Positions 1 to 64,000 of a stretch of 64,000 nt of DNA are shown here, piece after piece. How positions within the stretch are numbered: the first letter of the stretch is position 1; every line of letters starts with the position of its first letter. The translations under genes were made by a program, and so were the position numbers. The stretch spans positions 80,776-144,775 of the forward strand of contig VGVV01000001.1 in assembly GCA_016873895.1 (NCBI GenBank), read 5' to 3'. This DNA is from Ignavibacteria bacterium (GTDB lineage Bacteria > Bacteroidota > Ignavibacteria > Kapaibacteriales > Kapaibacteriaceae). The notes under the pieces are model-generated. The model was not told the DNA's origin, did no database searches, and saw only the letters and a list, made by a program, of their open reading frames with translations.

Positions 1-1314
1 AATGTTCCACTCATAGACCTGTGCACCAGCAAGCATGATGTCGAGAAGGACATCAAGCTGTTTCTTAGTAACTGGAACTGCCAACATCAGCGAGGCCATG
101 TTGGCCACAAGTTTCACTGCGTCGTCGGCATCAGGGAGCTGTTTGGCCATCGCTACGACGTCCGGCGTCAAACTCTTGCCATCAGCGTCGAGCAGCTTTG
201 CCGAGCTTCCGGCCTGACGTCCGTCAATGAATGCTTCGGCAAATCGCTGCCGTTGGGGAAACGTCGAACTGGTGATCCACGCGTGATGCCCCTTCCATCC
301 CTCGACAGTAGGCGGATAGAATGGCTCCTGTGTAAGTTTTGTCATGGTGGCAACTGCGTAGGCTGGCTGCACGCCACGGGCACCCAACACAGATGCGAGG
401 CCAACAACCATCTCTGCCGGACTCTTGATGAGTGCGCCACGAACCGCAGACGAGTAGAAGTACTCTGATGATAGGAGCGTCTGCAGGATCACATTCATGT
501 CGTAGTTCGCATCACGCACGATCTTCTGCAAGTTGCTAACCACCTCGTCTGTTGGATAGAACTCAACGAACTGCTTGATGATGCGTTTGGCAACGTAGCG
601 ACAACACGCGTCGGATTCCAATGTTATGCGCACAACGTCCTTCCAGTCCCAAGAGCCGGTCTTTCCGAGGATGGTCTTTGTTCCCGTATCGGCGAGCTGA
701 CGCGAGTAGACACCCTGAACGCCGTTAATGCGCCAGCCTGTAAATGCGCGCGCTGCTTCGAGTACATCCGATTCTGTGTAATTGCCAATTCCTAGTGTAA
801 ACAACTCGAACCATTCGCGAGCAAAATTCTCATTAGGCCGGCCCTTAACGCTGAGTTCGCCGTTCAGATAGCGCAGCATCGCTGGGTCACCCACCATCTT
901 CTCAGCAAGTGTGGCATAACTCGTTGCATTGCTGCGTATGAGCTTGTGCTGATTAAGAAGCCATTGGGCTATGTAAACGTTGATGTAATCCGATGTAAAA
1001 ATATTGTGCCACATAGACACGAGCTTTTCGTGCACGTGCGGCACCGACAGGACTCGAGACATCCACCATTGCTGCATTTCTGGCCACAAACGAGCATTGG
1101 CCGCAAAGTCCTGGAGGTTGGGCACTGTATTTGCCCAAGCAAGATCTGGCTGGGGCGGAACAGGGTCCGCTAACAGTTTCGCACTTGCCTCGGAAGGGGT
1201 AAGACCCACTAACGCTTTTGTAGCTTGGTACGTCGGATGGTAGGTTGCCCTGCGAAGCAAGTGCACAGCATCTTCCAGCGAGAGCGGCGTTGTTCTAATC
1301 TGTAGAGTTTCCAT
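1..1314 (-). CDS. DUF1800 domain-containing protein, partial (C-terminal end lies beyond the left window edge)
   Basis: Absent from the ORF track because no stop lies inside the window. Reading the reverse complement from ATG 1314..1312 gives an unbroken 438-codon frame to position 1 (METLQIRTTPLSLEDAVHLLRRATYHP...KLVSMWHNIFTSDY...NENFAREWFELFTLGIGNYTESD). The HLLRRA, WHN-F and E-FELFTLG blocks are DUF1800 hallmarks. No competing ORF above 80 aa in 1..1370. Confidence 0.7.
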   Translation of the reverse strand, partial: METLQIRTTPLSLEDAVHLLRRATYHPTYQATKALVGLTPSEASAKLLADPVPPQPDLAWANTVPNLQDFAANARLWPEMQQWWMSRVLSVPHVHEKLVSMWHNIFTSDYINVYIAQWLLNQHKLIRSNATSYATLAEKMVGDPAMLRYLNGELSVKGRPNENFAREWFELFTLGIGNYTESDVLEAARAFTGWRINGVQGVYSRQLADTGTKTILGKTGSWDWKDVVRITLESDACCRYVAKRIIKQFVEFYPTDEVVSNLQKIVRDANYDMNVILQTLLSSEYFYSSAVRGALIKSPAEMVVGLASVLGARGVQPAYAVATMTKLTQEPFYPPTVEGWKGHHAWITSSTFPQRQRFAEAFIDGRQAGSSAKLLDADGKSLTPDVVAMAKQLPDADDAVKLVANMASLMLAVPVTKKQLDVLLDIMLAGAQVYEWNI

Positions 1315-1328
1315 AGCCGCAACATACG

Positions 1329-1336
1329 TACTTTTG
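1329..1336 (+). promoter_or_regulatory. candidate Bacteroidota-type -7 promoter element (TACTTTTG, fits TAnnTTTG)
   Basis: Octamer lies 38 nt upstream of ATG 1374, in the divergent gap between the DUF1800 gene and the YfhO-like gene. No clear TTG at -33. Confidence 0.3.
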
Positions 1337-1373
1337 TCAACCAAAATCACACCGAAGGAAGAGGGTTACATCG

Positions 1374-3896
1374 ATGGCTATACAGCAACCAACATCGTTT
1401 ATTTCTAAGTACGCAGACGTACTTGCCTATGGGGCAATTCTTGTGTCTGTTGTTGCCTTTTTTGCCGATGCTCTCTTTGGCGGCAAGAACTTCATGAGCG
1501 GAGGTGACAACGTTGCCTTTTACTCGTTTGTACCCTATCTCGAGAAAGCAAAAGATGCGGGTGAGTTTCCGTTATGGGTTCCCTACATTTTCAGCGGCAT
1601 GCCATCTTTAGCATCCTTCTTGGCCGCCGGAGACCGCTCTTGGGACTTTATTGGACAGCTGGTCTTTGCATTGCCACGAATGATGGGCGATCTCTTCAAC
1701 AACGACACAGCCCGTCTAGCACTTTGGTACGTGATCTATGGCTGGGGCGTCTACACACTTACTCGTGTTAAGGGGCTCACCAGGCTTATTGGTGTCTTTT
1801 CAGCCATAGCGGCAATATTTAGCACGTTTGTGATCGTCTGGATCATGATCGGACACAGTACGAAGCCTGTATCGATGGCTACATTACCATGGATTCTGCT
1901 GGCACTGGAAAGACTACGCGAGAAGTTTAGTATCGGCAATTTGTTTTTACTCACTCTTCCACTGATCGTGCTCGTTACAGCAACACACCCACAGATGATG
2001 TTCTACATTGGCTGTGGAACAGCCATCTACATGTTGGTTGAGCTGATCACGCGACTGATCACAAACGAAGGTTGGATGGATGTGGTCAAAGCAGGAGCAG
2101 GACTTGTTGTAGCTGCTCTGATAGCTCTGGGTTCACATGCTGATATGTTCATGGCCACGCGCGAGTATACGCCTGAATCTACCCGCGGTTCAGCGCCACT
2201 TGTGCAGTCAACAACCAACACCCAAGACCAGTCTGGTGGGAATGATTATGAGTATGCAACCAACTGGTCGTTTTCACCTGGAGAGATGTTCACATTCCTC
2301 GTTCCAAACTATTACGGCTTCGGAAACACCACCATTAAAACCAGTCGAACAGCTACCCCTCAGCGCGGCAATCTATACTGGGGACAGATGCCGTTTACGG
2401 ATGCTGCCAATTACATGGGAGTGGCAGTACTCGTACTTGGAATCATTGGGATCTGGCATTATCGCTGGGATCCGTTTGTAATCTTTCTGGCCGTTGTAGG
2501 TGTTTTTTCGTTGCTGCTTTCGTTCGGGAAGAACTTCCCATTACTCTATAACATCTTTTACAATGTTGTTCCAGCATTCAACAAGTTCAGAGCCCCCTCC
2601 ATGGCACTCTGCTTACTGCAGTTTGCGTTACCAGTGGCAGCGGGATATGGGCTATCAGCGATCTCTGCATGGGCTTCATCAGAGGCCGGTGGACAGCGCG
2701 GCAAACGCGGAGTTGCTGTGATAGCCGCAGTAGCAATCATGTCGGCTCTTGTATTCTTGGCCGCAAAGGACGAGGGTGACTACAAGGACAATGTTCGCGA
2801 TGCCATCATGGCCAAGCAGAGTGGAAACCCGCAAGCGTCTGTCTCAGATGAGTTTCTTGATATTGTCTACAACGAGATGCATGCAGATGCGATGGTTGCT
2901 GTCTTCTTACTGCTTGCAACAGGTGGTCTCGTTTTCGCTACCTCTCGCGGCGTTATCAAACCGAATGTTGCTGTGATTATGGTGTTGGCCATTACGGTGA
3001 TCGATCTCTACCGCGTAGACAAGCGGCCATACGAGCCACAAAAGGGATCGCCGGAGAAGAATGTGTTTGCAGAGAACGATGTTGTGACGTTCCTCAAGAA
3101 AGAGTCAGCCCCTTACCGCATTTGCGATATCTCGAGCGCGTTTCCTGCCAATTGGTGGGCATATCACTTCATCGAAAGTGTATCGGGTTACTCTTCTGCG
3201 AAACTCCGCGTCTATCAAGACATGCTGGATATAGCAGCACCAGGCACTGGACAAAAACCAGCGCAAGGCAATTCTGCTATACTCAATCCATTTTTATGGA
3301 ATCTGTTCAACGTAAAGTATATCATCTCTGATCGGCCCATCTACCAGGGGGTTGAACCTGCATTCAAATCACAGGAAACACAGTTGCTTGTCTATAAGAA
3401 CGAAGGGGTTCTTCCGCGTGCGTGGTTTGTTGACTCGATCGCTATCCAGTCAGACAAGCGTGTTCTACTCGAGCAGCTTCGCGACGGTAGGTTTAATGCA
3501 CGCCGCAAAGCACTGGTTGAATCGTCATTCGATGGCATGAACTCCTGTGGCTCCGATACTATGTCCACAGCCCAAGTTGTAGACCGCGGCAATCAGAAGC
3601 TAACGATCAAGGCCACCACAGCAGCCAAGCAATTGCTTGTTGTGAGTGAAGTTTTTTACGATGAATGGCACGTCTACATTGATGGAAACGAAGCGCCAAT
3701 TGTTAAGACGAATTTCTTGCTGCGTGGGGTAGTTGTTCCACCAGGGACGCACATGGTAGAATTCAGATATCAAAGTCCTGCCTTTGAAACAGGACGTACA
3801 ATTAGCATTGCTTCAAACATTGCTACCTCGTTACTTGGCTTGGGTGCACTTGGCATATGTTTGATGGCACGGCAACGGAGCAAACAACAAGCATGA
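1374..3896 (+). CDS. YfhO-like polytopic membrane protein (putative glycosyl/lipid-carrier transferase family)
   Basis: 840 aa with many predicted TM helices in the N-terminal two thirds and a soluble C-terminal part ending in one TM. The N-terminal block GGKNFMSGGDNVAFYSFVPYLEKAKDAGEFPLWVPYIFSGMP resembles YfhO-family proteins. Family call is from memory of the pattern only. Confidence 0.5.
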   Translation: MAIQQPTSFISKYADVLAYGAILVSVVAFFADALFGGKNFMSGGDNVAFYSFVPYLEKAKDAGEFPLWVPYIFSGMPSLASFLAAGDRSWDFIGQLVFALPRMMGDLFNNDTARLALWYVIYGWGVYTLTRVKGLTRLIGVFSAIAAIFSTFVIVWIMIGHSTKPVSMATLPWILLALERLREKFSIGNLFLLTLPLIVLVTATHPQMMFYIGCGTAIYMLVELITRLITNEGWMDVVKAGAGLVVAALIALGSHADMFMATREYTPESTRGSAPLVQSTTNTQDQSGGNDYEYATNWSFSPGEMFTFLVPNYYGFGNTTIKTSRTATPQRGNLYWGQMPFTDAANYMGVAVLVLGIIGIWHYRWDPFVIFLAVVGVFSLLLSFGKNFPLLYNIFYNVVPAFNKFRAPSMALCLLQFALPVAAGYGLSAISAWASSEAGGQRGKRGVAVIAAVAIMSALVFLAAKDEGDYKDNVRDAIMAKQSGNPQASVSDEFLDIVYNEMHADAMVAVFLLLATGGLVFATSRGVIKPNVAVIMVLAITVIDLYRVDKRPYEPQKGSPEKNVFAENDVVTFLKKESAPYRICDISSAFPANWWAYHFIESVSGYSSAKLRVYQDMLDIAAPGTGQKPAQGNSAILNPFLWNLFNVKYIISDRPIYQGVEPAFKSQETQLLVYKNEGVLPRAWFVDSIAIQSDKRVLLEQLRDGRFNARRKALVESSFDGMNSCGSDTMSTAQVVDRGNQKLTIKATTAAKQLLVVSEVFYDEWHVYIDGNEAPIVKTNFLLRGVVVPPGTHMVEFRYQSPAFETGRTISIASNIATSLLGLGALGICLMARQRSKQQA

Positions 3897-4492
3897 GCAA
3901 TGAACTTGAATCGATTTGCAAAGCATCTATAAAGAGCTGTGGCTACCTTGAGTTTGATGCCGCTACTCTAGCCTCCATGACGCCGGAAGATGCAGCTCAG
4001 GTGTATGCAGCATTCGGATCTCGTTATCTGCTAAAGCTCCCTAGCCACGAGATCGCATTTCAGGAGTGGCTGCGTATTGCAGATCCTGCCGTGTGGAAGG
4101 ATCTATGGGAAGATCAGCCAGATACCGCCTACCTTGTATCGGTGCTCTTCCTGCAAGACTTTGTAGGGGGCAAGCAGAGTGGCGCATTTTTGATTTGCGA
4201 CCTTCAAACGACTGATAACTATTATTTCACCCCAGACATGCTTCTTGAGAAAGAGTCAACAGATTTTGTTGAGGCTGTCCGTGAGAGATTTTTGGCTGGT
4301 GGCAATATGACAGTTGAGCAGGCAATAACCGTGGAGATGTCTGCTGGCCCAATGGACATCTGGCACTTCGCCTATCTACGTAATGTCGAGCTTGATAGAG
4401 CAAAGAAGGCCGTGGCATCACTGGTCGAAGACAGGATCATAGTACACGTGCCCAAAGCTGAGCATCTTTCGTCATTTTTCGACGTTGGCTAA
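3893..4492 (+). CDS. hypothetical cytoplasmic protein
   Basis: Track ORF starts at 3857, but ATG 3893 overlaps the upstream stop (ATGA at 3893..3896), giving MSNELESICK... (199 aa). No TM segment, signal peptide or recognisable motif. lysC starts 3 nt after its stop. Confidence 0.5.
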   Translation: MSNELESICKASIKSCGYLEFDAATLASMTPEDAAQVYAAFGSRYLLKLPSHEIAFQEWLRIADPAVWKDLWEDQPDTAYLVSVLFLQDFVGGKQSGAFLICDLQTTDNYYFTPDMLLEKESTDFVEAVRERFLAGGNMTVEQAITVEMSAGPMDIWHFAYLRNVELDRAKKAVASLVEDRIIVHVPKAEHLSSFFDVG

Positions 4493-4495
4493 ACC

Positions 4496-5806
4496 ATGAT
4501 TGTGATGAAGTTTGGTGGAACCTCTGTTGCCAATTCCGATGCACTGCGTCGTGTGGCCGCAATAGTTACGTCGCACGCACCACAACATCACGGAACCGTG
4601 GTAGTGCTATCTGCAACATCAGGCACAACAACAAGACTTTTACAGCTGGCTGCAGATGCCGCTACTGGGTCCAATACCGACGATGCATTTGATACGATCT
4701 CACAGCAGCACCTTACGATTGCGCGCGAGCTCGGAGTAGATCACGAGCCTACAGCAGAACTCCTCAAGCAGCTTTATCAGCATATAGACGCAGCACGAAC
4801 ACTTAAGGAATGTCCACCCCAAAGTCTAGATGCTGTGGCGGCTTTTGGCGAACTGTTGAGCACAACGGTTTTTCATCAGTACCTGCTGAGCATGTATGCA
4901 AACATTGCATTTGTCGATGCTCGTGCTTGTGTAGTAACAGACGATTCGTATACATGCGGCAAGGTTGATGTTGTAGCTACTGCTACACAGACAAAGCAGC
5001 AAATACATCCGTATTTACGACAAGGCAGTGTTATTGTTACGCAGGGTTTCATTGCAGCCACTGTAGATGGAATCACAACTACTCTTGGTCGTGGTGGATC
5101 AGATTACTCGGCGTCCGTGCTGGGAAGTGCACTCGATGCACAAGAGATTCAGATTTGGACAGATGTTAGTGGTGTCTATACATGCGATCCACGCATCGTG
5201 GCCGCAGCTCGCCCCCTTGAATCGATCTCGTTTGAAAGTATACGGCTCTTGTCGCGATACGGTGCAAAGGTGCTTCATCCCGAAACCGTTGTACCTGCTA
5301 TTCGCGCCGGCATACCCGTGCGAGTGCTCAATACCTTTAGCCCCGATGAAACTGGTACGGTGATTACGGCAGAATCACAAAGAGACCATGCAGTTTTGGC
5401 TATTGCGCTTACGCAACCATGCTTTAGAATTCAGACTGATGGTGATGGCTATGATGCGTTGATGTCTATCGATTTTATACGACATCATGTTTCACTGGCT
5501 ACAATAACCCGCAGTGGGAACACGATTGTTGTTCATACGCCAGATAGTGCTGTTCAACGAGCCATCGATGTTGCTGCTGTCGGTTGCAGATTCGATTGCG
5601 ACGAGGTGGCATGTATCGCTGTGGTAGGAGCGCGTGTTACAGAACCGGCTGTTGTACAATCAATAGTCGAGTGCCTTCAATCGTTTCCGAATTGCACGAT
5701 GAGTACATTGATGCAACCATCATGTGTACTGATAACTGTTGAACTCGACATAGCCATGCAAGCTTGCAATGCGCTTCACGCGCTTGTCTCGTCGCCCTCG
5801 TCATAA
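4496..5806 (+). CDS. lysC: aspartate kinase (monofunctional, with C-terminal ACT region)
   Basis: N-terminal MKFGGTSV aspartokinase signature, central ITTLGRGGSDYSA block, 436 aa. Confidence 0.9.
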   Translation: MIVMKFGGTSVANSDALRRVAAIVTSHAPQHHGTVVVLSATSGTTTRLLQLAADAATGSNTDDAFDTISQQHLTIARELGVDHEPTAELLKQLYQHIDAARTLKECPPQSLDAVAAFGELLSTTVFHQYLLSMYANIAFVDARACVVTDDSYTCGKVDVVATATQTKQQIHPYLRQGSVIVTQGFIAATVDGITTTLGRGGSDYSASVLGSALDAQEIQIWTDVSGVYTCDPRIVAAARPLESISFESIRLLSRYGAKVLHPETVVPAIRAGIPVRVLNTFSPDETGTVITAESQRDHAVLAIALTQPCFRIQTDGDGYDALMSIDFIRHHVSLATITRSGNTIVVHTPDSAVQRAIDVAAVGCRFDCDEVACIAVVGARVTEPAVVQSIVECLQSFPNCTMSTLMQPSCVLITVELDIAMQACNALHALVSSPSS

Positions 5807-6426
5807 GCCTCTTGAAGAGCAGTACGCACCGGTTCGATGTGACGTAAAAACTGAGCAAATGCTACACCGGCTACCATGATGCGGAACTCCGTAACATCCC
5901 AGCATGGCGTTAGCATTGTTACGTGTAGCGCACTATTAGGAAGGCTCCATATAAGGCCTGTAGAACCTATTATGGCGGTCATGCAGGCGATATGCAGATT
6001 TCGACGGATTACATAGTACCCTGTTAGGTAGGAGATTCCCCAAAGAATCAGCGGCAATGGGTTTACAAGTGCGTATACGCCAACAGCAGTAGCTAGTCCG
6101 CGACCACCCTTGAAGGCGAGAAAGACACCGTAGTTATGCCCAAACACCACAGCTACCCCGGCCCAAGCTACCGCAGCGAACCAATCTCCATGCAACTGTT
6201 TTGCAATAACAATAGCGACAAGGCCTTTTACTGCGTCCAGCACGCCAACGAGGATTGCAGCCCACTTGCTACTTCCTACATCCCAGAGATTGCGGGCACC
6301 AATGTTTCCTGTACCCTCTCTGCGCAGGTCGTTGCTACCCGGCTGAAGCTTACGAACGATCCATGATGTTGGGATACCACCAAGCACAAAACATGCAGCG
6401 GCTAGGGCGAGAAGTCCAAGATTCAT
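5776..6426 (-). CDS. plsY: glycerol-3-phosphate acyltransferase PlsY
   Basis: GTGNIGARN and FGHNYGVFLAFKGGRGLATAVG motifs, multi-TM. Start re-called to MNLGLLAL... because ATG 6426..6424 overlaps the maf stop (ATGA). The 3' end overlaps convergent lysC by 31 nt. Confidence 0.85.
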   Translation of the reverse strand: MNLGLLALAAACFVLGGIPTSWIVRKLQPGSNDLRREGTGNIGARNLWDVGSSKWAAILVGVLDAVKGLVAIVIAKQLHGDWFAAVAWAGVAVVFGHNYGVFLAFKGGRGLATAVGVYALVNPLPLILWGISYLTGYYVIRRNLHIACMTAIIGSTGLIWSLPNSALHVTMLTPCWDVTEFRIMVAGVAFAQFLRHIEPVRTALQEAYDEGDETSA

Positions 6427-7043
6427 ACAAGCTCCTTCACAAACTGACGCAGTTCGATGTACAGTAACTCTAGGGGCAGTCCCACAATAGTATAATAGCA
6501 ACCGTCAACGCGGTGAACAAACATTGCCCCAAAGTCATCTTGAATGCCATATGCACCAGCTTTGTCAAGGGGCGAACCAGAGCTGATATATGCATGTATC
6601 TCGTCGTCACTAAGGTCTCGAAATGTCACATGTGTATGCCGCGACGATATGCGCTTTCGCATAGAGGATGCAGATACATGCACCAGAGCAAGCCCAGTGA
6701 AAACGGTATGCGTGCGCCCGCTGAGAGCGCGCAGCATTCGATATGCGTCGTCGTTGTCGGCAGGCTTGTTAAGCACTTGGCCATCGAGCACTACCGTTGT
6801 GTCACTACCAATCACAATTGCATCATCGGCGCATAGTGCGCAAGCAGCTGTAGCTTTTAGCAAGGCCAAATGTTCAACGTACGCACTGGGCTCAATAGTT
6901 GTTGGGACGCTGTCTTCGTCAACATTGGGAACTACCGTTTCGAACGTAAAACCAACATGCCGCATCAGCGTATTGCGTCGAGGAGACTGTGACGCAAGCA
7001 CCAAGCGGCATGGAAGATTGAGTAGCGTATTTAAGGAAATCAT
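6423..7043 (-). CDS. maf: Maf-like nucleoside triphosphate pyrophosphatase
   Basis: LVLASQSPRR near the N-terminus and the KAGAYGIQD block. 206 aa. Confidence 0.85.
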   Translation of the reverse strand: MISLNTLLNLPCRLVLASQSPRRNTLMRHVGFTFETVVPNVDEDSVPTTIEPSAYVEHLALLKATAACALCADDAIVIGSDTTVVLDGQVLNKPADNDDAYRMLRALSGRTHTVFTGLALVHVSASSMRKRISSRHTHVTFRDLSDDEIHAYISSGSPLDKAGAYGIQDDFGAMFVHRVDGCYYTIVGLPLELLYIELRQFVKELV

Positions 7044-7067
7044 ACGCTGCGAACTTACAGAATCAGA

Positions 7068-7601
7068 CTACTGGGCAAGCGCCTTTTCGACGTCGGCGAT
7101 TACATTAGCTGCCATTGGGTCAACTCCACTCTTGTAACGAGCGATGATCTTGCCGTCTTTGCCAATCAGGAACTTCTCGAAATTCCATCCGATTTCACCG
7201 GCTAAGGCAGTATTACCGCCACCAGCAGTCAAAAACTCATATACAGGGGCCTTGTCGCTACCTTTAACAGAAATCTTTGCAGCCATCGGGAACGACACGC
7301 CATACTTGGCCGAGCAGAACTGCTTGATTTCATCATTCGTACCTGGCTCTTGAGCGCCAAAGTCATTAGCTGGGAAACCCAGTACTACGAGCCCTTTGTC
7401 TTTGTATTGCTCATAAAGCTTTTCAAGCGGACCGTATTGCTTTGTGTAGCCACAGAAAGAGGCTACGTTCACAACCATTACAACTTTGCCTTTGTACTCC
7501 GATAGTAACATGTCTGTACCGTCGATTGACTTTACACTGTAATCGTGAAAAGAGGTGCTCATGGTAATTAGTGCCAGTAGTGAGATGAATAACGTTTTCA
7601 T
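7068..7601 (-). CDS. glutathione peroxidase family protein (Cys-type) with N-terminal signal-like segment
   Basis: NVASFCGYTKQY, LGFPANDFGAQEPG and WNFEKFLIGKDG motifs. The catalytic position is Cys with no in-frame TGA. The start overlaps the upstream stop (ATGA 7598..7601). Confidence 0.85.
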   Translation of the reverse strand: MKTLFISLLALITMSTSFHDYSVKSIDGTDMLLSEYKGKVVMVVNVASFCGYTKQYGPLEKLYEQYKDKGLVVLGFPANDFGAQEPGTNDEIKQFCSAKYGVSFPMAAKISVKGSDKAPVYEFLTAGGGNTALAGEIGWNFEKFLIGKDGKIIARYKSGVDPMAANVIADVEKALAQ

Positions 7602-8176
7602 TGCATATCCTTTATGAGTGTGCGCTTGTTAACAATGAAAACCACCGGAGGATTCCCGCGTTGATTAACAAAGTTGGTTTCCATGCACGTCCAGCTGGCC
7701 TGCGGCAGACAGGTAAGTAGGTCACGTATTGCTTGAAGCTCCAGTTCGCCGTCACTGTGGCGATAACAAACGACTGTTACAACGCCACCGATGCGTACAA
7801 GCGACATAGCCCTCTGCATAGCAGAGAGCGTGGTTGATGGTTGTGTTGTTATAGACTTGTTGCCCCCGGGCAAATAGCCAAGGTTGAATGTGACGGCCGC
7901 AACATTGCCGTGATGCTCCTGAGCCAGATGCATATGCATGTTCTCATGCCCATCACAGATTATTCGCGTATCGGCATGGACATCCCCAAGCAGGCCCTTT
8001 GTCATTGCGATTGCAGACTCTTGAACATCAAAACCATATACGATCCCACTGTTGCCGACCAGTTGGGCCAAGAATACCGCATCGTGTCCGTTACCAACGG
8101 TGGCGTCTACCACGACATCACCCTTCTGCACGATACACGTCAGCAAACGATGTACGTAACTATTCGCATTGTCCAT
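7598..8176 (-). CDS. mnmM: YtqB/MnmM-family SAM-dependent methyltransferase (tRNA mnm5s2U34 methyltransferase-like)
   Basis: VVDATVGNGHDAVFLAQLV...VYGFDVQESAI...DGHENM...FNLGYLPGGNKSITT...NQRGNPP aligns block for block with my memory of B. subtilis YtqB. Confidence 0.75.
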   Translation of the reverse strand: MDNANSYVHRLLTCIVQKGDVVVDATVGNGHDAVFLAQLVGNSGIVYGFDVQESAIAMTKGLLGDVHADTRIICDGHENMHMHLAQEHHGNVAAVTFNLGYLPGGNKSITTQPSTTLSAMQRAMSLVRIGGVVTVVCYRHSDGELELQAIRDLLTCLPQASWTCMETNFVNQRGNPPVVFIVNKRTLIKDMQ

Positions 8177-8179
8177 GTA

Positions 8180-9184
8180 TCACCCCTTCCACCACCGTAC
8201 ACAGTCGATCTCGGGGTCAAGGGGCACCCCATGCAACATATGAGCCAACAGTTGTTGTGCAGCCCACGGACCCTGCAGAGCCCCTTTTGTGCCAAGTCCG
8301 TTGAAGATGTAGTGTTGAAGATGCTCTGGATGACGTCCGACAAGTGGACGTTTAAACTGCGTGGACGGCCTAATTGCGGCGCGGTGCCCCAGGACTGTAA
8401 TCTCCTTGCTAGTCATAAGGCGTGCTTGCTCTAGGAGGTACTCTCTGCCCTTTGCCGTTGGTGACGGATCATGATCATCCCAATCGTTTGTAGCACCTAT
8501 GCGAAATCTACCATTAACACGAACACCGCTTTCCAAAACTGGAAGTATCCATGTACCATTGGTAAGTATAACATCGATATCTAGGTCTTTAATCTCGACA
8601 TCAAGAATCTCGCCCTTCGATGGCTCAATCGGCAACCAATTCCATAACTCATGATGCAGTGCCCGATATCCAGTACACCAGATAATATGTTTCGCATCAG
8701 CTGGAATACTGGAGGTAAACTCAACATGTGATTTCATGTGTTCTATGAACGCAGCTAGGTCAACGGTTGCAACTCCCGCATGTTCGAACCCACCATTCGG
8801 ATATGTAGTGCCATCATGCATACCCGGCTGGATTGAGCGCACATCGAGGTGATCAAACTCTCCACGGCTAGTGCGTTCCTGGAACCATAACTGCATTTGC
8901 GGCTCACGAAAAATCCTCCGTAGCATCCAATCGTGCCAGATGTCACGTCCTACCTGGCGAGAAACATCGTTATAAACTTGGCGAGCAATCGCAGCGAGTT
9001 CTGGTCCACGCCATGTGGGCTTTAACCTCTTTCCGGTAATCGGTGTTATCATTCCTGCTGCTACGCGCGACGAGCTGTGATCGTCGGCTGCATCTTGCAC
9101 GGTTACCTGATAGCCCTCGAGCAGGAGCTCACGTGCCAGAAGTGCACCTGCGATTCCGAAGCCAACGATATGAGCGTGCTTCAT
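8180..9184 (-). CDS. FAD-dependent oxidoreductase, DAO / MnmC-oxidase-domain-like
   Basis: N-terminal Rossmann motif IVGFGIAGALLA...V.D, C-terminal RP....P.VG...NGLGTKGAL block typical of the DAO family. 334 aa. Confidence 0.65.
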   Translation of the reverse strand: MKHAHIVGFGIAGALLARELLLEGYQVTVQDAADDHSSSRVAAGMITPITGKRLKPTWRGPELAAIARQVYNDVSRQVGRDIWHDWMLRRIFREPQMQLWFQERTSRGEFDHLDVRSIQPGMHDGTTYPNGGFEHAGVATVDLAAFIEHMKSHVEFTSSIPADAKHIIWCTGYRALHHELWNWLPIEPSKGEILDVEIKDLDIDVILTNGTWILPVLESGVRVNGRFRIGATNDWDDHDPSPTAKGREYLLEQARLMTSKEITVLGHRAAIRPSTQFKRPLVGRHPEHLQHYIFNGLGTKGALQGPWAAQQLLAHMLHGVPLDPEIDCVRWWKG

Positions 9185-9909
9185 ACGAACTTTCCAGCAA
9201 GATCTCTAATCACGACGCTCGCGCATGCCCCGCCAAACGCAGCAGGGATGTATGGTACGGTGCCAAAGGCAGACTTCTTATTGTTAGCGCCATCGGTAAA
9301 CATGAGAGAGCCGTGCTCTGTTTCTTCGAGCGAGTATACGGCTGTGATACCTTCGTAGATACCAACACGATGCAGGCGCTTGCGCACGAATCGTGCAAGC
9401 GGACACTTCTGTGATTGTGAGATGTCGGCAACGCGAATCATTGTTGGGTCCATCTTGCCCCCTGCTCCCATAGAGCTAACTGTGCGGAAGCCCAGACGAT
9501 AGGATGCATGGAGTAGAGCAACTTTGGGAGCAAGTGAATCAATAGCATCAACCACGTAGTCATACGAGCCTGCTAGAAGCCGCTCAACTGTTTGCGGCGT
9601 AACGAACTCGCGTATAACGGTCAGCTGCAGATCCTGGTTGATGTCGCGTAGCCGCTCGCGCATTACCTCTGTTTTGAATCTACCCTCGGTACTTTGAAGC
9701 GCCGGCAGCTGTCTATTTCTGTTGGACGGATCTACGACGTCGGCGTCTACAATGGTCATGCGCCCGATACCCGCACGTGCAATAAACTCCGCTGCAAATG
9801 AGCCTACGCCGCCAAGGCCTACAACCAGAACATGCTTCTGAGCAAACGCTTCAACAGCATCATCACCAAGAAGTAGCCTCGTGCGGGAGGTCCATCCAGC
9901 ATCTGTCAT
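9181..9909 (-). CDS. tcdA: tRNA threonylcarbamoyladenosine dehydratase (ThiF/E1-like)
   Basis: VLVVGLGGVGSFAAEFIARAGIGRMTIVDADVVDPSNRNRQ. Start re-called to ATG 9909 (MTDAGW...), which overlaps the tatD stop as ATGA. The track start at 9951 would overlap tatD by 46 nt. Confidence 0.8.
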   Translation of the reverse strand: MTDAGWTSRTRLLLGDDAVEAFAQKHVLVVGLGGVGSFAAEFIARAGIGRMTIVDADVVDPSNRNRQLPALQSTEGRFKTEVMRERLRDINQDLQLTVIREFVTPQTVERLLAGSYDYVVDAIDSLAPKVALLHASYRLGFRTVSSMGAGGKMDPTMIRVADISQSQKCPLARFVRKRLHRVGIYEGITAVYSLEETEHGSLMFTDGANNKKSAFGTVPYIPAAFGGACASVVIRDLAGKFV

Positions 9910-10562
9910 CGCTTGAAGACGGTTTCGAAATTCTGCTGCTGGATCGCGCATAGTTCTTCTGTGGTAATTCCTCGCACGTTTGCAACGGCAGCATAGACTT
10001 CGTGAATTGGTATCTCATCCACGTCTGTCTCTAGCAACAGACGGTCTGCTGGACACATTTTTAGTGCATCAATCAACGACGCAGATTCCTTTAGAACGGC
10101 AGCACCGAATGATACATACATACCTGCATCTAAGCATTGCTTGGCAAGATCGGCACCCTTCACAAATCCATGGAGCATCCAGGGCTGCGCAGGGTTGATG
10201 AACTTGTGAACACGAAGCAGTTCATCATGCGCCTTCACGCAATGAATGACAAGGGGCTTCGAGACACGCTCGGCAAGGTCTGCCATGTATTCAAACGCGT
10301 CTACTTGATGTTGCCACAATGCATCACATGCACGATCGATTCCAACCTCGCCGATTGCAAGCACCAGTTCTTCCTGTGCAAGATCCTCAGTGATATCTGC
10401 TGCATCTCGCCAATCGCTCGTGACATCCCAAGGATGCAAACCAACAGTGCATATCCCATCGGTTTCAAAGACCTCAGTTGAGGCAGTGATGCGAATACTA
10501 ACCAGAGTAGTTGTCGCTGAGTCGGCGGAACGACGATGCGAGTGGGCGTCGAAGTACGTCAT
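9906..10562 (-). CDS. TatD-family metal-dependent hydrolase (short form)
   Basis: FDAHSH, GEVGIDR, VIHCVKAHDE, LHGF and LLLETD metal-ligand blocks in canonical order. 218 aa. Confidence 0.75.
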   Translation of the reverse strand: MTYFDAHSHRRSADSATTTLVSIRITASTEVFETDGICTVGLHPWDVTSDWRDAADITEDLAQEELVLAIGEVGIDRACDALWQHQVDAFEYMADLAERVSKPLVIHCVKAHDELLRVHKFINPAQPWMLHGFVKGADLAKQCLDAGMYVSFGAAVLKESASLIDALKMCPADRLLLETDVDEIPIHEVYAAVANVRGITTEELCAIQQQNFETVFKR

Positions 10563-10647
10563 CTGAAGATTGTGGATAGGACCTGAACTATGAGTAACTG
10601 TTGGATGTGCAGTGGTCTAAAATTAGAAATGATATGCGAAACTGACC

Positions 10648-11058
10648 TCATACATCAGGAGCTCCAGTATCTGAATCTCCAGATTCGATGTCTAAACGGG
10701 CACGTATTGCCAAAGCTTCATACTTCTGCCTGAACTCATCTAGCTGGGACTCTTCCATTTCTTCCAGATCAAGCAGGGCATTATAAGCCCCTTGCGTGGC
10801 GCGTATCAACTCATCAAGCTTGAGGTGGATTGCTTCGGTGTCGCGGTTTTGGGTGTTTTGGATGAAAAACACCATCAGAAACGTCAGAATTGTTGTTGCG
10901 GTATTGATAACCAGCTGCCATGTGTCGCTGAACTCAAAAATGGGCCCTGTATCTACCCATGCAAGTATGAGCATCACTGCACCAACAAAAACGATGGGCC
11001 TACCTGTAATTCTGGCCGTGCTCTTTGCTATTGCTGAATACCAAGACGAAGCGTTCAT
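10648..11058 (-). CDS. low-affinity iron permease family membrane protein
   Basis: DTWQLVINTATTILTFLMVFFIQNTQNRDTEAIHLKLDELIRA is the family's conserved core. Start moved to ATG 11058 (MNASSWY...) because the track's extension to 11127 is encoded by the groEL terminator hairpin. Confidence 0.7.
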   Translation of the reverse strand: MNASSWYSAIAKSTARITGRPIVFVGAVMLILAWVDTGPIFEFSDTWQLVINTATTILTFLMVFFIQNTQNRDTEAIHLKLDELIRATQGAYNALLDLEEMEESQLDEFRQKYEALAIRARLDIESGDSDTGAPDV

Positions 11059-11095
11059 AGACGAATTTACTACCGGACGGCAACCATACAAGTCC

Positions 11096-11135
11096 AAACA
11101 AAAAGGGGCCGAATGGAACATCTCCATCCGACCCC
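11096..11135 (-). terminator. Rho-independent terminator of groES-groEL
   Basis: On the minus-strand RNA: GGGGUCGGAUGGA-GAUGU-UCCAUUCGGCCCC followed by UUUUUGUUUG, beginning 19 nt after the groEL stop. Two positions pair as G.U only on the minus strand (they are C.A and A.C on the plus strand), so the hairpin is strand-specific. Confidence 0.75.
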
Positions 11136-11154
11136 ATAAACCGACGTGAAGATC

Positions 11155-12801
<1,647 letters not shown>

Positions 12802-12833
12802 TTAATTGACATGGATTGAAACGTTGCCGCGAA

Positions 12834-13121
12834 CTAGCCGACGATACCAAAGATGTCTGCTTCGCGCATGATGAGATAGTCCTCACCGTCGATGCTGATT
12901 TCAGTGCCAGCATACTTTCCGTAGAGTACTTTGTCGCCAATCTTGACCTGCATTGGCGTTACCGTACCATTATCGAGCTGCTTGCCAGAACCGGCAGCAA
13001 CGATCGTTCCTTGCATCGGCTTTTCTTTGGCCGTATCTGGAATAATGATTCCACCCTTCGTTACCTCTTCAGCTTCTGCTGGCTTCACGAGCACACGATC
13101 GTGCAATGGGGTCAAACTCAT
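12834..13121 (-). CDS. groES: co-chaperonin GroES
   Basis: [46 protein letters not shown]... (95 aa). ATG 13121 is preceded by GGAGG. The track's longer 120-aa start is an upstream artefact. Confidence 0.95.
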
Positions 13122-13189
13122 AAAATCCTCCAACTTGTAATTGTGAATATGACTATGGTTATCTCTCGTCGACGCGCAGTGACGAATGG

Positions 13190-13216
13190 TTAGCACTCGT
13201 AGTTTATGAGTGCTAA
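13190..13216 (-). promoter_or_regulatory. CIRCE operator (HrcA binding site)
   Basis: Perfect consensus TTAGCACTC-N9-GAGTGCTAA (ttagcactc gtagtttat gagtgctaa), about 70 nt upstream of the groES start. Confidence 0.9.
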
Positions 13217-13233
13217 TACTGTCTGTCGGGATG

Positions 13234-13264
13234 CGAAATTACAGGGTTGCCGTGGCCACTACAA
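13234..13264 (-). promoter_or_regulatory. candidate groES promoter (TTG-N20-TAATTTCG on the minus strand)
   Basis: The reverse complement reads cTTGtagtggccacggcaaccctgTAATTTCG just upstream of CIRCE. It has one mismatch to the Bacteroidota -7 consensus TAnnTTTG. Confidence 0.3.
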
Positions 13265-13336
13265 GTGAAAATGTGGCAATAATCAGTCGGCAACTACGCC
13301 AGTTAGGCGCACTCTACTGCCAGTATGGCAGCATTG

Positions 13337-14116
13337 TTAGAAAATGACGCCAAAAAGGGCATCAATTACAAGAATGCTGGCGGCGGAGATTGTGAAAGCG
13401 CGCACTGTAGACTTACCGACACCTTCTGCGCCTCCATCGGTTTGAAAACCAACATGACATCCAATGATCGCCGTAAAGCCGCCAAACACAAAGGACTTGA
13501 GAACACCCCGAAAGATTTCCTCAATGCTAAAAAACTGCTGGATGGAGAGGAAAAATGTTGGCACGCTGAATCCAAACTTGATGCTTGTTAAAGCGTAGGC
13601 ACCCAATAGGGCCACAGCATTGGAAAAAATAGCCAACACGGGCATCATGGTGATTGCGGCCATCACACGCGGCATGCCAAGGTATCGAGACTTATCGATG
13701 GCCATCATATCGAGAGCATCTATTTGCTCAGAAACCTTCATTGTGCCTATTTGTGCAGCAATAGCACCGCCCACACGCCCGGCGATAACCAGCGCCGTCA
13801 ACACTGGTGTTAACTCTGTAAACACCACAGTAGCAATCGACCCACCGATAAAGGGGCGAGCGATGCTGATCAAGTTGAACTTCGCAAATAGGTTTGTGGC
13901 TTGGAGGGCAGCTATCGCTCCTGTGAAGGAGCCCACAAGCACAACAAGTGGAAGGGAGTCCGAACCCACGATCTTCATCTGTTCGAGTACCAGTCCCCTA
14001 TCGGCAAATACCCTCGGGAAGTAGCGTATGATTGTACCCAATAGCTGTATGATCTGCCCTACTTCAGTAAGCAGTGCAATAACGATTCGGCCGATGCGAG
14101 ATAATAGACCAGTCAT
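13337..14116 (-). CDS. mlaE: MlaE/YrbE-family ABC transporter permease
   Basis: 259 aa, multi-TM. The LVLEQMKIVGSDSLPLVVLVGSFTGAIAALQ block is typical of MlaE permeases. No cognate ATPase is adjacent in this window. Confidence 0.7.
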   Translation of the reverse strand: MTGLLSRIGRIVIALLTEVGQIIQLLGTIIRYFPRVFADRGLVLEQMKIVGSDSLPLVVLVGSFTGAIAALQATNLFAKFNLISIARPFIGGSIATVVFTELTPVLTALVIAGRVGGAIAAQIGTMKVSEQIDALDMMAIDKSRYLGMPRVMAAITMMPVLAIFSNAVALLGAYALTSIKFGFSVPTFFLSIQQFFSIEEIFRGVLKSFVFGGFTAIIGCHVGFQTDGGAEGVGKSTVRAFTISAASILVIDALFGVIF

Positions 14117-14135
14117 AGAACCTGCAATCTACGAC

Positions 14136-14168
14136 GATGCCCATCGCTGCAGTGCAACGATGGGCATC
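14136..14168 (-). other. perfect 11-bp inverted repeat (terminator-like hairpin without U-tract)
   Basis: GATGCCCATCG-N11-CGATGGGCATC between the lipoprotein gene stop (14204) and the mlaE start (14116). No U-run on either strand. Confidence 0.35.
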
Positions 14169-14203
14169 AAATTGTTTACGCTGTGGGTAATGTCGCGCTG
14201 GAA

Positions 14204-14929
14204 TTAACCGCGTCCGCGACCACCAGTTGGACCTGATCCAGTACCCGTGTCGTCCTTATCTCCATCGCGTGGACCCTTGCCACCATCATCCGTCTTGCGG
14301 TCGCCACGTGCTGCGCGCTCTGCGAGAAAACGCTCGAGGATGACAACTTGATCTGGAGTTAGAATACGGCGAAGACCATTAAGAAACGCTTCATCACATG
14401 CCTTCATGGCTTCGCGAGCGGCTGCGCGCTCAGGCAAGTTCTTGAGTGCTTCGCGTGTTGCCTTGTTGATTTCGCGTATAGCCGCACGAGCTTCTTCCTT
14501 CGTTTTCGTACCAGCAGCAACTTCTGCCTTCACAGCTTCTACACGGGCCTTAGCTGCATCAAGTACTGCGCGCTCTGCTGCACGGAGTGCTTCGAGGGCT
14601 GCCGTTGCACAAGCCTTATGAGCTTCTTGCAGTTCTGCCACACGTCCCTGCTGCCGTTCATTGAGCTTCAACGCTGCGAGCAGTCGGTCGAACGGGCTGC
14701 GAACGCGCTTGTCTTTGTCTTGACGCGACTCAACTGCCATCGGCTTTTCTAGCGTGGCGTCTGTAAACTCAACTGGAGCCCCGTTCAACTCAAATGTTGT
14801 TGGAAGTTCCATCGTGATTGCCATCGGGTCTGATGGCCCTGTGCCAAACTCAGAACATGCTGTAAGTCCGAGTGCGGCTGCCGAGAACGCTGCAAGGGCA
14901 AATGCCTTGAACATATTGTTCCTCTTCAT
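14204..14929 (-). CDS. hypothetical lipoprotein, helical, Spy/CpxP-like LTxxQ-type motifs, Gly/Asp/Arg-rich tail
   Basis: Start re-called to MKRNNMFKAFALAAFSAAALGLTAC (lipobox). Ala/Glu/Arg-rich helical body contains LNERQQ and LTPDQ motifs. The C-terminal tail is GDRKTDDGGKGPRDGDKDDTGTGSGPTGGRGRG. Confidence 0.45.
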   Translation of the reverse strand: MKRNNMFKAFALAAFSAAALGLTACSEFGTGPSDPMAITMELPTTFELNGAPVEFTDATLEKPMAVESRQDKDKRVRSPFDRLLAALKLNERQQGRVAELQEAHKACATAALEALRAAERAVLDAAKARVEAVKAEVAAGTKTKEEARAAIREINKATREALKNLPERAAAREAMKACDEAFLNGLRRILTPDQVVILERFLAERAARGDRKTDDGGKGPRDGDKDDTGTGSGPTGGRGRG

Positions 14930-15198
14930 AACTGTACCTTTCAAAAAAGGTTGGTGATTAATTGCCGTGTTGTGTGTGGTTGGTTTCCGACACCATACGT
15001 GGTGTTTTCGTTTAACCATGTAGGTGGCTAGGATTCCGGTTCTATGAGCAAGAAACCCGTCACCCGAAGAAGGTTACAGGCTCCGCTGCATAAATCGCTT
15101 TTTTTTCGTTCAAGACGCCAAATTCAGTAACATGCAGGGCGTACAATCGTCGTAATCAACGTCAGTTTCCCCAGTTTATACCCTCGTGGACCGTTCAC

Positions 15199-18100
15199 AT
15201 GCGAATTTCAGCCATTCTTCTCGTTGCCATTTTACTTTCAGGTGCCGGGCATGCCGCGCTCTTGCCGGGTCAGGACGCATACCTCGTGCGACGAGAGGCT
15301 CTTACCCTGCCATCCGGTGTAACCCGCCCAGCCTCGATCATCAAGATTGAGCGCCCAGCACTTGGTACGTACGTACAAGGCGTGGTGATCGTGAAGACGA
15401 AGGCCTCACGTGGCACCATGAGGGGCCAGAAGAGTCTTGGTGAGAGCCCCCTGAACAGAGACCTGGCCGCTCTGAATGTAGGCGAAGTATACTCTGAGTA
15501 TACATCTCTTCAGGACCAAGACCTGAGCATGTTGCTCGGACTTGATAGAGTCTATCGAATCACTTATACCGAGCCTCTCGATGCATTCGATGCATGTGCT
15601 AAGCTTATGGATAATCCCGATGTTGAGTATGCTGTTCCAATGCGTATTCACCAGCCATTCCATACCCCAAACGACACACGTTACTCGCAACAGCCTTGGT
15701 TAGTCCAGATGGGGCTTGATAAGGCATGGGACATCAACAAAGGCTCGTCCACTGTACTGATAGCAATCATTGATTCGGGCACAGATTGGCAACACGAAGA
15801 CCTAACGGCCAACATCTGGACAAATTCAAAGGAGATTCCATCGAACAACAAAGACGATGACAACAACGGCTTTGTTGACGACGTGCGCGGCTGGGACTTT
15901 GTTGGCAACATATCCACCACAGAGGCCCAATCAGGTATAACGAAAGCCGACAATGACGCTCGCATCGTTAGCGGTGTTTCTGTGAACGATAACAATGGGC
16001 ACGGCACTGTTGTTGGTGGCTGCTCAGGAGCAACAACAAACAATGCCAAGGGCGTTGCCAGCAGTGGATACAATTGCAGAATCATTCCAATCAAGATCGG
16101 ATCAGATAATCCGTCTGTGCGCGGCTTGCAGCGTAGTTACGAGGCGATTGCCTATGCCGCTGATCTCGGTGCGCACATCATCAACTGCTCATGGGGCGGA
16201 GCTGGTATTGATCCTGGAGCACAAGACATCATCAACTATGCCACCGGCAAAGGATCGCTCGTTGTAGCAGCATCTGGCAACGATGGTCTAAATAATGATT
16301 CGTATCTGCAATCACCATCGAGTCTTCAAGGAGTTCTCAGCGTTGGGTCGCACAACAGTGGAAACCGTGTCTCGGATTTTTCAAACTATGGGATGAACGT
16401 AGCTGTGTATGCTCCAGGTGAGAACATTCTCAGTACGTATCATGGCAATCAATACAGGGCTCTTTCAGGAACATCGTTCGCTAGCCCCCTAACAGCTGGT
16501 GTTGCTGGTCTTATCAAGTCCCTACACCCCACGTGGACCCCTGAGATGATTTACGCGCAGATTCGCGGTACAGTTGATATGATGGTTGGAGTATCTGCGA
16601 CTAATCGTCCACTGTATTGGGGCCGAGTAAATGCAGACAGAGCCCTCAAGACAAACATGTCGTTTACATCTGGAGATCGCATCCCTGGTATCATGCTGAA
16701 ATCCGCCCTGATTGGAGGCTCTGCAACAGGTAGGATTACCAGCTACGACCGCACCACCATCAAGATCGTGCTCAAGAACGTCCTGGCTGATGCATCGAAT
16801 GTAATGGTTACACCAACATTGCTCGACGGCCAAGTAAAGCAGTTTACTACAGGATCTATTTCCTTTGGCAATATTGTTCGTAATGCTGAAGGCTCTGCTT
16901 CTATTGACATTCAGCTAGACGAGCGCTTCCCCTGGTACTCCCATTCTGTTCGGATCTCTCTGGCCATTAGCAGCGGCACGTATACCAATCATGAAGTGGT
17001 AGAGATTCCTGTTGACCTTCCAACAACAAATACATTTTCGATGATTGCATCAGTTCCTGGTGCTACCTGGAATGAAATCGACTATACTGGTGATGGTGCA
17101 CTCTATGCAGCGGGAACATATTTCGGACAGCGTGCAATGCTTCGCGCAGTTGGTGGCAGTGGCGGACTTGTTAGCCCGCCATTTAATGTTACCGCTCTTG
17201 ATGCTGTGAATGCAAACTTGGTTGTTATCGGCGGACTCAACAGTAGCAAGGCATCCGTCTCACGCTCGAGTAATGGTGGCGGTTCTTGGTCAACGACGGA
17301 CATAAGCGCATATGCAACAGCGGTAGTGGGTATTTGCATGTTTGATGCAACAACCGGAATTGTGCTTGGTAATCCTGTAACGGGCAAGTTTGGTATCGGA
17401 CGAACAACAAATGGCGGAGGCGCTTGGAGTCAGGCCACAGGATCGCCAATTTCCAACACCAACGAAACCATCGTACCCGGCAGTGTTGCATCATGGGGCG
17501 ATGCCGTATGGTTTGGCACCTCTACAGGGCGAGTCATCTCTTCGTTGAATAAGGGGCAAACATGGGCCCAAGGTTCACTTGGTATTTCTGGAGCGAAAAT
17601 TCTATCGATAGCATTTCGAGACAGCACCAATGGTGTTGTGCTGTATCGAACCAGTAGCGCAAACGACGCGCCATATCGCACAGCATATTCTGCTAACGGT
17701 GGCGCAAACTGGAAGGCCACAGCTATTGACATTAATACATGGGGTGTAACGCCTGTAATGGTTGCATCAAATCCGGGCCATCACGTGTTGATTTGCTCAA
17801 AGGGTGAAACATTCGCATCTGATAATAGTGGTCAAGACTGGACACCAGTTCTGTCAAAACCAGTGTCGGGTGTTGTCTCGGCAGCTACAAATGTTGTAAG
17901 CCGTCCGTCTGTGGTCTACTGTGGAACCGAAGTAGGTTTGTTGCAGTATCGATATGCAGGGGTGAATGGACCAAAGTTACCTGTGTTTACGACAACCGAA
18001 GTTGCGTTTGGTAATCTAGAGCCCGGCCAGAATCGCACGCGCACAGCTACTGTGCGAAACAACGGCTCATCTGATGTGGCCATCAGTGCATTCGACATCA

Positions 18101-18558
18101 TACCACAAGGATCAACACCGGCCACGGCCTTCACCATTACATCAACACCCAAGAATACGGTTCTTGCTGGAAGCACAGTTACTATTCCTTTGCGTTGTGC
18201 TGCATCCGATACAGGAACCTACAGCGCAAAACTTCGTGTAACCTCTAATGGCACTCCAGGTGTTATTGAATTGCCTCTCACTGCGAATGTGCGCATAGCA
18301 ACCTCGGTACATGAAGACAACATTGCTCTCGGTGCTCTCCGGGCGTGGCCTAACCCCGCTTCTTCTCATATCGTGGTTAGTCTTGGTGCAGCAGCCAACA
18401 TCTTGCTTGTATCTACTGATGGCAGTATCATTACAACTTGGGCAGTAGACGCGGGAACAACGTCATTGCCGCTTGATGGGCTTGCTATTGGGAACTATCA
18501 GCTCGTTGTGCAGCGTGGCTTGGCAGCACGTACGTTATCACTGCAGATTTCTCGGTAG
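15199..18558 (+). CDS. secreted subtilisin-like (S8) serine protease with BNR/Asp-box beta-propeller region and T9SS C-terminal sorting domain
   Basis: Signal peptide. Catalytic triad blocks IAIIDSGTD, HGTVVGG and SGTSFASPLTAGVAGL. Repeated S/T-x-(D/N)-G-G-x-(S/T)-W Asp-boxes (SNGGGSWS, TNGGGAWS, NKGQTWA, ANGGANWK, NSGQDWT). C-terminal WPNPASSHIVVSL...GNYQLVV...LQISR is T9SS-CTD-like. Confidence 0.85.
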   Translation: MRISAILLVAILLSGAGHAALLPGQDAYLVRREALTLPSGVTRPASIIKIERPALGTYVQGVVIVKTKASRGTMRGQKSLGESPLNRDLAALNVGEVYSEYTSLQDQDLSMLLGLDRVYRITYTEPLDAFDACAKLMDNPDVEYAVPMRIHQPFHTPNDTRYSQQPWLVQMGLDKAWDINKGSSTVLIAIIDSGTDWQHEDLTANIWTNSKEIPSNNKDDDNNGFVDDVRGWDFVGNISTTEAQSGITKADNDARIVSGVSVNDNNGHGTVVGGCSGATTNNAKGVASSGYNCRIIPIKIGSDNPSVRGLQRSYEAIAYAADLGAHIINCSWGGAGIDPGAQDIINYATGKGSLVVAASGNDGLNNDSYLQSPSSLQGVLSVGSHNSGNRVSDFSNYGMNVAVYAPGENILSTYHGNQYRALSGTSFASPLTAGVAGLIKSLHPTWTPEMIYAQIRGTVDMMVGVSATNRPLYWGRVNADRALKTNMSFTSGDRIPGIMLKSALIGGSATGRITSYDRTTIKIVLKNVLADASNVMVTPTLLDGQVKQFTTGSISFGNIVRNAEGSASIDIQLDERFPWYSHSVRISLAISSGTYTNHEVVEIPVDLPTTNTFSMIASVPGATWNEIDYTGDGALYAAGTYFGQRAMLRAVGGSGGLVSPPFNVTALDAVNANLVVIGGLNSSKASVSRSSNGGGSWSTTDISAYATAVVGICMFDATTGIVLGNPVTGKFGIGRTTNGGGAWSQATGSPISNTNETIVPGSVASWGDAVWFGTSTGRVISSLNKGQTWAQGSLGISGAKILSIAFRDSTNGVVLYRTSSANDAPYRTAYSANGGANWKATAIDINTWGVTPVMVASNPGHHVLICSKGETFASDNSGQDWTPVLSKPVSGVVSAATNVVSRPSVVYCGTEVGLLQYRYAGVNGPKLPVFTTTEVAFGNLEPGQNRTRTATVRNNGSSDVAISAFDIIPQGSTPATAFTITSTPKNTVLAGSTVTIPLRCAASDTGTYSAKLRVTSNGTPGVIELPLTANVRIATSVHEDNIALGALRAWPNPASSHIVVSLGAAANILLVSTDGSIITTWAVDAGTTSLPLDGLAIGNYQLVVQRGLAARTLSLQISR

Positions 18559-18589
18559 TAAAACGCGCTTGCGATAACTGGCAAGCCCC

Positions 18590-19249
18590 CTACATAAACG
18601 AGCTTTTACGAGCGTCGTCGTTTGAGTTATAAGCACTAGCAAAATTCAACCGGCGGCGCTTGTTGCGTATCCAGACGTACACGATGTAGCCGATTGCAGC
18701 AATAACGAATAGCGACAGAATCAGCGTACCCCATTGGAATGTACCAGGATAGACGCCAGTGGAGCCATCAGAGTTTACCACAGCGTACGGACGCGAATAA
18801 TAGAATGCAGGATGGAATGGCATAGACCAGTACCAGGGTACCGCACCAAGCATATACCCCATCATAAATCCATCCCCCATACCACCATACTGGTTAATCA
18901 CGTAGTTACTTCTCGTTCCATTTGCTCCAGTGAACGTTCTTGTTTCGGTTCTCCGCGGAACACCATACCTACTGGTATAATCAGTTGACCTGCTCAGTCG
19001 TGAACCACCAAATGAGTTCTTCGAACTAGACGAACGAAAACCTGCACCTGGCTGAGAAGGGGCTTTGCTGCCCGGTTGCGTGCGCGTACCACCAAACGAA
19101 CGCGGAGCACCTCTGGTGCTGCGCCCGAAGCTGCGTCCTCCCCTACTTCCACCAAATGAACCACCACGGCGTTGAGCCAAAACATCGGTTGGAACAACCC
19201 ATGCAGCCAACACAATGAGCAACGATATGAGTGCAAGAATACGTTTCAT
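18590..19249 (-). CDS. hypothetical secreted/membrane-anchored protein with RGG/SFGG low-complexity region
   Basis: Signal peptide MKRILALISLLIVLAAWV, then RRGGSFGGSRGGRSFGRSTRGAPRSFGGTR..., an aromatic/Gly-rich middle, one C-terminal TM (LILSLFVIAAIGYIVYVWI) and a basic stop-transfer RNKRRR. Confidence 0.5.
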   Translation of the reverse strand: MKRILALISLLIVLAAWVVPTDVLAQRRGGSFGGSRGGRSFGRSTRGAPRSFGGTRTQPGSKAPSQPGAGFRSSSSKNSFGGSRLSRSTDYTSRYGVPRRTETRTFTGANGTRSNYVINQYGGMGDGFMMGYMLGAVPWYWSMPFHPAFYYSRPYAVVNSDGSTGVYPGTFQWGTLILSLFVIAAIGYIVYVWIRNKRRRLNFASAYNSNDDARKSSFM

Positions 19250-19252
19250 AAC

Positions 19253-19735
19253 CTAAAACACACTTTCTACTGTTAGTTCGCCATTGTCTTCGCGGTATGT
19301 TATCTCAGCAACAAACTCCGCACGCTCTGGAATACTTTTCATGCCACCGAACCAACTACGGAGTCCGCCAGACTCCTGCACAGACGGAGCTTTTATGTGC
19401 ACGTACAGGCGAACAATACCAAACTGCTCTTCGTTGTTACGCAGCACTATTGTGGATTCCAAGGTTCCATCGCTCGAGACCGTGAGAAGGTTCATCGACT
19501 GCGCTTCCTCCTCGGAAAAACCAGGTGGTTCGGTTCTGATATTATCGAGGTAATCAGTAAAGACATTCTTCGTGTACGATTGCCCGTCTGCACCGGTATA
19601 CATCAGGAGTACGTCAAACTCCCCGTCTTCGGTCACATTAACAAAGACTTCGCGCATGCCGTCCAGCTGCTGACCATTGAAATACAGCGCCGTACGCTCT
19701 ATCCTACCGTTACCTTCAATACTGAACTCTGCCAT
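19253..19735 (-). CDS. hypothetical protein (no signal peptide)
   Basis: 160 aa, acidic, beta-rich by eye, no recognisable motif. Its stop is 3 nt before the start of the downstream RGG-rich gene. Confidence 0.45.
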   Translation of the reverse strand: MAEFSIEGNGRIERTALYFNGQQLDGMREVFVNVTEDGEFDVLLMYTGADGQSYTKNVFTDYLDNIRTEPPGFSEEEAQSMNLLTVSSDGTLESTIVLRNNEEQFGIVRLYVHIKAPSVQESGGLRSWFGGMKSIPERAEFVAEITYREDNGELTVESVF

Positions 19736-19816
19736 AACGCAAGTATACGACGAACATCAGGCCGATTCATTGCAGCCGCCATGCCCAGTGGCTATCTTCG
19801 AGCACTAGTTTAGAAA

Positions 19817-20977
19817 GTGCATCCCATGTCATCTGAAGACGTAGGCATATTATTCGATCCCGCTAACCCCTACGAGCGGCCAAGCTTTACACTCGGCATC
19901 GAAGAAGAGTACATGGTGCTCGATCCCGAAACCTACGACCTAAAATCACATGTTGAATTAGGCTTGTTGAGCAAGGGGCAGGAAGTACTGCATGAGCATA
20001 TTAAGCCGGAGATGCACGGTTCGATGCTTGAGATTGGCACAGGAATCTGCAACAATGTAAGCGAAGCCTACGCCGAGGTTAAGAAGATCCGGGGTATCGT
20101 TTCGGATCTTGCTGGTCAGAATGGGCTGATCATCGGCGCTGCATCGACGCATCCATTTGCAAGGTGGGAAGACCAAGAGATCTATCCTGATGAGCGGTAT
20201 AAGATCTTGGTCGAAGACATGCAAGTTCTTGCTCGTTCACTACTGATCTTCGGTATGCACGTTCATATCGGCATTGAAAATCGCGAGGTGCAGATTCAGC
20301 TCATGAACGAGATGCGATACTTCATGCCGCATATCCTGGCAATAAGTACGAACTCTCCCTTCTGGGAAGGAATAGACACCGGACTAAAATCATATCGCTC
20401 AAAAATCTTTGAACGCTTTCCTCGCACGGCCCTACCGGATTTATTCTCCAGCTATAGCGAATACCAGAACTACGTGAACTTGCTGGTGAAAACAGGTTCT
20501 ATTGATAACGCGAAGAAGATTTGGTGGGATATCCGTCCGCATCCATTCTTCCCAACACTTGAGGTGCGCATTTGCGACCTACCAATGCGAATCGAAGAGA
20601 CTGTTGCCATTGCTGCGATATGCCAGGCAGTTGCAGCGAAGCTCTATTCCCTGTACGAAAAGAATCTCTCATTTAGAGAATATCGCCGATCCCTTCTGAT
20701 GGAAAACAAGTGGCGTGCTGTTCGCTATGGTCTGGATGGCAAACTCATCGACTGGGGACGTCAGCGCGAGATGCCGGCTCGCGAACTCATCAAAGAACTA
20801 TTGTTGTTTGTGGACGACGTGGTCGATGATTTAGGCTCTCGTAAGCAGGTTGAATACATCTATGAAATCATGGAAATGGGCTCTGGTGCTGATAGGCAGT
20901 TGCGCGTTTTCCGTGAAACCGGAAGCCTTAGAGAAGTGGCAAAATATATTCATGAAGAATCAACACGTGGACTCTAA
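19817..20977 (+). CDS. carboxylate-amine ligase, YbdK / glutamate-cysteine ligase family 2
   Basis: FTLGIEEEYMVLDPETYDL N-terminal block and overall length are typical of YbdK. The track start is GTG 19817; ATG 19826 (MSSED...) is an alternative. Confidence 0.75.
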   Translation: MHPMSSEDVGILFDPANPYERPSFTLGIEEEYMVLDPETYDLKSHVELGLLSKGQEVLHEHIKPEMHGSMLEIGTGICNNVSEAYAEVKKIRGIVSDLAGQNGLIIGAASTHPFARWEDQEIYPDERYKILVEDMQVLARSLLIFGMHVHIGIENREVQIQLMNEMRYFMPHILAISTNSPFWEGIDTGLKSYRSKIFERFPRTALPDLFSSYSEYQNYVNLLVKTGSIDNAKKIWWDIRPHPFFPTLEVRICDLPMRIEETVAIAAICQAVAAKLYSLYEKNLSFREYRRSLLMENKWRAVRYGLDGKLIDWGRQREMPARELIKELLLFVDDVVDDLGSRKQVEYIYEIMEMGSGADRQLRVFRETGSLREVAKYIHEESTRGL

Positions 20978-20981
20978 ACAC

Positions 20982-22481
20982 ATGAAACATCTACTCGTAT
21001 TATTAGCCTTTACATGTGCACTGGCAACTGCGTACTCAGGCGAAGAATCAGCGCCTGCAAAGCCGAAGGTTCCTATTATCCATGAACCAACTACCACCTC
21101 TCATTCGATTACGATTGATGGCAAGAAAATCGAGTACCACACTACCGTTGGTCACCTGAAACTTGTCGAAGAAGATGGATCGCTGCGCGCGAACGTATTC
21201 TTTATCGCGTACACAAAGTCAGGTGTTTCAGATCCGTCTGCACGCCCCCTAACATTCTCGTTTAATGGCGGTCCTGGATCCTCCAGCGTATGGCTGCACC
21301 TCGGCGTTCTTGGTCCACGTAGAGTGCTTATGAACGATGATGGAACCACTCTGCCGCCTCCATACAAGCTGGTAGATAATGATCAATCCTGGCTGGATCT
21401 GACAGACATGGTATTCATTGATCCCGTAAGTACCGGCTACTCGCGTGCTGCTGATGAAAAATCTGCCAAGCAATTCCATGGATACAATCAAGACATTGAA
21501 TCTGTGGGTGAGTTTATTCGGAGATGGGTGTCCGATAACAAGCGTTGGTCTTCGCCGAAGTATCTGATTGGCGAATCCTATGGTACTACACGCGCCAGCG
21601 CACTTTCGGAGCATCTTCAGGCGAAATACGGAATGTATTTGAATGGTGTAATTCTTGTTAGCGCCGTCTTGAATTTCCAGACGATTGACTTCAACGACGG
21701 CAACGATCTCCCGTTTGCAATGTTTCTGCCGACATACACCGCATCAGCATGGTATCACAAGCGTCTATCACCAGATCTCCAATCCATGCCCATCGAAACA
21801 GTAGTGGAGTCTGCCAGAGCGTTTGCCAGTACCACATACACGCAGATGCTTATGAAGGGCTGGAACATGACGCCCGAAGAGCGCACATCTACAATCGAAA
21901 AGCTGGCGCGTTTTACGGGACTCTCACGCGAGTACCTCGATAAGGCAGAGCTAAGGCCAATCATCTTTCGTTTCTGTCAGGAACTACTTCGTGATAGGGG
22001 GCAAGTTATCGGCCGGTTCGACAGCCGCTACACCGGAACTATCTCTGATCGCTTGGGAGAATCGATGGAGCGCGATCCATCGCATCATCCAACGATAGCA
22101 GGATGTTTCTCAACCTGTATCAATGATTACCTCACGCGAGAGCTTGGGGTTGCAACCACTCTGCCATACGAGGTTTTAACCGGACGAGTATGGCCCTGGG
22201 ATTACAGTAATGTTCAGAATGAATATCTCAATGTTGCACCTCGTCTGCGAAATGCGATACAGATGAACCCGTCTATGCGTGTATGGGTGCTAAACGGTTA
22301 TTATGATTTGGCTACACCGTTCTACGGAACCGAGTACACGTTCACACACTTAGGCCTGCCGGAGCCGTTGCGCAAGAATGTGAATATGTCCTACTACAAG
22401 GCCGGACACATGATGTACCTACTCAAATCAGAGTTGGTGCAAATGAAACAGGATGCTAAAACTTGGTTTGGTATGCGCTAA
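20982..22481 (+). CDS. serine carboxypeptidase, peptidase S10 family, secreted
   Basis: Start re-called to MKHLLVLLAFTCALATAYS (signal peptide). NGGPGSSSVW and catalytic GESYGTTRA blocks present. The track start at 20850 lies inside the upstream gene. Confidence 0.75.
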   Translation: MKHLLVLLAFTCALATAYSGEESAPAKPKVPIIHEPTTTSHSITIDGKKIEYHTTVGHLKLVEEDGSLRANVFFIAYTKSGVSDPSARPLTFSFNGGPGSSSVWLHLGVLGPRRVLMNDDGTTLPPPYKLVDNDQSWLDLTDMVFIDPVSTGYSRAADEKSAKQFHGYNQDIESVGEFIRRWVSDNKRWSSPKYLIGESYGTTRASALSEHLQAKYGMYLNGVILVSAVLNFQTIDFNDGNDLPFAMFLPTYTASAWYHKRLSPDLQSMPIETVVESARAFASTTYTQMLMKGWNMTPEERTSTIEKLARFTGLSREYLDKAELRPIIFRFCQELLRDRGQVIGRFDSRYTGTISDRLGESMERDPSHHPTIAGCFSTCINDYLTRELGVATTLPYEVLTGRVWPWDYSNVQNEYLNVAPRLRNAIQMNPSMRVWVLNGYYDLATPFYGTEYTFTHLGLPEPLRKNVNMSYYKAGHMMYLLKSELVQMKQDAKTWFGMR

Positions 22482-23092
22482 GAATATCGTAGCGCATCGA
22501 AGAGGCTAGGCATCACAGCCTGTAAATCGTGCACAGTATCGATATCACGTAATGTTTCAAGCTTCGATATCCGAAGGTTGTGTGCACGGGCATGCTCTGC
22601 CGTCTGCGCGCATACAGCATCCGTACTCCAATTGATATTGTTGAATAGTTCTCGGCGGATCTCTTTCATGCCTAGAAGGTAGTAGCCTCCGTCAGCAGCT
22701 GGACCAATAACTACATCTGCCGTATTGAGATCGTTCATCGCCCGGAGAATTACGCTAGACGTCACTGTAGGTGTATCAGATCCTATCACGATCATCTTCG
22801 GATACCCCGAACAGTCTTCCATAGAATTGATGATTCTTTCTCCGAGATCTTCACCACGCTGAGGGATCGGCTCGAGATTACCGGCCTGCACAAGCGTGAT
22901 ATCTCCGTCAACACACGCGCAGACGTCGTAGTCTACACCAGCATGAAGATTTGCAAAGAGCATGGCCATCATCACAGAGTATACATGACATGCCCTCTCC
23001 TCTCCAATATCCTTGGCAAGACGAGTTTTTACCCGCCCCTTTTCGGGAGCTTTGCAGACAACGATCACCACAGTATCATGAGGCGAACTCAT
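22478..23092 (-). CDS. DUF2064-type nucleotidyl/glycosyl-transferase-like protein (rSAM/selenodomain- or arsenosugar-associated transferase 1 family)
   Basis: VVIVVCKAPEKGRVKTRLAKDIGEERA...QRGEDLGERI...IGSDTP...GPAADGGYYLLG...INWSTD...L.DIDT. The start overlaps the upstream stop (ATGA 23089..23092). Confidence 0.7.
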   Translation of the reverse strand: MSSPHDTVVIVVCKAPEKGRVKTRLAKDIGEERACHVYSVMMAMLFANLHAGVDYDVCACVDGDITLVQAGNLEPIPQRGEDLGERIINSMEDCSGYPKMIVIGSDTPTVTSSVILRAMNDLNTADVVIGPAADGGYYLLGMKEIRRELFNNINWSTDAVCAQTAEHARAHNLRISKLETLRDIDTVHDLQAVMPSLFDALRYS

Positions 23093-23553
23093 GATCGCTT
23101 GCTCCAGTATCGTGGGGGAATAAAGAACAGTCCATACGCTTCCCCCAACTCATTGCCAACATGCTTGTGATGCGCCATATGCATGCGGTAGACAGCTTGG
23201 AGATACCTGTTCGTGGGAAGGGGCTGACGAAGAAACCTCTTATGAATCACCATGTCGTGCATCACGAAGTACGACATCCCATAGAGCGCGATACCGAGGC
23301 CGATACATACTGTAGGCCCGTTTGGCAGGCCCATTGCGATGAGCACAAGTGCAATGCTGGTAAAGAAGAGCACGAACACATCATTTAACTCAAGGGGGTG
23401 CTTCGAAGGCGCATGGTGTGTTACATGAATGCGCCACAAGGGACCATGCATTACATAGCGATGGAACACCGTTGTAAAGACTTCCATCCCAACAATTCCA
23501 CTAAGCACCAGCATTACCTCGATCACTGCCGCACCTCGTGGTAACGGAAACAC
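23089..23553 (-). CDS. CrtZ-type beta-carotene hydroxylase-like membrane di-iron hydroxylase
   Basis: GMEVFTTVFHRYVMHGPLWRIHVTHHAP, NDVF, YFVMHDMVIHKRF and YRMHMAHHKH reproduce the CrtZ histidine boxes in order. 154 aa. The start is uncertain: GTG 23526 would overlap the tag stop as GTGA, and ATG 23514 is also possible. Confidence 0.7.
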   Translation of the reverse strand: MFPLPRGAAVIEVMLVLSGIVGMEVFTTVFHRYVMHGPLWRIHVTHHAPSKHPLELNDVFVLFFTSIALVLIAMGLPNGPTVCIGLGIALYGMSYFVMHDMVIHKRFLRQPLPTNRYLQAVYRMHMAHHKHVGNELGEAYGLFFIPPRYWSKRS

Positions 23554-24089
23554 GTAACAAGATGATCATTCACCATGCCCGTTGCTTGCATGTGTGCATA
23601 TACCACCGTGCTGCCAACAAAGGCAAAACCTCGCTTCTTAAGATCTTTGCTGATACGATCCGAAAGGTCTGTTCTAGCTGGCAGCTCACTCAGATTCCGA
23701 AACGCATTGATAACTGGACGTCCATCAACGAAACCCCAGATGTACTCATCAAACGACCCAAACTCATTCTTCACGGTAAGAAATGCCTGAGCATTTGTGA
23801 TCGATGCCTTGATCTTAGCCTGATTACGAATAATCCCGGGATTAGATAACAATCTGGTAACATCACTTTCACCGAAACACGCAACGTGTTCTGGACGAAA
23901 GTCTCTATAAGCCTCACGAAAATTCTCCCGCTTCTTGAGTACTGTATGCCAGCTTAATCCTGCCTGCATTGTTTCAAGAATCAGGAACTCAAAGAGAAGT
24001 TGATCATCGTGCAGAGGCAAGCCCCATTCCTCATCATGGTAACGCGTATAGAGCTCGTCCTTCAAACACCACGCACAACGTTGTATCAT
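23523..24089 (-). CDS. tag: DNA-3-methyladenine glycosylase I (Tag) family protein
   Basis: CAWC....Y..YHDEEWGLPLHDDQLLFEFLILETMQAGLSWHTVLKKRENFREAY is the Tag signature. Start re-called to MIQRCAWC (ATG 24089), which overlaps the arsS stop as ATGA. Confidence 0.85.
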   Translation of the reverse strand: MIQRCAWCLKDELYTRYHDEEWGLPLHDDQLLFEFLILETMQAGLSWHTVLKKRENFREAYRDFRPEHVACFGESDVTRLLSNPGIIRNQAKIKASITNAQAFLTVKNEFGSFDEYIWGFVDGRPVINAFRNLSELPARTDLSDRISKDLKKRGFAFVGSTVVYAHMQATGMVNDHLVTCFRYHEVRQ

Positions 24090-25141
24090 GCCAGCTGTCC
24101 TCCGCACGAAGACCCAGAGCCGGCCGTGCAGCCAAAGCAATGTCGGTCGGTGGCAATCAGACGGCTTGCGAGCTCGCTCATACTGAATCTCGAAACATGG
24201 TCCGAAGCTGAAGCAACAGGCATGTCCAACATTTGGTTAAAATCGCAGTCGTAAAGGCGTCCGTCATAGCCCACTGAGATAGTCGTTCTACACATTACGC
24301 CACGAGCAGCATCTGCATTGAATGCGTCAACCAGTGTATGCATATATCGCTCATAGTTGCCCGAGTTCACAAGAAATTCTAGAAACCTTGATATCGGCAT
24401 GTTTGTGATGCAGTGTAGACTGTTAAACACAACACCATGTTTGTCGAGTAGATTTCGTTTGAATTCCTTCTCGAGAGATGCTTGAGGTCCTGGAAGAAGC
24501 GCGCCCAAAGGATTATACACGAGATCAATTATGCGTCCTGTATTCTCATGCCCATATCCAACGTTATTGAGCATGCGGAGAGCCTTGATCGAATCGTGGA
24601 ACACACCGCCCCCTCGCTGACGATCCGTATACGTAGCATCGTAGAACGGCAGACTCGAAACAACATGTACTCCATGTTTAGCATAGAAGTCAGGCAGGTC
24701 ATGGTACTTAGGATTTGCGACAATGATCGTAAGGTTGCAACGAACCATGATCGTGAGTCCACGCGAATGCAGTTGTTCAACAAACCATCTGAATTCGGGA
24801 TTCATCTCGGGCGCGCCACCGGTAAGATCTACGGTTGTGATAGAACTTGCATCAAGTGCATCGAGACATTTCTGCATCGTCTCTCTCGACATGATCTCTG
24901 TGCGGTCAGGTCCGGCATCTACATGACAATGCTTACAAGCCTGATTGCACATCTTCCCAAGATTTATCTGCAGCACTATGGGTGTCAGGGGGCGCAGTTC
25001 TCCCACACCGGATTGCTTGAGTTGTCCATCGAAGCTCGGTAGTGTTGCAACGGCTGGATGGACCTGCAACATGGCACGCTGATGCTGCGTATCGGAAAGC
25101 TCGGAGCCTCTCCGCAAAAGACTTGTTGTAGCTAAGGCCAT
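24086..25141 (-). CDS. arsS: radical SAM / Cys-rich domain protein of the ArsS (arsenosugar biosynthesis) family
   Basis: LQINLGKMCNQACKHCHVDAGPDR (CxxxCxxC radical-SAM cluster), TGGAPEMNPEF, and C-terminal DRHCFGCTAGSGSSCGGQL Cys-rich tail characteristic of this family. This is the Cys version, with no in-frame TGA. Confidence 0.8.
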   Translation of the reverse strand: MALATTSLLRRGSELSDTQHQRAMLQVHPAVATLPSFDGQLKQSGVGELRPLTPIVLQINLGKMCNQACKHCHVDAGPDRTEIMSRETMQKCLDALDASSITTVDLTGGAPEMNPEFRWFVEQLHSRGLTIMVRCNLTIIVANPKYHDLPDFYAKHGVHVVSSLPFYDATYTDRQRGGGVFHDSIKALRMLNNVGYGHENTGRIIDLVYNPLGALLPGPQASLEKEFKRNLLDKHGVVFNSLHCITNMPISRFLEFLVNSGNYERYMHTLVDAFNADAARGVMCRTTISVGYDGRLYDCDFNQMLDMPVASASDHVSRFSMSELASRLIATDRHCFGCTAGSGSSCGGQLA

Positions 25142-25144
25142 AGC

Positions 25145-25174
25145 AATGTCAATGTCAATGTCAATGTCAATGTC
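25145..25174 (-). repeat. hexanucleotide tandem repeat, (TTGACA)x5 on the coding strand
   Basis: Plus strand aatgtc x5 is perfect. The whole 35-nt spacer between the AhpD-like stop (25177) and the arsS ATG (25141) reads TTGACATTGACATTGACATTGACATTGACATTGCT on the minus strand. Confidence 0.95.
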
Positions 25175-25176
25175 AA

Positions 25177-25509
25177 TTACATTGATACTTCGTTAACCTT
25201 GTTCATCATCTGCACACCGTGTACAAGAGATGCACCGCCACGAATGGCTGCAGCCACATGCACCGCTTCCATCATCATTTGTTCTGTAGCTCCCTTTTGC
25301 AGACTATCCGTGGTGTAGGCGTCGATACAATACGGACACTGCACAGCATGGGCTACTGCAAGCGCTATCAGGGATTTCTCACGCTGGGTAAGGGCGCCCT
25401 CGGCAAAGACTGCTCCGTACCATTCAAAGAACTTTCCAGCCAATTCGGGCTGAAAAGCAGAGATGTTGCCAAACTTTGATAAATCAGCTGGGTCGTAGTA
25501 CGTAGACAT
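25177..25509 (-). CDS. AhpD/carboxymuconolactone-decarboxylase-like protein (arsenosugar-biosynthesis-associated peroxidase-like family)
   Basis: MSTYYDPADLSKFGNI...FFEWYGAVFAEGALTQREKSLIALAVAHAVQCPYCIDAYT. 110 aa with a CxxC AhpD-type motif. Adjacent to arsS. Confidence 0.7.
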   Translation of the reverse strand: MSTYYDPADLSKFGNISAFQPELAGKFFEWYGAVFAEGALTQREKSLIALAVAHAVQCPYCIDAYTTDSLQKGATEQMMMEAVHVAAAIRGGASLVHGVQMMNKVNEVSM

Positions 25510-25519
25510 AGGTTAGATC

Positions 25520-26029
25520 CTAGATGAGAGAAAGTGTCAGTAGAAAAGCAACAAGAGCACCTGCTAGCGCAAACAACTCCGGAGACAACCCAAAGAATCC
25601 GCCGTACATCATAAGGGCTGCAGCAATCCCTGCTATGATCTCACGGATCCCTTTGCCACGACCCGATAGTACGCGCATGTAATTCGATGTCATGAGTCCA
25701 GCAAATCCAACAATAGAAACTGAATAAAACATACTCAGCCCCATATATACGATGAGCTGAACAATAAGAAGATCTGCAGCGATAGTTCCGCCGAAGAGTC
25801 GGGCAACTGAAATAAGCACCAGAAAAAATAGGCCCGCAAGGAATACACCTTGGAGCATCTTTGCCCCCTGTGTACCGAAGAACTTCGCTGTGAGGTAGCA
25901 TGCATAGAATGCGCCGCCTCCGGTGGTCATGATGATACGCCCAAGTTGGATCATTGGGTCGATCTTCATTACAATGGCTGCTATAGAAATCACCGCCCCT
26001 ACAACGACGACCACGACGAATCTCCACAT
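25520..26029 (-). CDS. hypothetical polytopic membrane protein
   Basis: About 5-6 hydrophobic helices, no recognised motif. Start uncertain: ATG 26029 avoids overlap with the CDF gene, while the track start at 26062 overlaps it by 25 nt. Confidence 0.45.
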   Translation of the reverse strand: MWRFVVVVVVGAVISIAAIVMKIDPMIQLGRIIMTTGGGAFYACYLTAKFFGTQGAKMLQGVFLAGLFFLVLISVARLFGGTIAADLLIVQLIVYMGLSMFYSVSIVGFAGLMTSNYMRVLSGRGKGIREIIAGIAAALMMYGGFFGLSPELFALAGALVAFLLTLSLI

Positions 26030-26037
26030 CCATGGGT

Positions 26038-26997
26038 CTAGTCTGTTTGGCATGATCCACATTCTCCTTTGGCATGTAGGTGTTCACTCTCAACCTGCAC
26101 AGTAACATGTGTAAGATTGAACTTGTTCCTCAGTGATTGATGCACATCATGCATTACATCATCTGAAGTACGCGAGCTGACCACGTGCACAGATGCAGCG
26201 TTTTTTCTCACACTCAGTTGCCAGACATGCACATCGTGCACGTCTACAACCCCCACAATGGACATAAGCTCGTTGCGAACATCTACGGGTGAAATTCCTT
26301 GTGGTGCCGACTCCATAAGAATCACCCCAGATTCATGAATCACCCGCACTGCCCCTCGCATAATGAATACTGCTATGACGATGGAAATAACTGGATCGAT
26401 CAGCTCCCACCCTGTTAACTCGATAACAACTGCGGCAACTATAACGCCTAAGCTTGAAAGCAGGTCTGTGATAACATGCAGGTATGCACTTCGCGTTGTA
26501 AGATGCTCTGAGTTGTGCAGATACAATGTGCTTATGCCGTTTGCGATGAAGCCAACGATGGCTACATAGAGCATAACGTCAGAGTCAACGTGAGAATGCC
26601 CATCTCCAACAAGTCGGCGTACAGCCTCGAGAATAATGTAGACACAGATGCCGAGGAGCAGGAATCCATTTGTTAATGCGGCGAGTATCTCGATGCGCCG
26701 CAACCCAAATGTGTAGCGTATGTCGTGGCGGTCACGGGCACGCGCTGCAAGACGAAGTCCAGTAAACGCTATGAGCAGCGAGGCGAGGTCAACGAGTACA
26801 TGCCCTGCGTCTGAAAGAAGTGCTAGGCTTCCTGACAATACTCCACCAGCGATTTGGGCAATGAACACTGTTGCCGTCAGAACGACAGCTATCCGAAGGG
26901 GCCTAATATCCGTATGCTCGTGTATATGGGTATGCCCGTGATGATGAGCATGATGGTGAGCATGATGATGGTGCCCATGCTCGTGATTATGTGCCAT
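26038..26997 (-). CDS. cation diffusion facilitator (CzcD/ZitB-like) transporter with His-rich N-terminus
   Basis: MAHNHEHGHHHHAHHHAHHHGHTHIHEH tail, six TM helices, LLSDAGHVLVDL and HVITDLL metal-site blocks, C-terminal cytoplasmic domain. Confidence 0.85.
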   Translation of the reverse strand: MAHNHEHGHHHHAHHHAHHHGHTHIHEHTDIRPLRIAVVLTATVFIAQIAGGVLSGSLALLSDAGHVLVDLASLLIAFTGLRLAARARDRHDIRYTFGLRRIEILAALTNGFLLLGICVYIILEAVRRLVGDGHSHVDSDVMLYVAIVGFIANGISTLYLHNSEHLTTRSAYLHVITDLLSSLGVIVAAVVIELTGWELIDPVISIVIAVFIMRGAVRVIHESGVILMESAPQGISPVDVRNELMSIVGVVDVHDVHVWQLSVRKNAASVHVVSSRTSDDVMHDVHQSLRNKFNLTHVTVQVESEHLHAKGECGSCQTD

Positions 26998-26999
26998 GT

Positions 27000-27848
27000 C
27001 TATGCTCGATAGAAGTTGATGACAAGGTAGATAACAACGATAGGGGCCACGAAAAGCATCGAGTCGAATCTGTCCAGAATCCCCCCGTGCCCAGGAATGA
27101 TACGCGACGAATCTTTTACAACTGCATCTCGCTTAAGCCAAGATTCTGCAAGATCGCCGATTGGTCCAAACACGGCGATGATGAGTCCGATAGCAAGGGC
27201 ATGTATGAGTTCAACGTCAGGCATAAGCCAGGCAAACATTCCAATCACGATAGCGATTGCTGCGAGTCCACCACCGATAGCCCCCTCCCATGTTTTTTCG
27301 GGGCTTACACGAGGGAACAACTTATGCTTACCAAAGGCAAGTCCAGCGAAGTACGCAGCGCTGTCGCACATCCATACTCCAGCAAAAAGCGTCATTGTGA
27401 GCGATGCCCCGTCGAACCCGCTAACATTCACATTCGAGCGAATCATCATCAGCATAGACAGGCAAACGGTTACATAGGCAACACCAAATACTGTCAGCGA
27501 TGTATTCAACAATGCATTTTCCTGTGCCCGAAACATTTCTGAAGCCAGTGTCAGCAGCACAAAGCCGATAGCGGCTACAGTGAGATAGACCAGGATGGAT
27601 GCTGCTGTTGCAGGGGTCGAAACTGTATACATCAGGAACAGTATCTGCAGCACAATGCTGCCGGCAATGCCGAGGAACTTGTTAGGTACGGCATGCTTTG
27701 ATTCGGCCAGTTTGTAGAACTCAAGCAGCGCGAGTGTAGTCAGTGGTATGACCAGCGCTGAAAAGGCGAGTTGATGCGAAAAAATAAAGGCCACTGTCGC
27801 TGGGATGCCGACGAGACCCACGAGAATGCGTTTTACCATGTTCGTCAT
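27000..27848 (-). CDS. cdsA: phosphatidate cytidylyltransferase
   Basis: C-terminal signature SWLKRDAVVKDSSRIIPGHGGILDRFDSMLF. Multi-TM, 282 aa. Confidence 0.9.
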   Translation of the reverse strand: MTNMVKRILVGLVGIPATVAFIFSHQLAFSALVIPLTTLALLEFYKLAESKHAVPNKFLGIAGSIVLQILFLMYTVSTPATAASILVYLTVAAIGFVLLTLASEMFRAQENALLNTSLTVFGVAYVTVCLSMLMMIRSNVNVSGFDGASLTMTLFAGVWMCDSAAYFAGLAFGKHKLFPRVSPEKTWEGAIGGGLAAIAIVIGMFAWLMPDVELIHALAIGLIIAVFGPIGDLAESWLKRDAVVKDSSRIIPGHGGILDRFDSMLFVAPIVVIYLVINFYRA

Positions 27849-27877
27849 GACGCGAAGCTACGTACTTTCGTAGTGCT

Positions 27878-28738
27878 ATGAATGTCTATAATCTTGCCGA
27901 CCACAGCACGTATAATGTTCTGCTGACCGGGGACTCTGATTTTGTGGCAGAGTTTGCTGCGGTTCTTCAGGCTGCGAACATGCAATTCAACATCATTGCT
28001 CCAATGGATGAGCTAGACGAGATCGATGTTGATTTTGATGTAATGAGTGCCGCTGTTGCAACTGCAGAAGCAGAGCCATACGAGGCATATGCCGACCGTT
28101 TAGTTGCAGATATACATTCCTTAACGGCCAGTTACACGCACATCATAGACCTCTCCATTTCGTCCAACATGAATCGCAGACTTGGACTCGAGTTGGCCGC
28201 AGCTATGAATCCCCGTGCAACAGTTCTTGTGTCTGTGCTTACAAATACAGCGACAGACATTGGAAGTGTTTCGAACACCGCAGATCGCATAACCGGACTC
28301 GGATTAGCACCCGGTTTGATGAGTAGCACGAAGACAATTGATATCTGTAAGGGGCTTAACACATCCGATGGGCACCTTACAAGTGCTCGCGAGCTCATGC
28401 GGGCAGTAGGCTATGCTACAGAGGTAACAGAAGACCGTGTTGCGTTGGTACAGATGAGAGTTCTAGCCATGCTCATCAACGAAGCAGCATTTGCCGTGAT
28501 GGAAGGTTTAGCAAAACCTGAAGACATCGACAAGGCAATGATGCTGGGTGTAAACTATCCCAAAGGACTTCTAGCTTGGGCAGACGAAATAGGCATTGGC
28601 GTTGTAACGCTAGTTCTGGATGGACTTTATCGCGAATATCAGCAGGAGCGCTACCGTCCGTGCGTGCAGCTCAAACAAATGATGCGTGCTGGATGGACTG
28701 GTAAGGCAGCTGGCCGCGGCTTCTACATCTATCAGTAA
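27878..28738 (+). CDS. 3-hydroxyacyl-CoA dehydrogenase-like protein with degenerate NAD-binding and catalytic motifs
   Basis: The C-terminal domain is clearly 3HCDH-like (INEAAFAVMEGLAKPEDIDKAMMLGVNYPKGLLAWADEIG...YRPCVQLKQMMRAGWTGKAAGRGFYIY). The N-terminal GxGxxG position reads LLTGDSDF, and the expected GxHFFNP His block reads GLGLAPG. Confidence 0.6.
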   Translation: MNVYNLADHSTYNVLLTGDSDFVAEFAAVLQAANMQFNIIAPMDELDEIDVDFDVMSAAVATAEAEPYEAYADRLVADIHSLTASYTHIIDLSISSNMNRRLGLELAAAMNPRATVLVSVLTNTATDIGSVSNTADRITGLGLAPGLMSSTKTIDICKGLNTSDGHLTSARELMRAVGYATEVTEDRVALVQMRVLAMLINEAAFAVMEGLAKPEDIDKAMMLGVNYPKGLLAWADEIGIGVVTLVLDGLYREYQQERYRPCVQLKQMMRAGWTGKAAGRGFYIYQ

Positions 28739-28741
28739 ACT

Positions 28742-29452
28742 ATGGCGATACACGCCTTCATCGACTTCGATGGTACGGTGAGTCAGCAGGACGTTGGCGA
28801 CGAACTCATTCGCACATTTGGAGCATTTGAGCCCCTTCACAGCGAATTACTCGCAGGCAGAATGAACGTGGCCGAGTATTATCAACGCGCTGTTTCAACT
28901 TTTACAGATCAAGCCACACCGGAATCCGTTGAAGCCTTTGCTAGGCTTCAACAGCTCGATGCTGGAGCTAAGGCACTTATTGCATGGTTCGCATCTGTGG
29001 ATATTCCTTGCGCAATCGTGAGCGACGGCTTCGATACCTACATCACTCCACTGATGAGCCAACTTGGCAATGGTTGCAACGTACCTGTTTTTTGCAATAA
29101 GCTTGTTTGGAATGGATCTGCGTTTACCCCGCTGTTTCCGGGTGCCACAGAATCATGCTCATGCTTCTGTGCATCGTGTAAACGCAATGCAATTCTGACG
29201 AACATTGCCGTGGACGATATCGTGATCTACATCGGCGATGGTCGCTCGGACGCATGCGCTGTTCAGCATGCAGACGTAGTGTTTGCTAAAGGTACACTTG
29301 CCGCATACTGCACTGCGCAGGGCATACCGTACCATCATTATCGCACCTTATCTGATGTGCTGATAATCCTTCAAACAACGTATAAGCATCTCGACTTTCG
29401 TCCCCGACGTCAGGCATTTCTCGCCCGTAAGCATGCTTTTGAAGTTGAGTGA
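28742..29452 (+). CDS. HAD-IB family phosphatase (MtnX/PHOSPHO-like)
   Basis: FIDFDGTVS (DxDxT) at the N-terminus, Cys-rich CSCFCASCKRN block, and GDGRSDAC motif IV. Confidence 0.55.
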   Translation: MAIHAFIDFDGTVSQQDVGDELIRTFGAFEPLHSELLAGRMNVAEYYQRAVSTFTDQATPESVEAFARLQQLDAGAKALIAWFASVDIPCAIVSDGFDTYITPLMSQLGNGCNVPVFCNKLVWNGSAFTPLFPGATESCSCFCASCKRNAILTNIAVDDIVIYIGDGRSDACAVQHADVVFAKGTLAAYCTAQGIPYHHYRTLSDVLIILQTTYKHLDFRPRRQAFLARKHAFEVE

Positions 29453-29513
29453 TTAAACCAGAGCACTGCCATAGGCGTCGGACGCTGGTATTCAACCTTA
29501 CACGGAGTGCATT

Positions 29514-30416
29514 ATGAAGACCATCATGTTGTTAGTGATCACAGGCACAGCACTGCTTTCGACAGCCGTAGCTCAAGATAAATCGGCACGCAAGTCTGAA
29601 AGACATGCGGCATTCAAAGAATTGCGTTCGAATCTGCATGTATGGTTTGAACGTGATGTGTATCCTACCGCCAAGGTCCTGCATGATCAATATGATGCTT
29701 CGTTGTCGGGTCAGGATCTGCAGGCTCTGCAGGCACTTCGCACAGAAGCAAAGCGCCTCAAGGAGCAGATAACAGCAGACTTGAAGAGTATGCGCAGCAC
29801 CCTTAAGCGCGGCGATCGCGATGAATTGCGTGATAAAATCGACGAGCTTCGCGACAGATACCATGATGCCGTGAAGCAGCTACTTGACCGTCTGAAACCC
29901 ATTGCAAAGCGCTCGCGCACAAAGCTGCGTGAGATTTTTGATGCCAACGAAGACAAGATTGAATCATGGAGAGATCAGGCACGCCAGACTGTTGGAGACT
30001 GGCGAGACGAGCACGATGATCTTACATTCAAGGGAATGTTCGGTCATGGTAACGGACAACTACCACTGATTGGCGCAGACGGCAGAAGGGCAGCCATACG
30101 CTTCATCCTGTGGGATGGTACAATGCCCCCGGCTCCGCAGAGTAAGGTAGTTCATCCAAGCCGCATGCCCCTTACCGTATCACCAGCACCTACAGGAAAT
30201 ACAGCGACTGTTCATGCTGCCAATCTGCCAGATGGACAGCATGCATTGCAGGTGTTTGATATGAACGGCACAATGGTACGCAGCATGCAAGTAACCGCTG
30301 TGGCCGGGCAAGTCAATCACAGCATTGACCTCTCAGGACTAGCGGCTGGGACATACATGGTTAGCATCAACACGCCGGCCGGACGAAGCACAACAAACGT
30401 GGTCGTCAACAAATAG
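29514..30416 (+). CDS. hypothetical secreted helical protein with T9SS C-terminal sorting domain
   Basis: Signal peptide, then about 150 aa of charged helical region (LSGQDLQALQALRTEAKRLKEQ...), and a C-terminal ~80 aa LQVFDMNGTMVRSM...LAAGTYMVSINTPAGRSTTNVVVNK typical of the T9SS CTD. Confidence 0.55.
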   Translation: MKTIMLLVITGTALLSTAVAQDKSARKSERHAAFKELRSNLHVWFERDVYPTAKVLHDQYDASLSGQDLQALQALRTEAKRLKEQITADLKSMRSTLKRGDRDELRDKIDELRDRYHDAVKQLLDRLKPIAKRSRTKLREIFDANEDKIESWRDQARQTVGDWRDEHDDLTFKGMFGHGNGQLPLIGADGRRAAIRFILWDGTMPPAPQSKVVHPSRMPLTVSPAPTGNTATVHAANLPDGQHALQVFDMNGTMVRSMQVTAVAGQVNHSIDLSGLAAGTYMVSINTPAGRSTTNVVVNK

Positions 30417-30421
30417 AGGTA

Positions 30422-30429
30422 TATCTTTG
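30422..30429 (+). promoter_or_regulatory. candidate Bacteroidota-type -7 promoter element TATCTTTG
   Basis: Exact TAnnTTTG match 34 nt upstream of ATG 30463. Confidence 0.35.
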
Positions 30430-30462
30430 CGTGTTAAGACACATAAATAAGCACGCAACACT

Positions 30463-31023
30463 ATGCACATACTCGGCATCTCGGGCTCGCTCCGAGAGAA
30501 GTCATATAACACGGGTCTGATCAGGACGGCTAGCCTGCTCCTTCCCGAAGACATCACGTTTTCGATTGCCAGTATTCGCGATTTACCACTCTATGATGGA
30601 GATCTAGATGTGGACCCTCAGCCGCCAGCGGTTGTGGAATTCAAGAAACATATTGAACAAGCAGATGGTGTTTTGATTGCTACTCCGGAATACAACTACT
30701 CGTATCCGGGTGTTCTGAAAAATGCAATCGACTGGGCATCGCGCGGCACCACCCGCCCCTTTCACGACAAGCCGGTTGCCATTGTTGGTGCAAGTCCTGG
30801 CAACTTTGGAGCTGTTCTAGCGCAAACAGACCTACGCAGGCTGATGTATGCCGTAAGTGGCGTAGTGGTGCCAAGACCAGAGCTGCTGGTCAATAACGTC
30901 CATTCCAAAGTGGATGGCCACGGTATCATTACAGATGAGGCAACACTAAAGGTCTACCGCACGCTGCTCACAAACTTCATTGATTACATCAATCACAGTA
31001 ATCTCAAGCGGGGCTTGTCATGA
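30463..31023 (+). CDS. NAD(P)H-dependent FMN reductase family protein
   Basis: ILGISGSLREKSYN and ATPEYNYSYPGVLKNAIDWAS blocks. 186 aa. Confidence 0.8.
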   Translation: MHILGISGSLREKSYNTGLIRTASLLLPEDITFSIASIRDLPLYDGDLDVDPQPPAVVEFKKHIEQADGVLIATPEYNYSYPGVLKNAIDWASRGTTRPFHDKPVAIVGASPGNFGAVLAQTDLRRLMYAVSGVVVPRPELLVNNVHSKVDGHGIITDEATLKVYRTLLTNFIDYINHSNLKRGLS

Positions 31024-31739
31024 AGGCGGTTCACTATCCGGCAAGCGAACGCGGACATGCCAACTTCGGTTGGCTTGACTCGTATCACACATTCAGCTTT
31101 GGTCAGTACTACGATCCATCGCGGATGAACTTTGGTGCGCTTCGGGTATTCAATGACGATGCCGTTGCCGCAGGCGAGGGGTTTGGAACGCACCCTCACA
31201 AGAACATGGAGATCATCTCTATCCCGCTTGAAGGGGTGATCATGCATCAGGATTCCATGGGGCACAAGGAAGGCATTGCCGTAGGTGATGTCCTAGTGAT
31301 GTCTGCTGGCAGCGGAATCACCCATTCGGAATACAATGGTTCTTCAACCGATGCACTAAAGTTTTTCCAGATCTGGATCATTCCCAACGAGGCAAACGTC
31401 GAGCCCCGTTATGATCAGGCAACCATCGGCCCCATAGCTTCCAATACCATCACCACTGTTGTTGGTCCTAAGAATACAGGACTGCCACTGTGGATTCATC
31501 AGCAGGCATGGCTATGCTTCGGGCACGTGGCTCAAGGCGAACGCCTACAGTACGACCGTCGTGGCAATGATACAGGTGTGTTCACATTTGTTATCGATGG
31601 CGCACTCCGTGTTACTGGTGCTGACGGCGAGGCTACACTCGGTATGCGTGATGGAATCGGTGTGCTCGATGAGCCAATGCTGACGTATACGTCGAACGCG
31701 ACGTCTCAATTCATCGTGATCGAAGTACCGCTCGCATAA
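31020..31739 (+). CDS. pirin family protein
   Basis: RGHANFGWLDSYHTFSFGQYYD...FGTHPHKNMEIISIPLEG...HSE cupin metal-ligand blocks. The start overlaps the upstream stop (ATGA). Confidence 0.85.
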   Translation: MKAVHYPASERGHANFGWLDSYHTFSFGQYYDPSRMNFGALRVFNDDAVAAGEGFGTHPHKNMEIISIPLEGVIMHQDSMGHKEGIAVGDVLVMSAGSGITHSEYNGSSTDALKFFQIWIIPNEANVEPRYDQATIGPIASNTITTVVGPKNTGLPLWIHQQAWLCFGHVAQGERLQYDRRGNDTGVFTFVIDGALRVTGADGEATLGMRDGIGVLDEPMLTYTSNATSQFIVIEVPLA

Positions 31740-34273
31740 CGCCAACGAATCGACTTCTCGATGGCTACGGCGATGTATGCGATCGCACCGCACGAAAAGA
31801 TAATCGCCCACATAGAAAGCGGTATGGGAGCCGTGCGAAAGAGAACGTTCATAACTGGAACGTACATAAACAAGGCTTGTAGCACGATCATAAGTGCTAC
31901 GCCATAGGCCACGGTCATGTTGGACGTGATAGGCGCTGCGTAGGGTGAAACCAGTGTTCGACAGTTAAAGAGATAGAATATTTCGATAACGACGAACGTA
32001 TTTGATGCAGCGGTTCGAGATGCTTCGATGGAATAGCCAGCCCCATTGGCGTAGAGAAAGACCCCATAGCCAGCGGTCACAAGGAGCAGGGTAACAAACA
32101 AGGTGCGCATCAGGAGTTCTCTTGTGAAAAGGGGCTCACCAGTGCGCCGTGGCGGCTGACGCATTACATTGTCTTCTGCTGCCTCAAACGCTAATGGCAA
32201 TCCAAGAATCACGGCCGTTGTCATGTTGATCCAGAGGATCTGCACAGGCTCTACCGGCAAAGCCGATCCAGCTGCCACAGCCATCACAATGATCAGTCCT
32301 TCAGCAGCATTTGTTGGAATAGTCCATAGAATGAATTTGAGAAGATTCTCGTAGACCGTGCGTCCCTCTTCGACAGCCGAGACAATTGTCGAGAAATTGT
32401 CATCCGTTAGCACCATAGGTGCGGCTTCCTTTGCCACATCAGTTCCGGACCTCCCCATGGCCACACCGATGTCTGCCGCACGCAGCGCTGGAGCATCGTT
32501 CACGCCATCCCCTGTCATGGCAACCACATGCCCCTTTCGCTGCAGAGCGGCCACAAGCCGAAGCTTCTGCTCGGGCGACACGCAGGCAAAAACGCTAACA
32601 CGCTGTGCAACATCGTCAAGTTCGTGCTCGCTCATAGCAGCCAGCTGGGTTCCTGTGCGTGAATAGTGTTTTGGATGCAGTAACTCAGTAATGATGCCAA
32701 GCTCACGTGCAATAGCAACGGCGGTTGATGCATGATCGCCGGTGATCATTTTAGCATCGATGCCGGCTTGGTGGCATTCTGCTATCGACGCGCGCACCTC
32801 TGCACACGGAGGATCAACCATGCCCACAATTCCGCAGAAGGTAAGCTCCGATGCGATTGTCTGTAATGTGAGTGATAAGGGCACAGTATCAAGGTGCTTC
32901 GTTGCACAGGCTAAGACGCGATGTCCTTTTGCGCCCATCATTTCGGCCTGGATATGAAATTGGGGCCCATCTATTGCTGCGTGCGTGCCGTCTGGTCGTA
33001 GTTGCGATGAACAACGAGAGCGGCCTCCGTCGGATCGCCGATTGCTTCCCAGCGGCCCCCTTCATGCACGATCATGGCAGTAGAGCAGAGGACGCCGCTT
33101 CGAATGGTCTCGAGAAGGGCTACATCTTATCCGAGTGTGTACTGTAGAAACCGTGTCTGCTCCGCCCATGGCTGAGACGATGTACCCTTCTGGTTCATAG
33201 CCCGTGCCTTCGACGTCGTATTCATGCCCGGCAGTTGCGATCTCAACAACTGTCATCTGATTTTCAGTCAGGGTTCCGGTCTTGTCGGAACAGATCACCG
33301 TTGTCGACCCCAACGTCTCTACCGCCGGTAACTTTCGAATGATGGCTCGTCTCTTTGCCATGCGATTAACACCGATAGCAAGAATGATCGTGACAGCTGC
33401 GGGTAAGCCCTCTGGAACTGCTCCCACGCTGAGTGCAACAGAGACGATGAGCATGTCCACAACTGTATTGCCACGCGCGATTCCAACGAGAAACGTTACT
33501 GCGGCAAGACCTATGATGGCGTACAGAAGTATCGAGCTGAACTTCGCAATCTGTCGCGTGAGTGGAGTCTGCAGCTGAGGTGCGGTGTCCAGCAGTGCAG
33601 AAATTGTCCCGACTTCTGTTCGAGTGCCTGTTGCTACAACGACTCCCTTGGCTGAACCACGAACGACCACTGTTGAGGCATAGGCCATATTTGTGCGATC
33701 GGCCACCTGGGCAGTAGCCTCCAACACAGCAGTGTGTTTTTCTGACGGAACTGACTTGCCAGTAAGAACGGCCTCGGCAATTGCTAGGTCCTTTACCCAG
33801 AGCAGGCGTAGGTCCGCAGGTACTTTATCTCCAGCCTCGAGCAGTACGACGTCGCCTGGCACAAGTTCGGGCATAGCGATGCGTACACGCATACGTGAGC
33901 GGACAGCCGTGGTCTCGCCCTGGATATTTGCTGCCAAAGATGCTAGAGCAGCGGTTGCTTTGCCTTCCTGCAGAAATCCGATGACGGCGTTCAGGATCAG
34001 AACACCGAAAATCACGATGGCGTCTGTTATCCCGCTGACGATAACGGTGACGCACCCAGCAAGGATCAGGATGTAGACAAGTGGTGCGTTGAGTTGACGC
34101 ATATAGCGTCGTACAGGGTGCTCAATCGCACCCTTTGGCAGGGAGTTTGGACCGTAGGTCTGACGGCGCACAGACGCCTCATGTTCCGTTAACCCATCTG
34201 AGACAGACGAGTCAAGGGCCCGGACAACATCATCAATGATAGTAGCATGCCATATCGGATGCTCAGTGATCAC
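31706..34273 (-). pseudogene. P2-type cation-transporting P-type ATPase, disrupted (out-of-frame segment, premature stop, apparent loss of nucleotide-binding core)
   Basis: The N-terminal ORF 33062..34273 carries [10 protein letters not shown]. The C-terminal ORF 31706..32941 carries MITGDH and MTGDGVNDAPAL and is in the same frame (34273-32941 = 1332 = 444x3). Between them, the conserved DVALLETIRSGVLCSTAMIVHEGGRWEAIGDPTEAALVV is readable only in a different frame (about 33000..33130). The main frame hits TGA at 33062..33064. I could not find the PFDS..K and KGAPE blocks in any frame. Confidence 0.75.
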
Positions 34274-35805
34274 TCCATCATGCCTGCTGGAATAGCTTGA
34301 ACGATAGCCCCCTGAACAACGAGTTCGTGCACTGCATCCATGTCGTGGTAAAGAACACGATCTGCCTCGGCAAACGGAACAGCCGTTCGAACAAGCGCTA
34401 CTACGTGTTCCAGTGCTGAGCTGCTGGCGAGCGGGCGCAGCAGATCAATGCCCTGACATGCACAGAGGATCTCGATACTCAGCACACGTTCAACATTCGC
34501 TATTACACTCCAAAGTTTACGTCCGGCAATACTGCCCATCGAATTGTGATCTTCTTGATTTGCCGATGTGGGGATACTGTCGACGCTTGCTGGGTGAGCC
34601 AGAACCTTATTCTCACTCACCAGTGCTGCAGCCGTGTATTGCGCAATCATCATGCCTGAGTGGAGTCCACCTTGTGGGGTTAAAAACCGTGGTAAGCCCC
34701 CTAATGCATGATTGACCATACGTTCGGTGCGGCGCTCCGAAATGTTCGCCATTTCAGACAGAGCAATTGCCAGATAATCCAGAACAAGTGCAAGGGGCTG
34801 GCCATGAAAGTTTCCACCCTGCACGTAAATGTCGTCTTCGGCAAAAATCAATGGGTTATCAGTGGCACTATTCATCTCACGCTCAATTACTTGAGTAGCG
34901 AATGCAATCGTATCTCTCGAGGCACCATGCACCTGCGGCATACAGCGCAAGCTATATGCATCCTGCACCTTATCGTCGCCGCTGCGATGTGATTCTCGAA
35001 TTGCACTGCCTGCTATCAGCGAGCGCAGATTCTTCGCAACTGTGAGCTGTCCTGGATGTGGCCGTGTCTTGTGCAGACGCTCATCAAAGGCGGCATCTGT
35101 ACCTCTTAAGGCATCAAGCGAGAGGGCACCTGCAATATCGGCAGTGTGCATAATAGTACGCGTGCGATGCAGAGACAATGCACCAAAGGCACACATCATC
35201 TGCGTGCCATTGATCAATGCTAGGCCTTCCTTTGCCGCCAGACGGATGGGTTCGATACCATGGCGTCGGAGTACGTCGGCACTCGGCATGCGATTACCAT
35301 CAACGATACACTCTCCCCTGCCGATCAAGCATAATGCGAGATGTGATAGCGGTGCAAGATCACCGCTTGCGCCAACAGACCCTTGTGATGGGATCACGGG
35401 TGTGATGTCTGCGTTAATCATCGCAAGCAATGCGTCGATAGTGGATTCACGAATACCGGAGAATCCTTTTACTAGCGCATTCACGCGCAGGACCATCATC
35501 GATCTAACGATTTCCTTCGGTAAGAGATCGCCTACTCCAGTGCTGTGCGAGATGATCAGATTCTCTTGGAGTGCTTCGATGTCGGCAGCTGCAATCGTAA
35601 CACTTGCAAACTCACCAAAACCTGTAGTCATGCCATAGACTACGCGGCCTTCGGTTATCCAGCGCTCAACAGCATCTCGTGAGGCACGCACCCGCTCGCG
35701 AGCAGCAGCACTTATTTCAATTCGAGACTCACTGTCGTATGCTACCTGTGCAAGGTCTTGAATCGTTAGTGAATCGCCATCCAGTATCAACGTGCGATGT
35801 TGCAT
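34270..35805 (-). CDS. hutH: histidine ammonia-lyase
   Basis: GSVGASGDLAPLSHLAL (MIO-forming ASG), TGFGEFA, and ISHSTGVG (the Ser-His pair fits HAL rather than PAL/TAL as I recall the selectivity switch). Start re-called to MQHRTLILDG (ATG 35805), sharing 1 nt with the upstream TAA. Confidence 0.85.
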   Translation of the reverse strand: MQHRTLILDGDSLTIQDLAQVAYDSESRIEISAAARERVRASRDAVERWITEGRVVYGMTTGFGEFASVTIAAADIEALQENLIISHSTGVGDLLPKEIVRSMMVLRVNALVKGFSGIRESTIDALLAMINADITPVIPSQGSVGASGDLAPLSHLALCLIGRGECIVDGNRMPSADVLRRHGIEPIRLAAKEGLALINGTQMMCAFGALSLHRTRTIMHTADIAGALSLDALRGTDAAFDERLHKTRPHPGQLTVAKNLRSLIAGSAIRESHRSGDDKVQDAYSLRCMPQVHGASRDTIAFATQVIEREMNSATDNPLIFAEDDIYVQGGNFHGQPLALVLDYLAIALSEMANISERRTERMVNHALGGLPRFLTPQGGLHSGMMIAQYTAAALVSENKVLAHPASVDSIPTSANQEDHNSMGSIAGRKLWSVIANVERVLSIEILCACQGIDLLRPLASSSALEHVVALVRTAVPFAEADRVLYHDMDAVHELVVQGAIVQAIPAGMME

Positions 35806-36743
35806 TATCGTCCTGCACCCTTGCCGATGAATGAGCTCCAGGCATACTCTGACGGCACTCTGCGACCTTCCTGAGCTAGATCGATCAAATACGAGGCTGT
35901 GGTCTTGAGAACCCAATCAAAGTTGTCTTCCTGAACCGACGTCTTCTCAGCATCCGGTGCTGGGTTCATGTAATCGATTGCGTATGGAATACCATCACGT
36001 ACAGCGAACTCAATTGTATTGAAGTCGTAACTCAGCATCGTGCAAATCTGAATGCAGAGCTCTTCAAGCCGAGCTAGCATAGCCTCAGATGGGGCAAATC
36101 CAGCCTGATACCTCAGGTGATGTGGGTTGCGAGGCTCGTAGGGCATTATCCGCACATGCTTCTTTCCTATGCAGTAACAGCGGTAATACTCTGTGAAATC
36201 AATACCCTCTTGAAGTGTCATCACAATGTTATCAGTCTCGGCGTATGCCTCAAAAAACTGGTCTACAGTATCAATCTTATAAACATGCTTCCAGCCCCCT
36301 CCATCAAACGGCTTAAGGTATGCTGGAAAACCAACGTAATCGAAGTGCTCCTGCCAATTGAGAGGATAGACCAGATTGCGAAACGACTCGGCAGTTGTTT
36401 CGGGAGGATGGTTTTTACTCGGCAGCAATACCGTCTTTGGGACTGGTATCCCTGTTTCATTAGCCAATGCATAATTGAAGAACTTGTCGTCAGCAGACCA
36501 CCAGAATGGGTTGTTAACAACTCGAACACCTTTGAGAGCAGCAAGTTTGAGCATTGCCCGATAGTATGGCACATCCTGTGAAATACGATCGAGAATAACA
36601 TCATATTCGAACAGTGTTTCTAGCGTAACTCCGCCAATCTTGATAAACTCAGCCGATACACCTGCGTGTCGGCTATTAATCTCCTGTACAAGTGCCGGCG
36701 GAAACGATTGTTCCATACCGAAGAGTAACCCGATCTTCTTCAT
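35805..36743 (-). CDS. ATP-grasp domain protein (RimK/glutathione-synthetase-like ligase), substrate unknown
   Basis: MKKIGLLFGMEQSFP...VINNPFWWSADDKFF...GFPAYLKPFDGGGWKHVYKI...EYYRCYCIG...PYEPRNPHHLRY fits the ATP-grasp fold pattern. ATG 36743 is preceded by AAGGAA; the track start at 36767 is TTG. Confidence 0.55.
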   Translation of the reverse strand: MKKIGLLFGMEQSFPPALVQEINSRHAGVSAEFIKIGGVTLETLFEYDVILDRISQDVPYYRAMLKLAALKGVRVVNNPFWWSADDKFFNYALANETGIPVPKTVLLPSKNHPPETTAESFRNLVYPLNWQEHFDYVGFPAYLKPFDGGGWKHVYKIDTVDQFFEAYAETDNIVMTLQEGIDFTEYYRCYCIGKKHVRIMPYEPRNPHHLRYQAGFAPSEAMLARLEELCIQICTMLSYDFNTIEFAVRDGIPYAIDYMNPAPDAEKTSVQEDNFDWVLKTTASYLIDLAQEGRRVPSEYAWSSFIGKGAGR

Positions 36744-36759
36744 CAGCAATTCCTTACGC

Positions 36760-37539
36760 TCAATCAATGGTGTTTAGGATAAAACCAACCTGGTTTTCAA
36801 ATGTACCATACGTCATTGGCTTCGTAAGCCAGTGACCCAAGTTGATGTATGTACCGTTCTTGATGGCAGTCTGCTCGGCTCTGTGGCGATGGCCCATGAC
36901 TACGTAATCATATCCTTCGTGAATCTTCTGCTCTGCAAATTCACGTAATCCATCTACAGGACCATACTCCTTCTTACCCGTATAATCCCTGCTGCCATGA
37001 GACGTTACCGAGGCTAATGAGATTCCAATTGTTGGGTGCAGCAAACGATACAGTTGCTGCGCAATCCTGCTTCGGAGCACACTCCGAAGTATCACGTAGC
37101 CAGTGTCGTTGCGTGCCTTGCCATCACCATGGGCGATATAGAACTTCTTGCCCGAGATCGTGGCGTCTACATCTCCGCCTAGCACTTCTATATCGAGCTC
37201 ATCCCGGAAATACGTGTGATGCCCAAAGTCGTGGTTACCCATCAAGTACGTAACGGGTATGCCTGCAGATCGGTAAGAGGCAAGAGCCGAGAGTGTGCGC
37301 ACGTGGCCACGGGGAATAACTCGTGCGTAATCAAACCACAGGTCAAAAAGATCGCCCACGAGGAACAGATGTCCACACGTATCCCGTGCCCCCTGCAGTA
37401 CCTCCACGAGATAAGACTCCCGCGCCCTATCATCTTCGCGAGGTCCGTATCCCAGGTGAACATCAGAGATAAAAAGTGCCTTTTGGCCCGGTTGAAGGTC
37501 TACCGTAAGCGAAACACATGAAACAACTGGGTTCAACAT
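36760..37539 (-). CDS. lpxH: UDP-2,3-diacylglucosamine diphosphatase-like metallophosphoesterase
   Basis: [25 protein letters not shown] and GHRH metallophosphoesterase blocks in the LpxH arrangement. ATG 37539 chosen; the track start at 37596 is TTG. Confidence 0.6.
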
Positions 37540-37574
37540 AATGATAAGATAACGCCCAGAAGGACTGCGACGGC

Positions 37575-37582
37575 TATCTTTG
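37575..37582 (+). promoter_or_regulatory. candidate Bacteroidota-type -7 promoter element TATCTTTG
   Basis: Exact TAnnTTTG match 24 nt upstream of the panB ATG 37606, in the divergent lpxH/panB gap. No clear -33 TTG. Confidence 0.35.
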
Positions 37583-37605
37583 TGGTCATTAACCAAGAGT
37601 TCATA

Positions 37606-38424
37606 ATGTCTGTTGTACCTAGCACACGAAAACGCGTAACAACTCGCCGGCTAGGCGATATGAAGCGGGCGGGGATGCCGATTGCCTGCCTTACGGCGTA
37701 TGATGCAATCAGCGCATCTATACTCGATGCCTCGGGTGTGGATGTATTGCTTGTTGGCGACTCCGTGGGCAACGTAGTGCAAGGACACGACACGACAATC
37801 CCGGTAACACTCGAGCATATGATTTATCACACACAAGCTGTGGTGAGATCAGTAAGTCAGGCTCTGGTAGTAACAGACATGCCATTCATGTCCTATCAAG
37901 TGTCACCTCAAGAGGCGTTCCGCAACGCTGGCCGCCTTATGAAAGAAGCAGGATCTGGTGCCGTGAAACTCGAGGGTGGAATGCGGGTTACAGAGTCCGT
38001 ACGCCTTATGACAGAGAATGGCATTCCTGTAATGGGACACCTTGGTCTTACCCCCCAAAGTATTCATCAGTTCGGGTCGTATAGGGAACGTGGCTCAACA
38101 CCAGAAGAAGCAGAAATAATGAAGCGAGACGCTTTGGCGCTGCAAGAAGCAGGTGCTTTTGCTCTGGTGTTGGAGAAGATACCCTCTGGTTTAGCAAAGG
38201 ACATTACCGCACTGTTGCACATTCCGACTATTGGAATTGGAGCCGGACCCGACTGTGATGGACAAATTCTGGTCTGGACCGACATGATGGGTATGTCTAC
38301 GGAGTTCCGTCCACGGTTTGTCCGCAGATACGCCGAGTTACATTCGATCATGGTTGATGCAGCCTCTCGTTACGTCAGCGACGTCAAGAATCATGCATTC
38401 CCAACCACCGAGGAAAGCTACTAA
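37606..38424 (+). CDS. panB: 3-methyl-2-oxobutanoate hydroxymethyltransferase
   Basis: [36 protein letters not shown] and the KLEGG block. Start at MSVVPSTRK. Confidence 0.9.
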
Positions 38425-38816
38425 TGCAAGCATTGCTCATCATATGCGCGTTCAGTAGCTTGCTCATGCTGGCATCTTGTGATGGCTCCGTGATCACCAA
38501 TCCGCAGGATATAACATTCCCAGACAGCAATGTGAGCTTTCGAGGCCAGGTTCTTCCGTTTTTGGCACTCTCATGTGGCGTCGGTGGATGCCATGGAGAC
38601 ATAAGCCCAGCTGCCGGGATTCGGTTAACTTCGTATTCAACGCTCTTGTTCGACAGACCGAATTTGGTTGTGCCGGGCAAGCCCGACGAAAGTCTTATCG
38701 TGCAAGTCCTCGAAGGCGATCTGCTTCACCCATGGGGCAACCTGCGGACAACTGTATCGAGTTCGCAGATTCGTGGCATGCGCAAGTGGATTGAAGAGGG
38801 CGCAATTGACAACTAA
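38424..38816 (+). CDS. small lipoprotein with PSCyt1-like (Planctomycete cytochrome c-like) domain carrying CX4CH instead of CXXCH
   Basis: Lipobox LMLASC. FRGQVLPFLALSCGVGGCHG...LVVPGKPDESLIVQVL...IRGMRKWIEEGA follows the PSCyt1 pattern (C..CH, vvPGkPeeS, WIeeGA) as I remember it. The ATG shares 1 nt with the panB TAA. Confidence 0.5.
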   Translation: MQALLIICAFSSLLMLASCDGSVITNPQDITFPDSNVSFRGQVLPFLALSCGVGGCHGDISPAAGIRLTSYSTLLFDRPNLVVPGKPDESLIVQVLEGDLLHPWGNLRTTVSSSQIRGMRKWIEEGAIDN

Positions 38817-38847
38817 ACACCAGAACATTCTTTCGGAGTCTCGTTAC

Positions 38848-39867
38848 ATGTCCACATTTCGAAACCTGCTACTAACACTCACGGGCATAGCCATCATAGT
38901 TGGCTGCGAGCCGAAGGCAATCCCAGTTCCTATCGAGGGCCTGAAGGTTGAAAAAGATGAATTGCGCAAGTTCGAGATTAAGGTACCAGCCAACTGGTAT
39001 GTGCAAACACGCAAGGGAGATATCATCGTTGCATTTAGCTCGAAGGCACATGTCAATCGCTTTACTCAGTTTAGTAAGGGGCGTGGTGGTGCCAAGGTCG
39101 AGATTCGAGCTATCGCCATGGACAGTACAACAAACATCGACTCTCTTGTTAAGCGTTCAAAGGTAGAGTTCGAAGACGGGTTAGATCGATACACGAAATC
39201 GGTATCAACATTGGGTGGCAAGCCTGGCCAAAAACTCTACGTTGAATTCGACCAAGAGGACGGAAAGTTTGTCTCGGAATCATATTTCGCTGAGGATGAT
39301 TCAGTGATCACGATGGTAACATTTGCGGCCTTTGGAAACACCTACCAGGATTACGCAGAAGAATTCAAGCAAATACTAGCTTCTGTGAAGTTGGCCAAGA
39401 AGCTTGTACCTCTTGCGCCTGGTGTTGCACAAGGTGCAGGTGGAACTGTGCCGCCAAGCGATACACTTCGACCATTCAATGCTGGTATGTATGCCATCAG
39501 CTATCCAAGCAACTTCTCTACGAAAAAGGGTTCCGCTGGTGCATTGAGCTCGACAGTTTTCGTAGGCGCAAGACTTGACTGCTCGATTCAGGTTGATGTT
39601 ATCAATGCAAAAGATCAAAATGATCTCGATGTTATTGTTAAGCAGAATGAATCGCGCTATCCAGGATCAACACAATCTGCCTCAACACTTGGTGGACAGC
39701 GTGCAGTGATGTTCTCGTACAATCCAACCGCTGCTGTTGCTGCACGTGCATATTTTGCTGTCAAAGGCGACAAGATGTATCGTGTTACGGTAAACTGGAA
39801 TAGGGCGGAACAGAATATGTACCTTCCAGTTTTTGACAAGTGTATCCGGTCGATTCGCATAAACTGA
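38848..39867 (+). CDS. hypothetical lipoprotein, two tandem PsbP/DcrB-like halves (tentative)
   Basis: Start re-called to MSTFRNLLLTLTGIAIIVGC (lipobox). Two similar halves begin FEIKVPANWYVQ and YAISYPSNFSTK. The track start at 38668 lies in the upstream gene. Confidence 0.4.
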   Translation: MSTFRNLLLTLTGIAIIVGCEPKAIPVPIEGLKVEKDELRKFEIKVPANWYVQTRKGDIIVAFSSKAHVNRFTQFSKGRGGAKVEIRAIAMDSTTNIDSLVKRSKVEFEDGLDRYTKSVSTLGGKPGQKLYVEFDQEDGKFVSESYFAEDDSVITMVTFAAFGNTYQDYAEEFKQILASVKLAKKLVPLAPGVAQGAGGTVPPSDTLRPFNAGMYAISYPSNFSTKKGSAGALSSTVFVGARLDCSIQVDVINAKDQNDLDVIVKQNESRYPGSTQSASTLGGQRAVMFSYNPTAAVAARAYFAVKGDKMYRVTVNWNRAEQNMYLPVFDKCIRSIRIN

Positions 39868-39880
39868 TACTCTTGTCTGC

Positions 39881-41050
39881 ATGAAGTCGCTCCTCATTAT
39901 CGCCGTCGCATTGCTAGCCAGTGCGACAGCATTTTCAATTCCGCAGTTCTCAGCGATCTCGGGCAATCGTTGTATTAACTGCCACGTAGCCCCTTCCGGA
40001 GGGAGCGTGCGCAACGATCTTGGCTGGTATAGCTGGTACGATGTTGGAGCAGTTCCACGATCCAACAAGCTCTTTGATTGGTTTTACGACAAAGATTCTT
40101 CCAATCAATTCTTCGATGGCAAGGTGATTCTCGGAATGGACGCACGCATTCAGAGCACACGATCGTTTGTTAGCGAGTCTTCTCCAAGAAGACTGTTTCC
40201 TATGCAGGCCTCGTTTTACTCTGCCTACAATCCCATTCCTGAGGTCACGATAGAAGGTTCTGTAAACCTTGCAACGCTTGCAATCCAGGGGGTGCCGCCG
40301 TATTCCGGCATGAGAGCCGCAGCAATCTCTGCTATCATTGCTCCCTCGTTCTCATTGCCGTCGGTGCGCATAGGGGTGTTTCGTCCGAACATAGGTATGC
40401 GTTATGACGACCACACAATGGCCCCCTACTCATACACGCTTGCCACACAGCGAAAGACGGTGATTGCGCCCGATTGGTCCGAAGTAGGTGCAGAAGTCTC
40501 ATATGAAGGCCTAAAATGGCTATCCCTTCAGGCGGGCGTATTCGGTAGCCAAGGGTTGTCGCAAGTTCATATCTCCGATGGCGAACAAACATTTTCTGTG
40601 GTAGATGGCAATCAACCAACGCTTACTGCTCGAGCGGTTGTATGGCCTCGCCTCTTTAACGACAAGCTTAACACATGGTTTGGAGCCTCTCTTTTACGGA
40701 ACAACCACTTTGGCATCACCAGCGGATTTGCTGGTATCGGATTAAGCGATGAGTTTTCTCTTATGCTCGATTACACGCGTATCGAGTATGATGATAGATT
40801 CGAATCCCAGTCGATGATGGCAGAGCTGATGTATTCTGCAACCACTTGGCTGTTCCCATATGTTAGGGCGGAACGGTACACGACAGATCCATACAATGCA
40901 TCGGGTTCGTTTCTTAGTAACGCGGCAACACTTGGGGCACAGATTTTTGTTATGCCATACATTGAAGTTCGCCCTGAGTACAGAATCTGGGACACGTGGA
41001 AACCCGGTTATTCATCTCGTTGGAACGTACAATTACACTTCTTTTATTGA
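39881..41050 (+). CDS. Cyc2-like fused monoheme cytochrome c / outer-membrane beta-barrel (porin-cytochrome) candidate
   Basis: Signal peptide MKSLLIIAVALLASATAFS. A single CXXCH (C31-INC-H35, nt 39971..39985) lies within about 15 residues of the mature N-terminus. About 350 aa follow without hydrophobic helices, rich in alternating aromatic/polar stretches, ending ...WNVQLHFFY (terminal aromatic typical of OMP barrels). Confidence 0.55.
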   Translation: MKSLLIIAVALLASATAFSIPQFSAISGNRCINCHVAPSGGSVRNDLGWYSWYDVGAVPRSNKLFDWFYDKDSSNQFFDGKVILGMDARIQSTRSFVSESSPRRLFPMQASFYSAYNPIPEVTIEGSVNLATLAIQGVPPYSGMRAAAISAIIAPSFSLPSVRIGVFRPNIGMRYDDHTMAPYSYTLATQRKTVIAPDWSEVGAEVSYEGLKWLSLQAGVFGSQGLSQVHISDGEQTFSVVDGNQPTLTARAVVWPRLFNDKLNTWFGASLLRNNHFGITSGFAGIGLSDEFSLMLDYTRIEYDDRFESQSMMAELMYSATTWLFPYVRAERYTTDPYNASGSFLSNAATLGAQIFVMPYIEVRPEYRIWDTWKPGYSSRWNVQLHFFY

Positions 41051-41066
41051 TCATTCGGAGCGCAGC

Positions 41067-41366
41067 ATGTTGAATAAGATCCTGAATACTATTGGCATCA
41101 TCGGCATTCTAGGTGGCGGTGCTTTGTGGGTTAAGGACGGAAGGCATGTGTTCTCTAAGGATCGCGAAGAGGTTGTGCGCGAAGTCAAAGACGAGCTCTT
41201 TGGCACTATTCGTAGGGAGACCGAATTCGTTCCTGCCTTCAAATTTGGACTCCTCCCCGTAGATGCAACAATTGCAGACGTTCCCCGCTGCTATGCCTTC
41301 GTTGGCGGTATGTCTGTTGCCCTTATCGCCTTTGCATTATGGCGCAAACGTTCGGGCAACCAGTAA
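41067..41366 (+). CDS. small two-TM membrane protein, hypothetical
   Basis: MLNKILNTIGIIGILGGGALWV...CYAFVGGMSVALIAFALW (99 aa). The track start at 40860 lies inside the upstream gene. Confidence 0.4.
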   Translation: MLNKILNTIGIIGILGGGALWVKDGRHVFSKDREEVVREVKDELFGTIRRETEFVPAFKFGLLPVDATIADVPRCYAFVGGMSVALIAFALWRKRSGNQ

Positions 41367-41408
41367 CTCTTGTACCTTGTACCTCGTAACTCCATAACCC
41401 CTCTTCCC

Positions 41409-41882
41409 ATGCCTACTAACTCTCGCCGTTCGTTCCTCCAACAAGCAGCTGCTTCTGTTGGACTTGTTCTTTCTGCATCTGCTGTTGCCAGTTTGATAGC
41501 TGGCTGTGAGAAAGACGAGACAAACCCCATCACTCCAGGTAAGACGTACGATGTGAATCTTACATCATTGTCAGAACTTGCCACCGTGGGCGGCATCGTA
41601 CAAACCGTTGTTGCCGGTGTAAACGATAGCGAGCCAGTTTTTATCTCACGTATCGATAATGCGTCGTTCGTGGTTTTCAGCACCATCTGTACACATTCCG
41701 GATGTGGAGTTGACCTACCACTGGATGCAATTGCTAATTGTGTTTGTCCTTGCCATAAGGCAGAGTTTTCGCGCACAAACGGAGCTGTACTCAAGCAGCC
41801 TACCTCTGGCTCTGCAACAGATCTTCCGAGATACACCTGCACATACAACGCGAGTACAAACGTGCTCACGATCACGGTCTGA
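41409..41882 (+). CDS. Rieske [2Fe-2S] protein with twin-arginine signal and lipobox
   Basis: MPTNSRRSFLQQAAASVGLVLSASAVASLIAGC (Tat motif plus lipobox). Rieske boxes CTHSGCGV and CPCHKAEF. The track start at 41370 is TTG. Confidence 0.8.
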   Translation: MPTNSRRSFLQQAAASVGLVLSASAVASLIAGCEKDETNPITPGKTYDVNLTSLSELATVGGIVQTVVAGVNDSEPVFISRIDNASFVVFSTICTHSGCGVDLPLDAIANCVCPCHKAEFSRTNGAVLKQPTSGSATDLPRYTCTYNASTNVLTITV

Positions 41883-41884
41883 GC

Positions 41885-42955
41885 TTGCTACTCCCGAGCG
41901 AATATCACGAGGCCATGCGCGATGCTGTGTACGATGTCATCGCTCAACACAAGCACGTTTCATCGAGCATCGAACGAATCTTTCGAGAGCTAAAACCCGA
42001 CCGTGAGCTAGCACGCATTGTGCGATCCCGTATGTTCCAAGCAATTCGTTACGATGATGCCGATGCGGCAATTGCTGGCGTTCTCGATGGCACCATCGAT
42101 ACAAAACAGGCCAAGTTTCCGTCGTGGTTACGAAGGCGCATCGAGTCGGTATACAGAGAGACTTCACACGAGATAGAACGCTCGTTGTTAACGGATGCAC
42201 CAGCATTCATCCGAGTAAATGCGCTTGTTGTGGATGTTCCGACATGCATGGCTGCACTAGCCCCATTTCAACCGAAGCATATCGAGAGCGATATACTCAG
42301 GATCGACGAGCCCTTCGGAATGTATACATCCGAGGCCTTCCAGAAGGGGTGGTTTGAACAACAAGACATCAATTCCTATCGGGCAGCTTGCGAACTCATC
42401 TGTAGGCCTGGGATGCGCATTGTTGATGCATGCGCAGGAGCAGGAGGTAAAACGCTTGTTTTTGCATCCACGATGATGAACAAGGGGCGCATCATTGCGC
42501 TCGACACACAGGCATCAAAACTCGAAGCTCTCCGCACTCGGGCAACACGCGCTGGAATTGACATCATCGAAACACGAGAGATAACGACGACCAAGATTGT
42601 AAAGCGACTTCATGAGACGTCAGATGGAGTGTTTGTTGATGTACCATGCACCGGCACTGGAGTGATACGTCGAAATCCTGATATCATGCACCGCATTACG
42701 GAGGAGTCGCTTCGAGAACTGTTGGTGCTGCAATCTGATATTCTGCGGCACTCGGCGTTGATTGCAAAAGTCGGTTCGATGGTTGTGTACACAACATGCT
42801 CGATTCTGCCCGAAGAAGGCAAGGATCAAATCACCTCGTTTCTCAGCTCAGAGATCGGCAAGAAGTTCACTCTTGAACACGAATGGATTACCATGCCTGG
42901 TGACAACGACGGCGATGGCTTCTATGTTGCACGACTACAGCGCCAGGTGCGCTAG
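41885..42955 (+). CDS. RsmB/RsmF (NOL1/NOP2/Sun) family rRNA cytosine-C5 methyltransferase
   Basis: DACAGAGGKT (SAM motif I), VDVPCTGTGVIRRNPD (motif IV Cys) and YTTCSILPEE (motif VI Cys). TTG start as given by the track. Confidence 0.7.
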   Translation: MLLPSEYHEAMRDAVYDVIAQHKHVSSSIERIFRELKPDRELARIVRSRMFQAIRYDDADAAIAGVLDGTIDTKQAKFPSWLRRRIESVYRETSHEIERSLLTDAPAFIRVNALVVDVPTCMAALAPFQPKHIESDILRIDEPFGMYTSEAFQKGWFEQQDINSYRAACELICRPGMRIVDACAGAGGKTLVFASTMMNKGRIIALDTQASKLEALRTRATRAGIDIIETREITTTKIVKRLHETSDGVFVDVPCTGTGVIRRNPDIMHRITEESLRELLVLQSDILRHSALIAKVGSMVVYTTCSILPEEGKDQITSFLSSEIGKKFTLEHEWITMPGDNDGDGFYVARLQRQVR

Positions 42956-43330
42956 GTGAATTCCCAACAAACGACAGTGATTTTCGATGGCATGTGCAAC
43001 CTATGCGATGCTACCGTTAATCATCTCCAGCACTACGATACACTGCGCCAGCTTAGGTATATCCCATTCCAGGGTGAAGAAGGTGCAAAGCTGCTTCGAG
43101 GGCATGGTGTTATGGGCCCGCCAGACTCGGTATATGTTATCACACCAACTGGTGCATTCTATACCGAAGATCTAGCCATGATCTACCTATTCAAGTTGTT
43201 AGGGGGCTGGCATAGGCCCCTTGCCTTCGTTATCCAAGCAGTACCAAGAGTGCTTCGGCGTCCGATGTACCGATGGATGTCTCGCAACCGCTACGCCATG
43301 TTTGGCAAACGAGACACCTGCCGGCTTTAG
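42956..43330 (+). CDS. DCC-family thiol-disulfide oxidoreductase (DUF393)
   Basis: VIFDGMCNLCDATVN (DxxCxxC motif). 124 aa. GTG start directly after the upstream TAG. Confidence 0.7.
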   Translation: MNSQQTTVIFDGMCNLCDATVNHLQHYDTLRQLRYIPFQGEEGAKLLRGHGVMGPPDSVYVITPTGAFYTEDLAMIYLFKLLGGWHRPLAFVIQAVPRVLRRPMYRWMSRNRYAMFGKRDTCRL

Positions 43331-43333
43331 CAC

Positions 43334-43363
43334 TTGGAAATCCCACTCGGTTCGGTATCTTTG
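43334..43363 (+). promoter_or_regulatory. candidate Bacteroidota-type sigma-A promoter (TTG-N19-TATCTTTG) for rpoZ
   Basis: TTG at 43334..43336, a 19-nt spacer, TATCTTTG at 43356..43363, 40 nt upstream of ATG 43404. Matches both halves of the TTG/TAnnTTTG consensus. Confidence 0.45.
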
Positions 43364-43403
43364 CCGTCCTTGTCAAAAGTGAACCCATTCGGGAGAAACA
43401 CAT

Positions 43404-43727
43404 ATGAGTACGTACATCGTCAATCCTGTCAAAGTCCGTATGGACGAGTCTGCTAAGGGCTCTATCTATAAGTCAATTGTAGCCATGGGGTTACGCTCAC
43501 GTCAGATCAATGATCAAATCAAGACGCAGATCTCTGAGCGCCTTGCCGACGTTATCGTTGATACAGACGAAGCAGAAGGACCAAACGCCGATCAGATCGC
43601 TATCAGCAAAGAATTTGATCTCCTTCCAAAGCCAACATTTATGGCGATGAAGGAAATGACGGACGGTCAGATCCACGTGCGTACAGAGCCTCTGCCGATG
43701 GCCGCTCCATTGGTAGCTGAGGAATAA
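43404..43727 (+). CDS. rpoZ: DNA-directed RNA polymerase subunit omega (long FCB-type)
   Basis: SIYKSIVAMGLRSRQINDQIK resembles the omega core (N.YelV..aakRArQi). About 107 aa, located just upstream of coaBC as in many Bacteroidota. Confidence 0.55.
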   Translation: MSTYIVNPVKVRMDESAKGSIYKSIVAMGLRSRQINDQIKTQISERLADVIVDTDEAEGPNADQIAISKEFDLLPKPTFMAMKEMTDGQIHVRTEPLPMAAPLVAEE

Positions 43728-43747
43728 TCCATTTTTGAATTCACTAG

Positions 43748-43779
43748 AGAGCCATCCGGTATTCTGCCGCGATGGCTCT
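43748..43779 (+). terminator. hairpin downstream of rpoZ (possible terminator/attenuator)
   Basis: AGAGCCATC-CGG tattctg CCG(c)GATGGCTCT followed by TGTTGT. The right arm contains ATG 43772, so the more likely coaBC start is ATG 43790. Confidence 0.4.
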
Positions 43780-43789
43780 TGTTGTCTAC

Positions 43790-45157
43790 ATGAACATACT
43801 GCTTGGCATAACGGGTAGCGTTTCAGCGTACAAAGCTCCTTGGCTGGTGCGAGATCTTCGCAAGGCCGGACACGACGTGCGCGTTGTCATGACGCCCTCA
43901 GCGCGTCAGTTCGTTGCCCCCTTGGCTCTTGAAGCGGTTTCCCTCCATCCGGTAATCATCGATCCCTACGACCCCTCAATTCAGGAAGGGGGCTCCTGGC
44001 ATGTTCACCTGGCACAATGGGCGGATGTAATCCTGATTGCCCCTTGCTCGGCCACAACTCTGGCACGCCTGGCTACAGGTCTGTGTGACACAGCGTTGAT
44101 GACCGTAGTTTGCTCACGCAGCGCTGATACAGAGCTGATAGTGTTCCCAGCGATGGATACCGACATGTGGCTTCAACCCTCGACCAAACGCAATGTTGAT
44201 CAGCTGCGCAACGATGGCATCACCGTGGTAGACCCCGAAGCAGGCGAACTTGCTTCAGGCCTCGTAGGCCAAGGCAGATTGCCAGAGATTGAGAAGATTA
44301 TCGAAATAGCAGCGAGCAGCGAGCAGCGAGCAGCGAATAGCGAGCAGCGAGCAGCGAGCAGCGAACAGCGAGTAGCGAGCAGCGAACAGCGAGTAGCGAG
44401 CAGCGAACAGCGAGTAGCGAGCAGCGAACAGCGAGTAGCGAGCAGCGAACAGCGAGTAGCGAGCAGCGAACAGCGAGTAGCGAGCAGCGAACACGATGAT
44501 TTGAGTTCGCTGTTCGCTGCTCGCTGCTCGCTGCTTATCACCGCTGGCCCAACCCACGAGTGCATCGACGCTGTCCGCTCAATCGTCAATCATTCAACGG
44601 GCACGATGGGGTTTGCTCTGGCTGAAGCTGCGCAAAAGCGTGGCTACCTCGTAACGTTGGTAACGGGGCCGACCAACCTTCCAACACCGTTTGGTGTAGA
44701 ACGCATCAACGTGGTAAGTGCCAAGGAGATGTACGAGGCAGTGATGAAGCATAACGATGTGGACGACTTCATCATGGCTGCTGCGGTAGCCGATTTCACG
44801 CCATCAAATCCGTCGGCGCAAAAGATCAAAAAAGAACAACTCGGAAGCAACCTCTCGATTGAGCTTACACGTACTCACGATATTCTCGCTGAGATCGGCA
44901 AGAGTAAGGCAGAGCATCAGCGCGTTGTTGGATTCGCCCTCGAGTCTGATGATGTGATTGAGAACGCAAGGCGCAAACTCGTATCTAAGAACGCCGACAT
45001 GATCATTGCCAATCAGGTAGGCGTGGCGGACAGTGGATTTGGCGCTGGACAGAATACAATTACAATCGTTACGAATAGCCAAGATCCAATGTGCTACCCT
45101 GCGATGTCAAAACGTGCATGTGCCGAGGTCATCCTCGATGCATTGGAGAATCTGTGA
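43790..45157 (+). CDS. coaBC: bifunctional phosphopantothenoylcysteine decarboxylase / phosphopantothenate-cysteine ligase, with repeat-encoded linker insertion
   Basis: The CoaC part has GITGSVSAYKAP...PAMDTDMW. The CoaB part has LITAGPTHECIDAVRSIVNHSTGTMG...AAAVADF. Between them lies AASSEQRAANSEQRAASSEQR(VASSEQR)x6 VASSEHDDLSSLFAARCS. Alternative start ATG 43772. Confidence 0.9.
   Translation: MNILLGITGSVSAYKAPWLVRDLRKAGHDVRVVMTPSARQFVAPLALEAVSLHPVIIDPYDPSIQEGGSWHVHLAQWADVILIAPCSATTLARLATGLCDTALMTVVCSRSADTELIVFPAMDTDMWLQPSTKRNVDQLRNDGITVVDPEAGELASGLVGQGRLPEIEKIIEIAASSEQRAANSEQRAASSEQRVASSEQRVASSEQRVASSEQRVASSEQRVASSEQRVASSEHDDLSSLFAARCSLLITAGPTHECIDAVRSIVNHSTGTMGFALAEAAQKRGYLVTLVTGPTNLPTPFGVERINVVSAKEMYEAVMKHNDVDDFIMAAAVADFTPSNPSAQKIKKEQLGSNLSIELTRTHDILAEIGKSKAEHQRVVGFALESDDVIENARRKLVSKNADMIIANQVGVADSGFGAGQNTITIVTNSQDPMCYPAMSKRACAEVILDALENL
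44311..44492 (+). repeat. tandem heptanucleotide array, 26 x AGCGAnn (21-nt phased; six perfect copies of agcgagcagcgaacagcgagt)
   Basis: Counted directly: 26 contiguous 7-mers (agcgagc/agcgaac/agcgagt/agcgaat). The 21-nt super-unit is perfect from 44353 to 44478 and is in frame with coaBC. Confidence 0.95.
44505..44535 (+). repeat. inverted copy of the heptamer array (gttcgct gttcgct gctcgct gctcgct gct)
   Basis: Reverse complement of agcgaac/agcgagc units, separated from the direct array by 12 nt (acgatgatttga). 44479..44492 pairs perfectly with 44512..44525. Confidence 0.9.
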
Positions 45158-47088
45158 TATCCCTTTCAAACATTACTGTTGATTTTGGTACTCGCGTCTT
45201 GTTCAAAGGTGTGAATTTTCTGATTAAGCGTGGAGATCGTATCGGTCTTGTCGGACGCAATGGTGCTGGAAAGTCTACGATGCTCAGCATCATTGCTGGG
45301 GAACGTCAGGCCACCTCGGGCGATGTCTCTCGTCAGAACGCTATACGCGTTGGGTTCCTATCTCAAGATCTCACGCTCGACATCACGAAAACCCTTCGTG
45401 AAACAGCCATGCAGGCATTCGAAGAGGTGCTCAAGCTTCACGACGAGATCGACCGCATTCAGCATCAGTTGGAAACACGCACAGATTACGAGACCGAAGA
45501 CTACATGAAGCTCGTGCAGCGTCTTACAGACGTGAACGACCTGTACGCGCGACGTGGCGGACTTACCATGCAGGCAGATATCGAGCAGATATTAACCGGT
45601 CTTGGCTTTGAACGCGAGCAACTCGACAATCCCCTTACGATGTTCTCAGGGGGCTGGCAGATGCGTGCAGAGCTTGGGCGTTTGCTGTTGCAACATCCCG
45701 ACTGCCTTTTGCTTGACGAGCCAACAAACCACCTCGATATCGATTCTGTGCGCTGGCTAGAGGATTTTCTATCTACCTACGACGGTGCCGTGGTGCTGAT
45801 CTCACACGACCGCACGTTTCTGGACAACATCACCAACCGCACGATTGAGATTACCAAGAACAAGGTGTACGACATCCCTGCTTCGTATTCAGACTACGAA
45901 GAGATTCGCGCCGAGCGCATGGAACAGCAGAAAGCCATTGCTGCCAGACAGGGCCGCGAGCGTGAGCGCATGCAGAAATGGATAGATCGGTTTAAGTACA
46001 AAGCATCCATGGCGTCCCGTGCACAATCGCGCATCAAAGCACTGCAGCGCATGGAGGTTGTAGAAGTCGATGATCAAGATACCTCTTCGATTCACTTTGC
46101 ATTTCCACCTGCACCCCGCGCCGGACGTGTCGTAGTAGAGTGCACGAATGTTGTAAAGAATTACGGAGACAAGCGAGTACTGCGTGGGGTTGACTTCGCG
46201 CTTGAACGAGGCGAAAAAATTGCCTTCATTGGAAAGAACGGAGAAGGCAAGACTACACTCGCAAAGATCATTGCCAGCGCAGAGCCCCCTACAAGTGGAG
46301 AGTTTCAGGTTGGTCATGCCACTTCGATTGGCTACTATGCCCAGCATCAGGCCGACATGATGGACGGACATCAGACTGTATACGAGATCATGGAGCAAGC
46401 GTCGCCTCCAGAAATGCGCTCGCGTTTGCGCACGCTGCTGGGAGCATTTCTGTTCAAGGGCGACGATATCAACAAGCGCGTTGGTGTTCTGAGCGGCGGC
46501 GAGAAATCGCGTCTTGCACTGGCACGCCTTCTTCTACAACCATACAACCTGCTTATCCTTGACGAGCCCACGAACCACTTAGACATGCTCTCCAAAGAGG
46601 TGCTCAAAGAAGCACTCTTGGCCTATGATGGTGCCATGATCGTGGTATCGCACGATCGTGACTTTCTCGACGGACTTACAGAAAAGATCATCGCTTTCCG
46701 CATGGGAACACTGAAGGAGTACGAGGGAGATGTTGATGCATATCTCAAGTTACTGGGCGACCCCCATGTGCAGGATGCTCCGCCCCCTACCGAGATTCCA
46801 CTCAAGCACGCACCTGCAGCAGACGACAAACCAGCCGTTCTAAGTCGTGAGGAGCAAAAAGCTCTGGAGCGTAAAAAGCGCAAAGCCGAACGGCGCATCG
46901 CAGAGATTGAGAAGCAGATTGGAGTTCAGGAAATGATGATGGCGGATCTCGAAGCAACACTGGCAGATCCCGAGCTCTATAGAGATCCGGTGAAGCAGCA
47001 TAAGAGTGTAACATCCTACGACACTGCAAAACGCGTGGTTGCGTCACTGATGGAGGAGTGGTCATCACTCATGGAAATCCTTCAGTAA
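45154..47088 (+). CDS. ABC-F family ATPase (two ABC domains, no TM domain)
   Basis: Walker A GRNGAGKST and GKNGEGKTT, signatures FSGGWQMR and LSGGEKSR, charged C-terminal coiled tail. The GTG 45154 start overlaps the coaBC stop (GTGA); the track start at 45091 is inside coaBC. Confidence 0.85.
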   Translation: MISLSNITVDFGTRVLFKGVNFLIKRGDRIGLVGRNGAGKSTMLSIIAGERQATSGDVSRQNAIRVGFLSQDLTLDITKTLRETAMQAFEEVLKLHDEIDRIQHQLETRTDYETEDYMKLVQRLTDVNDLYARRGGLTMQADIEQILTGLGFEREQLDNPLTMFSGGWQMRAELGRLLLQHPDCLLLDEPTNHLDIDSVRWLEDFLSTYDGAVVLISHDRTFLDNITNRTIEITKNKVYDIPASYSDYEEIRAERMEQQKAIAARQGRERERMQKWIDRFKYKASMASRAQSRIKALQRMEVVEVDDQDTSSIHFAFPPAPRAGRVVVECTNVVKNYGDKRVLRGVDFALERGEKIAFIGKNGEGKTTLAKIIASAEPPTSGEFQVGHATSIGYYAQHQADMMDGHQTVYEIMEQASPPEMRSRLRTLLGAFLFKGDDINKRVGVLSGGEKSRLALARLLLQPYNLLILDEPTNHLDMLSKEVLKEALLAYDGAMIVVSHDRDFLDGLTEKIIAFRMGTLKEYEGDVDAYLKLLGDPHVQDAPPPTEIPLKHAPAADDKPAVLSREEQKALERKKRKAERRIAEIEKQIGVQEMMMADLEATLADPELYRDPVKQHKSVTSYDTAKRVVASLMEEWSSLMEILQ

Positions 47089-47109
47089 TAACCGAAACAG
47101 GAGCATCAT

Positions 47110-47817
47110 ATGTTGCGCATTCTGGCTCTATCCATCATAACGTTGATTGTTATCCTGCCAGCACGCGCTCAGGATCAAAAGACTCAACGTCAGATCTCTA
47201 TGGACGGCGAAGCATCAATGATGGTTGCGCCAGATATGGCAAGCATCTCAATCGGTGTCGAAACCGAGGGCACGAACATTGCCGATATCAAGCGCGATAA
47301 TGATCTGCGTGTATCATCGATCTATGAAGCTCTGAAGGGGCTTGGCATTGCAGGCAAGGACATCCAAACCAGCGAGTTATCAATGCAACTCATCTACGAC
47401 TATTCAAGTAAGCGTCGGAAGTTTCTGCGCTACGAGATGCGCAACCTTGTTGTGATCACGGTTCGCAAACTTGACAACATCGATAAGGTTATCAACGCAT
47501 CGGTACGCGAAGGAAGCAACATACTCGAGGGTGTGCATTTTATCGTATCGAACCGTGATGCGTTGGCTGATTCCTTACAAATCGAAGCAGCAAAAAGTGC
47601 CCGTAAGCGTGCATCGGATATTGCAAGTGCCATTGGAGCCAGGCTGGGTAAGGCGCTCACAATTACTGCTACCCGAATAGATGCAACTGAACCGATGTAC
47701 AAGCAACGAGCATTTGCCATGATGGCTGATGGAGTTGGGAACGGGGCATCAACGCCTGTTTCCGGCGGCGAAATGAAGCTTCGTTCGTCGGTAAGTATTA
47801 CATTCGAGCTCGAATGA
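47110..47817 (+). CDS. SIMPL domain (DUF541) periplasmic protein
   Basis: Signal peptide, then ISMDGEASMMVAPDMASISIGVETEG... and the C-terminal GGEMKLRSSVSITFEL pattern typical of SIMPL/26-kDa periplasmic immunogenic proteins. Confidence 0.7.
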   Translation: MLRILALSIITLIVILPARAQDQKTQRQISMDGEASMMVAPDMASISIGVETEGTNIADIKRDNDLRVSSIYEALKGLGIAGKDIQTSELSMQLIYDYSSKRRKFLRYEMRNLVVITVRKLDNIDKVINASVREGSNILEGVHFIVSNRDALADSLQIEAAKSARKRASDIASAIGARLGKALTITATRIDATEPMYKQRAFAMMADGVGNGASTPVSGGEMKLRSSVSITFELE

Positions 47818-48557
47818 TCAACGGCAAACGCATAGTAGTTGTCATGCCGGCATACAATGCCGAGAAGACGCTTGAGCAAACGTATCGAGAGATACCTCTT
47901 GATATCGTGGACGTGGTTATCCTTGTAGATGATCACTCACGTGACAACACCAGCGAACTTGCTCACAGTTTAGGCATTGCACATGTGATCCGTCATGATG
48001 CTAATCGCGGCTACGGGGGCAACCAGAAGACGTGTTACGCCAAGGCCCTCGAGATCGGCGCCGACATCGTGATCATGGTTCACCCGGACTACCAATACAC
48101 CCCAACGCTCATCCCATCGATGGCTTGGATGATCGCTAATGATGTCTACCCAGTCGTCCTCGCATCACGCATCCTTGGCAATGGCGCGCTCAAAGGTGGC
48201 ATGCCTCTGTACAAGTACATTGCCAACCGTGGGCTAACATTCTTTCAGAATGTCTTTGTTTCGCAAAAGCTCAGCGAATACCATACAGGCTATCGAGCGT
48301 TCTCACGGCAGGTATTTGAGCGCATCAATCTCGAAGCCAATAGCGACGACTTTGTCTTCGACAATCAGATGCTGTCGCAAATCATCATGGCAGACTTCCC
48401 TATTGGAGAAGTCACGTGCCCATCCAAGTACTTCGATGACGCATCATCGATCAACTTCCGTCGTAGCTCCATATACGGCATCGGTGTAATTGCCACCAGC
48501 CTGCAGCACAGACTGCACAAGTGGGGCGTAATCAAAAACGCGCGCTACAGCAAGTAA
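47814..48557 (+). CDS. family 2 glycosyltransferase
   Basis: VVVMPAYNAEKTL...ILVDDHSRDNT...MVHPDYQY (DxD-like). The start overlaps the upstream stop (ATGA). Confidence 0.8.
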   Translation: MINGKRIVVVMPAYNAEKTLEQTYREIPLDIVDVVILVDDHSRDNTSELAHSLGIAHVIRHDANRGYGGNQKTCYAKALEIGADIVIMVHPDYQYTPTLIPSMAWMIANDVYPVVLASRILGNGALKGGMPLYKYIANRGLTFFQNVFVSQKLSEYHTGYRAFSRQVFERINLEANSDDFVFDNQMLSQIIMADFPIGEVTCPSKYFDDASSINFRRSSIYGIGVIATSLQHRLHKWGVIKNARYSK

Positions 48558-48564
48558 CGTCTGA

Positions 48565-50235
48565 TTAAGCCTGCTTGCGCACACCGATTACGTTGTATCG
48601 GTTTGTTACGAACTGCCAATCGGCAAATGTTGCATTACCAGCTGGGTTGCAACCTGTTCCATGGAAGTCGCTAAACGCTGCGGACTGATTCACCCACACA
48701 AAGCTGTTAAAGTTGAACGCTACGGGCGCTCCCGCCATCACGATAGCATCTTCGGCTTGCTGCATCTTTGCAGCATCAGTTGTGTAGACAAGCGCACTCA
48801 ATGCGCCATGCTGGCGAATGCTCTGCTCAACGGTCTTGAGCGACTCATCAAACGAGCCTGTAGTGATGACGAATGAGATTGGACCGAACCATTCACGTGT
48901 GTATACATCTGAGCGCGAAACGTCTGTACGCAGCACAAGGGGCGAATGTGAAAGCGCTTGATCAAATCCTGGCTGTGCGATGGCTGAAGTGGCACGAATC
49001 TCTGCCAGTCCCAGATTGAGGGCTTCGCCGAGACGTCCTACCGTTGTTGGATTCTGAATAGCACCCAACGTTCCTGGACCAGCCTTCTCGTTGTTCACAA
49101 GTGCGTCGATCTTTTCACGAAGCTTTACGGCAACATCTTCAACAGAAACCGTTGCATCGCCAACCTTCATGCCGGATTCGGCGATGAAGATATTCTGCGG
49201 GGCCGTACACATCTGACCAGAGTACAGCGACAGAGAGAATGCGAGGTTGTCCATTGCCTTGTCAAGATCTTCTATGCTGTCGAGGATCACGCAATTCACG
49301 CCGGCCTTTTCGGTAAAGACCACCTTGCCATTCTTGATCGACTCTTGTTCAACGAGAGTGCCGAATGCCGAGCCCCCTGTGTAATCAATCACTTGAACTG
49401 CTGGATGTTGCACATACTCGAGTGTAAGGGGCTTTGCAGCCGTATCAACAGCAAGCTGGATAACATTAGGGTCGAGTCCGAGTTCTACGAGCACATTGCG
49501 GAGCTCTGCGATAACAATCGCTATCGGATAGACAGCCCCAGGATGGGGCTTGACGATAACGCTATTACCTGTTACGAGTCCAGCGAACATTCCTGGAGTT
49601 GTATTCCAGACAGGAAACGTTGAGCAGCCAATAACGAGGTTTATACCCTTTGGTACGATCCGATATGACTTGTCGATGTTTACAGCGAACTTCCCCATCG
49701 GCTTGGACCACTGCACAGATTGCGTAAAGCTACCTTGTGCTGCAAGCCCCATGGCGACTGCTTCAAGCGCGCGATCAAATGCATGCGGACCCGAGGCCTG
49801 AAAGGCCATCACAAATCCTTGTCCGGTTGTGTGCTGCGTTGCGTATCCAATCTCAAAGAAGTGCTTCGAGCCCCGCTCAAGCGCTTCTACGAGGATCGAT
49901 GCACGTTCTGTGGGTGTAAGACTCTGCCAAGCAGTCTGCGCAGCCGATGCACGCTCTACAACCGCCGCAACAGATGAGCTAGGATACGTTATACCCAATG
50001 GGAATCCGTATGGAGATGATTCATCTCCAACCCATTCATCGCCCCCTGACAGGCGGTCGAACTTTGCATTGCGCTGACCCTTAAACCTTGCAAGTCCATC
50101 ATCGTTGGCCGTTTCACCATAGATTTTACCACTGGGTGCTTCAGGCCAATGTGCGTGAAATGTCCGTTCCTGATTTGCCTTGATGGCATCAGCTAACGTT
50201 TGGGAATGTGTTGAGCAAAGTTCTGATAACGTCAC
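48565..50235 (-). CDS. aldehyde dehydrogenase superfamily protein, PaaN-like
   Basis: 556 aa. FTEKAGVN (in place of ELGGKN) and SGQMCTAPQ (catalytic Cys) blocks. The N-terminal ...RTFHAHWPEAPSGKIYGE resembles long PaaN-type enzymes. Confidence 0.55.
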   Translation of the reverse strand: MTLSELCSTHSQTLADAIKANQERTFHAHWPEAPSGKIYGETANDDGLARFKGQRNAKFDRLSGGDEWVGDESSPYGFPLGITYPSSSVAAVVERASAAQTAWQSLTPTERASILVEALERGSKHFFEIGYATQHTTGQGFVMAFQASGPHAFDRALEAVAMGLAAQGSFTQSVQWSKPMGKFAVNIDKSYRIVPKGINLVIGCSTFPVWNTTPGMFAGLVTGNSVIVKPHPGAVYPIAIVIAELRNVLVELGLDPNVIQLAVDTAAKPLTLEYVQHPAVQVIDYTGGSAFGTLVEQESIKNGKVVFTEKAGVNCVILDSIEDLDKAMDNLAFSLSLYSGQMCTAPQNIFIAESGMKVGDATVSVEDVAVKLREKIDALVNNEKAGPGTLGAIQNPTTVGRLGEALNLGLAEIRATSAIAQPGFDQALSHSPLVLRTDVSRSDVYTREWFGPISFVITTGSFDESLKTVEQSIRQHGALSALVYTTDAAKMQQAEDAIVMAGAPVAFNFNSFVWVNQSAAFSDFHGTGCNPAGNATFADWQFVTNRYNVIGVRKQA

Positions 50236-50260
50236 GTGTAACCCCTATGAAGATTGGCTA

Positions 50261-50268
50261 CAAAGTTA
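50261..50268 (-). promoter_or_regulatory. candidate -7 promoter element (TAACTTTG on the minus strand) for the PaaN-like gene
   Basis: Plus-strand caaagtta, 26 nt upstream of ATG 50235. Confidence 0.3.
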
Positions 50269-50293
50269 CGCAGGCAGAACCCTTCGTAACGGG

Positions 50294-50301
50294 TATCTTT
50301 G
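50294..50301 (+). promoter_or_regulatory. candidate -7 promoter element TATCTTTG abutting the start codon
   Basis: Exact octamer only 4 nt before ATG 50306 (TATCTTTGcgccATG). This implies a leaderless or near-leaderless transcript, or a downstream start. Confidence 0.3.
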
Positions 50302-50305
50302 CGCC

Positions 50306-52105
50306 ATGAAACACCTCATTATTCTCTCCCTCTTGTGTGGGGCAGTACAGGTCTTTTCGCAGCAAACACCGGCAGGACGAGCTTACGCGGGTGTGGTCAA
50401 CGGAGACACTGTCTGGCTTGATGAATATTCGAAAGAAGTTGGCAGAAAGACTGAATACGTTCAACAACGCGGCAACGTAGATCCATCCGAGATCATGCAG
50501 CAGTCATGGAATGAACTTACTCAGCGCAAACTCCTTCTCAGAGAATCCGTTCGTCTGGGCTTGCGGGTAACGAACCTAGATATCGATAGCATTTTTCTGA
50601 CTGCTACTCCTGATTTCATCAAGCGTGGTGTAGTAGATCAGAAAGGAAAGTTCGACATTGACCTTCTCAAGGCTATACTCTTCAGTCCCGACTCGTTGAT
50701 TAAGGCTAACATGAAGGGTATGCCAGAGAAAGAGCAGGCCCAAGAACTCCTTCAGTTAAAAGCCTCGGTATCGCAATGGCGCGAGATTATCGGCCTTGGC
50801 GCGACAGAAGCTCGCTTGCGAAAGGCACTAACAGATACCGTAACACTCGATACTGCGTTAGTAAAGCCCCGTTTTCGAGAGGCTGCAACTTCTGCCACAG
50901 CAGATATTATCTACGTGCCTTGTCAGACAGACTTGCCTGCCCCTTCCGTGTCCGAGATGGAGTCCTTTCATAAGGCCAACCCGCAAGAGTTTATGTCCGC
51001 ACAACCTATGAGGCGGCTCGCATACCTGGCCTGGCCAATGACTGCTGCACCCATTGACTCAGCCCTTGTGCTCCAGAATGTTACCCGCTTTGTTTCGCTC
51101 ATGAATGGGGCTCGTAATGCCCGCACACGAGACTCTCTGTGGATGAGTGTTGCCGGAACAACATCCTCTGGTGGAGCGCGCCTATCGCCTGATTCAACAG
51201 CACACTCATCATTCTACGCCCTGGTTAAGGGTAAGAAAGCCGGCACCACTGTTGATCCAATCCGCCACGCATCTGGCGTACACGTCATGTTCGTTGATTC
51301 GCTCCTCCATCAGAAAGGCAAAAAGTTGCCCGACATCAAGGTGCGTGTGATTGTAACACAGATCGAGCCATCACGCCAGACCATAGATAGCATTCTCAAG
51401 ATTGTTGATGACGCCTCAAGCCTCTACGACCAAGGTCTTGAGTTGGGAGCAATTGCCGGACGTTTTGGACGGACGATAGAGCTTTCCCCATGGTTTACGG
51501 ATGACGACAAGATTTTTGGATCATATCGCCTCGGAGACATAGCATTCAAAACACAACTTGCCGCGGCATGCGATCCAATCGATACACCAGAAAAGGGCGT
51601 GGTACTTGGAGTTGTTGTAGACAGTATCGATGCCGGCCCCATGCCCTTTGATGCTGCAACATCCAGGATTGCGATGCTCATGAATCGTCAGCGTGGCTGC
51701 GATGCTCGGCGTGATTTGATGAAGACCATCATGGGGCTAACCACGCGCCTCGATGATGGAGTGATGTTTATCGCAGAAAACCCGAAGGGCGCTTCCATCA
51801 TGAGAGGGGTAACCGTGCAGAGTGGCTTTATCGGCGAAGAACTCTACGATCCCACCGCAGCAAAAGAAGTTCTCGCCAAGCCCCTTCCAAGCCTCTATGG
51901 TCCGTTTCTAGGAGACCTCGGATGGTATATCGTAAACATTACTAGTGCAGTTAGGGCAAATGATGCCGAGTTCCCGATGTGGTTGGAGCTTCGGTCCGAA
52001 GATTTGCTGCAGGAGCGCAAGCAGGCACGCTGGGATGAATATCTTGAGAGCCTTCGTAAGAATGCCACCATCGAGGACAACCGTTGGTATTTTTTCCGGT
52101 ATTGA
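50306..52105 (+). CDS. SurA/PpiD-like periplasmic chaperone (SurA N-terminal-domain protein)
   Basis: Start re-called to MKHLIILSLLCGAVQVFSQ (signal peptide). VVNGDTVWLDEYSKEV... resembles SurA_N/PpiD openings. I could not confirm a parvulin domain by eye. Confidence 0.45.
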   Translation: MKHLIILSLLCGAVQVFSQQTPAGRAYAGVVNGDTVWLDEYSKEVGRKTEYVQQRGNVDPSEIMQQSWNELTQRKLLLRESVRLGLRVTNLDIDSIFLTATPDFIKRGVVDQKGKFDIDLLKAILFSPDSLIKANMKGMPEKEQAQELLQLKASVSQWREIIGLGATEARLRKALTDTVTLDTALVKPRFREAATSATADIIYVPCQTDLPAPSVSEMESFHKANPQEFMSAQPMRRLAYLAWPMTAAPIDSALVLQNVTRFVSLMNGARNARTRDSLWMSVAGTTSSGGARLSPDSTAHSSFYALVKGKKAGTTVDPIRHASGVHVMFVDSLLHQKGKKLPDIKVRVIVTQIEPSRQTIDSILKIVDDASSLYDQGLELGAIAGRFGRTIELSPWFTDDDKIFGSYRLGDIAFKTQLAAACDPIDTPEKGVVLGVVVDSIDAGPMPFDAATSRIAMLMNRQRGCDARRDLMKTIMGLTTRLDDGVMFIAENPKGASIMRGVTVQSGFIGEELYDPTAAKEVLAKPLPSLYGPFLGDLGWYIVNITSAVRANDAEFPMWLELRSEDLLQERKQARWDEYLESLRKNATIEDNRWYFFRY

Positions 52106-52120
52106 TAGGCTGTACTCAAC

Positions 52121-52699
52121 ATGTCACTCCTCATTCTTGACCTAGGTGGCGTGCTCTATGATATCGATTTCGAGCGCACGCGACGCGCAATGCTCAATCT
52201 GCCGGGATATAATGGTGCGCCGATCGAGTTTGGAGTTGAATCACAATCAGACGTCTTTATAGCATATGACAGAGGCGATATCTCAACATCAGAGTTCAGA
52301 GGTGCACTTCGCGGTCTCTATGGGTTTACCTGTAGTAACGACGAGCTAGATCATGCTTGGTGTGCGATCCTCGAACGGGGTCTGTTTGCGGATGCCACTG
52401 AGCGTGTTCGGGGTTTCGAGCGCCACTACAATGTATCGAGAACCGTTATTCTCTCGAACATTTCAGAGCTGCACTACCTGGATTCTGCAGAGCGATGCAA
52501 ACCAGTCTTTGATCTCGTCGATGAAACCTACTTCTCCTATCTGATTAGACTACGGAAGCCTGATCCACAGGCATTCCTATACGTCTGCGCTCAACAGGGG
52601 TACTCCCCTTCTGAAACAACCCTCGTTGACGACTCGCGGTCAAACTGCGATGCGGCACAAGCGCTTGGGATCTCCGTTTGCTGGTGGCAGTCGGTCTGA
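52121..52699 (+). CDS. HAD-IA family hydrolase
   Basis: LILDLGGVLY (DxG variant of motif I), SN (motif II), K and DD motifs. 192 aa. Confidence 0.6.
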   Translation: MSLLILDLGGVLYDIDFERTRRAMLNLPGYNGAPIEFGVESQSDVFIAYDRGDISTSEFRGALRGLYGFTCSNDELDHAWCAILERGLFADATERVRGFERHYNVSRTVILSNISELHYLDSAERCKPVFDLVDETYFSYLIRLRKPDPQAFLYVCAQQGYSPSETTLVDDSRSNCDAAQALGISVCWWQSV

Positions 52700-52717
52700 T
52701 CCTCTCTCTGCGACAAT

Positions 52718-53923
52718 CTAACGCGGCAAGTCTTGTCCTCTTGTCTCGCGGGCCCAGATCAATGTGATCAGACCAATCACGTAAGCTCCGGCAAAGAGTG
52801 TTATGGCATTGTGATAGCCGCCAAGATGTTCAACAAGAACGCCTAGGAAAAAGACACCTGTTGCCGTCAACACGCGCCCCATGTTCATACTCAGCCCCGT
52901 TCGTGTTCCCCGAACGATCGTAGGAAACAGCTCAGGAAGATAGCCGCTCAGAATCCCCTGGTTAAGGCCAATAAAGACGCAGATACTGAATGCTCCGGCA
53001 AAGAATGTAAACGAAGGTGCAAGTCCCGTCTGCAAGGTGAGCACGGTAGTGGTCAGGCAACCGACATAACCAATAGCCGCGGCCTTGCGCCTTCCCAAAC
53101 GATTCGATAGCACACCGCTCAAGAGCCCACCAACAACGTTGCCAGCACCAAACATGATGTTGGCAAGTGATCGATTCGTCTGTGAGTGCTCCGGCATACT
53201 CATCTTTGCTACGTACGTGGGCATCCATGCAAGCACAGCCCATATGCCGAGAAGCATCGAACCAAACAAAACGATAGCCACAACAAGGTCTCGCCTGTAT
53301 GATCTATGCCATACGTTGTGATTCTCTTGAGTTGCTGCCAGCATGCGTGCCGACCACATGTCGCTTTCACGCACGATCACCAGGGCTGCAATGGCCAAAA
53401 ACATGGCGGCGCTGGCAATGCGATAACCTGCCTGCCAATCATCGGTTGATTGTGTGATAAGTCCAGCAAGGATGAATCCCATTGGGAACGCATTGATCAA
53501 GATTCCGACCACAATAGGCCTGCTCGACGTCGGAAAGGCCTCGGAGATCATAACAACCGACTGAGCCAGCACACTTCCAACACCAACGCCCATCACAACA
53601 CGCGCACAGATGAGCATAAAGAATGTGTCTGCAAAGCTCACAAACAGCATGGCAGACGTTGCCAGAAGCACACTGATGAAATACGCATACCTACGTCCGA
53701 TCTTATCGGAAACCCAGCCCAAGGCGAAGGCACCTATAGCCCAACCCAGAAGAAATGCCGAACCTCCGTACGACCCAATGAGCCGAATCGCATCCCCAGC
53801 ATCAACCCCAGGAAGCAGGCTTGCAGCTATTCTCGGTATGTAGCCACTAAACAACTGTGCTGCCATCCCGCATGCGGCAGTGCATGCCATGGCAAGAATG
53901 TACAATACGTGACGGTGTTGCAT
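52718..53923 (-). CDS. MFS transporter
   Basis: 12 predicted TM helices and a DKIGRRYAY loop (MFS motif A). ATG 53923 (MQHRHVLY...) chosen over the track start at 53980. Confidence 0.75.
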   Translation of the reverse strand: MQHRHVLYILAMACTAACGMAAQLFSGYIPRIAASLLPGVDAGDAIRLIGSYGGSAFLLGWAIGAFALGWVSDKIGRRYAYFISVLLATSAMLFVSFADTFFMLICARVVMGVGVGSVLAQSVVMISEAFPTSSRPIVVGILINAFPMGFILAGLITQSTDDWQAGYRIASAAMFLAIAALVIVRESDMWSARMLAATQENHNVWHRSYRRDLVVAIVLFGSMLLGIWAVLAWMPTYVAKMSMPEHSQTNRSLANIMFGAGNVVGGLLSGVLSNRLGRRKAAAIGYVGCLTTTVLTLQTGLAPSFTFFAGAFSICVFIGLNQGILSGYLPELFPTIVRGTRTGLSMNMGRVLTATGVFFLGVLVEHLGGYHNAITLFAGAYVIGLITLIWARETRGQDLPR

Positions 53924-53926
53924 ACA

Positions 53927-53934
53927 CAAAGATA
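53927..53934 (-). promoter_or_regulatory. candidate -7 promoter element TATCTTTG (minus strand) abutting the MFS start
   Basis: Plus-strand caaagata. On the minus strand TATCTTTGtgtATG, only 3 nt before ATG 53923. Confidence 0.3.
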
Positions 53935-54216
53935 GGCGTGTTATATATTTGTACCCGATGCAGTTACCATCGATAATCACGTTGGTACTGTGAGGGAAGC
54001 ACGTGGAATTCGTGCACGGTTGCGCCGCCGTAATGGCAGACGATCCAGCCTAGTTCTATGAGAACAGTCACTGCATACGTGTTGATGACACAATGTGGGA
54101 AGACGGATGGAGAGGATGAAGCCGAAGTCGGAATACCTGCTGCATCATATACTACAATTGGAGACGTTGTCTCCTCTGTCGCGCATCACGACAGACAATA
54201 CTCAAAGGAGCTCGCT

Positions 54217-55485
54217 ATGCGTAGCTTTCTCATGATCTGTGCATGTGTGTTCACATGCACGCAGGCTTTCACACAGAACAGAGTTCTTACCCCACCACTA
54301 CCTTCTGCCGTGTTCTTTGACGACGATGTGGTTCACGTACTGTGCGCGCGCCTCGATGCAGATTACGATGGCGAGATCGACACGGGCGATGTGCCTGCGT
54401 CATGGTTGGTCGTAGACCCCTCTACACTGAGCATTCTTCGAAGTCAGCAGTTTGCATGGAACGATGTGAAGGTTACACGATCTGGGTCTTCGCTCGAAAA
54501 GGATATACTTGATCTTGTGGTTGGCGAAGAAGTTGTGCGGTACCAGACAACCTCCCTTGCGCCGCTAGGCAGCTTGTTTGAAGGTAAGATTTACGGTCTC
54601 GATGCAAGCCAGGATCTCAAAACTCTTTGGATGAGCGAGCGTCCATCGTTTACAGACCCCGGTAACATTATCGAATACAACACCGATACGAAGCAGACAA
54701 CACGCATTCCAGTTGGCGTGAATCCCCAGCAGGTGTCGTATCATCAAACGGCAGGTGGTCTTGAGCAGGTGCTTGTTATATGTGAAGAGCTCTTTGGTAA
54801 GACGAACGGAACGTTTCGCATAGTTGATCTCAAGACTACACCGCGCACACAGAAGTCCATCGAAGTTGGAGACACGCCGAACTATTTCGTTGCCGATGGC
54901 GACACGGCATACGTTGTTGTTAATGGTTCGCATTCGGTGGTGATCATTGACCTTGTCAAACACGAAAAGATCGCGACGATCAATGTTGGCACAACCGGGT
55001 TTGATGGTCCACGTGAGGCAGCCGTCTGGTTCGACCCAACATCGAAATCCAAGATGCTGCTCGTTTCGACATTTGACGAAGAAATCCGCGTATTCAATCT
55101 CACAACGCGAGAGCACATAAAGACTATTGCTCTGCCTGCCAAGCCGGAAGGGATTGCCATTCGTGGTAATGATGTATGGGTTACTCAGACATTTACCAAA
55201 GACTCGTACGAGCCAGCCTCTGACGTAGCCATATACGATTTAGCAAGCGCTGTATCAGTCGATGACTTCATCACCCCTACCACGCCAAAAGGGATCTTGG
55301 CGTTCTCTGGTGCAGCCAATGTGCCTTTTGCACCGGGCGCAATGATCACAGTTACAGATATCACTGGTCGTATGACTGCCTTTTCTGCCGTAGTTTCCAG
55401 CTCGCAAACCGTTGATTGCACCATGTTGCCACATGGCACGTACATGCTTTCAAACGGAAAGGAATCTGTAAAACTCATGCGGTAA
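54217..55485 (+). CDS. secreted beta-propeller (YVTN/lactonase-like repeat) protein with T9SS C-terminal sorting domain
   Basis: AAAGGAG sits 7 nt upstream of ATG 54217. Signal peptide MRSFLMICACVFTCTQAFT. C-terminal ITVTDITGRMTAF...LPHGTYMLSNGKESVKLMR is CTD-like. Confidence 0.5.
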   Translation: MRSFLMICACVFTCTQAFTQNRVLTPPLPSAVFFDDDVVHVLCARLDADYDGEIDTGDVPASWLVVDPSTLSILRSQQFAWNDVKVTRSGSSLEKDILDLVVGEEVVRYQTTSLAPLGSLFEGKIYGLDASQDLKTLWMSERPSFTDPGNIIEYNTDTKQTTRIPVGVNPQQVSYHQTAGGLEQVLVICEELFGKTNGTFRIVDLKTTPRTQKSIEVGDTPNYFVADGDTAYVVVNGSHSVVIIDLVKHEKIATINVGTTGFDGPREAAVWFDPTSKSKMLLVSTFDEEIRVFNLTTREHIKTIALPAKPEGIAIRGNDVWVTQTFTKDSYEPASDVAIYDLASAVSVDDFITPTTPKGILAFSGAANVPFAPGAMITVTDITGRMTAFSAVVSSSQTVDCTMLPHGTYMLSNGKESVKLMR

Positions 55486-55492
55486 AAGCTTA

Positions 55493-58400
55493 ATGAGACT
55501 CGCTCTCGCATTACTCGTTCTTCCAGTTGCACTTGCAGCACAACTTCTCCCAACTCCTTCATCTGACCAACTCGATATCGCATTTCGAGCAATGAGATTT
55601 CGGTGCGTGGGCCCCTACCGGGCGGGACGTTCGATAGCGGTTGCAGGACATCCGGATCTGAAGTCGACGTATTACTTCGGAGCTACTGGAGGGGGCGTAT
55701 GGAAATCGGAAGATGGAGGCGAGAATTGGCGCTCAATTTCCGACACAACGTTCACCTCCAGCAGCGTGGGGGCGATCACCATCGCCCCCTCCGATCCAAA
55801 TGTTGTGTATGTGGGCATGGGCGAAACAGACATCCGCGGCAACATCTCGCCGGGTGATGGAATGTACCGGACCACTGACGGCGGCATGACGTGGAAGCAC
55901 ATCGGCCTGCGCAATGCGCAGATGATCGCCGATATCGTGGTGCATCCGGACAATGCAGACGTTGTGATGGTATCGTCGATGGGCAATGTTTTTACCTCGA
56001 GCGCGAGAACCAGCGGAGTCTTCAAATCCACCGACGGCGGCACCACGTGGAAGCAAGTGCTCAACCGCAACGATTCCACCGGCGGTATGACGCTGAAGAT
56101 GGACCCCAACAACCCGCGCATTATCTATGCATCACTATGGCAGGCCTACCGTAATGCTCACAGCATGAGCAGTGGCGGTGCAGGCTCTGGTCTGTTCAAA
56201 AGTACCGATGGTGGCGAGACATGGAGAGAGATCACGACGAACCCAGGAATGCCAAAGGGTATTCTTGGAAAAATCAATGTAGATGTCTCCCGTGCCCAGC
56301 GCAATCTTGTCTGGGCAATGATCGAAAGTGAACATGGTGGCCTATTCAAGAGTGTCGATGGCGGTAATTCGTGGTCGCGCGTAAGCACATACGCAGAGAT
56401 TCGTCAGCGTCCGTGGTACTTTAACCATGTCTATGCCGACCCACTTGATGCTAACACTGTCTATGTACTAAACGTAGGTTGGCACAAAAGCACAGACGGC
56501 GGACGCACCTTCACTGGACTCGGATCGAACCATGGAGACCATCATGATCTGTGGATCGATCCAACAGACCCCAAACGCATGATCATCGGTGATGATGGTG
56601 GTGCTGTAGTAACAGAAGATGGATGGAAGCATTGGACGGAGGACGACGTAGCTACGGCGCAATTCTATCACGTAAGCGTCGACAACCATTTCCCCTACCG
56701 TCTCTATGGCGCACAGCAGGACAACACAACATGCTCCATTCCGCATCGCGTGATAGGGGGCTGGTCCATCGGTAAAAACGACTGGTATCCGGTTGCAGGC
56801 TTTGAAAGCGGCTATGTGATTCCTCATCCGACAGATCCCGACGTATCGTTTGGCGGTAATTATTCGGGATACATCGGACGCAAATCACTCAAGCTGAATC
56901 AGGAACAAGACATCTCTGTCTACCCAGAGAACCCCATCGGCGAAGGTTCTATCGATCGCAATGAAAGGTTCCAGTGGACCTTCCCTCTTGTGTTTTCTCC
57001 ACACGACAACAAGATACTCTATACAACTTCGCAGCATGTTTGGAAGAGCACCAACGAGGGTATGAGCTGGACGAAAATCAGCGGCGATCTTACTCGTAAC
57101 GATCCTACAAAGCAGCAGTCGTCAGGTGGTCCGATCACGAAGGACAACACAGGCGTAGAAGTCTACAACACCATCTTCACGTTTGCCGAATCGCCTGTTA
57201 CACAGGGTGTACTATGGGCAGGTAGCGACTGCGGCCTGATCCACGTGAGCACAGACAACGGCAGTACCTGGAAGAACGTTACACCGAAAGCTCCGAAGGG
57301 TCAGCCCGAATCTCTGGTAAGCATGATCTCTCCATCGCCTTTCGATGCGGGCACTGCATACGCCGCAGTTAACCGCTACAAGCATGGCGACATAGCGCCC
57401 TACATCTACAAGACAACAGACTTCGGTGCTTCCTGGACTATGATTACCGACGGCATACCGAATGGTGCCTTTGCACGCGTTGTTCGCGAAGATCCATTCC
57501 GTAAGGGTCTGCTGTATGCCGGTACAGAGCAAGGAATCTTCATATCGTTTGATGCTGGAGTAACATGGAGTAGGTTCAGACTCAACTTCCCCGTCACACC
57601 TGTGCACGACCTTGTGATTCATCCAAAAGAGAAGGATCTCGTGATCTGCACACACGGAAGATCGTTCTGGATTCTCGACGACCTCACACCACTTCACCAA
57701 TACTCAGTCCCCTCAAAGAAACTTCTCACCGCGCATACACCACGACACACATATCGCGTGGCAGGGGGCTCGTGGAGCAGCCCAACGATGAACGTTGGCG
57801 AAAATGCACCATCTGGCGTGCAGTTGTTCTACTCTCTTGCAGACACAACGTCCAAGGAATTGCGTATTACGATTCGCACGGAGCAGGGCGATAGTATTGT
57901 AACCTTCTCGAGCACAACTACGCCAAAGGGAGATCCGATCAAGGTCGATCGCAACTTCCACGTTGATTCATTACATCGCGCCTCGCCAGATGCACCAACA
58001 TTGCATCGTGGACTGAACAGATTCACATGGAATATGCGCTGGCCCGACGCCGAAGAGCTCGAAGGCGCCCTCCTATGGGGCGGCGGAACAGAAGGCCCAC
58101 TCGCTGTTCCAGGCAGGTATAGTGCAACATTCACTCTCGGTGACCTGACCGAAACTGTACTCTTTGACATCCGCATGGATCCGCGTTTGAACACCCCACG
58201 TGAAGACCTCGTTGCACAATTCGAACTTCATCAACGTATCAATGCAAAGCTTTCGGAAGTTCACAAGGGTATCAAGCGCATACGCGAGGTGCGCACGACC
58301 GTTTCGAGCGTTAAGTCAAGCTGGGCAGACCTCGATTCGAACCAAACCAAGAACATTGATTCTTTGGTCAAGCATATCAGCGATACATTGTCGACAGTAG

Positions 58401-58681
58401 AAGATGCGCTGATTCAAACGAAGGCAAAAGCGTTTCAGGATTTGCTCAACTACCCTGTAAAGCTGAACAACAAGATCGCATCTTTGGCGAGTGTAGCTGC
58501 GAGTGCCGACAGGCATCCGACACAGCAGACGTTTGATCTCTTCGAGCAGCTTTCTCGGGAGGCAGACATCTATCTGCGTAAGCTTTACGATGTAGACGAA
58601 AGACTCATCATCGAGCTTAACACAAAGATCAAGCAATTAGACCTTCCTGTGATTTCGAAGAAGAAGGCATCGAAAAAGTGA
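55493..58681 (+). CDS. Sortilin/VPS10-like BNR (Asp-box) repeat protein, secreted
   Basis: At least six Asp-boxes (KSEDGGENW, RTTDGGMTW, KSTDGGTTW, KSTDGGETW, KSVDGGNSW, KSTDGGRTF, VSTDNGSTW). 1062 aa with a helical C-terminal region. Confidence 0.6.
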   Translation: MRLALALLVLPVALAAQLLPTPSSDQLDIAFRAMRFRCVGPYRAGRSIAVAGHPDLKSTYYFGATGGGVWKSEDGGENWRSISDTTFTSSSVGAITIAPSDPNVVYVGMGETDIRGNISPGDGMYRTTDGGMTWKHIGLRNAQMIADIVVHPDNADVVMVSSMGNVFTSSARTSGVFKSTDGGTTWKQVLNRNDSTGGMTLKMDPNNPRIIYASLWQAYRNAHSMSSGGAGSGLFKSTDGGETWREITTNPGMPKGILGKINVDVSRAQRNLVWAMIESEHGGLFKSVDGGNSWSRVSTYAEIRQRPWYFNHVYADPLDANTVYVLNVGWHKSTDGGRTFTGLGSNHGDHHDLWIDPTDPKRMIIGDDGGAVVTEDGWKHWTEDDVATAQFYHVSVDNHFPYRLYGAQQDNTTCSIPHRVIGGWSIGKNDWYPVAGFESGYVIPHPTDPDVSFGGNYSGYIGRKSLKLNQEQDISVYPENPIGEGSIDRNERFQWTFPLVFSPHDNKILYTTSQHVWKSTNEGMSWTKISGDLTRNDPTKQQSSGGPITKDNTGVEVYNTIFTFAESPVTQGVLWAGSDCGLIHVSTDNGSTWKNVTPKAPKGQPESLVSMISPSPFDAGTAYAAVNRYKHGDIAPYIYKTTDFGASWTMITDGIPNGAFARVVREDPFRKGLLYAGTEQGIFISFDAGVTWSRFRLNFPVTPVHDLVIHPKEKDLVICTHGRSFWILDDLTPLHQYSVPSKKLLTAHTPRHTYRVAGGSWSSPTMNVGENAPSGVQLFYSLADTTSKELRITIRTEQGDSIVTFSSTTTPKGDPIKVDRNFHVDSLHRASPDAPTLHRGLNRFTWNMRWPDAEELEGALLWGGGTEGPLAVPGRYSATFTLGDLTETVLFDIRMDPRLNTPREDLVAQFELHQRINAKLSEVHKGIKRIREVRTTVSSVKSSWADLDSNQTKNIDSLVKHISDTLSTVEDALIQTKAKAFQDLLNYPVKLNNKIASLASVAASADRHPTQQTFDLFEQLSREADIYLRKLYDVDERLIIELNTKIKQLDLPVISKKKASKK

Positions 58682-59280
58682 TTCGGCTTCCGCGCTATCT
58701 CGTCCTTGTCTGGCTAGCTGCAATTGCTGTTTCGATCTTGTGGCTTGATCAGCCCCTTGCACTCTGGATCGAGAGTACGCAGACTCATTACAGTCGCATG
58801 CTCGGGCATTGGCTAGAAGAAGCAGGCAAAGCACATTGGATTTTGGGATACTGTGTTATCATCACTGTGATAGCATGGCGCTCTCGACGGGATGAGGCAT
58901 ACGATCACCTTCGATTGTTCGGTGCAGTTGCTGCCTCAGGAATCATTGCTAACATCATGAAGGTGCTCGCATGCCGTCCACGTCCGCCACTCTTGATCGA
59001 GAAGTCGATTACGGAGTGGAATCTTCTTGGGTTACAGATGGAGTACATATGGAATTCCTTCCCTAGCGGACATGCTACCACGGGGCTAGCAATCGCCGTC
59101 GCTGGCTCTGCAGTCTATCCGCGTCTCAAGCATGCGTTCTGGATCATCGGCCTAGCAATTGCCGTAGGACGAATCATGCTGAATGCGCACTATCTCAGTG
59201 ATGTGCTAGCGGGAAGTCTTATAGGGGTGGTTGTATCAATCTGGTTTGCAAGTCGTCTACGCAGTAAGCCTTTGGCGTAG
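58678..59280 (+). CDS. PAP2 family phosphatase (membrane)
   Basis: KVLACRPRP, SFPSGHAT and NAHYLSDVLAG (PAP2 motifs C1-C3). The GTG start overlaps the upstream stop (GTGA). Confidence 0.8.
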   Translation: MIRLPRYLVLVWLAAIAVSILWLDQPLALWIESTQTHYSRMLGHWLEEAGKAHWILGYCVIITVIAWRSRRDEAYDHLRLFGAVAASGIIANIMKVLACRPRPPLLIEKSITEWNLLGLQMEYIWNSFPSGHATTGLAIAVAGSAVYPRLKHAFWIIGLAIAVGRIMLNAHYLSDVLAGSLIGVVVSIWFASRLRSKPLA

Positions 59281-60087
59281 CTCATCGAGTCCGGGATTTC
59301 CTATACTTCCCAGGGCCGCATTGTTGTCTGCTACGCCATCACGGCTGCTGCGCACAGGTTTGCCATCGGCCACTTGTTGAGCTACGATCGTATATGCCTC
59401 GCGAAACGGCATGCCCTGACGCACGAAATCGTTAACGCGGTCAACGCTGAATATGGCATCGTACATTTCGTTATCAAGTACATCTGTGCGCGGCGTGATT
59501 GACGGTACAACATGCTGTGCTACACGCAGACACAATCCGATCTCGTCTATTGCATGTACGATTCGGTCCTTTGTGAACTGCATGTCTCGATGGTAGCCAG
59601 AAGGCAGGTTTGCACAGACGAGTGTGATCTCGTGTGCAACACCCTGAAGTCTGTTACAGCGTGCGCGCAGAACCTCGAAAACATCTGGGTTCTTCTTGTG
59701 TGGCATAGTGCTCGAGCCGGTGGTTAACGCATCAGGCAGCGACACAAATGCAAAGTTCTGACTGACGTAATGCACCACATCTGATGCAAATCGCGCAAGC
59801 GTCGAAGCCACCTGTCTGATGGCAAAAGCTGCGAGTTTCTCGGTGCGCCCGCGCGACATCTGTGAAAACGTACTAGTTACATGCACGCGATCGAAGTTCA
59901 AGGCCTTGGTTGTCCGAATTCTATCTAGCGACAAGCCAGTACCATACCCAGCAGCACTGCCGAGTAGATTTGCATCGGCAGCATCAATTGCCATATCGAG
60001 TACACGCATGTCTTCGATGAGGGCTTCTGCATAGCTCAAGAATATCGAAATTCGGGCACGACTGACAGCCCTACCAGAAAGACTCAT
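59257..60087 (-). pseudogene. argH: argininosuccinate lyase, 5'-truncated remnant (about the C-terminal 60 percent)
   Basis: Contains LGSAAGYGTG, TTGSSTMPHKKNPDVFE (the GSSxMPxKxN signature) and NLPSGYHRDMQ. It begins at the position of the second conserved block (...RARISIFLSYAEALIED). The TGRSRNDQ-type and T-H-x-Q blocks are absent. An in-frame TAG lies 5 codons upstream of the first ATG. Confidence 0.65.
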
Positions 60088-60532
60088 CTGTAGTGAGTTC
60101 TAAAAAATGAACCGGACGATAGCCTAGTTCGAAGTTGATCTTCATCACGGCCGCACTTGTCGTGATACCAAACATCTTTGCCTCGGGGAATCGCTCAAGC
60201 GAAAGTTCAAATGCTGCGCGTTTGATGCGACGAGCAAGGTTGTTCTTGCGAAACTCAGGGCGTACGATCAGACCCGAGTTGGCAACGTAGCGGTCATGCT
60301 CCCATGTTTCTACGTAACAGAAGCCAGCAAATACACCCTGAGCCGTGAGTGCAATGATCGCCTTACCCTCCATCATCTTTTGGGTAATGTACTCACGGGT
60401 TCGGCGTGCGGTACCCGTGCCGCGCTGCTGGACTGCCACAAAGATTGTTTCGACGATCTCTTCGGCGTAAGAAACATGTGATTGGTCGGCGCGCACAATA
60501 TGAACGTTGACCTCTTCCAAGAGGTTATCCAT
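60071..60532 (-). CDS. GNAT family N-acetyltransferase (type found at the head of Bacteroidota arginine-biosynthesis operons)
   Basis: ...AGFCYVETWEHDRYVANSGLIVRPEFRKNNLARRIKRAAF...GITTSAAVMKINFELGY. Start taken as MDNLLEEV (ATG 60532). It ends abruptly at ...TDESFW and overlaps the argH remnant by 17 nt. Confidence 0.6.
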   Translation of the reverse strand: MDNLLEEVNVHIVRADQSHVSYAEEIVETIFVAVQQRGTGTARRTREYITQKMMEGKAIIALTAQGVFAGFCYVETWEHDRYVANSGLIVRPEFRKNNLARRIKRAAFELSLERFPEAKMFGITTSAAVMKINFELGYRPVHFLELTTDESFW

Positions 60533-60783
60533 AGAATTAGAAATTGGGTTTGCTTGATCCGTGCTGCGAGTCTGATGCTCGAGCAGCACGTTGTGGGCGA
60601 GGCCCTGAAGGCTTCGCTGCGGGATGGGTCTGGACGGGCGCGTTAGGAGCCACGATCTTCCAGCCGGGTTTCCCGCAGCGGCAGTCGTCGTCGGTCCTCG
60701 TTATGGTAACGCGTGAGTATCATCAATAGGGTCGCAGACATCGTAAGAACGCTACAACCGCACAAGTAGTTGCGTGTTATCGT

Positions 60784-61269
60784 TTAGACATTGTCGTTTT
60801 TTGCTCGTGAGTCGGTTGCCAGGCGTTCTTTAAAAGCCAATAGTTTTGGCAGTAGATCTGGCATTCCTGTAGAGAGCATCTCGACTGCAAGCAGTCCTGC
60901 GTTGCGCCCGCCCCCTATCGCTACAGTGGCAACAGGAACACCACTTGGCATCTGGACGATACTCAGCAGAGAATCGAGTCCACGAAGCTGTTTGGTGGCA
61001 ATCGGCACACCGATAACAGGAAGCGGCGAGTATGACGCCGTCATCCCCGGCAAATGAGCAGCACCGCCTGCGCCAGCAATGATAACCTTGATACCGCGCG
61101 TATGTGCCGTAGATCCGTATTCGGCCATATCCTGTGGCGTGCGGTGTGCGCTTACGATGCGCATTTCGAATGCGATGCCAAACTCTTTGCAGACCATGGC
61201 AGCTTCTTTCATCGTAGGCAGATCTGAATCGCTGCCCATGATGATACCGACAAGGGGTTGTGTACTCAT
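60784..61269 (-). CDS. purE: 5-(carboxyamino)imidazole ribonucleotide mutase
   Basis: [14 protein letters not shown] and [10 protein letters not shown] blocks. Start re-called to MSTQPLVG (ATG 61269), overlapping the engB stop as ATGA. Confidence 0.9.
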
Positions 61270-61883
61270 GGAGACACCTTTGTGGATAGACTGACGATAC
61301 GCTTCATCAGGCCAAGCAGTTGGTGTCTGCCGAGGCCTGTTTCGCTCGAAGTTGAAATGACGTCTACCAGGGACGTGCATTGGGATAGGATCTCACGCAC
61401 TTGGTCGATGCGTGCCTGAAGTGCCGCGGGCTTCAGCTTGTCGCACTTTGTAAGTATCACCGCATACTGACGTTTGGCAAACTCAAGCTCCTCGATCATT
61501 GCCAGGTCAAGGGGCTGAGGATCATGCCGCGCATCAACAAGCACGCATGTTACTGCCAGCTGATCGCGCTCGAGCACATACTGCTTGATCAGGGTCGAAA
61601 ACTGCTCGCGCTGCGTCTTACTAACGCGTGCATACCCGTATCCCGGAAGGTCCACGAGCATAAACCCGAGGTCCGTCACAAAAAAATTGATCTCTTGCGT
61701 TTTGCCGGGCGTATTCGAAACACGCGCCACACGTGATGAACGTACGAGAGCATTGATAAGAGACGACTTGCCCACATTTGATCTGCCGATGAGAGCTATC
61801 TCGGGCATGTCGGACGCAGGGAAATGCTCAGGTGCTGTGGCACCCTTGACAAACTCCGCTCGAAGATGAATCTCTTGCGCCAT
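61266..61883 (-). CDS. engB: ribosome biogenesis GTPase YsxC/EngB
   Basis: [20 protein letters not shown] (G1), [13 protein letters not shown] (G3) and TKCDK (G4). Start MAQEIHL at ATG 61883; the track extension runs through the rplQ terminator. Confidence 0.85.
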
Positions 61884-61888
61884 CTCGT

Positions 61889-61926
61889 AAAAAAATGAAA
61901 ACGCCGAATGCTTTCGCACTCGGCGT
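61889..61926 (-). terminator. Rho-independent terminator of rpoA-rplQ
   Basis: Minus-strand RNA: ACGCCGA-G-UGC GAAA GCA-U-UCGGCGU followed by UUUCAUUUUUUU, starting 22 nt after the rplQ stop. Confidence 0.75.
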
Positions 61927-61948
61927 CTTATGTACAAATGTTGTGCCT

Positions 61949-62605
61949 TTACTCTGCTGCGCTTCCGTCCGCTCCAGCATCTGCTGCCGGAGCATCTGTT
62001 GTATCAGCTGGAGCATCTGCTGCAGGTGCTGGTGCTTCCTCAACTGCTGGTGTTTCAACCATTGGCTCTTCATCAATTGCTGCAGGCTCTTCAATTACAG
62101 GCTCTGCTGCAACAACTGGTGCGGCCTTCAGCTTAACAACAGGCTTTGGCTTCGCTGGTGTCTTTGCTGCTGCACGACGACGTGTCGATGATGATCGTCC
62201 GTCTACCGGATTAGACCAGTCAACAAGTTCGATCATAGCAGTTTCTGCAGCGTCACCACGACGTAAGCCAAGCTTTGTGATGCGAGTATAACCACCGTTA
62301 CGTTCTGCTACCAATGGTGCGATCGTATCAAAAAGCTCTTGAAGCACACCCTTGTTCTTGATGAAACGTCCAACCATACGACGGTTGTGTACATCAACAC
62401 CAGTGATAGCGCCAGACTTTTCTGAACGATGTGCATTACGTGCACGTGTGATAAGCTGCTCAGCAAATGGACGGAGTTCCTTTGCCTTTGCAACAGTTGT
62501 TACAAGACGCTTGTGCTCGAACAACGATGTTGCCAAGTTCGCAAGCAACGCGCGCTTGTGGCTCGCTGTGCGCTTAAGTTTCCGACCTGCATACCCGTGT
62601 CGCAT
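61949..62605 (-). CDS. rplQ: 50S ribosomal protein L17 with ~90-aa Ala/Pro/Glu-rich C-terminal extension
   Basis: MRHGYAGRKLKRTASHKRALLANLATSLFEHKRLVTT... is the L17 core. The tail is ...AAKTPAKPKPVVKLKAAPVVAAEPVIEEPAAIDEEP... Confidence 0.9.
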   Translation of the reverse strand: MRHGYAGRKLKRTASHKRALLANLATSLFEHKRLVTTVAKAKELRPFAEQLITRARNAHRSEKSGAITGVDVHNRRMVGRFIKNKGVLQELFDTIAPLVAERNGGYTRITKLGLRRGDAAETAMIELVDWSNPVDGRSSSTRRRAAAKTPAKPKPVVKLKAAPVVAAEPVIEEPAAIDEEPMVETPAVEEAPAPAADAPADTTDAPAADAGADGSAAE

Positions 62606-62626
62606 GATTACTTCTCCTTGCCTTCC

Positions 62627-63646
62627 TTAGTCTTGTTTCTTTTCGTCGGCGCTGAGGTAGTCGTCGAGGTTCATCCCGAACGTCAAACCATTTGCGGCAA
62701 CAACTTCTGCCAACTCCGACAGAGACTTACGACCGAAGTTGCGGAACTTCAGAAGATCTGACTCTTGGAGGCTTACAAGGTCTGCAAGTGTCTTGATACT
62801 TGCTGCCTTGAGGCAGTTGTGAGCACGAACGCTCAATTCTAGTTCATCAACTGGTTGAAGCAGGATACGGCGAATGCGTGAGCGCTCGCGATCTGCTTCG
62901 CTGTCTCCTACGCTTGTTTCATGAGCCTCTGAAGCACCAGCTGCAGATGGGTTCACGCCAAGAAATAGGGCAACGTGCGCGCGCAGGATGCTAGCAGAGT
63001 GCTCAACTGCTTCCTTTGCTGTTATCGATCCATCTGTACTTACATCAAGCACGAGGCGTTCGTAGTCTGTCTTCTGTCCAACACGGAATGGTTCTACGTT
63101 GTAGATCACATTCTTGATTGGCGTATAGATTGCATCTATTGGGAGCATTCCGAGTGGGAAGTCTGTAGAATTCTGTTCTTCTGAAGGAACATATCCCTTA
63201 CCACGACCAATACGCAGTTCTACATCGAAGTCCACATCGTCTGAGAGTGTAGCAATCTTCTTGGATGGATCCAGAACTTCAATAGATCCAGCTGTTGCGT
63301 CTTGGATCATCTCAGCTGTCCAGGTTTTTTGTCCCTTGACGCGGAACGAAATACGCTGCGAAGCTTTAGGATCTACGATACGAAAACGGACTTCTTTGAG
63401 ATTAAGAATGATCTCGCACATGTCTTCTACGACGCCTGGGATCGTCTGGAATTCATGCTGTACGTCGGATATCTTAACACCAACGATTGCTGAACCCTGG
63501 ATCGATGAAAGGAGTACGCGGCGAAACGCGTTACCTATGGTTGTTCCGTAACCTTCTTCGAGTGGGTTAAGGATAAACTTAGCATGGTAGGGACTGCCGA
63601 GTTCTTCGACGACGACGCCTTCTGGCATCTGCATCTGCATATTCAT
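62627..63646 (-). CDS. rpoA: DNA-directed RNA polymerase subunit alpha
   Basis: Full-length alpha colinearity: an N-terminal domain (...GNAFRRVLLSSIQG...) and a C-terminal HhH domain (ELELSVRAHNCLKAASIKTLADLV). Several Met codons at the start make the exact start uncertain. Confidence 0.95.
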   Translation of the reverse strand: MNMQMQMPEGVVVEELGSPYHAKFILNPLEEGYGTTIGNAFRRVLLSSIQGSAIVGVKISDVQHEFQTIPGVVEDMCEIILNLKEVRFRIVDPKASQRISFRVKGQKTWTAEMIQDATAGSIEVLDPSKKIATLSDDVDFDVELRIGRGKGYVPSEEQNSTDFPLGMLPIDAIYTPIKNVIYNVEPFRVGQKTDYERLVLDVSTDGSITAKEAVEHSASILRAHVALFLGVNPSAAGASEAHETSVGDSEADRERSRIRRILLQPVDELELSVRAHNCLKAASIKTLADLVSLQESDLLKFRNFGRKSLSELAEVVAANGLTFGMNLDDYLSADEKKQD

Positions 63647-63699
63647 GGCCTTCCTTTGGTCAAATTCACACGGAAAAAAATCAACATCATATTAGAGGA

Positions 63700-64000
63700 T
63701 TAGACGCGGCGCTTCTTCGGAGGACGGCATCCGTTGTGCGGCAACGGTGTTTCGTCCAGGATAGAAAGAACCTCGAAGCCAGCCTGGGTGAGAGCGCGGA
63801 TAGCGGCTTCACGTCCCGATCCTGGCCCCTTCACCACAACATCAACCTTGCGAAGCCCCATTTCGAAAGCTTCACGAGCGGCCTTGTCTGCGGAGACCTG
63901 CGAGGCATACGGCGTGTTCTTCTTTGAACCACGGAAACCGTTCTTACCTGCAGATGACCACGACAGTGTGTTGCCGTATGTATCTGTCACGGTGACAATT
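63700..64000 (-). CDS. rpsK: 30S ribosomal protein S11, partial (N-terminus beyond the right window edge)
   Basis: ...[34 protein letters not shown]...[10 protein letters not shown] is S11. The frame stays open to position 64000. The track's M at 63990 is an internal GTG (Val). Confidence 0.9.

Follow-up and report, generated by a model that had tools for sequence, protein, structure and literature searches.

A distant relative of Cyc2 and a Tat-exported Rieske lipoprotein as the core of a putative envelope electron-transfer module in Ignavibacteria and Kapabacteria

Among the relatives of the pore described here, biochemical characterisation exists for the Cyc2 proteins alone, and these oxidise Fe(II) (PMC8406198). 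Their definition requires the motifs PXFAR[Q/K][T/Y] and PXL, and pipelines drop sequences that lack them (PMC8406198). The Cyc2 of iron oxidisers is horizontally mobile (PMC12442345), and homologues in Ignavibacteriaceae have been reported previously (PMC6344600). Other conduits (MtrCAB, MtoAB, PioAB, and Geobacter Pcc) follow a similar logic: an outer-membrane barrel works together with redox proteins, including a lipoprotein, placed at one side or at both sides of the membrane to pass electrons across it. Their barrels have 26 strands, and separate deca- or multiheme cytochromes run through them (PMC8406198). For PetC3, a Rieske lipoprotein of cyanobacteria, a role in envelope redox homeostasis has been proposed (PMC12341915, which cites Veit et al. 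2016).

The window (the whole 64-kb stretch of DNA that was analysed) comes from an uncultured bacterium of the Kapabacteria/Ignavibacteria type and contains five plus-strand genes with the following features:

g1, 38424..38816, plus strand: 130 aa, lipobox LMLASC, PSCyt1-like c-type cytochrome domain
g1 variant heme motif CGVGGCH (C-x4-CH), residues 51-57, nt 38574-38594, plus strand: in the PSCyt1-like domain
g2, 38848..39867, plus strand: 339-aa lipoprotein, lipobox IIVGC, two homologous domains
g3, 39881..41050, plus strand: 389 aa, Sec signal peptide, predicted monoheme cytochrome fused to a porin
g3 signal peptide, residues 1-19, plus strand: mature N-terminus IPQFSAISGNRCINCH
g3 heme motif CINCH (CXXCH), C31-H35, nt 39971-39985, plus strand
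g3 DDHT, D176-D177-H178-T179, nt 40406-40417, plus strand: invariant
g3 other invariant residues in the family alignment, plus strand: M108; R364-P365-E366; H386
g4, 41067..41366, plus strand: 99 aa, two hydrophobic (transmembrane) helices
g5, 41409..41882, plus strand: 157-aa Rieske lipoprotein, twin-arginine motif NSRRSFLQ, lipobox LIAGC
g5 twin-arginine motif, R6-R7, plus strand: Tat signal
g5 lipobox, Cys33, plus strand: mature N-terminus C-E-K-D-E-T, nt 41505-41522
g5 cluster box I, C94-T-H-S-G-C99 (CTHSGC), nt 41688-41705, plus strand
g5 cluster box II, C113-P-C-H116 (CPCH), nt 41745-41756, plus strand

The layout proposed in the first-pass annotation is borne out in every part: all five reading frames are present, their gaps (31, 13, 16, and 42 nt) fall within the claimed 13-42 nt, and the ATG of g1 shares one A with the TAA of panB (TAATG). 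The claimed export signals (lipoboxes in g1, g2, and g5, a Sec signal in g3, and two hydrophobic helices in g4) and redox motifs (CX4CH in g1, CXXCH in g3, Rieske boxes and twin arginine in g5) were likewise found. A heme-like motif alone is no proof of a cytochrome, because C-x(2-4)-CH strings arise by chance also in other reading frames of the window. The module of this clade sits inside a vertically conserved housekeeping block that runs from panB to rsmB, and its inheritance looks vertical. Genes for respiration, cytochrome maturation, or carbon fixation are absent from the 64-kb window around it.

The sequence of g3 has no match in Pfam, NCBIfam, or PDB. It belongs to a family of about 970 clusters at 50% identity that is confined to the classes Ignavibacteria and Kapabacteria and has no Pfam or NCBIfam model. 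The CXXCH motif is kept in all 71 complete family members (28-81% identity), and M108, DDHT, R364-P365-E366, and H386 are invariant among 71-72 sequences down to 28% identity; M108, H178 (within DDHT), and H386 could be axial ligands of the heme. Prediction of the structure, which the first-pass annotation had proposed together with a strand count, yielded an AlphaFold2 model with 16 long strands (32-sequence alignment; pLDDT 79.5, pTM 0.79), for which the Foldseek matches include 16-strand porins, OprP and OprO among them (E 1e-10 to 1e-8), the templates reported also for Cyc2 (PMC8406198). According to the model, g3 joins a monoheme cytochrome to a 16-strand porin of the outer membrane and is built like Cyc2. 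It differs from the MtrCAB, MtoAB, PioAB, and Pcc systems in strand number, in its fused heme domain, and in belonging to a module with one or two hemes and a Rieske component.

The gene linkage was counted in 42 metagenomic loci with sufficient flank, although near-duplicates among them make the number of independent loci smaller. A Tat-signal Rieske gene adjoins the pore in 41 of these loci, in at least nine gene orders and with unrelated flanks, and also in 10 of 11 assembly loci. The two-helix protein is present in 30/42 metagenomic loci and directly follows the pore in 10/11 assembly loci. A YceI protein (21/42) often replaces or supplements g1 and g2, and a PSCyt1-like cytochrome gene occurs in 14/42. 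The conserved unit is therefore pore plus Rieske protein, usually with the two-helix protein. The genes of the first-pass proposal are thus syntenic in relatives, but the full five-gene order is specific to the clade of the window, because only 7/42 loci include the tandem-domain lipoprotein. In relatives, one partner fuses a Rieske domain with a class I cytochrome c and another is a lipoprotein that contains three such domains; both are consistent with a function in electron transfer. Against this, in a more distant branch of the same porin-cytochrome superfamily, from Ignavibacteriaceae, the pore lacks a Rieske neighbour and adjoins a TPR protein and ClpX. Type IX-secreted Reeler-domain and Ig-rich proteins follow the module at loci such as L128, L130, L149, L151, L158, L191, L196, L201, L204, and L206; other neighbours are an Nramp transporter (L129) and a TonB-dependent receptor with a two-component system (L006).

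The Rieske assignment of g5 is documented by a Pfam match (34.1 bits, cut-off 20.3) and by the 2Cys+2His ligands, which are invariant in a seven-sequence alignment (A2). In a regex scan of 43 close orthologues, 39 had both ligand boxes; three of the remaining four have box I only (at least one being a 112-aa fragment) and the last lacks both. The twin-arginine motif is present in 40/43 and, by regex, in every Rieske reading frame adjoining a pore, and most of the pore-adjacent Rieske proteins inspected carry lipoboxes. The nearest solved structures are 5cxm (a 110-aa stand-alone Rieske protein, E 3.8e-14), the Rieske subunits of b6f and bc1 complexes, and AioB. Judged by these sequence features, g5 is a Tat-exported, lipid-anchored Rieske [2Fe-2S] protein of the bc/b6f structural class. 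It shares with PetC3 the small Rieske domain of this class, the Tat signal, the lipid anchor, and the lack of an adjoining cytochrome b, and its best structural match by sequence, 5cxm, is presumably a PetC3-type cyanobacterial Rieske lipoprotein. By contrast, PetC3 lies at the inner membrane, on its periplasmic side, and is not known to have a porin-cytochrome partner, whereas g5 is genetically tied to an outer-membrane cytochrome-porin. Moreover, its mature C-E-K-D-E fits the Bacteroidetes lipoprotein surface-export signal C-X-K-(D/E)2-X; C-E-x-D-E is kept among close orthologues, and one orthologue has a type IX secretion C-terminal domain. Given this N-terminus and that orthologue, the periplasmic relay function originally envisaged for the Rieske protein may not hold. 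The arsenite oxidase small subunit AioB, which delivers electrons one by one to cytochrome c or azurin in the periplasm, is also a Tat-exported Rieske protein and a significant sequence match, but the locus of g5 has no gene for the molybdopterin catalytic subunit AioA, and the NCBIfam arsenite_ox_S score (31 bits) is below the cut-off of 95.65.

The Pfam PSCyt1 match of g1 exceeds its cut-off (24.6 against 22 bits), and C51, C56, and H57 are invariant in an alignment (A4) of the clade orthologues L001, L004, and L005 with the first domain of a 304-aa Kapaibacterium protein. The orthologue of L131 also retains the motif (CATGGCH), and C-x4-CH is present in all five orthologues; related domains adjoining the pore at distant loci have CX3CH (L002) or CXXCH (L006, L129). 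The motif is a putative heme-attachment site. The protein g1 is an accessory partner of the module, and its mature N-terminus (C-D-G-S-V) is devoid of an acidic export motif. Conservation of the cofactor ligands, on which the original proposal depended, thus holds for CXXCH (71/71), for the Rieske ligands in A2, and for CX4CH in the five orthologues of g1. The tandem domains claimed for g2 were recovered by comparing its halves (blastp, 28% identity, E 8.5e-5; HHalign, 89.5%). They are possibly of the PsbP/DcrB type, with sub-threshold Pfam DcrB matches (22 bits, cut-off 27.2) in three of five orthologues and PsbP in one of five; an AlphaFold model from the single sequence was too poor to use (pLDDT 32.8). 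No redox motif is present in g2, which is a clade-specific accessory found exclusively in panB-context loci (7/42 metagenomic and no distant loci). The small protein g4 has no match in Pfam or NCBIfam; W21, F45-G46-T47, L62, and G81 are invariant in seven sequences (A3), and among three further orthologues recovered by HMM alone, those of L131 (FGD) and L128 (FDE) deviate from F-G-T. The positive-inside rule predicts an N-in/C-in topology with a periplasmic loop of about 50 residues containing (D/N)-(P/E)-x-F-G-T. With no conserved Cys or His, g4 lacks redox ligands; it probably serves as a tether or scaffold at the inner membrane.

These lines of evidence make it fairly probable that the locus encodes an envelope electron-transfer module with g3 and g5 as its core pair. 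Provided that the cofactors are loaded and the lipoproteins located as their motifs predict, the proteins would form a complex in which electrons travel one at a time, by way of the porin heme and the Rieske cluster, between the periplasm and a substrate that lies outside the cell or is accessible from the pore. In this clade, the monoheme lipoprotein g1 would serve as a further one-electron carrier toward the respiratory chain, g4 would link the assembly with the inner membrane, and g2 would act as a non-redox scaffold. By analogy with Cyc2, the favoured direction would be inward, with Fe(II) or some other reductant outside the cell as the source, although Fe(II) oxidation by the module is purely an analogy. 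The centres of bc-type Rieske proteins usually have a high potential, which would fit this direction.

It is possible, if rather unlikely, that the module does not gain energy from Fe(II) electrons but sends electrons outward, from the cell to its envelope or surface, or serves redox homeostasis. The purpose could be to reduce Fe(III) or Cu(II) in an assimilatory step that precedes uptake, to provide secreted surface enzymes with reductant, or to maintain the redox state of the envelope as proposed for PetC3. The vertically inherited housekeeping setting without respiratory neighbours would suit such a role, as would the Nramp transporter, the TonB-dependent receptor with its two-component system, the type IX-secreted Reeler-domain and Ig-rich proteins at loci such as the ten named above, and the YceI partner in half of the loci (21/42); YceI proteins bind polyisoprenoid or quinone. 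However, a high-potential bc-type Rieske center is generally a poor reductant for ferric oxides, and neither a reductase nor a quinol dehydrogenase is encoded among the module genes. Moreover, the characterised relatives of the pore oxidise Fe(II) (PMC8406198).

A second alternative, that g3 is a divergent but true Cyc2 iron oxidase in an ordinary Cyc2 operon, is very improbable. Like the Cyc2 of A. ferrooxidans and Cyc2PV-1 of Mariprofundus, g3 has a signal peptide, a short domain with one CXXCH, and a 16-strand OprO/OprP-like barrel (PMC8406198); the length (about 390-480 aa), the signal peptide ending in Ala followed by x-P-x-F, and the Pro-to-Cys spacing of 10 residues also agree. Compared with 89 motif-defined Cyc2 proteins (including those of Mariprofundus, Acidithiobacillus, Sideroxydans, and Gallionellaceae), the g3 profile aligned over its full length (HHalign probability 97.6%, E 3.8e-12, 334 columns), and the barrel alone still gave 91.5%, against 0.2-0.4% for reversed controls. 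Canonical Cyc2 genes were found in Kapabacteria, Ignavibacteria, and Melioribacteraceae, consistent with the homologues reported from Ignavibacteriaceae (PMC6344600). However, g3 has PQF-[ST]-[LA]-[LI]-[ST] in place of PXFAR[Q/K][T/Y] and lacks PXL, and a Cyc2 HMM built here gave 13.2 bits for g3 and 11-25 bits for its family, versus 129-418 bits for true Cyc2. The family has invariant motifs of its own (GGG-x-RN-x-LGW after the heme motif, PMQ, DDHT, RPE, and QLHxFY), of which DDHT, PMQ, and QLHxFY have no counterpart in the Cyc2 consensus of the profile-profile alignment. Where Cyc2 has Cyc1, rusticyanin, or a periplasmic cytochrome c, this family has a Tat Rieske lipoprotein and a two-helix protein as partners. 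The canonical Cyc2 loci that were examined are not marked by a small stand-alone Rieske lipoprotein; four of their five Rieske matches are followed by a reading frame of about 380-570 aa (a candidate cytochrome b) and the fifth (L034) runs off the contig end. The claim of a Cyc2-like cytochrome-porin therefore stands as to architecture and remote homology but not as to Cyc2 in the published sense: because both motifs are missing and the HMM score is only 13 bits, g3 is, on sequence grounds, best placed in a distant, unannotated sister family. The notion that g3 is a general diffusion porin with an incidental CXXCH among functionally unrelated neighbours is strongly disfavoured and hardly credible, because, although the cluster of this clade lies in a collinear housekeeping block and short heme-like motifs arise by chance, CXXCH persists in 71/71 sequences down to 28% identity, the Rieske linkage persists in 41/42 loci despite rearrangements and differing flanks, and relatives have cytochrome c fusions and multi-Rieske partners.

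The g3 family also differs from Cyc2 in being inherited vertically in at least one clade, and the vertically kept panB-rsmB context, unlike that of the horizontally mobile Cyc2, suggests that the module has a constitutive rather than a lithotrophic role. As the first-pass annotation had supposed, no description of this gene combination was found in the literature searched, and the near-constant pairing of pore and Rieske protein points to an undescribed electron route across the cell envelope.

Sequence evidence supports the presence of a putative envelope electron-transfer module between panB and rsmB. Its five adjacent plus-strand genes, all with export signals and several with the cofactor motifs reported in the first-pass annotation, were borne out by the ORF listing:

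38424–38816, plus strand: g1, PSCyt1-like lipoprotein (130 aa) with a lipobox and the motif CGVGGCH
38848–39867, plus strand: g2, tandem-domain lipoprotein (339 aa) with a lipobox
39881–41050, plus strand: g3, pore (cytochrome-porin; 389 aa) with a Sec signal peptide and the motif CINCH
41067–41366, plus strand: g4, protein of 99 aa with two hydrophobic helices
41409–41882, plus strand: g5, Rieske lipoprotein (157 aa) with a lipobox, the twin-arginine motif NSRRSFLQ, and the boxes CTHSGC and CPCH

The intergenic gaps comprise 31, 13, 16, and 42 nt; the stop codon of panB and the start codon of g1 overlap by one A (TAATG), and the gene of an RsmB-type methyltransferase begins 2 nt 3' of g5. A promoter and terminator scan of the region from 36.5 to 45.5 kb gave the same counts as shuffled sequences, and FCB promoters are outside its coverage, so that it is the spacing of the genes that argues for their co-transcription. 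An ORF of 194 aa on the minus strand (41291–41875), antisense to nearly the entire Rieske gene, is probably a non-coding shadow ORF. Farther downstream, a 21-nt tandem repeat (44311–44493; 8.7 copies, 96% matches) is located in the coaBC/dfp ORF (43772–45157, plus strand), where it codes for heptads of the form SSEQR(A/V)(A/V) in the linker that connects the flavoprotein domain to the DFP domain, and accounts for the length of the protein (461 aa vs. 403–423 aa in orthologs).

The invariant unit among related loci is the cytochrome-porin together with the Rieske protein. In 10 of 11 loci from long assemblies, the relative of g3 (37–54% identity) is followed by a g4 homolog and a Rieske gene. 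Four of these loci contain the complete block of panB, g1, g2, g3, g4, g5, and rsmB; the remaining ones have unrelated flanks and a YceI gene inserted 5' of the Rieske gene. A metagenome scan yielded 80 further loci. Partners were counted in those with no less than 1.5 kb of upstream and 3.5 kb of downstream sequence (42 loci); these include some near-duplicates, and the number of independent loci is lower.

Partners of the pore in the metagenomic loci
Rieske gene, same strand, adjoining the pore: 41/42
g4: 30/42
YceI: 21/42
g1-like domain: 14/42
g2: 7/42

The metagenomic loci show at least nine gene orders, including some with the Rieske gene directly 5' of the pore. No kind of evidence for functional coupling is stronger than linkage that is kept despite rearrangement, and the partner counts and gene orders identify the five-gene order as a clade feature. 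The expectation that this order is conserved in relatives therefore holds for the clade of the window, where the block is found whole, but elsewhere it is the pore–Rieske unit, usually with g4, that is retained. Further forms of the Rieske partner are found in loci L176 (Rieske ORF from ~2195, in the coordinates of the locus) and L209 (~1525). One form is a Tat lipoprotein in which three Rieske domains follow one another and the central one has CPCD instead of CPCH; another is a fusion of a Rieske domain with a class I cytochrome c.

The N-terminal region of g3 (MKSLLIIAVALLASATAFS followed by IPQFSAISGNRCINCH) comprises a signal peptide and, close to the N-terminus, the only CXXCH among the 389 residues. 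An AlphaFold2 model based on a 32-sequence alignment (pLDDT 79.5, pTM 0.79) places 16 long beta strands (DSSP) within residues 82–388, which supplies the strand count called for in the first-pass annotation. The first 75 residues have low confidence, as expected for a heme domain that was modeled without its heme. Since a search of PDB sequences with the g3 profile found no match even at an E value of 10, only the comparison of folds is informative. Foldseek aligned the model with 16-strand general porins and the phosphate porins OprP and OprO in the PDB (E values 1e-10 to 1e-8), including 2o4v (OprP) and 4rjw/4rjx (OprO) with TM scores of 0.54–0.56, and the maximum TM score was 0.56. Neither g3 nor g4 has a match in Pfam or NCBIfam. 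A database search found 182 relatives of g3, and the named ones are all annotated as hypothetical and stem from MAGs of Ignavibacteria or Kapabacteria; an exhaustive profile search extended the family to 967 clusters at 50% identity (E values up to 1e-3). The heme motif, whose conservation had been anticipated, is invariant (C31, C34, H35) in 72 family members (28–81% identity), as are G40, R44, and G48, P107-M108-Q109, D176-D177-H178-T179, R364-P365-E366, Q384, and H386.

According to Keffer et al. (2021, PMC8406198), the Cyc2 proteins of Fe(II) oxidizers consist of a signal peptide, one CXXCH, and a 16-strand porin, for which OprO and OprP have been reported as templates; they have an AXPXFAR[Q/K][T/Y] motif upstream of the heme site that is stated to be unique to Cyc2, and a PXL motif downstream, 4 residues past CXXCH. 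Their filter discards candidates without the FAR motif and sets a minimum length of 365 aa (PMC8406198). With its signal peptide, a single N-terminal CXXCH, a predicted 16-strand OprO/OprP-like barrel, and a length of 389 aa, g3 resembles Cyc2, and the g3 family shares the Ala at the mature start, the subsequent x-P-x-F, and the spacing of 10 residues between Pro and Cys. By contrast, the family has F-[ST]-L-[LI]-[TS] where Cyc2 has F-A-R-[QK]-[TY] (S in 56/72, L in 61/72, L/I in 57/72, and T/S in 60/72 sequences). In g3 itself, this position is occupied by P-Q-F-S-A-I-S, which has only A-x-P-x-F and the spacing in common with the Cyc2 motif. The sequence past CINCH (VAPSGGSVRNDLGW) has no PXL at the position found in Cyc2, and the family consensus after CXXCH is V-x-x-Q-G-G-G-L-R-N-x-L-G-W, without a conserved P-x-L.

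A reference set of 89 full-length Cyc2 proteins was obtained by scanning GTDB genomes for DNA encoding PxFAR[QK][TY]-x3-CxxCH; it includes representatives of Mariprofundus, Zetaproteobacteria, Acidithiobacillus, Sideroxydans, Gallionellaceae, Ignavibacterium album, and Kapabacteria. Profile–profile comparison of the g3 family with this set gave a probability of 97.6% (E value 3.8e-12, 334 columns), and the barrels alone, with both heme domains removed, matched with 91.5% (E value 8e-7); reversed-sequence controls reached 0.2–0.4%. An HMM built from the 89 motif-defined proteins, which served as a proxy for the Cyc2 models of FeGenie clusters 1–3, scored g3 with 13.2 bits, members of the g3 family with 11–25 bits, and Cyc2 proteins with 129–418 bits, and screens with HMMs from known Cyc2 would very probably miss the g3 family. 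The initial assignment of g3 as Cyc2-like is thus sustained by remote homology and the predicted barrel but fails at the FAR and PXL motifs and the score of the proxy HMM. Judged by its sequence, g3 is a putative cytochrome-porin that would work like Cyc2 and is remotely related to it, and it falls outside the published definition of Cyc2. It differs also from the MtrAB/Pcc systems, in which a barrel of ~26 strands surrounds a separate multiheme cytochrome, in its predicted 16 strands and single fused heme motif; the window locus has no gene for a multiheme cytochrome.

In the loci examined, the pairing with a Rieske protein is not a trait of canonical Cyc2, which has already been reported for Ignavibacteriaceae (PMC6344600). 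Only 5 of ~120 Cyc2 loci have a Rieske match, in a situation unlike that of the window: in four, the Rieske gene is followed by an ORF of ~380–570 aa that is a candidate cytochrome b, and the fifth match (locus L034) is cut off by the end of the contig and has no disulfide cysteines. Rieske genes near Cyc2 were observed in loci L097 (1978–5983), L085 (1978–6467), L029, and L017, from Desulfobaccales, Planctomycetota, Terracidiphilus, and Eisenbacteria; L097 encodes additionally a downstream ORF with five CXXCH motifs (pentaheme). The porin–cytochrome superfamily includes also a distant branch in Ignavibacteriaceae (L132, 8001–12255; L134, 8001–12359), with 562 database relatives, the motif LPRFAL-x-QG-x-x-C-x-x-CH-x-NPTGG, and a retained DDHT. 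In both loci examined, the pore is followed by a 615-aa TPR protein and then ClpX, with no Rieske gene beside it; the Rieske linkage of the g3 family does not reach this branch.

The Rieske domain of g5 (Pfam PF00355, 34.1 bits; cut-off 20.3) carries the ligand boxes C-x-H-x-G-C (CTHSGC, residues 94–99) and C-x-C-H (CPCH, residues 113–116). As postulated earlier, the ligands are conserved in orthologs: the two Cys and two His are invariant in an alignment of seven Rieske orthologs, and a regular-expression scan recovered both boxes in 39 of 43 close orthologs. The additional Cys pair of bc-type Rieske proteins is usually kept in the aligned relatives, and one ortholog (L004) is missing both residues together. 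By regular expression, a twin-arginine motif is present in 40 of the 43 close orthologs and in every pore-adjoining Rieske ORF of the metagenomic loci; the TIGR01409 score of g5 (15.8 bits) is slightly below the cut-off (16.7). The nearest solved relatives are the 110-aa stand-alone Rieske protein 5cxm (best match), which we take to be the cyanobacterial PetC3, subunits of the b6f and bc1 complexes, and AioB.

The accessory proteins are less uniform. The PSCyt1 domain of g1 (PF07635, planctomycete-type cytochrome c domain; 24.6 bits, cut-off 22) has a putative heme motif of the form CX4CH instead of CXXCH; in line with the proposed conservation, it is kept as C-x4-CH within its clade, and PSCyt1-like domains adjoining distant pores have CX3CH or CXXCH. 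An internal duplication is evident in g2, which shows only weak similarity to DcrB (22 bits against a cut-off of 27.2; 3/5 orthologs) and PsbP (1/5 orthologs, E value 0.0034); a profile search of PDB sequences returned nothing meaningful, and a single-sequence AlphaFold model was unusable (pLDDT 32.8). In seven aligned sequences of g4, W21, F-G-T, and G81 are invariant and no Cys or His is conserved, and because of the latter a structural role is likely.

Large Ig-rich proteins (720–930 aa) are encoded 3' of the module in YceI-type loci (L130, 10002–12788; L128, 10140–12932), and Ig-rich/Reeler-type proteins occur past the module also in L149, L151, L158, L191, L196, L201, L204, and L206. Proteins of 270 aa are located 3' of the module in L130 (12871–13683; Pfam Reeler, 27.4 bits) and L158. 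The Ig-rich and 270-aa proteins all have type IX secretion-like C-termini and an N-terminal G-C-x(1-4)-C-H. The variable spacing, from C-x-CH to C-x4-CH, makes a c-type heme site improbable, and these proteins were not counted as cytochromes; the motif may represent a different metal or disulfide motif.

The lipoprotein export signal (LES) of Bacteroidetes has been defined experimentally as C-X-K-(D/E)2-X at positions +1 to +6 of the mature protein (Lauber et al. 2016, PMC5080379). The lipobox of g5 (LIAGC) leads to a mature N-terminus, C-E-K-D-E-T, that fits this motif. Among the 43 close orthologs, 35 have a lipobox by regular expression, with C-E-x-D-E in 28 of these 35; more distant Rieske partners have C-E-[TSM]-N-E or C-E-S-D-T, and g1 and g2 show no LES-type motif. 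The calibration set of ~12 lipoprotein candidates from related genomes, with one SusD homolog (C-D-Q-N-F), is too small to define the usage of the lineage. In one lineage, the Rieske protein of the module is without a lipobox and has, instead, Ig-like domains together with a C-terminal domain for type IX secretion (Por_Secre_tail, 42.4 bits; cut-off 27), and several loci encode type IX-secreted Reeler/Ig-rich proteins past the module. The LES motif, the type IX tail, and the Reeler/Ig-rich neighbors suggest that the Rieske protein may be located on the cell surface. A periplasmic site like that of PetC3 is at least as likely; g5 resembles PetC3 in its predicted Tat signal and lipobox, its small single domain, and its neighborhood, as the ORF listing of the window locus contains no cytochrome b gene.

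It is possible, though less likely than not, that the Rieske protein sits on the outward-facing side of the outer membrane and caps the cytochrome-porin as an FeS–heme wire, in analogy to SusD or BtuG over its barrel. The protein would be exported by Tat in a folded state, lipidated, and flipped outward via the C-X-K-(D/E)2 signal, or, in some lineages, secreted by the type IX system in place of lipoprotein flipping. Electrons would then cross the outer membrane from an extracellular substrate via the [2Fe-2S] center and the porin heme to a periplasmic cytochrome; in a variant for the YceI-type loci, YceI could serve as a quinol carrier in the periplasm, with the Rieske center as its oxidant.

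The Rieske centers of bc-type proteins have, as a rule, a high potential. A role of the module in Fe(II) oxidation would follow only by analogy, from Cyc2 and from this usual potential. The main alternative is that the module may deliver electrons outward, to assimilate metals, to supply surface enzymes, or to maintain envelope homeostasis. The housekeeping surroundings of the module and its vertical inheritance count against a specialized lithotrophic role, as do the absence of respiratory genes from the 64-kb window, partners like YceI, and neighbors like Nramp or TonB-dependent receptors.

The papers covered by a literature search mention neither a sister family like that of g3 nor a pairing of Cyc2 with a Rieske lipoprotein nor a surface Rieske protein, which agrees with the initial impression that the gene combination is undescribed. 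What is new here is the partner set of a fused cytochrome-porin, with a near-obligate Tat Rieske lipoprotein, and possibly its topology. The module is compact, and its two to four proteins could be expressed and tested.

In metagenomes, Cyc2 is the main genomic marker from which iron oxidation and the extracellular exchange of electrons are inferred, and Ignavibacteria and Kapabacteria are frequent members of sediment, hot-spring mat, and wastewater communities. The pore of the window reveals a large sister family of Cyc2 that comprises about 970 clusters (50% identity). Its members are all labeled hypothetical, and neither Pfam nor NCBIfam has a model for them. Because motif filters drop this family and an HMM built from Cyc2 barely detects it, surveys based on either probably overlook it, and with it any capacity for electron exchange that Ignavibacteria and Kapabacteria may have. 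If the Rieske protein does form a surface cap, it would be the first Rieske protein known from outside the cell and part of the first conduit for extracellular electron transfer that is not multiheme and contains FeS, and iron–sulfur proteins would take their place beside multiheme cytochromes among the known redox carriers outside the cell.
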